Notes: a model not told the origin generated them from the sequence alone. A DNA stretch of 47,679 nt from Acidobacteriota bacterium (GCA_019244185.1 JAFATB010000024.1:1-47679); one strand, 5' to 3'. Positions 1-47,679 are shown, numbered from the stretch's first letter. Numbers and translations: made by a program.

Positions 1-1827
1 CTTCAGGTACGCCAGGGACGAATAGCCCGTCCCGAAATCGTCGATGGAGACGCCGACGCCCATAGAGCGCAAGCGCTCGAGGACTTCCATTGCGCGGGCC
101 GCGTCAGCCATCAAGGTGCTTTCGGTGATCTCGAGCGTCAACCACTCGGGTCTCACCGCGTGGCGCTCGAGGACGCGAACCACGCACGGCACCAGGTCAG
201 GATCCTGCAGGTTTCGCATCGAGAGGTTGACCGCCATGCGCAGCTTGAGACCCTGCGTCCACCACAGCTCTTGCTGCGCGACCGCCGCCTCGAGGACGCG
301 CCGGCCAAGCGGTCGGATTAAGCGGCTCTGCTCGGCGATGGCGATGAAGCGGTCGGGACCGATCAGGCCGTGCCGCGGGTGCTGCCAGCGGACGAGCGCT
401 TCGACGCCGACCATCTCGCCCGACCCGCATTCCAGCACCGGCTGGTAATGCAAGACCAGGCCGCCTTCGTCGATGGCGCGCCGCAGCTCGAAGGTGAGGG
501 TGAGGTCGTGGGCGTCGGAGCCGGCCTCGGGAACATAGATGGCCGTGCCCGACCCACCCCGTTTCGCCTGGTACATGGCGGCGTCACCGTGACGCAGGAG
601 CGTGTCGGCGTCCTCGCCGTGGCGCGGAAAGAGCACGATCCCGATGCTGGCGCGCATCTCCAGCTGCTCGCCCTCGATGGTGACCGGTTGGATCAGCGAT
701 TCGAGCAGCCGCGTCGCCGCCAGCGTCGCGCCGTTTTCGTCGCGGACGCCGGGGAGGATGACGGCGAACTCGTCGCCGCCGAGGCGCGCGACGGTGTCGC
801 TCGCGCGCATGCTCTTGCGGAGGCGATCCGCGACCGCGATCAGCAGCTCGTCGCCGACGGTATGTCCGAGGCTGTCGTTCACGACCTTGAAGCGATCGAG
901 GTCGAGGAAGAGCACCGCGTACACGGCGTCGGAACGCCGGTGCTGCGCGTCGATGGCGCGTTGCAGGCGGTCCATGAACAGCGCGCGGTTCGGCAGTTGC
1001 GTGAGCGCGTCGTGGAACGCGTCGAACGTCAGCCGCTCCTCGGCGCGTTTGCGCTCGGTGATGTCGGTCTGCGAGCCGGCGAGGCGCAGCGCGCGGCCGT
1101 TCGCGTCGCGCACGGCCAGGCCGCGGCTGAGCATCCAGCGCACCTCGCCGTCGCGCGTGCGCATGCGGTGCTCGTTCTCGAAGTGCGGCGTGTGTCCCTG
1201 AAGGTGATGTTCGAGCGCGCCGCGGAGGATGGCCACGTCGTCCTCGTGCACGCGCGAGAACCATTCGTCGGGCGCGCTGCCGATCGCGTCCTCGCCGTAG
1301 CCGAGCATCGACTTCCAGCGCGGCGAGAAGTAGACCTCGTCGCTGACGAGGTCCCACACCCAGAGGCCGTCGTTCGCGCCGCGCGCGGAGAGCGCGTAGC
1401 GTTCCTCGCTCTCGCGCAGCGCCTGCAGCGTGCGGCTCTGCTGCAGCGCGTAGCGGATCGAGCGTTCGAGCAGCGACGCGTCGATGCGGCCTTTCACGAG
1501 ATAGTCGGCCGCGCCGGCCTGCATCGCGGCGAGATCGACGTCGCCGTCGGCGAGGCCGGTGAGCAGGATGAGCGGCTTCGTGCAGCCGTTCGCGGTGACG
1601 GTGCGCAGGAGCTCGAGGCCGTCGTGTTCGCCGAGGCGGTAGTCGATGAGGTAGACGTCGTGCGTGTCGCGCGCGATCTCGGCGGCGGCTTCGTCGAACG
1701 TCGCGACCCAGTCGAGCGTGAAGGGCGTACGGCGGCTGTCGGCGAGGAGCTCGCGCGTGACGACGTAGTCGTCCTCGTCATCGTCGACGAGGAGGATGCG
1801 GACAGCGCTGGTGTCGAGATCAGACAA
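1..1827 (-). CDS. REC-PAS-GGDEF-EAL signalling protein (3' end runs off the window)
   Basis: Manual minus-strand translation (absent from the track because there is no stop in the window): TTG start at 1827, RILLVDDDEDD receiver, PAS (ANDGLWVWDL...RVHEDD), FLDLDRFKVVNDSLGH, ARLGGDEF, VEALVRW, SIDDFGTGYSSLAYLK at the edge. Confidence 0.93.
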   Translation of the reverse strand, partial: MSDLDTSAVRILLVDDDEDDYVVTRELLADSRRTPFTLDWVATFDEAAAEIARDTHDVYLIDYRLGEHDGLELLRTVTANGCTKPLILLTGLADGDVDLAAMQAGAADYLVKGRIDASLLERSIRYALQQSRTLQALRESEERYALSARGANDGLWVWDLVSDEVYFSPRWKSMLGYGEDAIGSAPDEWFSRVHEDDVAILRGALEHHLQGHTPHFENEHRMRTRDGEVRWMLSRGLAVRDANGRALRLAGSQTDITERKRAEERLTFDAFHDALTQLPNRALFMDRLQRAIDAQHRRSDAVYAVLFLDLDRFKVVNDSLGHTVGDELLIAVADRLRKSMRASDTVARLGGDEFAVILPGVRDENGATLAATRLLESLIQPVTIEGEQLEMRASIGIVLFPRHGEDADTLLRHGDAAMYQAKRGGSGTAIYVPEAGSDAHDLTLTFELRRAIDEGGLVLHYQPVLECGSGEMVGVEALVRWQHPRHGLIGPDRFIAIAEQSRLIRPLGRRVLEAAVAQQELWWTQGLKLRMAVNLSMRNLQDPDLVPCVVRVLERHAVRPEWLTLEITESTLMADAARAMEVLERLRSMGVGVSIDDFGTGYSSLAYLK

Positions 1828-1835
1828 GGTCGAGA

Positions 1836-2288
1836 TCAGTCAATGTGATCGGGAGGCAGCTCGACGATCTCGATCCAGTAGCGGCCGATGTCGCGCATTA
1901 CGGCGACGAGGCCGTCGAAGCTCACCGGCTTGGTGATGAACGAGTTCGCGCCGAGGTCGTACGTGCGGTAGATGTCCTCTTCGGCTTTGGAGGTAGTCAG
2001 CACGACCACCGGAATGCGGCGGAGATCGGGATCGGCTTTGATCTCGCGCAGCGCCTCGCGGCCGTCTTTGCGCGGCATGTTGAGGTCGAGGAGGATGAGG
2101 CCGGGCGTCGGCGCGTCGACGTTCGCGTAGCGTCCGCGGCGGTAGAGATACTCGAGCAGCTCTTCGCCGTCCTCGACGAAGCGCAGATCGTTCGCGACGC
2201 GGCTCGCGTGCAGCGCGTCCGCGGCGAGCATGCGGTCTTCCTCGTCGTCATCGGCCAGCAGGATGACGATCGGTCTGCCGTGATCCAT
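1836..2288 (-). CDS. Single-domain response regulator (Rcp1-like)
   Basis: MDHGRPIVILLADDDEED...LILLDLNMPRKDG...VVVLTTS...GANSFITKP; real start is the internal ATG at 2288. Confidence 0.93.
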   Translation of the reverse strand: MDHGRPIVILLADDDEEDRMLAADALHASRVANDLRFVEDGEELLEYLYRRGRYANVDAPTPGLILLDLNMPRKDGREALREIKADPDLRRIPVVVLTTSKAEEDIYRTYDLGANSFITKPVSFDGLVAVMRDIGRYWIEIVELPPDHID

Positions 2289-4065
2289 TCGTGTTCTCTC
2301 CCTCGGCGTGCCGCGCCGGAAGCGTGACCAGGAACGTCGCGCCTTCGCCCGGCGTGCTGCGCGCGGTGATGGTACCGCCGTGCCGCTCCGCGATTCTGCG
2401 ACAAATCGCGAGCCCGATGCCGGTGCCCTCGTATTTTCCGCGCCCGTGCAGGCGCTCGAACATCGTGAAGATGCGCTCGGCGTATTTCTCGTCGAAGCCG
2501 ATGCCGTTGTCGGAGACGCGCAAGTGACAGGCGCCGTCATCGAGCGAGCCTTCGATGGTGACGACCGGCGTCACGTCGGGCCGATGGAACTTCAGCGCGT
2601 TGCCCGCGAGGTTCTGCAGCAGCTGGCGCATCTGCAGCGGATCGGCGTCGATGGCGGGCAGTGGACCGATGTCGATGCGGCCGCCGGCGTCGTGCACGCG
2701 CACTTCGAGGTCCTTCGCGACTTCGCGCGCGACGGTCTCGAGCGACACGCGGACGAACGGCTGCGCCTTCGTCGTCACGCGCGAAAACATCAGCAGATCG
2801 TTGATCAGCACCTGCATGCGCTTCGCGGCCGCGCGCATGCGGGCGATGTAGTCGACGCCCTGCGGCGGCAGCGCGGCACCGTGTTTCTGTTCGAGGAGAT
2901 CGCCGAACGCCTGGATCTTGCGCAGCGGTTCCTGCAGGTCGTGCGAGGCGACGTACGCGAAGTCTTCGAGCTCGCGGTTGCTCTGCTCGAGGCGTTTCAT
3001 CGCGGACCGCAGCTCGGCGTCGGCGCGTTTGCGCTCGCGGATGTCGCGCGCGATGAGCACAGCGCCGCGGTCGACGTTGTCCTCGCGCACGGGGGAGATG
3101 GAGACGCTGACGTCGACGGTGCCGCCGTCGCGGTGGCGGAAGATGCGTTCCTGATCGCGGATCGCGCCGCGCTTCGACAGCTCGGCGAGAGTGCGGGAGA
3201 TCGTGGCGTCGCCGTCGCTGACCGGTTCGAGCGTGTCGATGCTGCGGCCGTGCAGCTCGGCTTCCGGAAATCCGAGGAGCGTCGTGACGGCGCCGTTCGT
3301 CACGCGGATCTTCGCGGAAGTGTCGAGCACGAAGAGCGCGTCGGCCATCGTGTCGAGGATCTCGCGCGACGCGCGCGCGGCGGTGATCGGCTGAAAGCGG
3401 TGGCGGCGGATCGAGCCCCAGGCGATGGCGATGAACGCGAGCACCGGGATGTAGCCGACCGGCGGCAGGTTCGCGCCGAACATCGGGATGAAGTCGATGG
3501 CGCCGGCGTAGACGACGGCGAAGCTCACCATCAGCTTCGCCACGCGGCGGCGTCGTGTCGCGTCGCGCGTCTGGCGGTACTCGACGATCCCTTCGACGAG
3601 ATGCGCGAGCAGCGCGCCGAAGAAGATCACGAGAAAGAGCGGCGTGAGCCGTCCCGCGACCGCGTACCAGCCCCACGGATGCGGATCGACGCGCAGCACG
3701 ATCGCGCTCGTGAAGAGGGACAGCGCGGCGAACGCGGCCGAAATGATCCAGAGCGCGCGGACGATCAGCGTGCGGCTGCGCGGCAGCCGCAGCGCTGTCG
3801 CCGTGAAGTCATAGATCGCCGCGGGAAGGAACGCGACGCCGGCCAGCGCGATGCGCGCCCACACCGCCGCGAGGTCGGCGTCGGCCGAGAGAAACATCCC
3901 CGCGAAGCCGCCGAACCAGACGCCGACCAGCACGATCATCGCGCAGAACAGCACGGCCACGCGCGAGGCGCGCTGGCGCTGGTAGATCACGCCGGCGAGC
4001 ACGACCAGCGCGAAGCCGACGATCGCCCACGGAAGAGCGTACGGATTCCAACGCACCGGCGGCAC
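2248..4065 (-). CDS. Membrane sensor histidine kinase (multi-TM N-terminus, PAS, HisKA, HATPase)
   Basis: About 7 hydrophobic segments, PAS, H-box FAYVASHDLQEPLRKI, N-box NLAGNALKF, DNGIGF, GTGIGLAIC; operonic with the response regulator and the GGDEF-EAL gene. Confidence 0.93.
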   Translation of the reverse strand: MPPVRWNPYALPWAIVGFALVVLAGVIYQRQRASRVAVLFCAMIVLVGVWFGGFAGMFLSADADLAAVWARIALAGVAFLPAAIYDFTATALRLPRSRTLIVRALWIISAAFAALSLFTSAIVLRVDPHPWGWYAVAGRLTPLFLVIFFGALLAHLVEGIVEYRQTRDATRRRRVAKLMVSFAVVYAGAIDFIPMFGANLPPVGYIPVLAFIAIAWGSIRRHRFQPITAARASREILDTMADALFVLDTSAKIRVTNGAVTTLLGFPEAELHGRSIDTLEPVSDGDATISRTLAELSKRGAIRDQERIFRHRDGGTVDVSVSISPVREDNVDRGAVLIARDIRERKRADAELRSAMKRLEQSNRELEDFAYVASHDLQEPLRKIQAFGDLLEQKHGAALPPQGVDYIARMRAAAKRMQVLINDLLMFSRVTTKAQPFVRVSLETVAREVAKDLEVRVHDAGGRIDIGPLPAIDADPLQMRQLLQNLAGNALKFHRPDVTPVVTIEGSLDDGACHLRVSDNGIGFDEKYAERIFTMFERLHGRGKYEGTGIGLAICRRIAERHGGTITARSTPGEGATFLVTLPARHAEGENTNGSRQTDRHPAGR

Positions 4066-4102
4066 GGAGCGATTGTAGGTCCGTTAGAATGGCAGCCGCT
4101 CC

Positions 4103-7100
4103 ATGTCCTTCGTCCATCTCCATCTCCACACCGAATACTCACTCCTCGACGGCGCCTCGCGGCCCGAAGATCTCGCCAAGCGCGTCGGCAAGCTGGGCAT
4201 GCCCGCGTGCGCCATCACCGACCACGGCAACATGTTCGGCGCGGTCGAGTTCTACAACGCGATGAAGAAGGAGGGAGTGAAGCCGATCATCGGCTGCGAG
4301 ATGTACGTCGCCTACGGCTCCCGCTTCGACAAGGCGGGCGTCGAGGATGGCCAGGCCGACGCCGGCGCGAACAACCACCTCATCGTCCTCGCGGCGAACG
4401 ACGCCGGCTACAAGAACCTCGTCAAGCTCGTGAGCGCGGGCTACACGGAAGGCTTCTACTACAAGCCGCGCATCGACAAGGAGCTGCTGCGCGCGCATCG
4501 CGAGGGACTGATCGTCCTCTCGTCGTGTCTCAAGGGCGAAGTCTCGCAGTCGCTCGCCGGCGGCAACTGGGAGAAAGCGAAAAACGCCGCGCTGCAGTAC
4601 CGCGAGATCCTCGGACCCGAAAACTTCTTTCTGGAGATCCAGGACCACGGCATTCCGGATCAGCAGAAGATCGTCCCGATGATGGCGCAGCTCGGCCGCG
4701 AGGTCGGCCTGCAGCTCGTCGGCACGAACGACTCGCATTACCTCGACAAGTCGGATGCGTTCGCGCACGAGGTCCTGCTCTGCATCGGGACAGGCAAGAC
4801 GCTGGGCGACGAGAAGCGGATGAAGTTCTACTCCGACGACTTCTACGTCAAAGGTCCCGACGAGATGCGGCGCGTGTTCGGCGATTATCCGGAGGCGGCC
4901 GACAACACCGTGCGCATCGCCGAGCGCATCAACCTCTCGCTCGACGTCCACGGCTATCACCTGCCGAAGTTCCCCGTGCCCCCGAAGGAAGATCTCGGCA
5001 GCTATCTGATGAAAGTCGCGCGCGCGGGACTCGAGCGGAGGCTCAACGCGATGGCGCCGCTCTTCGCCGCGAAGCAGAAGAAGCACGAGGTGAAGGAGTA
5101 CTGGGACCGGCTCGAGCGCGAAGTCGACATCATCAAGACGATGGGCTTCCCCGGCTACTTTCTCGTGGTGTGGGACTTCATCAAGTACGCGCGCGACCAC
5201 GGTATCCCGGTCGGACCGGGACGCGGTTCCGCGGCGGGCTCGGTGGTGGCGTGGGCGCTCGAGATCACGAACGTCGATCCGCTCGAGTACGACCTCCTCT
5301 TCGAGCGCTTCCTCAATCCCGAGCGCATCTCGATGCCCGACATCGATCTCGACTTCTGCATGAACCGCCGCGGTGAAGTGATCGACTACGTGCGCGACAA
5401 GTACGGCAAGGAGAACGTCGCGCAGATCATCACGTTCGGGACGATGGCGGCCAAGTCGGTGGTCCGCGACGTCGGCCGCGTGATGGGGCATCAGTACGGC
5501 TTCGTCGACAAGATCTCGAAGATGATCCCGGGTGGTCCCGGCGTCACGCTCACCGACGCGAAGAAGGACTCGCCGCAGCTCGCCGAGGCGATCAAGAACG
5601 ACGACGAAGTGAAGAAGATCATCGAGATCGGCGAACGGCTCGAAGGTCTCTCGCGCCACGCCGGCATGCACGCCGCGGGCGTGGTCATCACGCCGGAGCC
5701 GGTCACGAACTACGTGCCGCTGTATCGCACGAACCGCGATGAAATCGTGACGCAGTTCGACATGCGCGTGGTCGAGAAGATGGGCCTCGTGAAGATGGAC
5801 TTCCTCGGCCTGCGCACGCTGACCGTCATCGACGACGCGGTGAAGTCGGCGAAGGCGGTCGACGGCGTCGACATCGACATCGAGGCCATTCCGCTCGACG
5901 ATCCCGAAGTCTACCGGCTGTTTCAGGAAGGCCGCACGAAGGGTGTGTTCCAGTTCGAGTCGGGCGGCATGGTCGACCTGCTGCGCAAGTCGCGGCCGAC
6001 GCAGTTCGAGGATCTCGCCGCGCTCAACGCGTTGTACCGGCCGGGCGCGCTCGACGCGGGCATGGTCGACGTCTACGTGAAGTGCAAGATCGGCACGCAG
6101 AGGCCGAAGTACCTCGTGCCGGTGATGAAGGAAGTGCTCGAGGAGACGTACGGGATCATCGTCTACCAGGAGCAGGTCATGCAGATCGCGCAGCGCGTGG
6201 CCGGCTACTCGCTCGGCCAGGCCGACCTGCTGCGCAAGGCGATGGGCAAGAAGGACGCGGCGGTCATGGCCGCGGAGCGCGGCAAGTTCGTCGAAGGCTC
6301 GGTCAAGAACGGCTACGAGGCGAAGAAGGCCAACGAGATCTTCGACTACATCGAGCCGTTCGCGCGCTACGGCTTCAACAAGTCGCACTCCGTCGCCTAC
6401 GCGCTCGTCGCGTACCAGACCGCGTGGCTGAAGGTGCACTACCCGCGGCACTTCATGGCCGCGCTGATGTCGTCGGAAATGGACCGCACGGAAGCGGTCG
6501 TGAAGTTCATCAACGAGGCGAAGTCGCTCGGCATCGAGGTGCTGCCGCCCGACGTCAACGAGTCGAACATGTTCTTCACCGTCGTCGGTCCGAATATTCG
6601 TTTCGGCCTCGGCGCGGTGAAAGGCGTCGGCGAGAGCGCGATCGAATCGATCCTCATCGCGCGGCAGAAGCAGGGCCGCTTCTCGTCGCTCTTGCAGTTC
6701 TGCGAGGAAGTCGATCTCCGCGCCTGCAACAAGAAAGTGCTCGAAGCGCTGATCAAGTCGGGCTCCTTCGACTTCCTCGGCATGACCCGCCGCGCGCTCT
6801 TCGAGCAGCTGGAGTCGACCGCTGATTCCGCGCAGCGCGCGAAGGACGAGAAGGAGCGCGGCCAGAACTCGCTCTTCGGCATGTTCGCCGCGGCCGCGCC
6901 GAAGTCATCGACGCCGTCGCAGGTGAGCCGCATGCCAGAGTGGCCGGAAGACGAGCGCCTGCGCTACGAGAAGGAAACGCTCGGTTTCTACATCACCGGA
7001 CATCCCCTCAACCGCTACTCCGACGAGCTGCGGCTCTTTGCCAACGCGACCACCGACTCGCTGTACAAGCACGTCGATGAGGTCGTGAACATCGGCGGCA

Positions 7101-7945
7101 TCGTGTCGCAGATGAAGAAGTCGAAGATCAAGAAGGGGCCGAACGAGGGGAAGGTGATGGCGAAGTTCATCCTCGACGATCAGGCCGGCTCCGTCGAGGT
7201 CGTCGTCTTCTCCGACCTCTACTCGAAGTACATGAAGTGGCTCGACAACGGCGTGGCGGTCCTCGTGACGGCGACGGTGAAGGACACCGGCGGCCAGCAG
7301 GCGGGACGCAGCGCGTCGCTGCAATCCGCCGAACAGGCCGCGCAGCACATCGACGACGAGTACGGCGGACATCCGGAGTCGCGCGCGCGCATCTCCGCGT
7401 ACGAGCTGCGACTCGAGGACGCGGAAGACGATCGCGATCCGAAGGAGATCGAGCGCGAACGGTACGGCGACCGCGCCGACAACTTCGCGCTCTTCGGCGG
7501 CGCGCCTGCCGCGGCCCCCGCGCTCGTCGACGACGCCGATGCGTTCAATAGCGCGGCCGAGGCGATCGCGGAGGAAGGGCCGGCGACGACGTTTGCCGCG
7601 CATGCCGCCGCGTTTCACGAGTCACCGGTGACGCCGGAGCTCTCCGCGCTCGAGATCGTGCTCCTCGACGGCATCCGCGACCGGAAGGTCAAGGAGATCG
7701 CGCTCGAAGTGCCGTATCCGCGCATGAACGACGACACGGTGAAGAAGATCCGCGAGATCGTCGAGGAGCACGCGGGCGAGATCCCGGTGACGGTCACGAT
7801 CGTCGATCTGCCGCCCGACCTCGCCGCGTCGACCGGCGCGCCGCAGCTGCGGCTGAAGGTGAACCATCACTTCCGCGTGCAGCCCGGCGCGGCGCTCACC
7901 GACGCGCTCATCGGCGTCCACGCGAATCCGCGTTACGTGTTCTGA
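4103..7945 (+). CDS. dnaE: DNA polymerase III alpha subunit
   Basis: PHP motif FVHLHLHTEYSLLDG, GRGSAAGS, catalytic SMPDIDLDF, KMDFLGL, YGFNKSH, clamp-binding QNSLF, OB fold. Confidence 0.99.
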   Translation: MSFVHLHLHTEYSLLDGASRPEDLAKRVGKLGMPACAITDHGNMFGAVEFYNAMKKEGVKPIIGCEMYVAYGSRFDKAGVEDGQADAGANNHLIVLAANDAGYKNLVKLVSAGYTEGFYYKPRIDKELLRAHREGLIVLSSCLKGEVSQSLAGGNWEKAKNAALQYREILGPENFFLEIQDHGIPDQQKIVPMMAQLGREVGLQLVGTNDSHYLDKSDAFAHEVLLCIGTGKTLGDEKRMKFYSDDFYVKGPDEMRRVFGDYPEAADNTVRIAERINLSLDVHGYHLPKFPVPPKEDLGSYLMKVARAGLERRLNAMAPLFAAKQKKHEVKEYWDRLEREVDIIKTMGFPGYFLVVWDFIKYARDHGIPVGPGRGSAAGSVVAWALEITNVDPLEYDLLFERFLNPERISMPDIDLDFCMNRRGEVIDYVRDKYGKENVAQIITFGTMAAKSVVRDVGRVMGHQYGFVDKISKMIPGGPGVTLTDAKKDSPQLAEAIKNDDEVKKIIEIGERLEGLSRHAGMHAAGVVITPEPVTNYVPLYRTNRDEIVTQFDMRVVEKMGLVKMDFLGLRTLTVIDDAVKSAKAVDGVDIDIEAIPLDDPEVYRLFQEGRTKGVFQFESGGMVDLLRKSRPTQFEDLAALNALYRPGALDAGMVDVYVKCKIGTQRPKYLVPVMKEVLEETYGIIVYQEQVMQIAQRVAGYSLGQADLLRKAMGKKDAAVMAAERGKFVEGSVKNGYEAKKANEIFDYIEPFARYGFNKSHSVAYALVAYQTAWLKVHYPRHFMAALMSSEMDRTEAVVKFINEAKSLGIEVLPPDVNESNMFFTVVGPNIRFGLGAVKGVGESAIESILIARQKQGRFSSLLQFCEEVDLRACNKKVLEALIKSGSFDFLGMTRRALFEQLESTADSAQRAKDEKERGQNSLFGMFAAAAPKSSTPSQVSRMPEWPEDERLRYEKETLGFYITGHPLNRYSDELRLFANATTDSLYKHVDEVVNIGGIVSQMKKSKIKKGPNEGKVMAKFILDDQAGSVEVVVFSDLYSKYMKWLDNGVAVLVTATVKDTGGQQAGRSASLQSAEQAAQHIDDEYGGHPESRARISAYELRLEDAEDDRDPKEIERERYGDRADNFALFGGAPAAAPALVDDADAFNSAAEAIAEEGPATTFAAHAAAFHESPVTPELSALEIVLLDGIRDRKVKEIALEVPYPRMNDDTVKKIREIVEEHAGEIPVTVTIVDLPPDLAASTGAPQLRLKVNHHFRVQPGAALTDALIGVHANPRYVF

Positions 7946-7957
7946 GGCGATGCGCGC

Positions 7958-8749
7958 TTACCGCGCCGGAGGCGGCACGTCGTTGATGCGCGTCTCGAAG
8001 GTGTGCAGCAGCTCTTCGTACGCCGCGGGCGTGACGCGCAGTCCGTTTCCGAACGGATACTCGAGCATGCTCACGAGCAGCACGCCGTAGACGATGACCG
8101 CGGAGAGGAACGCCGTCGCCGCGATCTGGATCGACAGATAGCGCGTGCCGTAGAACCACGTGAACATGATCGTGCCCACCGCGCCGGCGATCAGCAGGAC
8201 CCACATGCTCGTCGGCAGCGAGTTGTTGCTGGCCAGGATGCGCAGGCGGCGCGCCATGGCGAAGTCGTTCAGCCGGTCGAGACCTTCCCGGTAGAACGAC
8301 ACCTGGCGGATGTCGTTCGGATCGGGCGACAGCTGGTAGTAATCGTCCCAGATCACGTCGTTCTTCTCGTTCATGGTCGTCTCGAGGCCGTGCTCCATCT
8401 TCGGGAAGTCGTTCTCGATCACGTCGTGCAGGTACGCGATGAGATGCCGGCGAAGACGCATGCGGTCCGCGGCCGGGAACGGCTCCGCGTTTCTCCACAA
8501 CGTGTTCACGAGTGCGACCTCGCGCGCGACCTTCTCGTCCGCGTCGTCGAGCTGCTGCCACACGACCACCACCGTGAAGGCGAGATAGATCCCGTACACG
8601 AGGCTCAGGATCGAGAAGGTGAAGCCGACGTATTCGTTGTTCTCGGAGAGCTTGTGCGCGGGGATGAAGCGCCGCACGACGATCATGCCGCCGACGGACG
8701 CAAGGACGGCGACGAGCAGCAGCGCGAGCGTGCCGGGAGGCATGAACAT
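7958..8749 (-). CDS. DUF4239-like integral membrane protein
   Basis: Four TM segments, YGIYLAFTVVVVWQ, RRLR and LEYPFG patterns recognised as typical of this family; start ATG 8749 chosen. Confidence 0.7.
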   Translation of the reverse strand: MFMPPGTLALLLVAVLASVGGMIVVRRFIPAHKLSENNEYVGFTFSILSLVYGIYLAFTVVVVWQQLDDADEKVAREVALVNTLWRNAEPFPAADRMRLRRHLIAYLHDVIENDFPKMEHGLETTMNEKNDVIWDDYYQLSPDPNDIRQVSFYREGLDRLNDFAMARRLRILASNNSLPTSMWVLLIAGAVGTIMFTWFYGTRYLSIQIAATAFLSAVIVYGVLLVSMLEYPFGNGLRVTPAAYEELLHTFETRINDVPPPAR

Positions 8750-8889
8750 GTTGGGTTTCTCCGAGCGGGTGACGCCGGATTGTAGCAAGAGGGGTCCGCG
8801 CGGCCGGCGCGCGGGTGCGGTGGGCGTTTGCGTTTCATCGTATACTCGCGCCGGTCCGAAGTTATTTACGAGCCGAAGGGGAGGGCGCG

Positions 8890-10296
8890 ATGGGAGTTCT
8901 TCGCGCGATCGTCGCCGCTACATCGATTCTCATTGCGTCCGTTGCGTTCGGCGACTGTGCGTCGTCGGTACGCGTCCTGGACGTGAACACCGCCACGACG
9001 ACGCTCGCGGCGGGCCCGGTGGCGTTCAGCGGCTCGACCCTCGGCGTGACGTTCATCGACGAGGCGCGGCGCACGCTTTCGGTCGGCATCTACGACGAGG
9101 ATTTCAACACCATCGCCGCGCCGCGCCTGATCGCCGACCGCGCGCCGCTCGGCGCCGTCGCACTGCTCTGGAACGGCACCGACTTCGGCCTCTTCTACCG
9201 CGCCGACGACCGCACGCTCGCGCTGCGCCGCCTCTCCGCGACGGGCGACCCCATCGGCGATCCGATCCTCCTCTCCCTCGGCCGCAGCGTCGTGCCGACC
9301 GACGAGTTGTCGATCGTCTGGAGCCCGACGCTCAACGCGTACATCCTCGCGCGCACCTTCACGCAGGGCGACGGCAAGGACACGGCGGTGCTCTACCTCG
9401 GCCGCGACGGCGCGGTGCAGCGCAGCGTCTCTATCTTCGTCCGCGCGCGGACGCCGGTGTCGCACATGCGCGTCGCGGTGACGGACAGCGGCATCATCGG
9501 CGTCTTCTTCGACAGCCCGAACGGGACGCTCATGTACGCGCGCATCGTCGGCGACGTTCCGACGACGAACGACGTCTGGACGCCCGCCGACAACCTCGTC
9601 GTCGCCGCGAGCGGCGAGCAGTTCGTGCTCGCGCATCTCGATGCGTCGACGTCGCCGACCACCATCCGCCGCATCATCATCGACACGAACGGCAACGTCG
9701 TCAGCCCGGAGAGCCAGCTCGTGGCCATCGAGGGGAGCGACGTCGTGCCGCTCGCGCTCGTGAACGGCCCCGGCGACGAGCTCGCGCTGTCGTACACGGA
9801 CGTCCTCGCCGGCGAAGGCGGCAACAGCCTGCGCCTGCGCCGCTTCACGCGCGGCGGCGCGACGATCAGCGACACGATCTTCGCCGTCGCCGATGCGCTG
9901 CGCGAGCGTGCCTCGTCTTCCTATCCGTTCGTCTGGACGGGACGCTCGTACGTCACCGCCGTCTCTCGCGCGCGTTCCATTGCCTCGCTCAGCGAGACGG
10001 AGCTCGTGCGCTACTGCCCGCTCGTCGCGCATCTCACGACCGCGCGCGCGATCGTGAAGCCGAACGAGTTCGTGACGTTCAACGGCAGCGCCGCCGGCGG
10101 CGGTTCCGCGTACGCGTACTCGTGGGACTTCGGCGACCGCTCCCCGCGCGCGACCGGAACGACCGTGCAGCATCGCTACGAGCACACCGGCCACTACGTC
10201 GTGACGCTCACCGTCACCGACGAAACCGGCACCTCGACGCAGACGACGTTCGCCATCGACGTGAGCCACGGCAAGCAGCGCGCGGTCCGGCGCTGA
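8890..10296 (+). CDS. Secreted protein with C-terminal PKD domain
   Basis: Signal peptide (…SVAFG), beta-rich body, PKD motif YSWDFGD...HRYEHTGHYVVTLTVTD; ends in GKQRAVRR; SD-like GGGGAGG upstream of ATG 8890. Confidence 0.85.
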   Translation: MGVLRAIVAATSILIASVAFGDCASSVRVLDVNTATTTLAAGPVAFSGSTLGVTFIDEARRTLSVGIYDEDFNTIAAPRLIADRAPLGAVALLWNGTDFGLFYRADDRTLALRRLSATGDPIGDPILLSLGRSVVPTDELSIVWSPTLNAYILARTFTQGDGKDTAVLYLGRDGAVQRSVSIFVRARTPVSHMRVAVTDSGIIGVFFDSPNGTLMYARIVGDVPTTNDVWTPADNLVVAASGEQFVLAHLDASTSPTTIRRIIIDTNGNVVSPESQLVAIEGSDVVPLALVNGPGDELALSYTDVLAGEGGNSLRLRRFTRGGATISDTIFAVADALRERASSSYPFVWTGRSYVTAVSRARSIASLSETELVRYCPLVAHLTTARAIVKPNEFVTFNGSAAGGGSAYAYSWDFGDRSPRATGTTVQHRYEHTGHYVVTLTVTDETGTSTQTTFAIDVSHGKQRAVRR

Positions 10297-10306
10297 CGCG
10301 AGGGCG

Positions 10307-13300
10307 TCAGCGTTTCACGAAATCGAGGAAGCGCTCGGCCGGCACCGGCGGCGTGATCAGGAATCCCTGCATCTGATCGCAGCCGTGCTGTTCGAGGAAC
10401 TGCGCCTGCTCGATGTATTCGACGCCTTCGGCGATCACCTTCAGCCGCAGGCTGTGGGCCATGGCGATGATCGCGGTGACGATCGCCGCGGTGTCGGGAT
10501 CGGACGTGATGTCGTGCACGAACGACTGATCGATCTTCAGCGTATCGATCGGGAAGCGCTTGAGGTAACTGAGCGACGAATGGCCGGTGCCGAAGTCGTC
10601 GAGCGAGATGCGCAGGCCGAGCTTCTTGAGCTCGTACAGCGTCCGCGCCGAGGACTCGGGACTCTGCATCGCGCTGCTCTCGGTGATCTCGAGCTCGAGT
10701 AAATCGGGACGCAGCTGCGTCTCCTCGAGAATCGCGCGCACGCGCTCGACGAGATCGATCTGCTGGAGTTGCGTGACCGAGAGGTTCACGGCCAGCGAGA
10801 GCTCGTGATGTCCCGCGTCGTGCCACGCCTTCGCCTGCAGACACGCCTCGCGCAGCGCCCATGTGCCGATCGGCGTCATCACGCCGGTCGCTTCGGCGAG
10901 CGGGATGAAGGTCGCCGGCGGGATGTTGCCCATCGACGGATGCGACCAGCGCAGCAGCGCTTCCATGCCGGTGATGCGGCCGGTGCGCATGTCGACGATC
11001 GGCTGGTAATGCACCGCGAGCTCGTCGTTCGTCAGCACCTTGCGCAGCCCGTGCTCGAGGGCGATGCGCTGCAGCGCCTTCGCGTTCACGTGCGCGTTGA
11101 AGAGCTGGTAGTTGTCACGGCCGAGCTCTTTGGCCTGATACATCGCCGTGTCGGCGTTCTTGATGAGCGTCTCGGCGTCGGTGCCGTCCTCGGGGAAGAG
11201 GCTGATGCCGATGCTCGTGGTGATGAAGAACTCGCGTCCTTCGATGTGGAACGGATGGCGGATCGCTTCCGTGATCTTGCTCGCGACCGGCACCGCATCA
11301 TCCGAGCGATGGAGCCGCGGCAGGAGCACCGTGAACTCGTCGCCGCCGAGGCGCGCGACCGTGTCGCTGTCGCGCACGCAGGCCTGCACGCGCGCGGCGA
11401 CCGCCTGCAGGAGCGAGTCGCCGATGTTGTGGCCGAGGGAGTCGTTGATCACCTTGAAGCGATCGAGATCGAGGAACAACACCGCGAGGCGGAGGTCGTC
11501 GCGATGCGCGTGCGACAGCGCGACCGTGAGCCGGTCCTTGAACAGCAATCGATTGGGCAAATTCGTGAGCGCGTCGTGATACGCGAGGTGCTTGATCTGC
11601 TCCTCGGCATACGTGCGCTCGGTGATGTCACGCACGACGCACACCATGCCACCGCCGGCAATCGCGGTGAGCGAGATCTCCTGCGGGAAGCTGCTGCCGT
11701 CGCGGCGCAGTCCCGTGGCTTCGCCGCGCCAGCGTCCGCGCTGCTGCACGAGCGGCACGATGGTCGTGATGAGCCGCACCTGTTCGTGCGGCTCGTACAG
11801 ATCGCACACCGAGCGGCCGAGGACCGCGTGCGGTGACGGATAGCCGAAGAGCTTCGCCAGCGAGTCGTTGACGTACGTGAACTCGAGGCGCTCGTCGAGG
11901 ATGCCGATGCCGTCCATCGACGCCGTCATGGCCGCGGTCTGCTTGCGCAGCGCGGTGATGTCGGTGCCGACGTGGAGGAAGCCGCTGATCGCGCCGTGCT
12001 CGCCGCGCAGCGCGGTCACGGAAACGGCGACGGTGATCTTCTCGCCGTTCTTGCGCGCGTAGGTCCACTCGTATTCGCTGCCGTCGTCGACGTGCTCCGG
12101 CTTGCCGTCCGCGTGCAACTCGTACAGCGAGCGTTTGCCGATCAGCTCTTCGGCGGTGTAGCCGAGCATGCGCTCCGCGCCGGAGTTGAAGACGGTGATC
12201 GTGCCGCGCGCGTCGGTGGCGATGATCGAGACGCGCGTGGCGGCGTCGAGCACGGCTTTCCGCTGCGCGTTCGCGGCCGTCACCGACTCCTCGGCGCGCT
12301 TCCGCTCGGTGACGTCGTAGACGAAGCCCTCGAAGTACATCGCGCCGTGCGAGGAGCGGATCGAGTGCGCGTTGAGCTGCACCCAGATCGGCGTGCCGTC
12401 CTTGCGCTTCCAGCGCAGCTCGACGTTGTTCGCGTAGCCGAACGGCTCGAAGCGGCGGATCAGCTCATCGCGCTGGTGGTCGTCGAGGTAGACGTCGCGC
12501 TGCATGTTGCGCGTCAGCAGTTCCTCGACCGAGTCGTAGCCGAGCATCTTGGCGAGGGTCAGGTTCGCGGCGACGAAGCGGCCGTCGCGCGTCGACTGAT
12601 AGATGCCGACCGGCGCGTAGTCGAAGATGACGCGGTACTTTTCTTCCGACTGCTGTAGCGCAAGCTCGGCGCGGCGGCGCTCGGTGATGTCGTGCACGAT
12701 CGAGTAGAGCAGGCGCCGGCCGCCGGTCTCGATCGGTCCGGAGTGGACCTCGACGTCGCGGATCTCGCCGTTCGCGCGCATGTGGCGGAAGAGGAAGTAG
12801 CTGCGCTCCTGCGCGCTGGCGTGCGTGAGGTCTTCGCGCACGTGCTCGGCGCCGCGGACGTTGATGTCCCAGATGCGCATGGCGCGCAGCTCGTCGCGCG
12901 TGTAGCCGTAGTAGTCGCACGCGGCCATGTTCGCGTCGACAATCGTGCCGTTCTCCGGATCGATGAGGAGCTTCACGGCGCGGTTGTTCTCGAACATCTG
13001 CCGGTAGCGGCGCTCGTTCTCGCGCAGCGCGTCTTCCTTGCGCTTGTGCTCGATCGCGGAGGCGACGTGCTGCGCGACGAAGACCAGCACGCCGAGCTCT
13101 TTCTCGCTGTAGCGCGTCGACTCGCGATAGGTCTGCGTGCCGATGACGCCCCAGGTCGTGTCGCCGGTCTTCAGCGGCGCGCCGAGCCAGTCGACGGACG
13201 GCGCGCCGATCGACTCGACCTCGCCGCTGGCGACGAGCTCTTCGAAGCGATCCGGCGTGGCGAGCAGCGGCTTGCCGGTGCGCAGGACGTACGCGGTGAG

Positions 13301-14014
13301 GCCGCGGCCGGGATTCGTGAATGCGGCTGGCTCGCGGTCGATCTCGTCGACGAAGTAGGGGAAGGTGAGGCGGTCGGTGGCGGCGTCGTATTCGGCGATG
13401 TAGAAGTTCGTCGCGTCCATCAGCTCGCCGACGATGGCGTGCAGCGCGGCGTAGAACGTCTCGAGGTTCTCCGCCTCGCGGCTCAGCTGCGCGATTCGGA
13501 AGAGCGCCGACTGCAGGCGCTCCGCGTTGACGCTCTCGGTGATGTCGCGGAAGTACCACGAGCGTCCGCGGACTTGGCCGTCGACGATGATCGGCTGCGA
13601 CGCGCGCGAGAGCGTGCGGCCGTCCTTGAGGCGGACCGTATCGGACGTGCGCACTTCATCGGGATGCTCGTAGAGATGATTCACGAGCTCGATGAACGTG
13701 TCCCAGTCTTCGACCGAATCGGCCGCGAAGCCCAGGAGCTCGTTGTCGTCCGCGGTGGCGGCGACGTCCTGCGGGATGCGCCAGATCTCGAGGAAGCGGC
13801 GGTTGTACGAGAGGACGTTGCCCTGCAGGTCGACCACGAGCGTCCCTTCGAACGTCGCCTCCTGCTGCGCCTTGAGGATGGCCACGGACGTGCGCAGCGC
13901 GTCGCGCGAGCCGTTGCGGCCGTGGCGGAGCAGGCGCGTCAGCGCTCGTTTAGCCCGGCCGAATCGTGAAACGCGCGCTTCGGCGGGCGCGGAAAGGTCC
14001 GACGGGATCGTCAT
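10307..14014 (-). CDS. Multi-PAS/GAF diguanylate cyclase/phosphodiesterase (GGDEF-EAL)
   Basis: PAS, GAF (WLGAPL), further PAS repeats (DITERRR/DVTERKR), ARLGGDEF, MEALLRW, DDFGTG. Confidence 0.96.
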   Translation of the reverse strand: MTIPSDLSAPAEARVSRFGRAKRALTRLLRHGRNGSRDALRTSVAILKAQQEATFEGTLVVDLQGNVLSYNRRFLEIWRIPQDVAATADDNELLGFAADSVEDWDTFIELVNHLYEHPDEVRTSDTVRLKDGRTLSRASQPIIVDGQVRGRSWYFRDITESVNAERLQSALFRIAQLSREAENLETFYAALHAIVGELMDATNFYIAEYDAATDRLTFPYFVDEIDREPAAFTNPGRGLTAYVLRTGKPLLATPDRFEELVASGEVESIGAPSVDWLGAPLKTGDTTWGVIGTQTYRESTRYSEKELGVLVFVAQHVASAIEHKRKEDALRENERRYRQMFENNRAVKLLIDPENGTIVDANMAACDYYGYTRDELRAMRIWDINVRGAEHVREDLTHASAQERSYFLFRHMRANGEIRDVEVHSGPIETGGRRLLYSIVHDITERRRAELALQQSEEKYRVIFDYAPVGIYQSTRDGRFVAANLTLAKMLGYDSVEELLTRNMQRDVYLDDHQRDELIRRFEPFGYANNVELRWKRKDGTPIWVQLNAHSIRSSHGAMYFEGFVYDVTERKRAEESVTAANAQRKAVLDAATRVSIIATDARGTITVFNSGAERMLGYTAEELIGKRSLYELHADGKPEHVDDGSEYEWTYARKNGEKITVAVSVTALRGEHGAISGFLHVGTDITALRKQTAAMTASMDGIGILDERLEFTYVNDSLAKLFGYPSPHAVLGRSVCDLYEPHEQVRLITTIVPLVQQRGRWRGEATGLRRDGSSFPQEISLTAIAGGGMVCVVRDITERTYAEEQIKHLAYHDALTNLPNRLLFKDRLTVALSHAHRDDLRLAVLFLDLDRFKVINDSLGHNIGDSLLQAVAARVQACVRDSDTVARLGGDEFTVLLPRLHRSDDAVPVASKITEAIRHPFHIEGREFFITTSIGISLFPEDGTDAETLIKNADTAMYQAKELGRDNYQLFNAHVNAKALQRIALEHGLRKVLTNDELAVHYQPIVDMRTGRITGMEALLRWSHPSMGNIPPATFIPLAEATGVMTPIGTWALREACLQAKAWHDAGHHELSLAVNLSVTQLQQIDLVERVRAILEETQLRPDLLELEITESSAMQSPESSARTLYELKKLGLRISLDDFGTGHSSLSYLKRFPIDTLKIDQSFVHDITSDPDTAAIVTAIIAMAHSLRLKVIAEGVEYIEQAQFLEQHGCDQMQGFLITPPVPAERFLDFVKR

Positions 14015-14047
14015 GTGACGTGGCGAGAGCGATTTTAGTCGAGCCGC

Positions 14048-14716
14048 TCAGTCTCCGGGGATGCCATGTTTCCGGAAGTACTGCCAGCGTTCGTAGGCCG
14101 CGTAGACGAGCCAGCCGACGAACAGCGCGATGAAGACGTCGCGCGTGAGCAGCCCCCACACGACGACGCCGATGCCGACGATCAGTCCGACCCACGTGGC
14201 GATGACGAACGAGAGGCGCTCGCTGAGAAAGATGCGGAAGAACTCGCGCGTGGCGTGACCGCCGTCGAGCGGCGAGAGCGGGATGAGGTTGAACATCCCC
14301 CAGAAGTAGTTCGCCGCCGCCATGCGCGGCACGAGCGCGTTCAGCATCGGATCGCGATAGACGGCGATGTAGTGGCCCATCGCGTAGAGCGACATCCCCA
14401 TCAGCGCGAAGCTCGACAGCGGACCGGCGAGGCTGATGAGCAAGTCCTGCCACGGCCGCGCGTCGCGCCGGTTCATGGTCACGCCGCCCATGCCGCCGAG
14501 CACGATCTGGCTCGAGCCGAAGCCGAGGATCGCGATCATCGCCGCGTGCGCGAGCTCGTGAATGAGCACGCTCGCGAACACGACCGGAATCCACACCAGC
14601 GCGTACTGAATCCCCTGATTCGCGTCGTAGTTCATAGCCACGAAAAAGACGCAGAGGATCAGGAACGAAACGTCGACGTCGAGAGAGGTGTCTCCGATGG
14701 AGCCGAGGTGGAGCAT
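14048..14716 (-). CDS. Site-2 protease (peptidase M50)
   Basis: HELAH zinc motif, LAGP, NLIPLSPLDGG, multiple TM segments. Confidence 0.93.
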   Translation of the reverse strand: MLHLGSIGDTSLDVDVSFLILCVFFVAMNYDANQGIQYALVWIPVVFASVLIHELAHAAMIAILGFGSSQIVLGGMGGVTMNRRDARPWQDLLISLAGPLSSFALMGMSLYAMGHYIAVYRDPMLNALVPRMAAANYFWGMFNLIPLSPLDGGHATREFFRIFLSERLSFVIATWVGLIVGIGVVVWGLLTRDVFIALFVGWLVYAAYERWQYFRKHGIPGD

Positions 14717-14735
14717 TTGGCGAGGGGGAGTATAG

Positions 14736-14851
14736 AAGCTGAATGAAGAACGCAGAACGCAGAATGAAGAATTGAGAAAAAGAAGCGCTGCGCTCCCGCG
14801 CGGCGCCGGTCCCTTTTCTTCATTCTACGTTCTGCGTTCTGCGTTCTTCAT

Positions 14852-14858
<7 letters not shown>
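14736..14858. repeat. Inverted repeat built from heptamer tandem repeats (GAATGAA/GAACGCA)
   Basis: Left arm aagct-gaatgaa-gaacgca-gaacgca-gaatgaa-gaa (14736-14771). The right arm (14816-14858) is its reverse complement plus one extra unit (gaacgta). Confidence 0.9.
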
Positions 14859-16834
<1,976 letters not shown>

Positions 16835-16859
16835 CGGGATGCGCTGATTATAAGAACGA

Positions 16860-18512
16860 TTACGCGAAGGATTCCCACGGCGCGGGCCGCGCCAGCAGGT
16901 ATCCCTGACCTTCCTGGATGCCGAGGTCGCGGCAGACGCGCAGCTGCTCCTCGGTCTCGATGGCCTCGGCAATCGTCCTCGCGCCGATCGTGTCCGCCGC
17001 GCGCGCGACGAGCTCGACGAGCCGCCGCCGGATCGGATCCGACTCGACGCCGTGCAGCAGCGAATGCCCGACCTTCAGGTAATCGGGCTTCAGTTCCGCG
17101 ACGGCTTCGAGCGTCGCGTAGCCGGATCCGCAGTCGTCGATGGCGATGCGGAAGCCGAGCTGCTTGAGCTGATGCAGCGCGCCGCGGAACGTGCGGTAGT
17201 CGCGGATCGCGCTGCGCTCCGTCACCTCGATGACGATGCTCTGGTTGCAGCGCACGAACGGCTCGAAGATGTCCGTGCCGCGCTGCTGCAACTGCTGGAT
17301 GAAGTGCGACTCGAGATTGAAGAACAGATACCCGCGCGCGCACACCTCGGCCAGCGTCGGGCCGATGTTGTCGATGCAGAGCGCCTCGAGATCCCACACG
17401 AGATCGAAGTCGCGCGCGAGCTCGAACATCACTTCCGGGTTCTCGAGCTCCGAGCCCGCCGGTCCGCGCGAGAGCGCCTCGTAGCCGACGACGGCGAGCG
17501 TCTGCAGATTCACCACCGGCTGAAAGACGGTCGTGAGCAGGCCGTCCTGGACCGTGCGCACGAGCCGCTCGCGCATGGCCTGGTAGTAGCGCGTCTCGCG
17601 GCGCTCGGCGACGTCCTTCGCCTCGCGCACGGCGTTGTAGAGGATGCGCGGCGCGAACAGCGGCTGCCGCTGCGTCGCGGATCCACCGGCGAAGACGACC
17701 ACCTCGTCGATGAGCGACGGATGCGCGTCGATGCCGCGCAGCGCGCCGCGCATGCTGCGCTCGAGCTCGCGCGCGGTCTGCGCGACCGGCGCGCCGTTGT
17801 CGTGCGCGAAGCAGTAGAAATCGTTCGCGCCGGAATGGCTCGTGCCGATGATGACGTCGTTGCCGAGGAGCGGCGCGGCCACGATGCGCAACGCGCGCAC
17901 GAACTCGCGGCGCAACGCGTCGAACGACTCCCACAGATCGCGCTCGCCGATGCGGAAGAGCGGCTCGATCTCGAGACAGAACACCTGCAGCGTCTGCCCG
18001 TCCTCGATCATGCGGCGCAGATCGTCGACCACGACGGCGAGCGTCGGCACGTCGGTGGTCGGATCGTAGAAGAGCTCGCGCAGCCGCGAGACCTGTTCCT
18101 GATGCAGCGTGAGCGACCACCAGATGCCGTCTCGCACGGCGAGCATCTCGTTCACGACGCGGCGCAGCGTCTCGACGCGCACGGGCTTCACGAGATAGCG
18201 GTCCGCGCCCATGCGCAGCGAGCGCTGGCGGTTCATCGTGTCGGCGGCGCCGGTGAGCATCACGACGGGCACGTGCTCGGTGGCGGCGTTCGCGCGGAGG
18301 AAGCGCAGGAAGTCCCAGCCGCTGTCGACGCCGAGGTCGATGTCGACGAGCGCGAGGTCGGGAGGATCGGCGGTGGCGGCGGTGATGGCCGCGGCGACGC
18401 GGTCGAAGACGCGCACGTCGTACTGCGGATCGGCGAGCGCTGCGCGAACGAACGCATCGACCGACTGGTCGTCGTCGAGCACGAGGATTCCCGCCTGTCC
18501 ACTTCGCGCCAT
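16860..18512 (-). CDS. Response regulator with degenerate GGDEF-like domain and EAL domain
   Basis: ILVLDDD receiver, middle domain with SGANDF where GGDEF is expected, YEALSR, IEVTE, DDCGSG, AEAIE. Confidence 0.9.
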   Translation of the reverse strand: MARSGQAGILVLDDDQSVDAFVRAALADPQYDVRVFDRVAAAITAATADPPDLALVDIDLGVDSGWDFLRFLRANAATEHVPVVMLTGAADTMNRQRSLRMGADRYLVKPVRVETLRRVVNEMLAVRDGIWWSLTLHQEQVSRLRELFYDPTTDVPTLAVVVDDLRRMIEDGQTLQVFCLEIEPLFRIGERDLWESFDALRREFVRALRIVAAPLLGNDVIIGTSHSGANDFYCFAHDNGAPVAQTARELERSMRGALRGIDAHPSLIDEVVVFAGGSATQRQPLFAPRILYNAVREAKDVAERRETRYYQAMRERLVRTVQDGLLTTVFQPVVNLQTLAVVGYEALSRGPAGSELENPEVMFELARDFDLVWDLEALCIDNIGPTLAEVCARGYLFFNLESHFIQQLQQRGTDIFEPFVRCNQSIVIEVTERSAIRDYRTFRGALHQLKQLGFRIAIDDCGSGYATLEAVAELKPDYLKVGHSLLHGVESDPIRRRLVELVARAADTIGARTIAEAIETEEQLRVCRDLGIQEGQGYLLARPAPWESFA

Positions 18513-18566
18513 TGCACTGCGCGCCGTGATGCTCTGCGCCGCGCGGGCAGTATCCTACCGCGCGTC

Positions 18567-19685
18567 ATGCGATTCGAAACCATGCTCGTTCACGCGGGAG
18601 GCCACGTCGACGAAGAGACCGGCGCGCTCGCGCCGCCGATTCATCTCTCGACGACGTTCGAGCGCGATGTGGAAGGCGGCCCGTCGCGCGGCTTCAGCTA
18701 CGTCCGCGACGGCAATCCGACGCAGGCGCGGCTGGAAGAAGCGCTCGCCGCGATCGACGAGGGCGCAGCCTCGCTCGCGTTCGCCTCGGGCATGGCCGCC
18801 GGCGCGGCGTTGCTGCAGGCGCTGCCGCACGGCACGCACGTCGTGCTGCCGGACGACTGCTACTACGGGTTTCGCGCGCTGGCCGAGGAATCGTTCGCGA
18901 AGTGGGGACTGACATCGGCCGTCGTGGCGATGGAGGATCTCGACGCGGTGCGCGCGGCGATGCGCGGCGACGCGAACGTGCTGTGGGCGGAGTCGCCGTC
19001 GAATCCGCTGATGAAGATCGTCGACCTCGCCGCGCTCGCGGAGCTCGCGCATGCACGCGGCGCGCGCCTTGTCGTCGACGGCACGTTCGCAACGCCGGCG
19101 CTGCAGCGTCCGCTCGCACTCGGCGCCGACGTCGTGCTGCACTCAACGACGAAGTACCTCGGCGGCCACAGCGACGTGCAGGGCGGGGCGCTCGTCTTCG
19201 CGAAACACGATGCGCTGTACGCGGTGACCGAGCGCGTGCGCGAGCTCGTCGGCGGCGTGGCGTCGCCGTTCAACGCGTGGCTGATTTTGCGAGGACTGCG
19301 CACGCTCGCCGCGCGCATGCGCGTGCACAGCGAGAACGCCGCCGCGGTCGCGGAGTTCCTCGCCGCACAGCCGCGGGTCGAAGCCGTGTTCTATCCCGGA
19401 CTCGCATCGCATCCGCGACACGACGTCGCGCGAAAGCAGATGTCGGCGTTCGGCGGCATGCTGTCGTTCCTCGTGCGCGGCGGCCGCTCCGAGGCGCTCG
19501 CCGTCGCCGCAAAGACGCGCCTCTTCACGCGCGCGACGTCGCTGGGCGGCGTCGAGAGTCTCATCGAACACCGCGCGTCGAGCGAAGGTCCCGCGAGCCG
19601 CACGCCGCAGAACCTGCTGCGCGTCTCCGTCGGCCTCGAGCATCCGCAGGACCTCGTTGACGACCTGCGAAACGCGCTGTCATAA
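18567..19685 (+). CDS. metB: Cys/Met metabolism PLP-dependent enzyme (cystathionine gamma-synthase/lyase family)
   Basis: YVRDGNPT, FASGMAA, ESPSNP, PLP lysine in HSTTKYLGGHSD, SLGGVESL, RVSVGLE; exact family member uncertain. Confidence 0.85.
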   Translation: MRFETMLVHAGGHVDEETGALAPPIHLSTTFERDVEGGPSRGFSYVRDGNPTQARLEEALAAIDEGAASLAFASGMAAGAALLQALPHGTHVVLPDDCYYGFRALAEESFAKWGLTSAVVAMEDLDAVRAAMRGDANVLWAESPSNPLMKIVDLAALAELAHARGARLVVDGTFATPALQRPLALGADVVLHSTTKYLGGHSDVQGGALVFAKHDALYAVTERVRELVGGVASPFNAWLILRGLRTLAARMRVHSENAAAVAEFLAAQPRVEAVFYPGLASHPRHDVARKQMSAFGGMLSFLVRGGRSEALAVAAKTRLFTRATSLGGVESLIEHRASSEGPASRTPQNLLRVSVGLEHPQDLVDDLRNALS

Positions 19686-19697
19686 AATCGGCGGGCC

Positions 19698-19988
19698 ATG
19701 AAGAACTTCGAGATCACCTGTCCCTGTTGCGAGGCGACGCTCGTCATCGACCGCGTGAGCGGCGAGGTGCTGCTGCACAAGGCGAAGGAGACGCGCGGCC
19801 CCGGCGGCTCGCTCGAATCGATGGTGGCCGGCCTCGAGACGCAGAAGACCGAGGCGGCGAAGCGCTTCGACCGCCAGCTGGAGAGCCAGAAGGATCGCGC
19901 GCGCATCCTCGAGGAGAAGTTCCGCGAGGCGCTGCAGCGCGCCGAGAAGTCGGACGAGAAGTTCGTCAATCCGATGGACTTGGATTGA
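19698..19988 (+). CDS. Small hypothetical protein (CPCC zinc-knuckle plus coiled coil)
   Basis: ITCPCCEATL followed by a charged helical region; typical codon usage; co-oriented between metB-like gene and speB. Confidence 0.8.
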   Translation: MKNFEITCPCCEATLVIDRVSGEVLLHKAKETRGPGGSLESMVAGLETQKTEAAKRFDRQLESQKDRARILEEKFREALQRAEKSDEKFVNPMDLD

Positions 19989-19993
19989 TATCC

Positions 19994-21016
19994 ATGCTTC
20001 CCGTGAACTTCGATCCCGATGCCGCGGCGGCCGGCGCGAGCGGCATCTACGGCCTCCCGTTCACGCCCGAGGACTCGCGCGTCGTCATCGTGCCCGTGCC
20101 GTTCGAAGCTACGACGTCGTACGGCGGCGGCACGTCCGAAGGTCCGGCCGCGGTGCTCGAAGCGTCGAAGCAGGTCGACCTCTTCGATCACGAGACCGGA
20201 CGCCCGTACGCGGCCGGCATCGCCATGCTCGACATCCCGAAGAAGGTCGCGAAGTGGAACCGCGACGCGAAAGAGCTCGCGAAGCCGGTGATCGAGAAAG
20301 GCGGCGCCGTCGACCGCCGTACGCGCGCGGCTGCGGAGAAAGTGAACGCCATCAGCGAGCGGATGAACGCGTGGGTGTACGACGAGACGCGCGCGCTGCT
20401 CGACGCGAACAAGATGGCGGTCACGCTCGGCGGCGATCACTCCGTGCCGTTCGGCGCGATCCGGGCGTACGCGGAAACCTATCCGAACCTCGGCATCCTC
20501 CACTTCGACGCGCACGCCGATCTCCGCGACGCGTACGAGGGCTTCACCTGGTCGCACGCGTCGATCTTCCACAACGTCATGACGCGCATCGACGGCGTGC
20601 GCCTCGTGCAGGTCGGCGTCCGCGACCTCGGCCAGAGCGAGCGCGCGATGATCGACGGCTCCGGCGGACGGATCACGACGTTCTACGACGCCGACCTCGC
20701 CGCGCGCAAAGACGAAGGTGTGCCGTTCGCGCAGATCGCCGACGAGATCGTGGCCGCGCTGCCCAACGACGTCTATCTCTCGTGGGACATCGACGGCCTC
20801 GATCCGACGCTCTGTCCCGGCACCGGCACGCCCGTTCCCGGCGGCCTCTCGTGGAACGAGGCGATCGGCCTGCTGCGCGCGATCCGCCGCGCGAAGAAGC
20901 GCATCGTCGGACTCGATCTCTGCGAGGTCTCGCCGGGCGAGACGGAGTGGGACGCGAACGTCGGCGCGCGGCTGCTCTACAAGATGATCGGCTTCGCGCT
21001 ACTGACGCAGGCGTGA
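19994..21016 (+). CDS. speB: Agmatinase (ureohydrolase family)
   Basis: GGDHS, DAHAD, SWDIDGLDP, PGTGTPVPGG motifs. Confidence 0.92.
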   Translation: MLPVNFDPDAAAAGASGIYGLPFTPEDSRVVIVPVPFEATTSYGGGTSEGPAAVLEASKQVDLFDHETGRPYAAGIAMLDIPKKVAKWNRDAKELAKPVIEKGGAVDRRTRAAAEKVNAISERMNAWVYDETRALLDANKMAVTLGGDHSVPFGAIRAYAETYPNLGILHFDAHADLRDAYEGFTWSHASIFHNVMTRIDGVRLVQVGVRDLGQSERAMIDGSGGRITTFYDADLAARKDEGVPFAQIADEIVAALPNDVYLSWDIDGLDPTLCPGTGTPVPGGLSWNEAIGLLRAIRRAKKRIVGLDLCEVSPGETEWDANVGARLLYKMIGFALLTQA

Positions 21017-21985
21017 GGCGATCGTCTCCACGATGCGCGGCACGTGCACGTGGCAATCCTCGACGATGATGCGCACCCGTTCCGCGGGCGAGCCGGCGAT
21101 GGCGGTGCCGGCCACGAAGACGTTGCGCACGTTCGTCTCCATCGTGGCGTCGTCGAGCCGCGGCTTGTTGTCCGCAGACTGCAGGTCGACGCCGAGCATC
21201 GCGAAGAGCGAGGTGTCCTGCTTGTAGCCGGTGAGCATGAGCACGAAGTCGGCGGGAACTTCGCCGATCGGATCGAGCACGACGCTGCCGCCGCGGATCT
21301 CGCGCGGCGTCGTGCCGGGGAGAAAACGCACGCGCTTGTCGCGGATCATCGAGCGGATCTCCGGGAGCAGCCAGAACTTCACGCTGGCGGCGTCGAAGTC
21401 GTTCTTGCGATAGCTGAGCGTGACGCGCGCGCCCGCGCGCTGGCAGCGCACGGCCGCCTCGACCGCGGAGTTGCGGCCGCCGATGATCAGCAGCTGCTTG
21501 TCAAAGTACGTATGCGGATCGTGGAAGTAGTGGCTGACGTGCGGCAGGTCTTCGCCGGGAACGCCGAGGAGCTTCGGCATGTGCATCGCGCCGATGGCTA
21601 AGACGAGCGCCTCGCAGTGGTACGTATGTTGACCATCGACGGCGTTCGTCGTCAGCGTGAAGCCGCCGTGCTCGTCCTGGCGTGCATCGACGACGCGCTC
21701 GTACGTCCGCACGCGCAGGTCGAACTGCAGCACGACCGCGCGGAGGTAGGCGAGGAACTCCTCGCGCGTCGGCTTCTGCTGGTCGGCGGTCTGGATCGCG
21801 ACGCCGGAAATGGCGAGGCGCTCGGCACTGGAGTGGAAGAGCATCTGCTGCGGATACCACTGCATGGTCGAGCCGATCTGGCCGGCGTCGAGTTGCAGGT
21901 AGTCGATCCCTTCGCGTTTGAGCGCGACGGCGAGCTCGAGGCCGATGGGACCGGCGCCGATGATGATGACGGAGTGATGCGTCAC
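20999..21985 (-). CDS. YpdA-like FAD/NAD(P)H oxidoreductase (thioredoxin-reductase fold)
   Basis: GAGPIG, KPTREEFLAY, VSHYFHDPH, GGRNSAVEAA, METNVRNVFVAG; no CxxC; GTG 21985 overlaps the TerB stop. Confidence 0.85.
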   Translation of the reverse strand: MTHHSVIIIGAGPIGLELAVALKREGIDYLQLDAGQIGSTMQWYPQQMLFHSSAERLAISGVAIQTADQQKPTREEFLAYLRAVVLQFDLRVRTYERVVDARQDEHGGFTLTTNAVDGQHTYHCEALVLAIGAMHMPKLLGVPGEDLPHVSHYFHDPHTYFDKQLLIIGGRNSAVEAAVRCQRAGARVTLSYRKNDFDAASVKFWLLPEIRSMIRDKRVRFLPGTTPREIRGGSVVLDPIGEVPADFVLMLTGYKQDTSLFAMLGVDLQSADNKPRLDDATMETNVRNVFVAGTAIAGSPAERVRIIVEDCHVHVPRIVETIASRLRQ

Positions 21986-22440
21986 GAGTCGCGCTCGCGG
22001 AGGACGGCGGATTTCGCGTCGATCATCACGTGATGTTCGAGGCCGAGGAGATCGGCGAGCTTGCGGACGAGATAGTTCTCGTACTCGGTGAGCTTGCCGT
22101 CGGAGTAGACCACGCGCCACATCGTCTTCACGATCTCGATGCGGTCGGCGAGCGGCGTGTTCTTGCGGATGTAGTGCGTCAGCGCGAAATGATCGACGGT
22201 CTTCTTGCGGATCTCGTCGGCGGCGGCGAGGAGCTGTTTCGTCTCCTCCTGCGCGAGGCCGAAGCGGTTGGCGAGGAACGACTCGACGCTGCCGTCTTCG
22301 GCCGGCGAGAACGTGCCGTCGGCGTACGCGATCTCGAGAAGCACGGCGGCGGTGGCGAGGCGCAGCGGATCGTGCTGCACGCGGGGTGCGGTGCTGGATG
22401 GACGTCCGGTGAAGTGGTCGAGGATGCGGGCGATGCTCAC
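21982..22440 (-). CDS. TerB family (tellurite resistance-like) protein
   Basis: LLEIAYADG...WRVVYSDGKLTEYE...LADLLGL. Confidence 0.88.
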   Translation of the reverse strand: MSIARILDHFTGRPSSTAPRVQHDPLRLATAAVLLEIAYADGTFSPAEDGSVESFLANRFGLAQEETKQLLAAADEIRKKTVDHFALTHYIRKNTPLADRIEIVKTMWRVVYSDGKLTEYENYLVRKLADLLGLEHHVMIDAKSAVLRERDS

Positions 22441-22481
22441 GCCGGGAGTTTAATGAAAATCCGCGCCGTTCCACTCCGCGT

Positions 22482-22961
22482 ATGCGCGTGCAACTCGAAC
22501 AACTCGGCAACGACGCTCCCATCTGGATCTTCGGCATCTCTCCCGCGCTCGACCGCGACGGCGAGCAGGCTCTGCTCCGCGACGTCGATGCGTTCCTCGA
22601 CCGTTGGGCCTCGCACGGCGCGCCCATCCGCGCCGCGCGTGAGCTCCGCGACGGCAGCTTCCTCATCATCGCCGCCGACGCCGCGAGCGAGAAATCCGGC
22701 TGCTCGATCGACCGACTCTTCGGCACGCTGCGCAGCCTCGAGCAGCAGCTCGGCGTCACGATTCTCGACTCGAACCGCGTCTTCTACCGCGACGCCGACG
22801 CCGACACGGACAGCATCCGCGCCGTCGCCCGCGGCGAGTTCCGCAATGCCGCGACGGCGGATACCGAGGTCTTCGACCTGACGGCCGAACGGCTGGGCGA
22901 CGTGCGCACGGGTACGTGGCAGCGCCGGGCGGCGGAATCGTGGCATCGGCAGCTGCTGTAG
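22482..22961 (+). CDS. Conserved hypothetical protein with SGCSID motif
   Basis: WIF...WASHG...SGCSIDRL...SW pattern, recognised as an uncharacterised family; typical codon usage. Confidence 0.75.
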   Translation: MRVQLEQLGNDAPIWIFGISPALDRDGEQALLRDVDAFLDRWASHGAPIRAARELRDGSFLIIAADAASEKSGCSIDRLFGTLRSLEQQLGVTILDSNRVFYRDADADTDSIRAVARGEFRNAATADTEVFDLTAERLGDVRTGTWQRRAAESWHRQLL

Positions 22962-23020
22962 TCGTCGCTTGGGTAGGAAAAATGCCGAGCCAGTCTCTCC
23001 TTTGAACGAGGAGATCGAGC

Positions 23021-23326
23021 ATGGCGGCAACACGCGGCAGTAAAAAAGCCGGTGCGAAGAAGAGCAGCGGCGCCAAGAAGGCCGGGGGCGCGAAACGTTC
23101 CGGCGCGAAGAGCAGCGGCGCGAAGCGTTCCAGCGCGAAACGCAGCGTGAAAAGCGGCGCGAAGAAAGCCGGCGCCGCGAAACGTTCGCGCACGCCCTAC
23201 GACCAGCTGAAGAAAGCGCGAAAGATCGTCATCAAGAAGGCGAAGCGGATCACCACCGCGATCAGCGGAGGGCTTCCCGGACACGACGACACGCCGGGTA
23301 ATGACGACACGACGGGCAATGACTGA
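23021..23326 (+). CDS. Lys/Ala/Ser-rich histone-H1-like small protein with acidic tail DDTPGNDDTTGND
   Basis: SD GAGGAG upstream; repeated GAKK/GAKR units; duplicated C-terminal motif. Confidence 0.8.
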   Translation: MAATRGSKKAGAKKSSGAKKAGGAKRSGAKSSGAKRSSAKRSVKSGAKKAGAAKRSRTPYDQLKKARKIVIKKAKRITTAISGGLPGHDDTPGNDDTTGND

Positions 23327-24248
23327 TCGCGTGCCACGCCCACGCGTTCATCGCTGGCGGCGCAGCGCGCTCGTCATCGGCTCCGCCGCCGTGGCCGCGT
23401 TCCTCGCTCGTCCGCGCAAGCCGGCCGCGCAGTCGTCGCATGCGGCGCCGCCACCCGTTGCGCCGCCGCCGGTCGCGTCCGCGCAGGACGAGCTCGACAT
23501 CGACGCGCTCCTCGCGCGCGATAACCGCCGCGGCTGGAGCGCGTTCTGGCTCGAGGCGGCGATCGCGATCGCGGTTCTGCTGCTCGTCGCCGTGCCGCTG
23601 TTCTTCGCGTGGCGCGGCCGCACGGCGTACGTCCTCGTGCACGATCTGCGGCAGGGCGATCCGATTCGCGTCGAAGATCTGCAACCGATGCGGATGCCGC
23701 GGCTCGATCACGCCTTCCGCGATCTCGCGGCTCTCGCTGGCGGCGTGCAGGCGCGGAACGACCTGCAGTCCGGGAGCGTGCTCCACACGACCGATCTCGT
23801 GCGCCTGCAGGCGGTGGCCACGACCGATCTCGCGGCAGGCGATCGCGTCGAACCATCGCACAACGTCACCTTCAAACCGTTGCCGTACGCCGCCGACGCG
23901 CTGACGCCGAACACGACCGCGCGGAAGACGGTGACGCGGTTCGTCGCCGCGGGATCGCTACTGCATGCGAGCGTTCTGGCCGACGCGCCGCCGCCGGCGA
24001 AGGCCGCGGACATCGCGGTTCCGCTGCGCGCGTTCAGCGGCGCGCTTGATGTCGCAGAGGGTGCCGAGGTGGTGGTCGTGGCGACGCCGCGCAACGCGGG
24101 GAATGCGGCGGCGTTCGAGCACGTCCGGATCGTGTCCGTCGATCGCGGCACCGAGCCGCCGAAGTTCATCGTGGCGATGACGCAGGCGGAGGCGATGCGG
24201 TTTGCGGCGCTGCCCGCGGCCGACTTTACGATCATGCAGAGGAGATGA
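23319..24248 (+). CDS. Membrane-anchored SAF-domain / CpaB(RcpC)-like protein
   Basis: Two TM segments, two SAF-like repeats (DLRQGDPIRVEDL...DLQSGSVLHTTDL; DLAAGDRV...VAAGSLL), CpaB-like tail (AVPL...GAEVVVV...VRIVSV...VAMTQAEA); ATG overlaps the upstream stop. Confidence 0.7.
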   Translation: MTDRVPRPRVHRWRRSALVIGSAAVAAFLARPRKPAAQSSHAAPPPVAPPPVASAQDELDIDALLARDNRRGWSAFWLEAAIAIAVLLLVAVPLFFAWRGRTAYVLVHDLRQGDPIRVEDLQPMRMPRLDHAFRDLAALAGGVQARNDLQSGSVLHTTDLVRLQAVATTDLAAGDRVEPSHNVTFKPLPYAADALTPNTTARKTVTRFVAAGSLLHASVLADAPPPAKAADIAVPLRAFSGALDVAEGAEVVVVATPRNAGNAAAFEHVRIVSVDRGTEPPKFIVAMTQAEAMRFAALPAADFTIMQRR

Positions 24249-24251
24249 GCG

Positions 24252-24530
24252 ATGGCGGAGAACGACGAAGAAAAGTTAGCGCGTGCGTATCGCGTGCTCG
24301 CCGAGACGGCCGCAGAGTTCGGCATTGTGATCGATGGTCCGGGACAGATGATCGATTTCGGGTATCTGCCGTCGGATGAGGTCCAGCGGTTCGGTCAGAA
24401 GATTCGCGAGCAGCAATACAGCATCGATCCGCGCGATTTTCTGCGATGGCGCGAACGTGGCGTGCAATGCAACGTCGGCGCGCTTGTTTCCGAGCTCGCC
24501 GGCAAAGACGACACGCCCGGGAACGACTGA
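24252..24530 (+). CDS. Small hypothetical protein ending in DDTPGND
   Basis: SD GGAG upstream; 3 nt after the previous stop; same C-terminal motif as 23021-23326. Confidence 0.75.
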   Translation: MAENDEEKLARAYRVLAETAAEFGIVIDGPGQMIDFGYLPSDEVQRFGQKIREQQYSIDPRDFLRWRERGVQCNVGALVSELAGKDDTPGND

Positions 24531-24532
24531 CG

Positions 24533-25795
24533 ATGACCAGCATCTTCTCCGCGATCTCGGGACAGTTCGGCCGCGCGATCATCATCGGCGCGCTGCTTCC
24601 GGCCGCCGTCTTCGTCCTCGCCACGCACCTCTTCGTCGTGCCGATGCTGCCGTGGGACTGGCGGCTCATCACGCGCGTGGCGGCGCTCGATCCGGAGTGG
24701 AAAGTCGCGTCGCTCGTCGTGGCGGCCACGATTCTGGCGGGGCTGCTCTACACGATGAACACGAGCATCATCCGCTTCTACGAAGGCTATCCGTGGCAGC
24801 ACGGCTGGCTCGGCCGCCGTCGCTCGGACGCGTATCGGACGAAGCTCGGCGAGCGGACCGCGACCGCGAAACAGGCGCGCGAGCTGCGGCGGCGGTTGTC
24901 GCGCAACAAACCGAAGGACGCACGTCTGCTCGATCTGGCGAAGGCGCGCGACGACGCCGATCGCGCGATCAACAGCGATTTTCCCGCGTCCGGTTCCGTG
25001 CTGCCGACGCGGCTCGGCAACGCGATCCGCGCCTTCGAAACGTACTCGCGGAATCAGTACGGCATCTCCGCGATCCCGCTCTGGCCGCGGTTCGTCGCGC
25101 GCATCCGCTCCGACCACGCCGCCGCGATCGACGACGCGAAGACATCGTTCGACGTGGCCGTGCATCTCTCGTTTCTCTCCGCGCTGACGGCCTTCCTGAT
25201 GATCGTCATCGCCGCGGTGTATCCGCTGCCGTTCGCGACGATGCCCCTGTTCGCCGCGTGGGCGATCCGCGTCGTGGCCGCGTCCGCGCTGAGCTGGGGT
25301 TTCTACGAGCTGGCCATCGACCGCGCGATGGCCTGGGGCGACCTCGTGCGCGGCGTGTTCGATCTTTACCGCTGGGAAGTCCTCAAAGACCTCGGCTACG
25401 AGACGCGTCCCGGCGACCTGCTCTCCGAGCGCGCGCTCTGGACGGCGATCTCGCGCCAGATGATCTTCGGCGATCCCGAGCTCGGCGCGAACCTTCGCTA
25501 CGAGCCGAACACGCTGGTCGTCCCGCACAACGAATGGATTCGCCTCACGCGCGCCGAACGCACGACGAAGAGCGGAACGGAGATCTCGATCGTGGTCGAG
25601 AATCGCGGCGTCGATCCCGCGACGAAGATCGATCTCCGGGAACGGATCGCGGACGGCAGCGTCTACGTCGCCGGCTCCGGACGCCTCGACGGAACTCCGA
25701 TCGTCGTGCGCGGAACGAACCCGTACTCGTTCGCCGTCGGAGATCTCGTGGCAGGGGCGAGAGTCGAGGTCACGTACCAGCTCGCACGCGCGTGA
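24533..25795 (+). CDS. Four-TM membrane protein with C-terminal DUF11-like Ig domain
   Basis: TM segments, LPTRLGNAIRAFE...YG...LWPR motif, C-terminal ISIVVENRG..ATKIDLRERI..G..YVAGS...GDLVAGARVEVTY; start ATG 24533. Confidence 0.75.
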   Translation: MTSIFSAISGQFGRAIIIGALLPAAVFVLATHLFVVPMLPWDWRLITRVAALDPEWKVASLVVAATILAGLLYTMNTSIIRFYEGYPWQHGWLGRRRSDAYRTKLGERTATAKQARELRRRLSRNKPKDARLLDLAKARDDADRAINSDFPASGSVLPTRLGNAIRAFETYSRNQYGISAIPLWPRFVARIRSDHAAAIDDAKTSFDVAVHLSFLSALTAFLMIVIAAVYPLPFATMPLFAAWAIRVVAASALSWGFYELAIDRAMAWGDLVRGVFDLYRWEVLKDLGYETRPGDLLSERALWTAISRQMIFGDPELGANLRYEPNTLVVPHNEWIRLTRAERTTKSGTEISIVVENRGVDPATKIDLRERIADGSVYVAGSGRLDGTPIVVRGTNPYSFAVGDLVAGARVEVTYQLARA

Positions 25796-25871
25796 ATCCA
25801 TCACACCGATTTCACATCGGTCAGTAGTTTCGGAACGTGCTTCGCCTCCGCGATGTGGGATCATCCTCTCC

Positions 25872-26327
25872 ATGAACATCGCGATCCGTCGCGCAGTCGG
25901 TTCCGACGCACCCCGCGCGACGGAGCTCGCACGGCTCGCGAAGGCGCATTGGGGGTATCCGGCCGACTGGCTGGCGGCGTGGCGGGACGATCTGTCGCTG
26001 AGTCCCGACGATATCGAGCGCCACGAGACGTTCGTCGCGGAGCTGAATGGGGAAGTCGTCGGCGTGTGCCAGCTGCAGCAGGCGGGCGGGCCGTCGATGC
26101 TCGAGCACGTGTGGGTCGATCCGCGCTGTCACGGACAGGGCGTCGGGCGCGCGCTCGTGACGCACGCGCAGGGACGCGCGAGCGGGCCGATCGCGATCGT
26201 GGCCGATCCGAACGCGGAGCGCTTCTATCTCAAGCTCGGCGCGCGGCGCGTGGGCGACGTCGCGGCGCCGATGCCGGGCGCGCCGCGGCGCTCGCTGCCG
26301 CTGCTGGAGCTCGATGGCGCCGGTTGA
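25872..26327 (+). CDS. GNAT family N-acetyltransferase
   Basis: VWVDPRCHGQGVGRAL acetyl-CoA motif; PNAERFYLKLG. Confidence 0.9.
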   Translation: MNIAIRRAVGSDAPRATELARLAKAHWGYPADWLAAWRDDLSLSPDDIERHETFVAELNGEVVGVCQLQQAGGPSMLEHVWVDPRCHGQGVGRALVTHAQGRASGPIAIVADPNAERFYLKLGARRVGDVAAPMPGAPRRSLPLLELDGAG

Positions 26328-27075
26328 CGTCTTTCACGAGATCCGCGGCGACGGCGAGCCGCTCTTCCTCCTCAACGGCATCATGATGACCACCGCGTCG
26401 TGGGCGCAGGAGACGCGGCGTCTCGCGAAGTCGTATCGCTGCGTGCTGCACGACTTCCGCGGCCAGCTGCGCACGCCGGTGCCGGGACCGTATGCGCTGC
26501 GCGATCATGTCGACGACCTCGCCGCCTTGTTCGATCGCCTCGGCATCGACCGCGCCCATCTCGCGGGCACGTCGTACGGCGGCGAAGTAGCGATGCTCTT
26601 CGCGCTTGCGCATCCGGAGCGCGTGCGGACGCTCACCGTCATCGCCTCGGTGTCGCACAGCGAGGCGCCGCTGCGCGCGAGCGTCACGCGCTGGCGCGAC
26701 ACCGCGCTGCACGCGCCCGACGCGCTCTACGACCTCACGCTGCCGGACAACTTCTCGCCCGACTTCGTGACGCCGGTGCTCGCGCAGCAGGGACGCGATC
26801 GCCTGAGCACGTATCCGCCGGAGTTCTTTCGCGCCTTCGCGGATCTCTGCGACGCCTTCCTCACGCTCGATATCACGGACGAGCTGCACGCGATCCGCTG
26901 CCCGACGCTCGTCATCGCGGCGGAACGCGACGCGCTCAAGCCGGTGCACTACAGCGAGATCATCGCGTCGCGGATTCCGAACGCGCGCCTCGCGATCGTG
27001 CCCAATGCCGGGCACGCCGTGGTCATCGAGCGGCCGGATGCGATCAGCGCGCTCATCGAACCGTTCGCGCGGTAG
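26314..27075 (+). CDS. Alpha/beta hydrolase (enol-lactonase-like)
   Basis: HDFRGQ, nucleophile GTSYGG, D and GH catalytic motifs. Confidence 0.9.
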   Translation: MAPVDVFHEIRGDGEPLFLLNGIMMTTASWAQETRRLAKSYRCVLHDFRGQLRTPVPGPYALRDHVDDLAALFDRLGIDRAHLAGTSYGGEVAMLFALAHPERVRTLTVIASVSHSEAPLRASVTRWRDTALHAPDALYDLTLPDNFSPDFVTPVLAQQGRDRLSTYPPEFFRAFADLCDAFLTLDITDELHAIRCPTLVIAAERDALKPVHYSEIIASRIPNARLAIVPNAGHAVVIERPDAISALIEPFAR

Positions 27076-27131
27076 CGAGCCGAGGTAGGGATGCGCGCCC
27101 TTCGGTACTCTCCCTCGCAGGAGGAAGAGAG

Positions 27132-28436
27132 ATGAGACGCGCTCAAGCTCTGTTCATGGTGTTGCTGTTGATCCTGCCGGCGGCGGCGCAGCAGTCGCCG
27201 CAGGTGCCGTGCAACGCGCCGCCGGCGGGCGTCGATCCGTCCGTCCCGATGAATCAGCCGGACCGCTACGCGTGGGAGTTGTTCGTCCAGGTCAATCAAA
27301 AGGCGCCCGCGTCGTTCCAGCACTCCATCACGTACCAGGGCAAGACCTTCATGACGAACAGCGCGGTGTGGGAGACGTGGCCGGACGATCCGTGGACGTT
27401 CCCGACGAATCCCGATCCGAGCGATCCGCCGAAGTGGCCGGATGCGCCGATCGCCAAGCGCCTGCATCCGAAAGGCAAGGGCAATCACCTGACGCACACC
27501 GCCGACCTCGCCGGCCGCAACGACATCATCCTCGACACCGGCGGCGAGGAGATCCACCGCAACCGCGCGACCTTCGACTACGTCATCCAGAACAACCTCT
27601 GGTACACGCAGGGCATCGCCGCGTTCGTCGCGAAAGGATTGCCCGCGAACTTTCCCACCGACTCGATCGAAGTGAAGGGCAACTGGAACAAGATCAAGGA
27701 GTCGGACAAGAGCAAGTACCACTGGAACTACGACGAGCAGGGCAACCTCTGGGGACTCGTCGCGATGCACATCACCTCGAAGGCGCTGCCGAACTGGTTC
27801 TGGGCGACGTTCGAGTGGGTCGACAACCCAGGACGCTGCGACTACATCGGCTGCTCCGACTGCTTCGGCTACCAGCCGTCCTTCGTGCCGTCGCACACGT
27901 GTCCCGCGTCGGGCAACTGTCCCGCAAACCTCGTCGGGCAGATCTACAAAGAGCCGACGACGATCACGCCCGGACTCGACTCGCTCTTCGCGAAGGCGGG
28001 CTACAGCGGCGCGTGGCTCGGCGAGTATCGCCACTATCGGCTCAAGGGCTCGATGACGAACTTCACGACCTCCACCGGCCAGCCGATCCTCCTCGGCAAC
28101 TCGGTCACCGAATCGTCGTTCCTCCAGACCGCATCGTGCATGACCTGCCACGCGCGCGCGGCGGTGAAGGCGGACGGCACGAACGCGTTCCCGTTCTTCG
28201 GCGAGGCGCCGACGCTGCCGCTGCAGATGGCCACGCCCGCGCAGTTCCAGACGCAGCAGACGACCTATCACGGCGCGCCCGATCCGAACTGGTTCAACAG
28301 CTACTCCGACTTCTCGAAGAACGAGTTCCAGCCGACGGTCACGCCGATCGCGACGCAGCTCGATTTCGTCTGGGCCATTCCGTTCCAGGCGCACGCGGCG
28401 AAGACATCGACGACGAAGCCGTCATCCAAACCGTGA
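27132..28436 (+). CDS. Secreted protein with a single CxxCH (putative c-type cytochrome)
   Basis: Signal peptide (…PAAA-QQ), SD GGAGG, ASCMTCH near the C-terminus, WFWATFE motif; real start ATG 27132. Confidence 0.75.
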   Translation: MRRAQALFMVLLLILPAAAQQSPQVPCNAPPAGVDPSVPMNQPDRYAWELFVQVNQKAPASFQHSITYQGKTFMTNSAVWETWPDDPWTFPTNPDPSDPPKWPDAPIAKRLHPKGKGNHLTHTADLAGRNDIILDTGGEEIHRNRATFDYVIQNNLWYTQGIAAFVAKGLPANFPTDSIEVKGNWNKIKESDKSKYHWNYDEQGNLWGLVAMHITSKALPNWFWATFEWVDNPGRCDYIGCSDCFGYQPSFVPSHTCPASGNCPANLVGQIYKEPTTITPGLDSLFAKAGYSGAWLGEYRHYRLKGSMTNFTTSTGQPILLGNSVTESSFLQTASCMTCHARAAVKADGTNAFPFFGEAPTLPLQMATPAQFQTQQTTYHGAPDPNWFNSYSDFSKNEFQPTVTPIATQLDFVWAIPFQAHAAKTSTTKPSSKP

Positions 28437-28441
28437 ATGTC

Positions 28442-28475
28442 GATGCGGCCCGGACGTGCGCGTCCGGGCCGCATC
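28442..28475. terminator. Perfect 15-bp hairpin between convergent genes (bidirectional terminator or REP-like)
   Basis: gatgcggcccggacg-tgcg-cgtccgggccgcatc; no U-tract. Confidence 0.6.
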
Positions 28476-28484
28476 ACGCGCGCA

Positions 28485-29441
28485 CTAGAAGCGCTGCTGA
28501 ATGCCGATGAGGTAGTTGCGGCGCGCGACGAGCTGGAGGCCGTTCACGTGCTGGTAGAGCGGGAGCTGGATGTAGCTGTAGACGGACGTCGCGCGTCCCG
28601 CGACGAAGCGCAGACCGGGACTGAGATAGAGCCACGTCCCGCCGGTGAGATCGGGGTGCTCGTCGGTCGAGCCGACGTCGTCCTTCGCGCGCTGCCGCGC
28701 GTTGACCTGGGCGAGGAGATCGACGTGCGGCGCGATCGGATACTCGGTGCCGGCGTTGAGCTGCAGCTCGTCGCCGCGGCGATAGTCGCTCGTGCCGCGG
28801 CCGTTGCGTCGCGCGGAGAGCGAGACAAAGTACGGCAGCGCCGTGGCGTGTCCCATCTCTCCGGCGAGCGTCGTGTCGCGGACGACGGTCGACTGATACG
28901 TCGCGCCGATCGTGAAGTCCGTCGATCCGCTGCCGGGCTGGATTGTCACTTCCGCGACTTCGCCTGCGCTGTCCGCCTCGCCGGTCTCGCCGGTCGGAAA
29001 CTTGACGCTGCCTGAGAGCCAAAGATGCGGCAGCGTGCGGAACTGCGCCTGCAGCGACGCGTCGCCGAGGGCGCCGAAGCTCCACGTCTCGAGCTCGGAG
29101 GACTCGACTTCGATGTGGCGATGCGAGCGCGAGACGAACGGCAGCGTCGCAGCGAGCTGCAGCCGCGGCGTCGCCAGCCAGCCGAATTGCGCGGTGGTGA
29201 TGCGGTTGATGGTCTGCAACTCGTCGTGATCGCTCTCCGCATCCGAGAATGTGCCCGGACCGGTGCCGAAGCGCAGGCGGTTCTGGTCGATGTACTGGAA
29301 CGAGAGATCGAAGACGAAGCGCGAGCGGTCGACGTCGGTGAACGGTCGCAGCTCGATGGGACACGACGACGAACCACAACTCGCAAACAGGCGCGCGGGG
29401 AGCGCGAGCAACAGCAGCAGCGAGAGCGAGGCTCTCTTCAT
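28485..29441 (-). CDS. Outer-membrane beta-barrel transporter-like protein with N-terminal CGSSSC motif
   Basis: SD GAGGAG, signal peptide, GALGDASL, SVKFPTG, QPGSGSTD, C-terminal Phe. Confidence 0.75.
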   Translation of the reverse strand: MKRASLSLLLLLALPARLFASCGSSSCPIELRPFTDVDRSRFVFDLSFQYIDQNRLRFGTGPGTFSDAESDHDELQTINRITTAQFGWLATPRLQLAATLPFVSRSHRHIEVESSELETWSFGALGDASLQAQFRTLPHLWLSGSVKFPTGETGEADSAGEVAEVTIQPGSGSTDFTIGATYQSTVVRDTTLAGEMGHATALPYFVSLSARRNGRGTSDYRRGDELQLNAGTEYPIAPHVDLLAQVNARQRAKDDVGSTDEHPDLTGGTWLYLSPGLRFVAGRATSVYSYIQLPLYQHVNGLQLVARRNYLIGIQQRF

Positions 29442-29478
29442 GAACTCCTCCCTTGACGTGCGGATGGCAGGATGGAGG

Positions 29479-29826
29479 TCAGGCCAGCCGCTGGGGAGGA
29501 GGGACGTCGGGCAGGGGAGCGTTCCCGCCATCCGCAATCGCGATGTTCAAGACGATCGTCAGCGGCGCGCGCAGCGGTGCGGCGATGCTCGTCGCGCCCG
29601 GCAGCACCGCGAGCGGCAGCACCGCGAGCGGCAGCACCGCATCATGCGATTCCTGCACGCAGGTGAGCCGCAGGCCGTTCGCGGCGGTGGTGCGATGCAT
29701 CGGACACGAAGTCGATTTGCCGATGCAGCACGGAGCGAGCTGGCACTGCGCGGCCGGCGCATTCACGATCGCGAGCACCGCGGGCGCGAGGAGCGCGAGG
29801 AGGATGGCGGCGGCGCAGGTGCGCAT
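29479..29826 (-). CDS. Cys-rich DUF2946-like small protein / leader peptide
   Basis: Hydrophobic N-terminus, CQLAPCC...CPMH, Pro-rich end PLPDVPPPQRLA; directly upstream of the barrel gene; start 29826 preferred (TACAAT 7 nt upstream). Confidence 0.65.
   Translation of the reverse strand: MRTCAAAILLALLAPAVLAIVNAPAAQCQLAPCCIGKSTSCPMHRTTAANGLRLTCVQESHDAVLPLAVLPLAVLPGATSIAAPLRAPLTIVLNIAIADGGNAPLPDVPPPQRLA
29599..29640. repeat. 15-bp tandem repeat x2.8 (encodes AVLPL)
   Basis: cggcagcaccgcgag cggcagcaccgcgag cggcagcaccgc. Confidence 0.9.
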
Positions 29827-29847
29827 CGCCGCCATTGTAGTAACGAA

Positions 29848-32800
29848 TCAGCCGATCGCGCGTTCCACCAGCGCCTTCTGCTGGTCTTCGTGGCGATGGT
29901 GCGAGCCGGTCGCGGGCGCCGCGGCGAGCGGGCGTCCGACGTACGTGAGCGTTTGGTTCGGGCCGATGAGCGACGCGAGCCGCTCCTGCACGAACGGCCA
30001 GCCGCCCATGTTGCGCGGCTCTTCCTGCACCCACACGATGTCGGTCGCGCCGGGATACTGCGCCAGAGCGTCGGCGAGCAGCTTCTGCGGGAACGGGTAG
30101 AACTGTTCGAGCCGCAGGATCGCGACGTTCGCGCTCGCCTTGTCGCGCGCCTGACGCAGGTCGTAGTAGACCTTGCCCGACGTGATGATCACGCGCCGCA
30201 CGGTGTCGCTCGTGGCGACGTCGAGCAGCACCGGCTCGAAGCGTCCGTCGACGAGCTCGGCGACCGGCGACACCGCCATCGGATGGCGCAGCAGCGACTT
30301 CGGCGCGATCACGATGAGCGGCTTGCGCGGGTTGTTCTTCATCTGCCGCCGCAGCGCGTGTCCGTACTGCGCGGGCGTCGTCGGATAGATGACCTGCATG
30401 TTGCCTTCGGCGCAGAGCGTGAGGAAGCGCTCGAGCCGCGCCGATGAATGCTCCGGTCCCTGACCCTCGTAGCCGTGCGGCAGGAGCATCACGAGCCCGC
30501 TGTGCTGGCCCCACTTCTCCTCGGCGCTGGAGATGAACTGATCGATGATGATCTGCGCGCCGTTCATGAAGTCGCCGAACTGCGCTTCCCACGCGACGAG
30601 CGCGCCGGGATCGGCGACCGAGTAGCCGTACTCGAATCCGAGGACGCCGTATTCGGAGAGCAGCGAATCGTAGACCGCGAAGCTCACCTCCGCGTTCGGC
30701 TCGTTCGTCTCCTGCGACAGCGCGTTGTCCATCACCACAGGATCGGCCACGGGCGAGACGGATTCCTTCACCAGCGCGTTGAGCGGCACGTAGCCGTCGC
30801 CGGTGACGTAGTCGTGGATGATCGCGTGGCGGTGCGAGAACGTGCCGCGTCCGACGTCCTGTCCGGAGAGTCGCACGCGGAAGCCGTCGACGAGGAGCGA
30901 GCCGAACGCGATCTGCTCCGCGGTGCCCCAGTCCATCGGCTCGCGCCCTTCCGCCATCGCCGCGCGCTTCGCGAGCACCGGCTTGAGCTTCGGATGCGGC
31001 GTGAATCCCTCGGGCACATTCGTGAGCGCCGCGCGCACTTTCGCGAGCACGTCTTCGCCGATCGACGTGTCGGGCGACGGCTCGTTCTGGTAGCCGGTCA
31101 CTTCCTCGTCCGTCCAGAGCGGATCGCGCTGCGTCGGCGGCGCTTCCTGCTCCTTCGTGCGGTCGAACGCTTCCTGCAGCTTGGCCTGGAACGCGTCGAG
31201 CCACTGCTCCGCTTCTTCGGGGCTGATGTCGCCTTTGCGCAGGAGCTGTTCGGTGTAGATCTTCCGCACCGAGCGATGCTCCTTGATCAGCTTGTACATC
31301 TTCGGTTGCGTCAGCGACGGCTCGTCGCCCTCGTTGTGGCCCCAGCGGCGGTAGCAGACGAGATCGATGACGACGTCCTTGTGGAACTGCTGGCGGAAGT
31401 CGTACGCGAGCTTCATCGCGCGGATGCACGCTTCCGGATCGTCGCCGTTCACGTGGAAGATCGGCGCCTGCACCATCTTCGCGACGTCGGTCGCATACAC
31501 CGACGAACGCGCGGACTCGGGACCGGTCGTGAAGCCGATCTGGTTGTTGATGACGACGTGGATCGTGCCGCCGGTCTTGTAGCCCTTCAACTGCGAGAGA
31601 TTCAGCGTCTCGGCGACGACGCCCTGGCCCGCGAACGCCGCGTCGCCGTGCAGCAGCACGGGAATGACGAACGAGCGGTTCTTGTCGGCGAGCAGCTTCT
31701 GCTTCGCGCGCACCATGCCTTCGACGATCGGATCGACGGCCTCGAGATGCGACGGATTCGACGCGAGCGAGAGCTTCATCGTCGCGCCGTCGGGAGCGTT
31801 GTGAATGCCGTCCGCGCCGAGGTGATACTTCACGTCGCCGGAGCCCTCGCGGGAGTTCGGATCGATGTCGCCTTCGAACTCGCGGAAGATCTGCTCGTAC
31901 GATTTGCCGAGCGTGTTCGCGAGCACGTTGAGGCGGCCGCGATGGGCCATACCGATCACGCCTTCCACGACGCCGTCGCCCGCCGCTTCCGTGAAGAGGT
32001 AGTCGAGCATCGGAATGACCGACTCCGCGCCTTCCATCGAGAAGCGTTTGTGGCCCACGTACTTCGTGTGCAGGAAGCGCTCGAACGCCTCGGCATCATT
32101 GAGCTTGAGCAGGATGCGGCGTTTCGTCTGCGGGTCGAGCGGCTGCTTGTTGCGCGCCGGCTCCATGCGGTCCTGCAGCCAGCGCTTCTGCACCGTCTCC
32201 TGCATGTGCATGTACTCGGGGCCGATCTTGCCGCAGTACGTTTCGCGCAGCGTGTCGAGGATGTCGCGCAGCTTCGCGGTCTGCTTGCCGCACAGGCCGC
32301 CGCAGACGAAGTCGCGGTCGAGATCCCACAGCGTGAAGCCGTAGAACTGCGGATCGAGCTCGGGATGCCGCGCGACCTTGTAGTCGAGCGGATCGAGATC
32401 GGCGAGCAGATGCCCGCGGACGCGATAGGCGTTGATGAGCTGCAGCGCCGCGGCCTCGCGCGCGACGATCTCGTCGGAGGCGACGCTGCCGAGGGCGAGG
32501 CGGTGGCGGTCTTTCGCCCAGCGGATCGGCTCGTAGGGGATGCGCAGGTCGCGGTAGATGTCGTCGTAGAACGCGTCGGCGCCGAGGAGCAGCTCGTGCA
32601 CGCGGGCGAGAAACGCGCCCGACTCTGCGCCCTGGATGATGCGATGGTCGTACGTCGACGTCATCGTCATCACCTTCGAGATGCCGAGGTCGGCGAGCAC
32701 CGCCGGATCGGAGGCCGAGTATTCGGCGGAGTAATCGATCTGGCCCGTGGCGATGATCGTGCCCTGCGTCTGCATGAGACGCGGCACGGAAGCGACGGTG

Positions 32801-33585
32801 CCGAGCGTTCCGGGGTTCGTGAGCGAGAGCGTGGTGCCTTCGAAGTCGGAGACTTCGAGCGTGTTGTTGCGCGCCTTGCGCACGACGTCGTTGTACGACT
32901 TGAGGAACTGCGCGAAATCGAGCGTGTTCGCGCGCTTGATGTTCGGCACGAGCAGCGAGCGTGAGCCGTCTTTGCGCTCGAGATCGATGGCGATGCCGAG
33001 GTTCACGTCCTCGCGGTCCATGCGCGAGGGAGTGCCGTCGACGAGCGCGAAGGCGGAGTTCATGCGCGGGAACTGGCGGATCGCTTTGACGAGCGCCCAC
33101 GCGATGATGTGCGTGAAGGACCCTTTCGACTGGCCGCTGAGCGTCAGGTGATTGTTGATGACGCGGCGGTTCTCCTCGAGGACTTTGACGGGGATGTTGC
33201 GGATCGACGTCGCGGTCGGAACGGTGAGCGACGTCTCCATGTTCGCGACGATCTTCGAGGCGGCGCCGCGCAGCGCGACGGCGTTGCCGGCGGGCGAGGG
33301 GACGGCGGTGGGGCGCGCGGCGGCGGGAGCGGGGGCGGGCGCCGGAGCCGGAGCCGGCGTGGGACGCGGCGCGGGCGCGGAGACGGTGGCCGTCGTCGTG
33401 GCGCCACCGCTGATGGCTGCGACGCGTTCCTCCGCGCGCTCTTCCTCGTCCTCTTCACCGAGCTGCGGCTCGTAGTCGTGGAAGAACTCCTGCCAGCTCG
33501 CGCTGACGGATTGGGGATCGCTGCGGTACTTCTCGTAAAGCTCTTCGATGAAGGCGATGTTGGCGCCGAAGGCTGCGGATGACAT
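29848..33585 (-). CDS. kgd: Multifunctional 2-oxoglutarate dehydrogenase (E2 catalytic domain fused to E1; Kgd/OdhA type)
   Basis: N-terminal FGANIAFIEELY, E2 motif STYDHRIIQG, GMAHRGRLN, HGDAAFAGQG, WEAQFGDF, LPHGYEGQGPEHSS. Confidence 0.96.
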   Translation of the reverse strand: MSSAAFGANIAFIEELYEKYRSDPQSVSASWQEFFHDYEPQLGEEDEEERAEERVAAISGGATTTATVSAPAPRPTPAPAPAPAPAPAAARPTAVPSPAGNAVALRGAASKIVANMETSLTVPTATSIRNIPVKVLEENRRVINNHLTLSGQSKGSFTHIIAWALVKAIRQFPRMNSAFALVDGTPSRMDREDVNLGIAIDLERKDGSRSLLVPNIKRANTLDFAQFLKSYNDVVRKARNNTLEVSDFEGTTLSLTNPGTLGTVASVPRLMQTQGTIIATGQIDYSAEYSASDPAVLADLGISKVMTMTSTYDHRIIQGAESGAFLARVHELLLGADAFYDDIYRDLRIPYEPIRWAKDRHRLALGSVASDEIVAREAAALQLINAYRVRGHLLADLDPLDYKVARHPELDPQFYGFTLWDLDRDFVCGGLCGKQTAKLRDILDTLRETYCGKIGPEYMHMQETVQKRWLQDRMEPARNKQPLDPQTKRRILLKLNDAEAFERFLHTKYVGHKRFSMEGAESVIPMLDYLFTEAAGDGVVEGVIGMAHRGRLNVLANTLGKSYEQIFREFEGDIDPNSREGSGDVKYHLGADGIHNAPDGATMKLSLASNPSHLEAVDPIVEGMVRAKQKLLADKNRSFVIPVLLHGDAAFAGQGVVAETLNLSQLKGYKTGGTIHVVINNQIGFTTGPESARSSVYATDVAKMVQAPIFHVNGDDPEACIRAMKLAYDFRQQFHKDVVIDLVCYRRWGHNEGDEPSLTQPKMYKLIKEHRSVRKIYTEQLLRKGDISPEEAEQWLDAFQAKLQEAFDRTKEQEAPPTQRDPLWTDEEVTGYQNEPSPDTSIGEDVLAKVRAALTNVPEGFTPHPKLKPVLAKRAAMAEGREPMDWGTAEQIAFGSLLVDGFRVRLSGQDVGRGTFSHRHAIIHDYVTGDGYVPLNALVKESVSPVADPVVMDNALSQETNEPNAEVSFAVYDSLLSEYGVLGFEYGYSVADPGALVAWEAQFGDFMNGAQIIIDQFISSAEEKWGQHSGLVMLLPHGYEGQGPEHSSARLERFLTLCAEGNMQVIYPTTPAQYGHALRRQMKNNPRKPLIVIAPKSLLRHPMAVSPVAELVDGRFEPVLLDVATSDTVRRVIITSGKVYYDLRQARDKASANVAILRLEQFYPFPQKLLADALAQYPGATDIVWVQEEPRNMGGWPFVQERLASLIGPNQTLTYVGRPLAAAPATGSHHRHEDQQKALVERAIG

Positions 33586-33591
33586 GGTGGT

Positions 33592-34296
33592 TTATTTCTC
33601 GGTTGCTTCGACCGTGGTGTGCGAAAGCGACGTCAGGCCCAGCCAGCCGAAGCCGGCGGCGAAGCCACCCAGAACGTCGGACGGAAAGTGTACGCCGAAG
33701 TACACGCGCGAGAATCCGACGCTGAGGATGACCATGCCGGCCAGCGTATGGACCGCGGCCTGGGTCGCCAGTGAATGGCGTTCGACGAGGTAGTGCGCGA
33801 CGATCGGATACGTCGCCGCGGAAAGCAGCGAGTGCCCGCTCGGAAAGCTGTGCGACGCCGGAAGCTTGATGCGCCGCGCCATCTCCTGCGGCCGGCGCCG
33901 CTGATAGATGTTCTTGAGCAGCGTATTGATCGCCATCGCCCCGCCGGTGGAGATAACCACCGTCCACGCGTCCTGCTTCCGCCCGCGGCGCAGCATCATC
34001 AACGCGACGAGTCCCGCGGCGGTGCTGATGCCGGCATGCGAGCCGAGCTGCGTAATGGCGTGCATCGCGCGCGTGACGCCCGGATCGTCGATGCGATGCA
34101 CCGCCTCCATGATGTTCTGATCGTAGAAGTCGGCGTTGCCTTCGACGACGTTGTCGGCCTGTTTGGTGAAGAACCAGAAGGCCAGTCCGGCGAGCAGGAC
34201 GCCGCCGCTGCGGCCGATGGCCAGCGGCAGGAAATGCTGCCGCCGCTTGCCCTTGCGCAAGGGTGGTCGCAGCGGCGTTTTGCGAGGTTTGTTCAC
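33592..34296 (-). CDS. PAP2 family phosphatase
   Basis: KNIYQRRRP, SFPSGH, SRVYFGVHFPSDV; start GTG 34296 chosen. Confidence 0.9.
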   Translation of the reverse strand: MNKPRKTPLRPPLRKGKRRQHFLPLAIGRSGGVLLAGLAFWFFTKQADNVVEGNADFYDQNIMEAVHRIDDPGVTRAMHAITQLGSHAGISTAAGLVALMMLRRGRKQDAWTVVISTGGAMAINTLLKNIYQRRRPQEMARRIKLPASHSFPSGHSLLSAATYPIVAHYLVERHSLATQAAVHTLAGMVILSVGFSRVYFGVHFPSDVLGGFAAGFGWLGLTSLSHTTVEATEK

Positions 34297-34306
34297 GCGG
34301 CGGAGT

Positions 34307-35128
34307 CTATGGCTGCGACTTCGCAAACGCAACGAAGCGGTGTGCCGGCCGCGCATCGCTGCATTTGCGGTAGAAATCGAGCGCATCCGTCCACGGAATC
34401 ACGGCGCGCGCATGGCCGAGCCGATGCAGATCGGCGAGCGACGCGCGCAGGAGCCGGCAGCCGTTGCCGCGTCCGCGCAGCGTCGGCGCGACGCCGGTGG
34501 GACCGAAGAAGCCGAGGCCGCGGTTGTTGACGTCGTGGACCGCGAAGCCTGTGATCTCATTCGCATCCTCGGCGATGAAGATCGTCGGGATCTCGCGGTC
34601 GAATGCCTTCGCCGCTTCGAAGCGCCAGATGCGGCCGAAGGTTTCCTCGACGAACGCGAGCACGCGTTCGCGCTCGTCGTGCGACGGGCGGCGCACGCCG
34701 GCGTCGGCCGCGAACTCGGTGCCGACGTCGAGGTTGTGCGTCCAGCGCGTCTCGAGATAGCCGCGCTTTCGAAAAAACGCCAGCGACGCTTCGTCGGTGT
34801 CGACGATGCCCGGCGTGAAGTAGTTGCCCGCCTCCGCCGCGACGACGACCGCGCCGCGCGCCTCGGCATCCGCGAGCAGTTGCGCGCCGAGTCCCTGGCG
34901 CCGCGCGTCGCGCGCGACGGCGAGGATGCGCAGGAAGCGTCCGCAGGTCACGCTCGCGCCGACGATGCGCGTGTTGCGCTCGATGCAACGCACCTCCGGC
35001 ACGCCCGACACGCCCTCGCCGAAGCACTTTTCCTCGGCGACGCGCACGAGGTCATAGGGCGCGTCGTTCGCGTCGGCGAAGAGCTCGCGCAACGCGGGGA
35101 GGTCGGCAGGAGACGCGGAGCGCAGCAT
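34307..35128 (-). CDS. Tandem-domain GNAT family acetyltransferase
   Basis: ARRQGLGAQLL and LRGRGNGCRLL motifs; start ATG 35128. Confidence 0.85.
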   Translation of the reverse strand: MLRSASPADLPALRELFADANDAPYDLVRVAEEKCFGEGVSGVPEVRCIERNTRIVGASVTCGRFLRILAVARDARRQGLGAQLLADAEARGAVVVAAEAGNYFTPGIVDTDEASLAFFRKRGYLETRWTHNLDVGTEFAADAGVRRPSHDERERVLAFVEETFGRIWRFEAAKAFDREIPTIFIAEDANEITGFAVHDVNNRGLGFFGPTGVAPTLRGRGNGCRLLRASLADLHRLGHARAVIPWTDALDFYRKCSDARPAHRFVAFAKSQP

Positions 35129-35140
35129 AATGGAATTGTG
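35126..35140. promoter_or_regulatory. Putative bidirectional -10 element for two leaderless divergent genes
   Basis: CATAAT-6 nt-GTG on the + strand and CACAAT-6 nt-ATG on the - strand within cataatggaattgtg. Confidence 0.6.
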
Positions 35141-35572
35141 GAACAGCAACTCGCGATCCGCATCGTCGTCGTCGAACCACCGCCGAACGTCCGCTTCGCC
35201 ATGCAGCGCGGACGCGACCAACTGGTCGAGCCGGTCCGCGCCTCCGCGCGCGAGCTGGTCTTCGAGACCACCGTTCGCGTCCGCGACAATCGCCCGGACG
35301 GCCTGCCGAACTTTCTCGGCGAAACCACGCAGGGGCCCGTCTTCGCCCGCTTCGTCTACATCAACTCCGGCGTCATGGCCGGGGACGAAGCCTCGCCATG
35401 GACGCGCCGCGTGAAGGTGCCGCTCTCCGGCATCACGTGGGAAGTGATCGAGAAAGCGCGCAACGGCAAAGTGCTCGAGGCGCGCTTCCGCGGCACCGCC
35501 CGTGACGGCGGACCGGCGGCGGCGACCGTACCGCTGATCGGCGGCTGGAAAGTCACCGCGCGGCCGGCGTAA
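35138..35572 (+). CDS. DUF5990-like protein
   Basis: IRIVVVEPP...FAMQRG...QGP..RFVYINSG...WTRRVKVPL...DGGPAAATV. Confidence 0.75.
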   Translation: MEQQLAIRIVVVEPPPNVRFAMQRGRDQLVEPVRASARELVFETTVRVRDNRPDGLPNFLGETTQGPVFARFVYINSGVMAGDEASPWTRRVKVPLSGITWEVIEKARNGKVLEARFRGTARDGGPAAATVPLIGGWKVTARPA

Positions 35573-35617
35573 CGCGGGCCTCGCGCGACGGCAGGGCTTT
35601 CGCAACAGGCCGCCAGC

Positions 35618-36049
35618 ATGGACGGTCAGGTCATCCGCTGTCCCGCCTGCGGTCAGGCGAACCGCGTTCCGGAGCTCGGCAGCGGAAAGCACGCCGTGTG
35701 CGGGAAATGCAAGACGCCGCTCGATGCTGCCGGTGGACATCCCGTCGAGTTGACGGACGCGGACTTCGCGAGCGCGATCGCGTCCGGCGCGACCGTCGTC
35801 GATTTCTGGGCCGCGTGGTGCGGCCCGTGCCGCATGATCGCGCCGGTCATCGAGGAACTCGCCGCGACGCGCAGCGACGTCCGCTTCGCGAAGCTCAACG
35901 TCGATCAAAACCCGCGCACCTCCGCCGCGTTCAACGTGCAGAGCATTCCGCTGCTGGTCTTCTTCCGCGACGGTGTCGAAGCCGGCCGGCTCGTCGGCGC
36001 GGTCCCGAAACCACAGATCGAAGCGGCGATCCGCCGCTACCTCGGGTGA
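35618..36049 (+). CDS. trxC: Thioredoxin 2 with zinc finger
   Basis: CPAC and CGKC zinc pairs, WCGPC active site. Confidence 0.93.
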   Translation: MDGQVIRCPACGQANRVPELGSGKHAVCGKCKTPLDAAGGHPVELTDADFASAIASGATVVDFWAAWCGPCRMIAPVIEELAATRSDVRFAKLNVDQNPRTSAAFNVQSIPLLVFFRDGVEAGRLVGAVPKPQIEAAIRRYLG

Positions 36050-36053
36050 CGCG

Positions 36054-37145
36054 GTGCCTGTCTACCTCAGACCGACCGACCGCGGACGCTCCGAGCTCGA
36101 GACCTTCACGCGCAAGGTGCTGATCGTCGTCGCGATCGCGATCGTGGTGGCGATTCTTTACGCCGCGCGCGACATCCTCGTGCTCGTCTTTCTCGCGGCG
36201 GTGCTCGCCGCCGGCATCTCGCCGGTCGTGCGCCGCGTGCGCGTGTTCTGGCGCTTCCGCTTCCATCGCAACCTGCGCCGCGGCTCCGCGGTGCTGATCG
36301 TCTATCTGCCGTTTCTCCTCACGGTGCTGGTGCTCGGCATCGTCATCGCGCCGCGCTTCGTGAGCGACATGCGCTCGCTCGGAGCGCAGCTGCCCGCGCT
36401 CGTCGAGCGCAACATCCTTACACCGCTCGAGCGCTACGTGCCGGTGAACGTGATTCGCGAGCAGCTGCGCGGCGGCGTCGCGTTCCCGCGCGCGCGGATG
36501 TTCGCGTACGTGCGCAACGTCGCGACGGTGTTCGCGTCGATGATCGCCGTGCTCTTCATGATCGCGTACATGCTCGTCGACGCGGAGCGGCTGCGGAATT
36601 TGTTTCTGCTGATCTATCCGCCGGAAGTGCGCGGCGACCGCAGGCGCACGCTCAACCGCATGGCCAACCGGATGAGCTCCTGGCTCTCCGCGCAGCTGCT
36701 GCTCTCCGCGATCATCGGCATCGCCTCGTTCGCCGGCTTCATCGTCCTGCGCATTCCGTACGCGCTGCCGCTCGCGATCCTCGCGGCCGTCGGCGAGCTG
36801 ATTCCCGTCATCGGACCGACCGTCGGCGCGGTGCCGGCGCTGGCGATCGCGCTCTTGCATTCGCGCTGGCAGTTCTGGTCCGTGCTCGCGTTCGCGGTGC
36901 TGCTGCAGAAATGCGAGAACCTGCTGATCGTGCCGCGGCTGATGTCGCGGAAGGTGTCGATCTCGCCGCTCGCGGTATTCATCGCGTTCATGATCGGCGC
37001 CTCGCTCCTCGGCATCATCGGCGCGATCCTGGCCATTCCGATCGCGGCCATCACGCAGGTCGCATTCGAGGAGGCGTTCGTCGCGCGGCGCGAGCGGCGG
37101 CAGGACGTCGAGCGCGCCGGCACGCTGCTGCGGAAGGCGGACTGA
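36054..37145 (+). CDS. AI-2E family transporter
   Basis: TM pattern, LIPVIGP, ENLLIVPRLM, GIIGAILAIP; start GTG 36054. Confidence 0.9.
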   Translation: MPVYLRPTDRGRSELETFTRKVLIVVAIAIVVAILYAARDILVLVFLAAVLAAGISPVVRRVRVFWRFRFHRNLRRGSAVLIVYLPFLLTVLVLGIVIAPRFVSDMRSLGAQLPALVERNILTPLERYVPVNVIREQLRGGVAFPRARMFAYVRNVATVFASMIAVLFMIAYMLVDAERLRNLFLLIYPPEVRGDRRRTLNRMANRMSSWLSAQLLLSAIIGIASFAGFIVLRIPYALPLAILAAVGELIPVIGPTVGAVPALAIALLHSRWQFWSVLAFAVLLQKCENLLIVPRLMSRKVSISPLAVFIAFMIGASLLGIIGAILAIPIAAITQVAFEEAFVARRERRQDVERAGTLLRKAD

Positions 37146-37175
37146 GTCGCGTAAGATCTACGGTCCTCGGTCCTT

Positions 37176-39005
37176 ATGAACATTCCCCTCGTCGATCAGG
37201 TGCTCGCTCTCGTCCGCCGCTCCGGCCGCGAGACCGCGCCGCGTAAGCTCGGGCGCGACGACCGCGTGCGCAACGCGTTCACGCAGGCGCCGGTCGGCAT
37301 CGCCTTCGCCTCGCCCGACGGACACTGGCTCTTCGTCAACGACCGCTTCCGCGACATCGTCGGCTACACGCGCGAGGAGCTCGCGCGCGTCTCGCTGCAC
37401 GGCATTACGCATCCCGACGACGCGAAGAAAGAACTGCCGCTGATGAAGAAGCTCGTCGCCGGCGACATCGAGAGCTACCGCCTCGACAAGAAGCTGATGG
37501 CGAAGAACGGCCGCTATCAAAACGTCGAGGTGCTCACCTCGCTCATGCGCGGCGGTGATGGCGAAGTCGATCTGCTGGTCTACATCGTCGATCAGGCCGA
37601 GGCGCCGAAACGGAGCGAGCCCGCGCGCGAGACCGACCGGCTGCTCGCGACGATCGTCGACCAGCTGACGGACGTGGCCATCATCCGCACCGACGAGCAC
37701 GGCGTCATCAACGGCTGGAATGCCGGCGCGGAGCGCGTCCTCGGCTACACGCGCACGGAGATCCTCGGCCGCAACCGCCGCATCCTCTATCGCGACACCG
37801 ACAGCTGGGACAGGCGCTCGACGAAGACGCTGCAGGCCGCGAGCGACAGCCGCGTCGAAATGGACGACTGGCGCGTGACGAAAGGCGGCGCGCACATCTG
37901 GGCGCGCTGCGTCGTGACGCCGGTGAAAGCCGACGGCGAGCTGAAAGGCTTCGTTGAAACGATCACGCCGCCGCAGGTGCCGAAGGGCGTCGACACGGCG
38001 CTGGCGATGGAGCAGTTGCGGGCCGAGCTCGAGAAACGCAAGCGCACCGAGGAGTCGCTGCGGTCCGCGCTCGACGACCTGCGCCGCACCAGCGAAGAGA
38101 CGATGAACGAGCTGCGCATCATGACCGGTGCGCTGCGCGACGAGATCGAGCGCCGCAAGAGCGCGGAAGACGAGCTGCGCCACGTGAGTGAACGGCTGGC
38201 CGCGGTGCCGGAGCCCGCGCCCGAGCCTCCGCCTGTGTACGAGGAAGAGATCGTCCTCGAAGCCGCGCCCGAGCTCACGTGGCAGAACGTCGCCGAGACG
38301 ACGATGGCCGAGGTGCTGCGCGCGCAGGCGCTCATCGAGCGCACGGGCACGCTCCTCGTCAGCAACGGTCCGCGCGACAAGGAAGTGTTCTTCGACGCGG
38401 GGCGGATCTTCTCGTGCGCGTCGAACGATCCCGACAAGTTCCTCGCGCAGCGGCTCGTCGCGCACGGCGTGATCTCCGAGGATCAGCGCGAGCGCGCGCT
38501 GGAGATCAAGCAGGCCTCGCAGCTCGCCCTCGGCCGCATTCTCCTGCTCCTCGGCGCGATCGACGAGACGCAGCTCATCGACGCGATGCGGACGAAGGTC
38601 GAAGACGAGATCGCGGAGCTGCTGACGTGGAAGGAAGGGCGGTACGTGTTCGTGGAAGGCGACGTGCCGTCGCTGCAGCTCGTGCCGCTGCGCCTCGACG
38701 TGGAGACGCTGATCGCGCCGAAGCCGCTGCGTGAAGCGGAGCCGGAGCCCGCGCCGCAACTCGAGCTCGCGCTCGAACTGCCCGTGTCCGCACCGGAGCC
38801 CGAGGCCGCACCCGAGCCGGCACCCGTGGCGGTCGCGGACGTTGCACCGCCCGCCGCCCCTCCGCCCGCCCTCTTCGTCGCCTCGACGAAGTCGCGCAAG
38901 GTGCATCAGGCGACGTGCACCAGCGCGAAGCGCATTACGGGCGCGGCGCGCGTCGAGCTCGCGTCGACCGAGGGATACGAGCGCTGCCGGCTCTGCTTCC
39001 GTTAA
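37176..39005 (+). CDS. PAS-PAS-coiled coil-DUF4388 protein with C-terminal Ada-like Zn finger
   Basis: PAS (ITHPDD; WNAGAERVLGY), heptad region, RTGTLLV...VFFDAGRI...LGRILL...WKEGRYVF, FVASTKSRKVHQATC...GYERCRLC. Confidence 0.8.
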   Translation: MNIPLVDQVLALVRRSGRETAPRKLGRDDRVRNAFTQAPVGIAFASPDGHWLFVNDRFRDIVGYTREELARVSLHGITHPDDAKKELPLMKKLVAGDIESYRLDKKLMAKNGRYQNVEVLTSLMRGGDGEVDLLVYIVDQAEAPKRSEPARETDRLLATIVDQLTDVAIIRTDEHGVINGWNAGAERVLGYTRTEILGRNRRILYRDTDSWDRRSTKTLQAASDSRVEMDDWRVTKGGAHIWARCVVTPVKADGELKGFVETITPPQVPKGVDTALAMEQLRAELEKRKRTEESLRSALDDLRRTSEETMNELRIMTGALRDEIERRKSAEDELRHVSERLAAVPEPAPEPPPVYEEEIVLEAAPELTWQNVAETTMAEVLRAQALIERTGTLLVSNGPRDKEVFFDAGRIFSCASNDPDKFLAQRLVAHGVISEDQRERALEIKQASQLALGRILLLLGAIDETQLIDAMRTKVEDEIAELLTWKEGRYVFVEGDVPSLQLVPLRLDVETLIAPKPLREAEPEPAPQLELALELPVSAPEPEAAPEPAPVAVADVAPPAAPPPALFVASTKSRKVHQATCTSAKRITGAARVELASTEGYERCRLCFR

Positions 39006-39014
39006 ACTGACGGC

Positions 39015-40313
39015 ATGCCGTCCAGGTCGTTCGTTGTCGCGCTCGTGCTGCTCGTCGTCTGCGCGCCGCTCGCGGCGCAGAACGCGTTCACGTGGAGCTA
39101 TCGCGTGGAGCTGCGCGGCGACTACCGCCACAGCGACGACGAGCGCTTTGTCGTCGGCTTCCTTCCGTTCAAGGGTCTCAACATCGCGATGCAGACGCCC
39201 GACCCCGGCTCGCACGTCGAGCTGAACGTCGCGTCGCTGCAGCTCGACTTCGGCTACGGCGACTGGTTCGCGGCGCGCGCTCTCGTGCATGGGCAGGCGC
39301 TCGACCGCCGCAATCCGACCGGCACCGATCGCCAGACGGACGCCGACGAGCTGTGGCTGCGCTTCGGCGTGAAGCCGGAGATCCTCGACCGTCCTTCCGG
39401 AACATCATTCTTCCTGCAGGCCGGAAAGTTCCCGAAGATGGAACGCCAGCCGGTGCGCCTGCTCGAGAGCTACGGTCTCGCCGCGACGTCGTTCAACCGC
39501 TTCGAGGACGTGCAGGTGATGGGCGGCGGCAGCGTGGGACGCAACGTCTACTGGCGGCTCGTCGGCGCGAACGGCAATCCGCTGTTTTTCCGCGACTCGA
39601 ACGCGCTCGCCGGCGACAACGGCACGACGATGGTGATCCCGCCCGTCCGCAAGTTCAACACCGGTTTCCCGATCCTCTACAACGCCGAAGCGGAAGGGCT
39701 GTTCTTCAAGACCGACCACGTGCAGTTCGGGCAGGGACTCGGGTACCGCTGGCAGCGCGAAGACCAGACGATGGGCTTCGACGCGATCGTCTTCCACTAC
39801 CGCCGCACGCTCGCCGATCGCGAGCCGATCACCGGAACCTTCTACGGCGGCGATCTCGATCTCATCAACACGGTCGAGCTTCCCGGACATCCGGAGATCG
39901 CGAATCCGCTCCCGATCCACGGCAACACGAAAGAGGAGTACGGCTCACGTCTCTACGGCGAATGGCGTAACGCGACGTTGACCGCGCAGTACACGCATCA
40001 GAACGTCGCCGGCCTCGGCCGCGAAGGTTGGGAAGTCGAGACCGGCTATCGCATCCCGTTGCGGCTCGGCTTCGTCGAGTCGATCCAGCCCGCCGTGCGC
40101 GCGAGCGCGATCGACAACCACTTCGTCGGCGATCCGCTGAAGTATCCCGCGCCGAGCGTCTGGTGGGACTGGCGCAAGTACGACGGCGGCGTCCGCGTCG
40201 GCCTCAAGCATGGGCTCGACGTCACGGCCGAATACACGACGCACCAGATCAAAAACCCGCGCATCCCGCTGCATCGCAAAGAGACGATCATCACCGTTCG
40301 CTGGCGCAGCTGA
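39015..40313 (+). CDS. Putative outer-membrane beta-barrel / porin-like protein
   Basis: Signal peptide (PLAA-Q), amphipathic beta strands, QAGKF motif, aromatic C-terminus. Confidence 0.65.
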   Translation: MPSRSFVVALVLLVVCAPLAAQNAFTWSYRVELRGDYRHSDDERFVVGFLPFKGLNIAMQTPDPGSHVELNVASLQLDFGYGDWFAARALVHGQALDRRNPTGTDRQTDADELWLRFGVKPEILDRPSGTSFFLQAGKFPKMERQPVRLLESYGLAATSFNRFEDVQVMGGGSVGRNVYWRLVGANGNPLFFRDSNALAGDNGTTMVIPPVRKFNTGFPILYNAEAEGLFFKTDHVQFGQGLGYRWQREDQTMGFDAIVFHYRRTLADREPITGTFYGGDLDLINTVELPGHPEIANPLPIHGNTKEEYGSRLYGEWRNATLTAQYTHQNVAGLGREGWEVETGYRIPLRLGFVESIQPAVRASAIDNHFVGDPLKYPAPSVWWDWRKYDGGVRVGLKHGLDVTAEYTTHQIKNPRIPLHRKETIITVRWRS

Positions 40314-40353
40314 CGGCAGCCGTTTTGCTCTTCCGTGAGGCGGGAGGTTTTAC

Positions 40354-40593
40354 ATGCGTAACGAGATGATCGGCGCGGTCGTCCGGCGGGCGATCGAGCA
40401 TCCCGAGTTCCGGCGGCGGCTGATCGACAGTCCGCAGGAAGCGCTGCAGTCGCACGGCTTCGCGCTCGAGGACAACGAGATGGCCGAACTGGAGAAGATC
40501 CGCACGTCGCTCGGCGATTCGGGCGGCGACGTCGAGCAGCGCCTGGTCAGCATCGCCGAGCAATACGGCGTGCGTCCGCGTCCCGGCGAATAG
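40354..40593 (+). CDS. Small NHLP-clan (nitrile hydratase leader-like, Os1348-type) protein
   Basis: SD GGGAGG; VVRRAIEHPEFRRRLIDSPQEALQSHGFAL matches the NHLP pattern A..D..FR..L..dP..AL...G..L. Confidence 0.7.
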   Translation: MRNEMIGAVVRRAIEHPEFRRRLIDSPQEALQSHGFALEDNEMAELEKIRTSLGDSGGDVEQRLVSIAEQYGVRPRPGE

Positions 40594-40615
40594 CGTCGAT
40601 CGATTCGTCGTTTTC

Positions 40616-40648
40616 GAAACGCGCCGGCTCGCCGGCGCGTTTCTTTTT
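40616..40648 (+). terminator. Rho-independent terminator
   Basis: gaaacgcgccgg-ctcg-ccggcgcgtttc followed by TTTTT. Confidence 0.85.
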
Positions 40649-40769
40649 GCCGCGCGGCCCGTCTCAGAGGCAGCGGAATAAGGTCCGGAGGGTGGGGGTT
40701 CGTACCGTCGCCGCCGCCACAACTCGCGGAGCATCAATAGTTAATCAAGATCTCGAGGCAATTTCACGG

Positions 40770-42779
40770 ATGCGCGTTCTAACGCCGAAACGGCTGTTCC
40801 TGTCCGTCGCTTCACTCGTTTTCCTCACCACCTCCAGCTTCGCCTCGAACCCGTCGCCGCGCGCCAACGCGCGCATGGCGTACGACGTCGCGAACGCCAA
40901 CGCGGTGCTCTTCGGCGGTCAGAGCGCGTTCGATCCCGGTACGCAGCTTTCCTACGACAGCAATGAGACGTGGATCTGGGGCGGCAACCGCTGGACGCAG
41001 CGCTTTCCGGCGCATCAGCCGCCCCCGCGCACCGCGCACACGATGACGTACGACTCGCTGCGGCAGCGCGTCGTGCTGTTCGGCGGACGCCGCTCGCCGA
41101 CCGTCATCAAAGGCCCGATCACCTTCTACAACGACACCTGGATCTGGAAGAACAACGACTGGACCCAGGTAGACACCGGCAACGCGCCGGAGCCGCGCGC
41201 GTTCTCGTCGATGGCCTACGATCCGCAGCGCGACCGCGTCGTGCTCTACGGCGGCAGCCATCTCGCGGCCGACGGCACGACCGTCGAGCAGTACTACGAC
41301 ACGTGGGAGTTCGACGGCACGACCTGGACGAAGCTGACCACGACGCAGCCGCAGGTCATCAAGCCGCTCCTCACGTACGACCCGATCCGCAAAGAGATCA
41401 TCATGCTCGGCGCCAAGAGCGATGTCTCGACCGTGATGTATCGCTATGACGGCGCGACGCAGACGTGGAACCAGTTCACGCCCACCGCGCCCGCGATCCT
41501 GCCGCCGTGCGTCAACGAGTCCGCGATGGCGTTCAGCGAGCACGCCGGCGGCATCCTGCTCAACGGCGGCCTCTGCTCGACCACCACGCCCGCCGCGGAC
41601 GAGACGTACTTCTGGAATGGCAGCACGTGGACCAAGCTCACCACGAGCGGGAACTCGCGCACCACCGGCACGGCCGTCGCCGACGATCCGCTGCGCGGCC
41701 AGGTCATCTTCTTCGGCGGCACCACCCTCACCGCAGCACCGACGTCCGCGACCTATCTCTATCGCGACGGCACGTACAACTTCATCGTCAACCCGACGCG
41801 GCCGTCGCCGCGTTCGCTCGCCCGCATGGCCACCGATCCCGCCAACGGCACCGTCTGGACGGTCGGCGGCCTCGACGAGTTCAGCTCCGGCTACCTCGAC
41901 GACCTCTGGGGCTATCGCAACAACCAGTGGACGCTCACGACGCCGGCCACCAGTCCCGGCATCTGCATCTCGCCGGCCGCCGCCTTCGATACCGATCGCC
42001 AGCGGCTCGTCGTCGTCTGCTCCGGCACCGACATCTTCGAGTGGGACGGCAACGCGTGGCACTCGTTTGGGACGCTGAAGCCCGCACCCGCGCTGCGCCG
42101 CTTCGCCGGACTCGTGTACGACCAGTCGCTCAAGAAGACCGTCATGTTCGGCGGCTACGACGACACGAACTCCGCGTACCGCCAGGACACGTGGACGTGG
42201 AACGGCTCCGCGTGGGCCGAGGTGAAGAACGCGCGTCCGCCGCACCGCGGCCAGATGCAGATGTGGTACGACCCGCTCCGCCAGAAGACCGTCATCTATG
42301 GCGGCCTCGGACGCCCGAACGTCGACACGCGCGTCACGCGCTACGACGACATGTGGGAGTTCAACGGGTCGGGCTGGACGAAGATCAATACGACCTCGAC
42401 GCCGGGCATGCGCTTCGGCGCGCAGCTCACCGTCGATCCGCGCAACGGGAAGGTGCTGCTGTTCGGCGGCCTCGTCTCCGAGGTGCTCAGCGAATCGTCG
42501 AGCCGCCAGTCGTTTGCGAACGACACGTGGCAGTGGGACGGCTCGGCGAGCACGTGGACCAAGCTCGAGCCCGCGAACGCGCCGAGCCCGCGCGAGAACG
42601 GCGCGATGGCCTACGATCCCGTCGCGAACGAGCTCGTGCTGTTCGGTGGTTACGCCGGCTTCTACTTCTCGGATGTCTGGGCGTGGGACGGCAACAACTG
42701 GAAGCCGCACACCGACGGCGGACGCCGCCGCCCGAGCGGCGGCATCAGTGGCGTCGCGCCCGTGAACGTCACGCCCTAA
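40770..42779 (+). CDS. Secreted Kelch-repeat beta-propeller protein
   Basis: Signal peptide (…SSFA), about 12 repeats of P.PR...MAYD....VLFGG...DTW.W.G..W; start ATG 40770. Confidence 0.9.
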   Translation: MRVLTPKRLFLSVASLVFLTTSSFASNPSPRANARMAYDVANANAVLFGGQSAFDPGTQLSYDSNETWIWGGNRWTQRFPAHQPPPRTAHTMTYDSLRQRVVLFGGRRSPTVIKGPITFYNDTWIWKNNDWTQVDTGNAPEPRAFSSMAYDPQRDRVVLYGGSHLAADGTTVEQYYDTWEFDGTTWTKLTTTQPQVIKPLLTYDPIRKEIIMLGAKSDVSTVMYRYDGATQTWNQFTPTAPAILPPCVNESAMAFSEHAGGILLNGGLCSTTTPAADETYFWNGSTWTKLTTSGNSRTTGTAVADDPLRGQVIFFGGTTLTAAPTSATYLYRDGTYNFIVNPTRPSPRSLARMATDPANGTVWTVGGLDEFSSGYLDDLWGYRNNQWTLTTPATSPGICISPAAAFDTDRQRLVVVCSGTDIFEWDGNAWHSFGTLKPAPALRRFAGLVYDQSLKKTVMFGGYDDTNSAYRQDTWTWNGSAWAEVKNARPPHRGQMQMWYDPLRQKTVIYGGLGRPNVDTRVTRYDDMWEFNGSGWTKINTTSTPGMRFGAQLTVDPRNGKVLLFGGLVSEVLSESSSRQSFANDTWQWDGSASTWTKLEPANAPSPRENGAMAYDPVANELVLFGGYAGFYFSDVWAWDGNNWKPHTDGGRRRPSGGISGVAPVNVTP

Positions 42780-42799
42780 CGCTTCGCTTCGACACGATC

Positions 42800-42836
42800 C
42801 GAACGGCGGGCTGCGAGGTCCGCCGTTCGTCTTTTT
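42800..42836 (+). terminator. Rho-independent terminator
   Basis: cgaacggcggg...tccgccgttcg stem followed by tcttttt. Confidence 0.75.
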
Positions 42837-42856
42837 GGTGCTACCGTATGCCTCCC

Positions 42857-43819
42857 ATGGCCTCTGAACTTCTCATCCCGCAGTCCGCGTCCGGCTTCGT
42901 TCCGGGCGCCTTTCGCCGCAGCCTCGGCGACGCGCTCGAGCTCGCGCACGGCGTCGACGCTGTCGCCGCCGAAGAGCGCGCGGCCTCGCTCGCGAAACGC
43001 TCGCTGAAGAAAGACGCGAAGGTGTGGGGTCTCAATCTCGCGATCAGCATGATCGACCTCACCACGCTCGAAGGAAAGGACACGCGCGGCAAAGTGCTCG
43101 CGCTCTGCCAGAAGGCGCGCCGTCCCGATCCGTCCGATCCCGAGGTGCCGCATGTCGGCGCGGTGTGCGTCTATCCGACCATGGTGCCCTTCGTCAAAGA
43201 AGCGCTGCGCGGCAGCGGCGTGAAGACCGCCGCGGTCGCGACCGGGTTTCCGAGCGGCCAGACCTTCACCAGCATCAAGGTGCAGGAGACGCGCGAGACC
43301 GTCGCCGCCGGCGCCGACGAGATCGACATGGTCATCGACCGCGGCGCGTTTCTGTCGGGCAACCATCAGAAGGTGTTCGACGAAGTCGCCGAAGTGAAAG
43401 AGGCGTGCGGCCCCGCCCATCTCAAAGTGATTCTCGAAACCGGCGAGCTCGCGAACTACGATCAGGTGCGCCGCGCGTCGCTCATCGCGATGTACGCCGG
43501 CGCCGATTTCATCAAGACGTCCACGGGCAAAGTCGGCACGAACGCCACGCTGCCCGTGACGCTGGTGATGCTCGAGGCGATCCGCGACTTCCATCACGCC
43601 ACCGGCAAGAAGATCGGCATGAAGCCCGCCGGCGGCATCTCGAACGCGAAGCTCGCGCTCTCGTATCTCGTCGTTCTCTACGAGACGCTCGGCCGCGACT
43701 GGATGACGCCCGATCTCTTCCGCCTCGGCGCCTCCTCCCTCCTCAACGACATCCTCATGCAACTCCGCAAGGAGCGCACGGGGGCGTATCAGGGTCCCGA
43801 CTACTTTACGATTGATTGA
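42857..43819 (+). CDS. deoC: Deoxyribose-phosphate aldolase
   Basis: IDLTTL, GADEIDMV, LKVILETGEL, GADFIKTSTGK, KPAGGI, RLGASSLL. Confidence 0.96.
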   Translation: MASELLIPQSASGFVPGAFRRSLGDALELAHGVDAVAAEERAASLAKRSLKKDAKVWGLNLAISMIDLTTLEGKDTRGKVLALCQKARRPDPSDPEVPHVGAVCVYPTMVPFVKEALRGSGVKTAAVATGFPSGQTFTSIKVQETRETVAAGADEIDMVIDRGAFLSGNHQKVFDEVAEVKEACGPAHLKVILETGELANYDQVRRASLIAMYAGADFIKTSTGKVGTNATLPVTLVMLEAIRDFHHATGKKIGMKPAGGISNAKLALSYLVVLYETLGRDWMTPDLFRLGASSLLNDILMQLRKERTGAYQGPDYFTID

Positions 43820-43824
43820 CGAGC

Positions 43825-45327
43825 ATGACCACCACGATCACTGAACTCGAAACCCGCGAGCGCCTGCAGCCCGGCCTCGCTTCCTCGTCGATGCTGTGGG
43901 AGTACGCGCCGTCGCTCGAGTCGACCGACCACGTGCGCGTCGCGCCGCGCTACGAGCTCTTCATCGGCGGCAAGTTCGTCGAGCCCCACTCCGGCAAGTA
44001 TTTCGAGACCATCAATCCGGCGACGGAAGAACGGCTCTCGGAAGTCGCGGAAGCGGATGCCGAGGACGTCGATCGCGCCGTCAAGGAAGCGCGCCGCGCG
44101 TACGAGAAGGTGTGGCGCAAGATCGCGCCGTCCGAGCGCGCGAAGTACATCTTCCGCATCGCGCGCCTGATTCAGGAAAAGTCGCGCGCGCTTGCGGTGG
44201 TGGAGACGATGAACGGCGGCAAGCCGATCAAGGAGTCGCGCGACATCGACATCCCGCTCGCCGCCGCGCACTTTTTCTACTACGCCGGCTGGGCGGACAA
44301 GCTCGAATACGCGTTCCCGAATCGCAACGTCGCACCGGTCGGCGTGGCGGGGCAAATCATCCCGTGGAACTTCCCGCTGCTCATGGCGGCGTGGAAGCTC
44401 GCACCCGCGCTCGCCGCGGGCAACACGATCGTGCTCAAGCCCGCGGAGACGACGCCGCTGACCGCCATGCTGCTCGCCGAGATCATCCAGGAAGCGGAAC
44501 TGCCGCCGGGAGTCGTCAACATCTTGACCGGTGCGGGCGGCACGGGCGCGGCACTCGTCGCGCATCCCGACGTCGACAAGATCGCGTTCACCGGCTCGAC
44601 CGACGTCGGCAAGCGCATCCAGCGCGCCATCGCCGGGACGAAGAAGAAGCTCACGCTGGAGCTCGGCGGCAAGGCGCCGAACATCATCTTCGAAGACGCG
44701 CCGCTCGATCAGGCCGTCGAAGGCATCATCAACGGCATCTACTTCAATCAGGGCCACGTCTGCTGCGCCGGCTCGCGCCTCTTCGTGCAGGAGTCGGTCG
44801 TCGAGCCGATCATCCGCAAGCTGAGAGAGCGCATCGGCACGCTGCGCGTCGGCAATCCGCTCGACAAGAACACCGACGTCGGCGCGATCAACTCGCGCGC
44901 GCAGCTCGAGAAGATCCGCGAGCTCGTCGACAGCGGCGTCGAGGAAGGCGCGGAGATGGTGCAGACGCAGTGCACGCTGCCGTCGCGCGGCTTCTGGTTC
45001 GCGCCGACGTTCTTCACCGGCGTGTCGCAGTCTTCGCGCATCGCGCAGGAAGAGATCTTCGGTCCCGTGCTCTCCGTGCTCACGTTTCGCAGCCCGGAAG
45101 AAGCGCTGGAGAAGGCGAACAACACGCCGTACGGTCTGTCCGCCGGCGTCTGGACGGAGAAGGGCTCGCGCATTCTGAAGATGGCCGCGAAGCTGCGCGC
45201 GGGCGTCATCTGGGCGAATACGTACAACAAATTCGATCCCGCCTCGCCGTTCGGCGGCTACAAGGAAAGCGGCTTCGGCCGCGAGGGCGGCATTCACGGC
45301 CTCGGGCCGTACGTCACACTGAGCTGA
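43825..45327 (+). CDS. Aldehyde dehydrogenase (catalytic subunit)
   Basis: PWNFP, KPAE, FTGS, LELGGK, catalytic GHVCCAG, EEIFGP, PFGGYKESG. Confidence 0.95.
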   Translation: MTTTITELETRERLQPGLASSSMLWEYAPSLESTDHVRVAPRYELFIGGKFVEPHSGKYFETINPATEERLSEVAEADAEDVDRAVKEARRAYEKVWRKIAPSERAKYIFRIARLIQEKSRALAVVETMNGGKPIKESRDIDIPLAAAHFFYYAGWADKLEYAFPNRNVAPVGVAGQIIPWNFPLLMAAWKLAPALAAGNTIVLKPAETTPLTAMLLAEIIQEAELPPGVVNILTGAGGTGAALVAHPDVDKIAFTGSTDVGKRIQRAIAGTKKKLTLELGGKAPNIIFEDAPLDQAVEGIINGIYFNQGHVCCAGSRLFVQESVVEPIIRKLRERIGTLRVGNPLDKNTDVGAINSRAQLEKIRELVDSGVEEGAEMVQTQCTLPSRGFWFAPTFFTGVSQSSRIAQEEIFGPVLSVLTFRSPEEALEKANNTPYGLSAGVWTEKGSRILKMAAKLRAGVIWANTYNKFDPASPFGGYKESGFGREGGIHGLGPYVTLS

Positions 45328-45343
45328 AGCATTGAGCCGAACC

Positions 45344-46213
45344 ATGACACGACTCGCTGTCCGCAAAACCTACAAGCTCTACATCAACGGCGAGTTCCCG
45401 CGCACCGAATCGGGACGCTTCTATCCCGTGCGCGCAAACGGAGGAGACTTGCTCGCCAACGCCTGCCGCGGATCGAGGAAAGACCTCCGCAACGCCGTCG
45501 TCGCCGCGCGGAAAGCGCAATCGGGCTGGAGTGGCAAGACCGCGTACAACCGCGGCCAGATCCTCTATCGCATCGCCGAGGTGTGCGAGTCGCGCGCGGC
45601 GGAGCTCGCCGATGAATTGCGGCGCCAGGGTGCGAGCGCGGTCGAGGCGCGCCGCGAGATCGACGCCGTCATCGACCGCTGGGTCTATTACGCCGGCTGG
45701 AGCGACAAGTACGCGCAGGTCTTCGGCTCCGTGAATCCCGTCGCGGGACCGTATTACAACTTCACCGTACCGGAGCCGACCGGCGTCGTCGGCGTGGTCG
45801 CTCCCGAAGAGCCGTCGCTCCTCGGACTCGTCAGCCGTATCGCGCCGGTGATCGTCGGCGGCAACACCGTCATCGCGATCACATCGGAGTCGAAGCCGCT
45901 CGCCGCCATCACGATGGGCGAGGTCTTCGAGACGTCCGACGTGCCCGCCGGCGTCATCAATCTCATCTCGGGATTGAAGAGCGAGCTCGTGCCGTGGCTC
46001 GCCGCGCACATGGACGTCAACGCGATCGATACGACCGGCGTGGCGGACGAGGCTGTGGCGAAGGTGCAGCAGACCGCGGCCGAGAACGTGAAGCGCGTCG
46101 TGCATTTCGACGGCGCGTCGATCGGTTGGGACGACGCGCGCCGCGCGCAGAGCCCGTACGCGATCCTCGACTTTCAGGAGTCGAAGACCGTGTGGCATCC
46201 GATGGGGATGTAG
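45344..46213 (+). CDS. Short aldehyde-dehydrogenase-like protein lacking the catalytic domain
   Basis: KTYKLYINGEFPRTESGR, EPTGVVG, KTVWHP; no ELGGK and no catalytic Cys region. Confidence 0.88.
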   Translation: MTRLAVRKTYKLYINGEFPRTESGRFYPVRANGGDLLANACRGSRKDLRNAVVAARKAQSGWSGKTAYNRGQILYRIAEVCESRAAELADELRRQGASAVEARREIDAVIDRWVYYAGWSDKYAQVFGSVNPVAGPYYNFTVPEPTGVVGVVAPEEPSLLGLVSRIAPVIVGGNTVIAITSESKPLAAITMGEVFETSDVPAGVINLISGLKSELVPWLAAHMDVNAIDTTGVADEAVAKVQQTAAENVKRVVHFDGASIGWDDARRAQSPYAILDFQESKTVWHPMGM

Positions 46214-47172
46214 TGCGGCGCGTCCTCGCGCTGCTGCTCGTCGCGTACGCCGCGCGGGCCGCCGCGCCGCCGCGTGTTCTCGAGAGCTTCATCACCACGA
46301 GCGACGGCGTGCGTCTGTTCGTGCGCCGCGTCGGCAGCGGACCGCAGACGGTCGTGTATCTGCACGGCGGTCCCGGCGGTCACATGGCGGACGCGGGCTA
46401 TGCGATGGAGCCGCTCGCGGCGAACCGGACGCTGGTGCTGTACGACCAGCGCGGCAGCGGCCGCTCGGATCTCGTGTCCGATCCGAAGAAGCTGACGGCC
46501 GCGCGCCATGTCGCCGATCTCGAAGAGCTGCGGCAGCAGCTGAAGATGGAGCGCATGTCGCTGATCGGCTTCTCGTGGGGCTCGGGGCTGGCGGCGTTGT
46601 ACGCGTCGAAGTATCCGAAGCGCGTCGAGCGCATTCTGTTTCTCAGTCCGATGCCGCCGGCGAAGAGCTTCGACGCGGAGCGCACGGCCGCGATGCGGCG
46701 CTCGCTGGGACCGGCGGGGATCACGCGGCGCGGGGAGATCGCATCGAAGATGCGTCACGCGAGCGATGCGGAAGTCATCGAGCTCTGCAGGCAGCGCGTC
46801 GACCTCATCTACCACGCGTATGTCGCGCATCCGGAGTCGTTGCGGCGTTCGCGGGACCGGTGTGATTCGAGCGCGGCGGCGATCCGCAACGCGCGCGTCG
46901 TGCTGTTTCTCACGCTGCAGTCGCTCGCCGAGTGGGATTTTCGTCCGCTGCTGAAGTCGCTAGCGGTCCCGGCGCTGGTCGTCGAAGGCGCGAAGACCAC
47001 GGTCCCGCTCGATGCGACGCGGGAGTGGGCGAGGGTGGTGCCGCGGGCGCGGCTGCTGCTGATCCCCGACGCGGGACATGCGAACTGGCTCGACCAGCCC
47101 GAGGCGTTTCGGGCGGCGGCGGAGACGTTCCTGCGAGGGGAGTTCCCCGCGGCGGCGCGAAGCGTGCAATGA
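46213..47172 (+). CDS. Secreted alpha/beta hydrolase (proline iminopeptidase-like)
   Basis: Signal peptide, HGGPG, YDQRGSG, GFSWG, AGH; start GTG 46213. Confidence 0.85.
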   Translation: MRRVLALLLVAYAARAAAPPRVLESFITTSDGVRLFVRRVGSGPQTVVYLHGGPGGHMADAGYAMEPLAANRTLVLYDQRGSGRSDLVSDPKKLTAARHVADLEELRQQLKMERMSLIGFSWGSGLAALYASKYPKRVERILFLSPMPPAKSFDAERTAAMRRSLGPAGITRRGEIASKMRHASDAEVIELCRQRVDLIYHAYVAHPESLRRSRDRCDSSAAAIRNARVVLFLTLQSLAEWDFRPLLKSLAVPALVVEGAKTTVPLDATREWARVVPRARLLLIPDAGHANWLDQPEAFRAAAETFLRGEFPAAARSVQ

Positions 47173-47227
47173 CGTGCCGCCCGCGGGAATGTCCTGCGGC
47201 GCGTGCTGTTATCTCACGTCCGCGCAC

Positions 47228-47256
47228 TTGAAAGCCGGCGAGCCCGGCAGCAAATT
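47228..47256 (+). promoter_or_regulatory. Putative rRNA operon promoter
   Basis: TTGAAA-17 nt-CAAATT followed by GC-rich GTGCGGCGC, at the start of the lower-GC rrn leader. Confidence 0.4.
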
Positions 47257-47470
47257 GTGCGGCGCTGAAATAAGCGGTGGCTCTTTCCAGTTAGCAGCGG
47301 TCCCGGCGACGAAAAGAAGCCGGCGAAGCAAACCGCGGTGAGCAGTAAGCTTTGAAATAACAAACGGTTGCGCGGGGTTATCGATCATCCAACGCAACGA
47401 ACACCGGATCGGTGGTGAGCACGAAGCGAACGAGTCGCGCTCAGCATCGATCCGATGCGATCCGCAGCCG

Positions 47471-47482
47471 GTTCCTTGACAA
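47471..47482 (+). promoter_or_regulatory. boxA-like rrn antitermination element
   Basis: GTTCCTTGACAA about 140 nt upstream of the 16S 5' end, resembling the boxA consensus. Confidence 0.5.
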
Positions 47483-47620
47483 CTGAATAGGAAAGCAACG
47501 AAGGCAAACGTGATTCCTTTGAGGCGCACTGAGAAGGTGCGGCTCAACAGAAACAACTAAGAAGTATCCGAATAAGCATCAGACGTTTGTCTGGTGTCAG
47601 AGCTTCAAATTCAACAGATA

Positions 47621-47679
47621 AAACTGGAGAGTTTGATCCTGGCTCAGAATGAACGCTGGCGGCGTGCTTTACACATGCA
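47621..47679 (+). rRNA. rrs: 16S rRNA 5' end (truncated by the window)
   Basis: AGAGTTTGATCCTGGCTCAG (27F site) at 47628-47647, then AACGCTGGCGGCG...ACACATGCA. Confidence 0.98.

Follow-up and report, generated by a model that had tools for sequence, protein, structure and literature searches.

The operon described here is one case of a widespread and hitherto undescribed cassette, which no known family or system fits. It lies in a window of 47,679 nucleotides from an Acidobacteriota bacterium (GCA_019244185.1 JAFATB010000024.1:1-47679), by which we mean the whole stretch of DNA that was analysed. Reading of the sequence gives a four-gene order: a lysine-rich protein (A), a single-pass membrane protein with a SAF domain, an acidic protein (B) and a protein with four transmembrane (TM) helices and an Ig-like end, referred to below as the 4TM protein (Table 1). 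The two small proteins share a short C-terminal tail. A preliminary description of this DNA had presented the four-gene layout as the system, but comparison with related loci shows that the conserved core is the 4TM gene together with tailed proteins, usually accompanied by a SAF gene. Judged from sequence, the tail may well be a docking peptide by which cytosolic proteins of various kinds are brought to the 4TM protein on its cytoplasmic side.

Table 1. Features of the operon and its insertion site, in nucleotide positions of the window.
Feature	Position	Strand	Basis
Insertion with whole four-gene operon, 2.9 kb	22962..25871	+	Flanks adjacent in same-genus genomes
Ribosome-binding site GAGGAG	23008..23013	+	Read from sequence; 7 nt upstream of A ATG
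Protein A, 101 aa	23021..23326	+	Sequence reading
Tail of A, LPGH + DDTPGN + DDTTGND	23273..23323	+	Variable part duplicated in tandem
SAF-domain membrane protein, 309 aa	23319..24248	+	Pfam SAF, family alignment, TM scan
TM helix of SAF protein	about 23559-23627	+	TM scan
SAF domain	about 23622-23801	+	Pfam, family alignment
Ribosome-binding site GAGGAG	24239..24244	+	Read from sequence; 7 nt upstream of B ATG
Protein B, 92 aa	24252..24530	+	3-nt gap after SAF gene
Tail of B, LAGKDDTPGND	24495..24527	+	B-family alignment
4TM protein (putative hub), 420 aa	24533..25795	+	2-nt gap after B
Ig-like beta-sandwich of 4TM protein	about 25505-25792	+	AlphaFold model

The gene coordinates first proposed all hold, as do the junctions, which consist of an 8-nt overlap followed by gaps of 3 nt and 2 nt; the SAF gene begins at the ATG at 23319, which produces the overlap with A, or alternatively at 23301. 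The operon is flanked by a conserved gene for a 159-aa protein, which ends at 22961, and by a GNAT gene, which starts at 25872. Because in three congeneric genomes (G015, G022 and G409) these same core genes adjoin one another, at a distance of 19-69 nt, we regard the operon as an insertion. Direct repeats were looked for at its flanks and none was convincing. The genes within 3 kb of the operon encode TerB, the conserved 159-aa protein, the GNAT protein and an alpha/beta hydrolase. The cassette is accessory, and the 4TM gene was found in 4 of 40 relatives.

The resemblance between A and B is confined to their tails, as had been reported: BLASTP aligned residues 80-95 of A with residues 77-92 of B (the last 16 residues) and found the second copy in addition. 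A ends in LPGH-DDTPGN-DDTTGND and B in LAGK-DDTPGND, in each case directly before the stop codon. The three copies of the tag (23285-23305, 23303-23323 and 24507-24527) differ from one another only by ccg/acg/ccc, ggt/ggc/ggg and aat/aac, and the first and third encode an identical peptide with 3 synonymous differences per 21 nt. A six-frame scan of the whole genome of 5,304,552 bases found DDT.GND in A and B only. Since the tail is unique to these two proteins in the genome and is conserved in relatives, it represents more than chance. In a metagenome operon orthologous to that of the window it is present on both small proteins, and an ortholog of A at locus L056 (94 aa) can be aligned over its last 34 residues only, tail included. 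B belongs to a rare family of proteins of 86-91 aa, which was not found in the 400 other genomes of the class searched; a metagenome scan yielded 2 confirmed loci out of 368 candidate stretches, and L057 is a match of 23 residues on a contig of 1.8 kb. The bodies of B-family proteins are 36-43% identical to that of the window's B (8 sequences), and 6 of the 11 invariant columns fall in the tail (L82, G84, D86, D87, T88 and G90), which is the most conserved part of the family.

A shared stretch of this kind might also be a feature of the DNA, such as an element for translational coupling or ribosome binding where a gene's 3' end abuts the next start codon, or the product of recent gene conversion. 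In favour of such an explanation, the next start codon lies 2-8 nt from the end of each tail in the window, and the tag-coding stretches are 71-76% identical at the DNA level. However, in eight loci with a tailed pair, the same residue is found at 66 of 104 tail positions, and for 31 of these 66 residues the codons differ. These codon counts, which bear out an earlier suggestion that the motif is maintained as a peptide, largely refute a DNA-level origin. Further, the tailed ORFs of L033 have gaps of 61 and 15 nt downstream, those of L028 lie on the opposite strand, second copies of the motif occur internally or N-terminally in L034 and L041, and the invariant columns of the B family are found in the tail. 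We consider an origin at the DNA level extremely improbable.

Homologous loci do carry tailed small ORFs beside the membrane genes. Among 45 genome loci from several phyla, 40 have a SAF-family ORF that adjoins the 4TM gene on the same strand, and one or two small tailed ORFs usually lie between or beside the two. Tails differ among loci and are common within a locus; they possess a hydrophobic-x-Gly-Asp/Glu core, beyond which are 6-15 polar, locus-specific residues. The exact DDTPGND string is limited to one clade, and other loci build other tails on this core. A strict pattern, [LFYMIV]xG[DE] within the last 30 residues, was matched by 15 of the 85 ORFs located between core genes and by 74 of 2364 other small ORFs in the same loci (odds ratio 6.6, p 2e-7). 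Where a gap separates the core genes, 14 of 28 loci contain an ORF that matches it, and the window's own tails, in which G is followed by H or K, do not conform to it. Because the strict pattern misses half of the gapped loci as well as the window, many tail calls were made by eye, on a core motif that is short and degenerate; ORF calls were mechanical in GC-rich loci. Pairs of non-overlapping small ORFs that are alike in at least 7 of their last 12 residues were found in 8 of 42 loci, compared with 1.8 expected from cross-locus pairs, and one of these eight (L010) is a duplicated flanking ORF rather than a tailed pair. Two different proteins with one tail are encoded in the window and in L056, L012, L014, L028, L033, L038, L040 and L050. 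At L015 a lysine-rich small ORF lacks such a tail.

The proteins that bear tails are diverse. In L033 and L050 the positional equivalents of A are HU proteins (E 1.6e-20 and 3.7e-21). Three others are DUF4332/helix-hairpin-helix proteins, one in L012 contains an EAD7 domain (E 2.7e-18), and the remainder include YtxH and lysine-rich proteins. On a phage contig, GroES (Cpn10, E 5.6e-36) has a 31-residue extension containing LAGD and is encoded directly before the 4TM gene; a second viral scan recovered the same contig and no other. The tails extend domains that are otherwise complete (residues 6-97 of GroES and 7-94 of HU). The motif appears two or three times per protein in L034, L037, L041, L043, L030, L017 and in the window's A, which would fit binding to an oligomeric receptor. 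The motif had been taken to be C-terminal, and the internal or N-terminal copies mentioned above show that this is not always so. Tailed neighbours are also found beside 4TM homologs that lack the Ig-like domain or a SAF partner (L018, L022, L076 and L077), and neither of these can therefore be the sole receptor.

These identities bear on a proposal of the preliminary description, in which the motif was a recognition, sorting or modification tag or else the core peptide of RiPP-like precursors, to be tailored by the membrane proteins. The general idea of a tag survives, in that the motif is tied to co-encoded membrane proteins and homologous loci carry tailed ORFs. As regards a RiPP, A and B are indeed small ORFs with a common terminal peptide and uncharacterised membrane neighbours. 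But the positional equivalents of A and B are full domain proteins, and folded HU, Cpn10, DUF4332, EAD7 and YtxH proteins are among those tagged. No RiPP enzyme family or other modifying enzyme was found in the operon, and none of the RiPP families is represented among recurrent neighbours. RiPP cores typically show Ser/Thr patterns, which the tails do not, and the tails are polar or acidic and devoid of Cys. We judge this part of the proposal to be exceedingly unlikely.

The window's A is basic (pI 11.2), rich in lysine, alanine and serine, with 28 K+R among its 101 residues, and it has a C-terminal helix followed by the tail. Its designation as histone-like reflects this basic, lysine-rich composition and not a match to family models: an H1-like NCBIfam model scored 16 bits against a cut-off of 80, HU/IHF (Bac_DNA_binding, PF00216) gave no Pfam match, and no HMM family of Pfam or NCBIfam includes A. 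It is presumably a DNA-binding protein. B is acidic (pI 4.5), and its Atlas model resembles a small four-helix bundle of the carrier-protein type at a TM score of 0.62, which is below the bar of the tool and serves as a lead only.

The SAF domain of the second protein exceeds the Pfam cut-off (E 8e-9). The resemblance to CpaB that had also been proposed for it does not reach that standard, since the CpaB/RcpC model (TIGR03177) scored 19.9 bits against a cut-off of 71, over residues 102-163 only, and the FlgA model was likewise below its cut-off. CpaB/RcpC and FlgA have in common with this protein an N-terminal membrane anchor, behind which lie a SAF domain and then a C-terminal part rich in beta structure. 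They differ in that pilus and flagellar genes are not found nearby (Tad genes for secretin, ATPase or pilin were absent within 3 kb, and no pilus gene recurred in 47 loci) and in that many SAF partners possess an extra cytoplasmic N-terminal domain of 60-130 residues. This domain is weakly helix-hairpin-helix-like, a description to be taken as a lead only because its hhalign probability with DUF4332 proteins was 11% and a PDB profile search returned only sub-threshold matches (Rad51 N-terminal region, L32e and NusA; E 0.009-1). We infer that the SAF domain of the single-pass partner faces the periplasm, and in the window's protein the first 80 residues would be cytoplasmic. Of 39 partners, 36 have an acidic residue where the TM helix begins on its cytoplasmic side (31 found by script and 5 by eye, one position further in); in the window the helix begins with Trp-Leu-Glu.

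In the 4TM protein, the TM helices form two hairpins and a helical domain of about 130 aa separates TM2 from TM3; further helices follow TM4, and the protein closes with an Ig-like end. That end, proposed at the outset, is modelled by AlphaFold as a clear beta-sandwich (VIA Z 8-10 for residues 319-420); the HMM evidence for a DUF11-type tail is weak, with E values of 0.02 (Pfam) and 0.0019 (NCBIfam), both below the cut-off. AlphaFold models of the protein had pLDDT values of 87 and 91. In 28 sequences, the mean number of K+R was 9.1 on the side of the large domain and 1.5 on the opposite side, and by this positive-inside count the large domain and the C-terminus are probably cytoplasmic, the cytoplasmic parts of the window's protein spanning about residues 77-204 and 263-420. 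One search retrieved 221 relatives passing E 0.001, from at least 6 phyla. Comparison with the Atlas returned unnamed clusters only, and fused or longer forms of the 4TM domain were sought and none was found, which is weak evidence. When the full model was used in a fold search, the Ig-like end alone was matched; with a 315-residue helical model, VIA reached a Z of at most 7.5, for a hairpin of 48 residues, and Foldseek gave no E better than 0.3. The helical part matched no solved fold, and no stator, transporter, peptidase or pore-former stood out.

This result affects a reading in which the 4TM and SAF proteins form an ion-driven pair in the manner of MotAB, ExbBD or ZorAB, with tails coupling cytosolic proteins to the cytoplasmic portion of the pair, an arrangement that would be compatible with docking. 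The probable topology of the 4TM protein is that of MotA (TM1-TM2, large cytoplasmic domain, TM3-TM4, cytoplasmic C-terminus), and the partner combines a cytoplasmic N-terminal part, one TM helix that usually starts with an acidic residue, and a periplasmic domain. However, that acidic residue is at the boundary of the helix rather than within it, there is no invariant charged residue inside the 4TM helices, and PF01618 failed to match the 4TM protein at E up to 1, while the same model found three true MotA/ExbB genes in the genome. No stator chain was among the matches listed for the 315-residue model. A stator-like pair is distinctly unlikely, and as the fold searches gave no such match, neither the MotA-like idea nor any enzyme assignment is supported.

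An enzyme is nevertheless required by another possibility, namely that the tail is a site of processing or modification and that the 4TM protein, as a peptidase or transferase between membrane and cytosol, acts on the tailed proteins by cutting or modifying them at Gly-Asp or beyond it and so activates or releases them. Across 28 diverse sequences the 4TM protein has 22 invariant residues, partly polar (E84, T159, N163, E169, D277, R280 and others), in motifs that adjoin TM2 and TM4, and these would suit a catalytic site as much as a binding site. The only near-universal positions in the tail are the hydrophobic residue and the Gly with the acidic residue that follows, and the domains extended by the tails are complete, both of which are consistent with processing. 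On the other hand, none of the invariant residues is His, Cys or Ser, no peptidase or transferase family or fold was detected, and one maturation cut would not easily explain why the motif also occurs internally and in tandem. We therefore hold processing to be unlikely.

SAF domains are known from the periplasmic parts of pilus and flagellar machines, and it may be asked whether the 4TM and SAF proteins are a small translocon that moves tagged proteins, DNA-binding ones included, across the inner membrane, the tail being a C-terminal export signal. The weak matches to the CpaB and FlgA models, the mostly C-terminal location of the motif and the lack of an N-terminal signal peptide in tagged proteins, A and B among them, would agree with export. 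Yet the cassette includes no ATPase, outer-membrane component or known secretion family; type I secretion genes (ABC transporter, membrane-fusion protein, outer-membrane factor) were absent from the insertion and did not recur in related loci. The 4TM protein is nearly all cytoplasmic, its two periplasmic loops being about 19 and 7 residues long, the motif may be internal, and the homologs in Ralstonia, Streptomyces and phage have no detectable SAF partner. In sortase-type C-terminal signals (LPXTG, PEP-CTERM, GlyGly-CTERM) the motif precedes a hydrophobic helix and then a basic end, and the proteins also have an N-terminal signal peptide, whereas the tails here are polar or acidic and without a hydrophobic stretch. 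Export is accordingly very unlikely.

We return to the docking peptide as the preferred interpretation. The tail would be a short linear motif, with a hydrophobic-x-Gly core, usually then Asp or Glu, and then the 6-15 locus-specific residues, through which unrelated small cytosolic proteins would be recruited to one membrane-embedded hub. This hub would be the 4TM protein, with its large helical domain and Ig-like end toward the cytoplasm, usually paired with the single-pass partner whose SAF domain would be directed toward the periplasm. In the window, the basic A and the acidic, predicted four-helix B would compete for, or co-occupy, the same site. What is observed is that the genes are linked, that the tail is conserved as a peptide and shared by proteins of one locus, and that the tailed proteins are varied; the binding of tail to hub, the surface bound and the biological role are what we infer. 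A complex prediction for the 4TM, SAF and B proteins, run without controls, scored 0.00 and is evidence neither for nor against binding.

Peptides of the proposed kind are familiar. The acidic C-terminal tail of SSB and the C-terminal peptide of FtsZ bind hubs, and they resemble the present tails in being short, mostly terminal, partly acidic peptides on flexible linkers, through which different proteins share one partner surface. They differ in that the tail of one protein serves many partners, while here one tail is common to many proteins and would serve a single membrane partner encoded with them, and in that the tail here varies from locus to locus. A eukaryotic parallel is Vps13, which is reported to be recruited to organelles by competing adaptors with one shared motif (PMC6168272). 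Those adaptors are likewise unrelated proteins with a related short motif that compete for one site on a membrane-associated protein; there is no homology, and the analogy extends only to how two proteins with one tail might work.

Two bacterial systems invite comparison. In EAD-coupled conflict systems (Kaur et al. 2020, PMC7159879), the proteins of adjacent genes carry the same small non-enzymatic element, and the copies found in one locus resemble each other more than they resemble those at other loci, as is true of the tails. The same source portrays EAD7 as a domain that recruits effectors; the tailed protein of L012 bears it, and that genome contains 38 EAD7 matches. In contrast, the element shared here is a peptide of 10-20 residues and not a folded domain, the tail is absent from the membrane proteins, so that contact would join unlike partners, and Pfam detected no EAD domain and no NTPase, vWA or caspase core in the window's operon. 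The second system is Zorya, which is reported to comprise the membrane ZorAB complex and soluble DNA-targeting proteins (10.1101/2023.12.18.572097). Its membrane pair with a periplasmic anchor domain, encoded beside soluble DNA-acting proteins, and its accessory, patchy distribution recall the present cassette; it differs in that there is no sequence relation (none by PADLOC or PF01618) and in that the soluble proteins here appear to be small nucleoid-type binders, not nucleases or helicases. The preliminary description knew of no described system with this layout, and we likewise found none: PADLOC-DB 2.0 returned 0 families for the four operon proteins at E up to 1, and full-text literature searches turned up no account of a cassette of 4TM, SAF and tailed proteins.

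As a whole, the likeliest role would be that of an accessory conflict or stress module that takes DNA-binding or adaptor proteins to the membrane. Relatives are present on Ralstonia megaplasmids and on a Streptomyces plasmid, where a tailed ORF is again upstream. A fuller picture, to which we assign a rather low probability, is of a new class of bacterial membrane hub, found also on phage and plasmids, into which arbitrary cytosolic proteins are plugged by a co-evolving terminal peptide code. Commonly, the hub would keep two proteins at the inner membrane, a DNA binder of the nucleoid type (HU, lysine-rich or helix-hairpin-helix) and an acidic counterpart to it, and would serve as the membrane effector or sensor arm of a conflict system that, for example, catches or reports DNA entering at the envelope, and in some genomes it would be wired to immune networks through EAD7 adaptors.

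The analysis would define a widespread family, that of the 221 relatives, whose helical part has no Pfam model, and would provide a simple rule for finding the partners of its members. If the docking interpretation is correct, bacteria would possess a peptide-based means of coupling proteins beside domain-based adaptors, a short extension would be able to redirect general proteins such as HU and GroES to a site at the membrane, and the locus-specific tails would offer a natural collection of orthogonal peptide-receptor pairs. Should the connection with conflict systems also be real, the cassette would add a new membrane effector module to bacterial immunity.

The four genes of the window operon are tightly packed, as the preliminary description had it, with an 8-nt overlap followed by gaps of 3 and 2 nt, and in both A and B, the genes for the small proteins, GAGGAG can be read 7 nt upstream of the start codon. 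A is basic (pI 11.2) and matched no family in HMM family searches, and B is acidic (pI 4.5). They end in LPGH-DDTPGN-DDTTGND and LAGK-DDTPGND, respectively, and the claim that they are alike only at this terminal motif is upheld by a BLASTP alignment limited to the last 16 residues. The synonymous differences reported between the tag copies are present at three sites among those encoding DDTPGND, and when the entire 5.3 Mb genome was scanned in six frames, DDT.GND turned up only in A and B.

Coordinates of the operon genes and of features in related loci
Feature	Record	Position	Strand	Details
Protein A	window	23021-23326	+	101 aa
SAF-domain protein, gene 2	window	23319-24248	+	309 aa; alternative ATG at 23301
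Protein B	window	24252-24530	+	92 aa
4TM protein, gene 4	window	24533-25795	+	420 aa
TerB-family gene	window	21982-22440	-	Pfam E 4e-32
4TM relative, internal TGA	G006:C15 (L005/L009)	8470-8985		same genus
~160-aa conserved protein	L023	3506-3982
~160-aa conserved protein	L046	3483-3974
~160-aa conserved protein	L047	3483-3974
Large recurrent protein	L017	781-3648
Large recurrent protein	L046	306-2960
Large recurrent protein	L047	375-2960
Large recurrent protein	L037	6447-8861
Large recurrent protein	L020	6999-9269	-
Large recurrent protein	L048	7259-9231	-
Flanking copies	L010	2314-2580 and 5325-5777 (-); 2589-2840 and 5843-6142 (+)
Subtilase (S8)	L012	19-2580
Protein-isoaspartate methyltransferase-like	L012	2594-3868		C-terminal extension
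Ralstonia 4TM relative	L077	5004-6182

Gene 2 encodes a SAF domain (Pfam E 8e-9) and scores below threshold with the CpaB and FlgA models. HMM searches found no family for the first 320 residues of gene 4, the 4TM protein, and a weak DUF11-type signal at its end; PADLOC matched none of the four operon proteins. Gene 4 was modelled with AlphaFold both at full length (pLDDT 87) and as residues 1-315 (pLDDT 91). The models contain two TM hairpins with a helical domain inserted between TM2 and TM3, then long helices past TM4 and a beta-sandwich. The mean K+R count of 28 family sequences is 9.1 for the flanks that face the same side as the large domain and 1.5 for the N-terminus together with loops 1 and 3, which predicts a cytoplasmic location for both the large domain and the Ig-like end.

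A phmmer search with B against 1.84 billion representative proteins gave 10 matches at E up to 0.001, eight of them small proteins of 78-91 aa, including the window's own B from a later start; two long matches (917 and 1202 aa), which matched in pieces only, were excluded. An alignment of B and the other seven has 11 invariant columns, 6 of which are in the tail (L82, G84, D86, D87, T88 and G90); the protein bodies share 36-43% identity with the window's B. A homologous locus with tagged small ORFs does exist: the metagenome contig L056 has the same four genes in near-identical spacing (an 8-nt overlap, then two 3-nt gaps), and its A-like and B-like proteins end in LPGNDDTPGDD and LAGKDDTHGDD. 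The alignment of A with its L056 ortholog is confined to the last 34 residues.

For the 4TM family, 221 proteins out of 7999 scored candidates passed E 0.001, and the named relatives among the 120 listed are all hypothetical or called only after a DUF11-type repeat. A genome scan yielded 45 loci, in Acidobacteriota, Chloroflexota, Gemmatimonadota, Nitrospirota, Dormibacterota and Rhodothermales. Clustering of their ORFs revealed one recurrent neighbour, a single-pass SAF-family protein encoded on the same strand as 4TM in 40 of the 45; the exceptions are L021 (an N-terminal fragment only), L035 and L054 (contig end), L045 and L051. Pfam SAF was detected in 15 of 21 tested members of this partner family. 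The commonest order is 4TM, small ORFs, SAF, with SAF upstream in the window's clade (window, L056, L010, L011, L013, L015 and L018). An acidic residue, usually preceded by basic and aromatic ones, marks the cytoplasmic start of the partner's TM helix in 36 of 39 members (31 scripted, 5 by eye). Many partners have an N-terminal domain of 60-130 residues, weakly helix-hairpin-helix-like, which we treat as a lead only; since this long domain has no signal peptide, we infer a cytoplasmic N-terminus and a periplasmic SAF domain.

The small ORFs between or beside these two core genes have tails that are common within a locus and different among loci. Their common core is a hydrophobic residue, any residue, Gly and then mostly Asp or Glu; an exception is L015, where a lysine-rich small ORF has no such tail.

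C-terminal tails of paired small ORFs
Locus	First ORF	Second ORF
L033	LPGDSTNEKDEER	LPDDPTNPKDPER
L038	LPGDPTKLPRI	VAGDPTKLPRL
L050	GGSNTTHSDV	GGGNTTKSDI
L012	RGGEGTEADA	RGDEGTEADP
L014	GDESIRGW	GNEGMRGW
L028	LAGDIAGKGGTRPR	LLGDIAGKGGTRPR
L040	YGDETGGQRPKKP	YGEERGGQKPNRP + 5 further residues

The motif is also repeated within single proteins (L034, L037, L041, L043, L030 and L017): L034 has L[PA]GDDDT[PS]FW twice, once internal and once terminal, and L041 has a copy at each terminus. In 8 of 42 loci, two non-overlapping small ORFs agree at 7 or more of their last 12 residues, where cross-locus pairs give an expectation of 1.8; among these 8, L010 represents a duplicated flanking ORF and not a tailed pair. 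A strict motif, [LFYMIV]xG[DE] within the last 30 residues, was found in 15 of 85 ORFs between core genes versus 74 of 2364 others (odds ratio 6.6, p 2e-7) and in 14 of the 28 loci having a gap between core genes. Since the tails of the window itself do not satisfy the strict pattern, this count is conservative; the wider list of tails was assigned by eye. In the 8 loci with two tailed proteins whose codons were compared, the paired tails agree at 66 of 104 terminal positions, and the codons differ at 31 of those 66.

The proteins that carry the tails are varied. Pfam matched 8 of 41 small ORFs, leaving 33 without a family; tails occur on HU (L033, L050), DUF4332/helix-hairpin-helix (L026, L034, L041), EAD7 (L012) and YtxH (L038) proteins and on a protein with a below-cut-off match to HC2 (L040). 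Where a locus has two tailed proteins, a basic one (pI 10.1-11.3) is paired with an acidic one (pI 4.1-5.2) in 7 of 9 cases.

Several other genes lie beside the cassette. The ~160-aa protein, without a Pfam match, is encoded directly 5' of 4TM in three loci, in which 4TM and SAF overlap or are at most 15 nt apart. The large protein (750-955 aa) adjoins six cassettes, gave no Pfam hit for any of the four members tested, and is followed by a small ORF in L017 (85 aa, Cys-rich end) and L046/L047. L046, assigned to an Acidobacteriaceae MAG, and L047, assigned to a Dormibacterota MAG, are near-identical across genes for ~880-aa, 71-aa, 104-aa tailed and 163-aa proteins, 4TM and SAF; either a recent transfer or misbinning could explain this. 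In L010 (Thermoanaerobaculia) the same ORF end is copied on both sides of the cassette, together with two related XRE-type HTH genes, and these flanks may be a duplication or mobile-element ends; the related ORF in L013 and L018 is longer (278 and 282 aa) and is encoded on the other strand. The subtilase and methyltransferase-like genes of L012 lie just upstream of its Chloroflexota cassette.

The window operon is an insertion between a 159-aa gene, found in 31 of 31 searched genomes of the genus (G002 and G024 included), and a GNAT gene, which follows the former by 19-69 nt in G015, G022 and G409 and lies 2.9 kb further on in the window. The TerB-family gene, upstream beyond the 159-aa gene, is part of the conserved backbone, since it is also beside the empty site in these three genomes. 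The 4TM gene occurs in 4 of 40 relatives (G012, G017, G036 and G006), a count that again takes in G002 and G024; in G012 and G017 it and the 159-aa gene are on different contigs. The G006 relative, which matches over residues 154-334 only, is probably a decaying copy.

4TM relatives are also found on a phage contig (L076), on 19 Ralstonia megaplasmids (27-28% identity) and, at similar identity, on one Streptomyces plasmid. Tailed ORFs adjoin them, and no SAF gene was detectable nearby. In L076, a GroES (Cpn10 E 5.6e-36, residues 6-97) with a 31-residue extension containing LAGD is separated by 3 nt from the 4TM relative, after which come genes for both terminase subunits, small and large. Upstream of 4TM in the Ralstonia record is a 134-aa ORF with the C-terminus LMLPGEPGQTPTQFPLPPESDGD; the 4TM relative itself has no Ig-like domain and a disordered acidic end containing GEDTPGDDSEDTG, which is similar to the window's tag and could represent the motif in cis. 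The Streptomyces plasmid has a caspase-family gene 2 kb upstream. Patchy distribution, insertion, and plasmid and phage carriage would suggest an accessory role of the cassette, in the same direction as the EAD7 link to conflict systems given below.

The preliminary description knew of no such system, and we too found none described in full-text literature searches. By the criteria applied, the cassette did not qualify as any of CpaB, stator proteins (by HMM), sortase-type signals, RiPPs, type I secretion, PADLOC systems and EAD systems, and it resembles EAD coupling, hub-binding tails and Zorya by analogy only.

As a whole, these results show a conserved module in which a membrane hub, the 4TM protein, is accompanied by exchangeable small proteins marked by a common peptide. 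It is possible that the tailed proteins are processed by the hub or exported through it. A docking motif is the prediction that fits best, because the tailed proteins are varied and folded, because the peptide is repeatable, sometimes internal and co-varies within a locus, and because the bulk of the hub is cytoplasmic. The recurrent DNA binders suggest that DNA at the membrane may be involved. The L012 genome, source of the EAD7-bearing tailed protein, has 38 EAD7 matches, and EAD7 has been described as an effector recruiter (PMC7159879; also PMC8195603), which together suggest that in L012 at least the hub may be wired to a conflict system.
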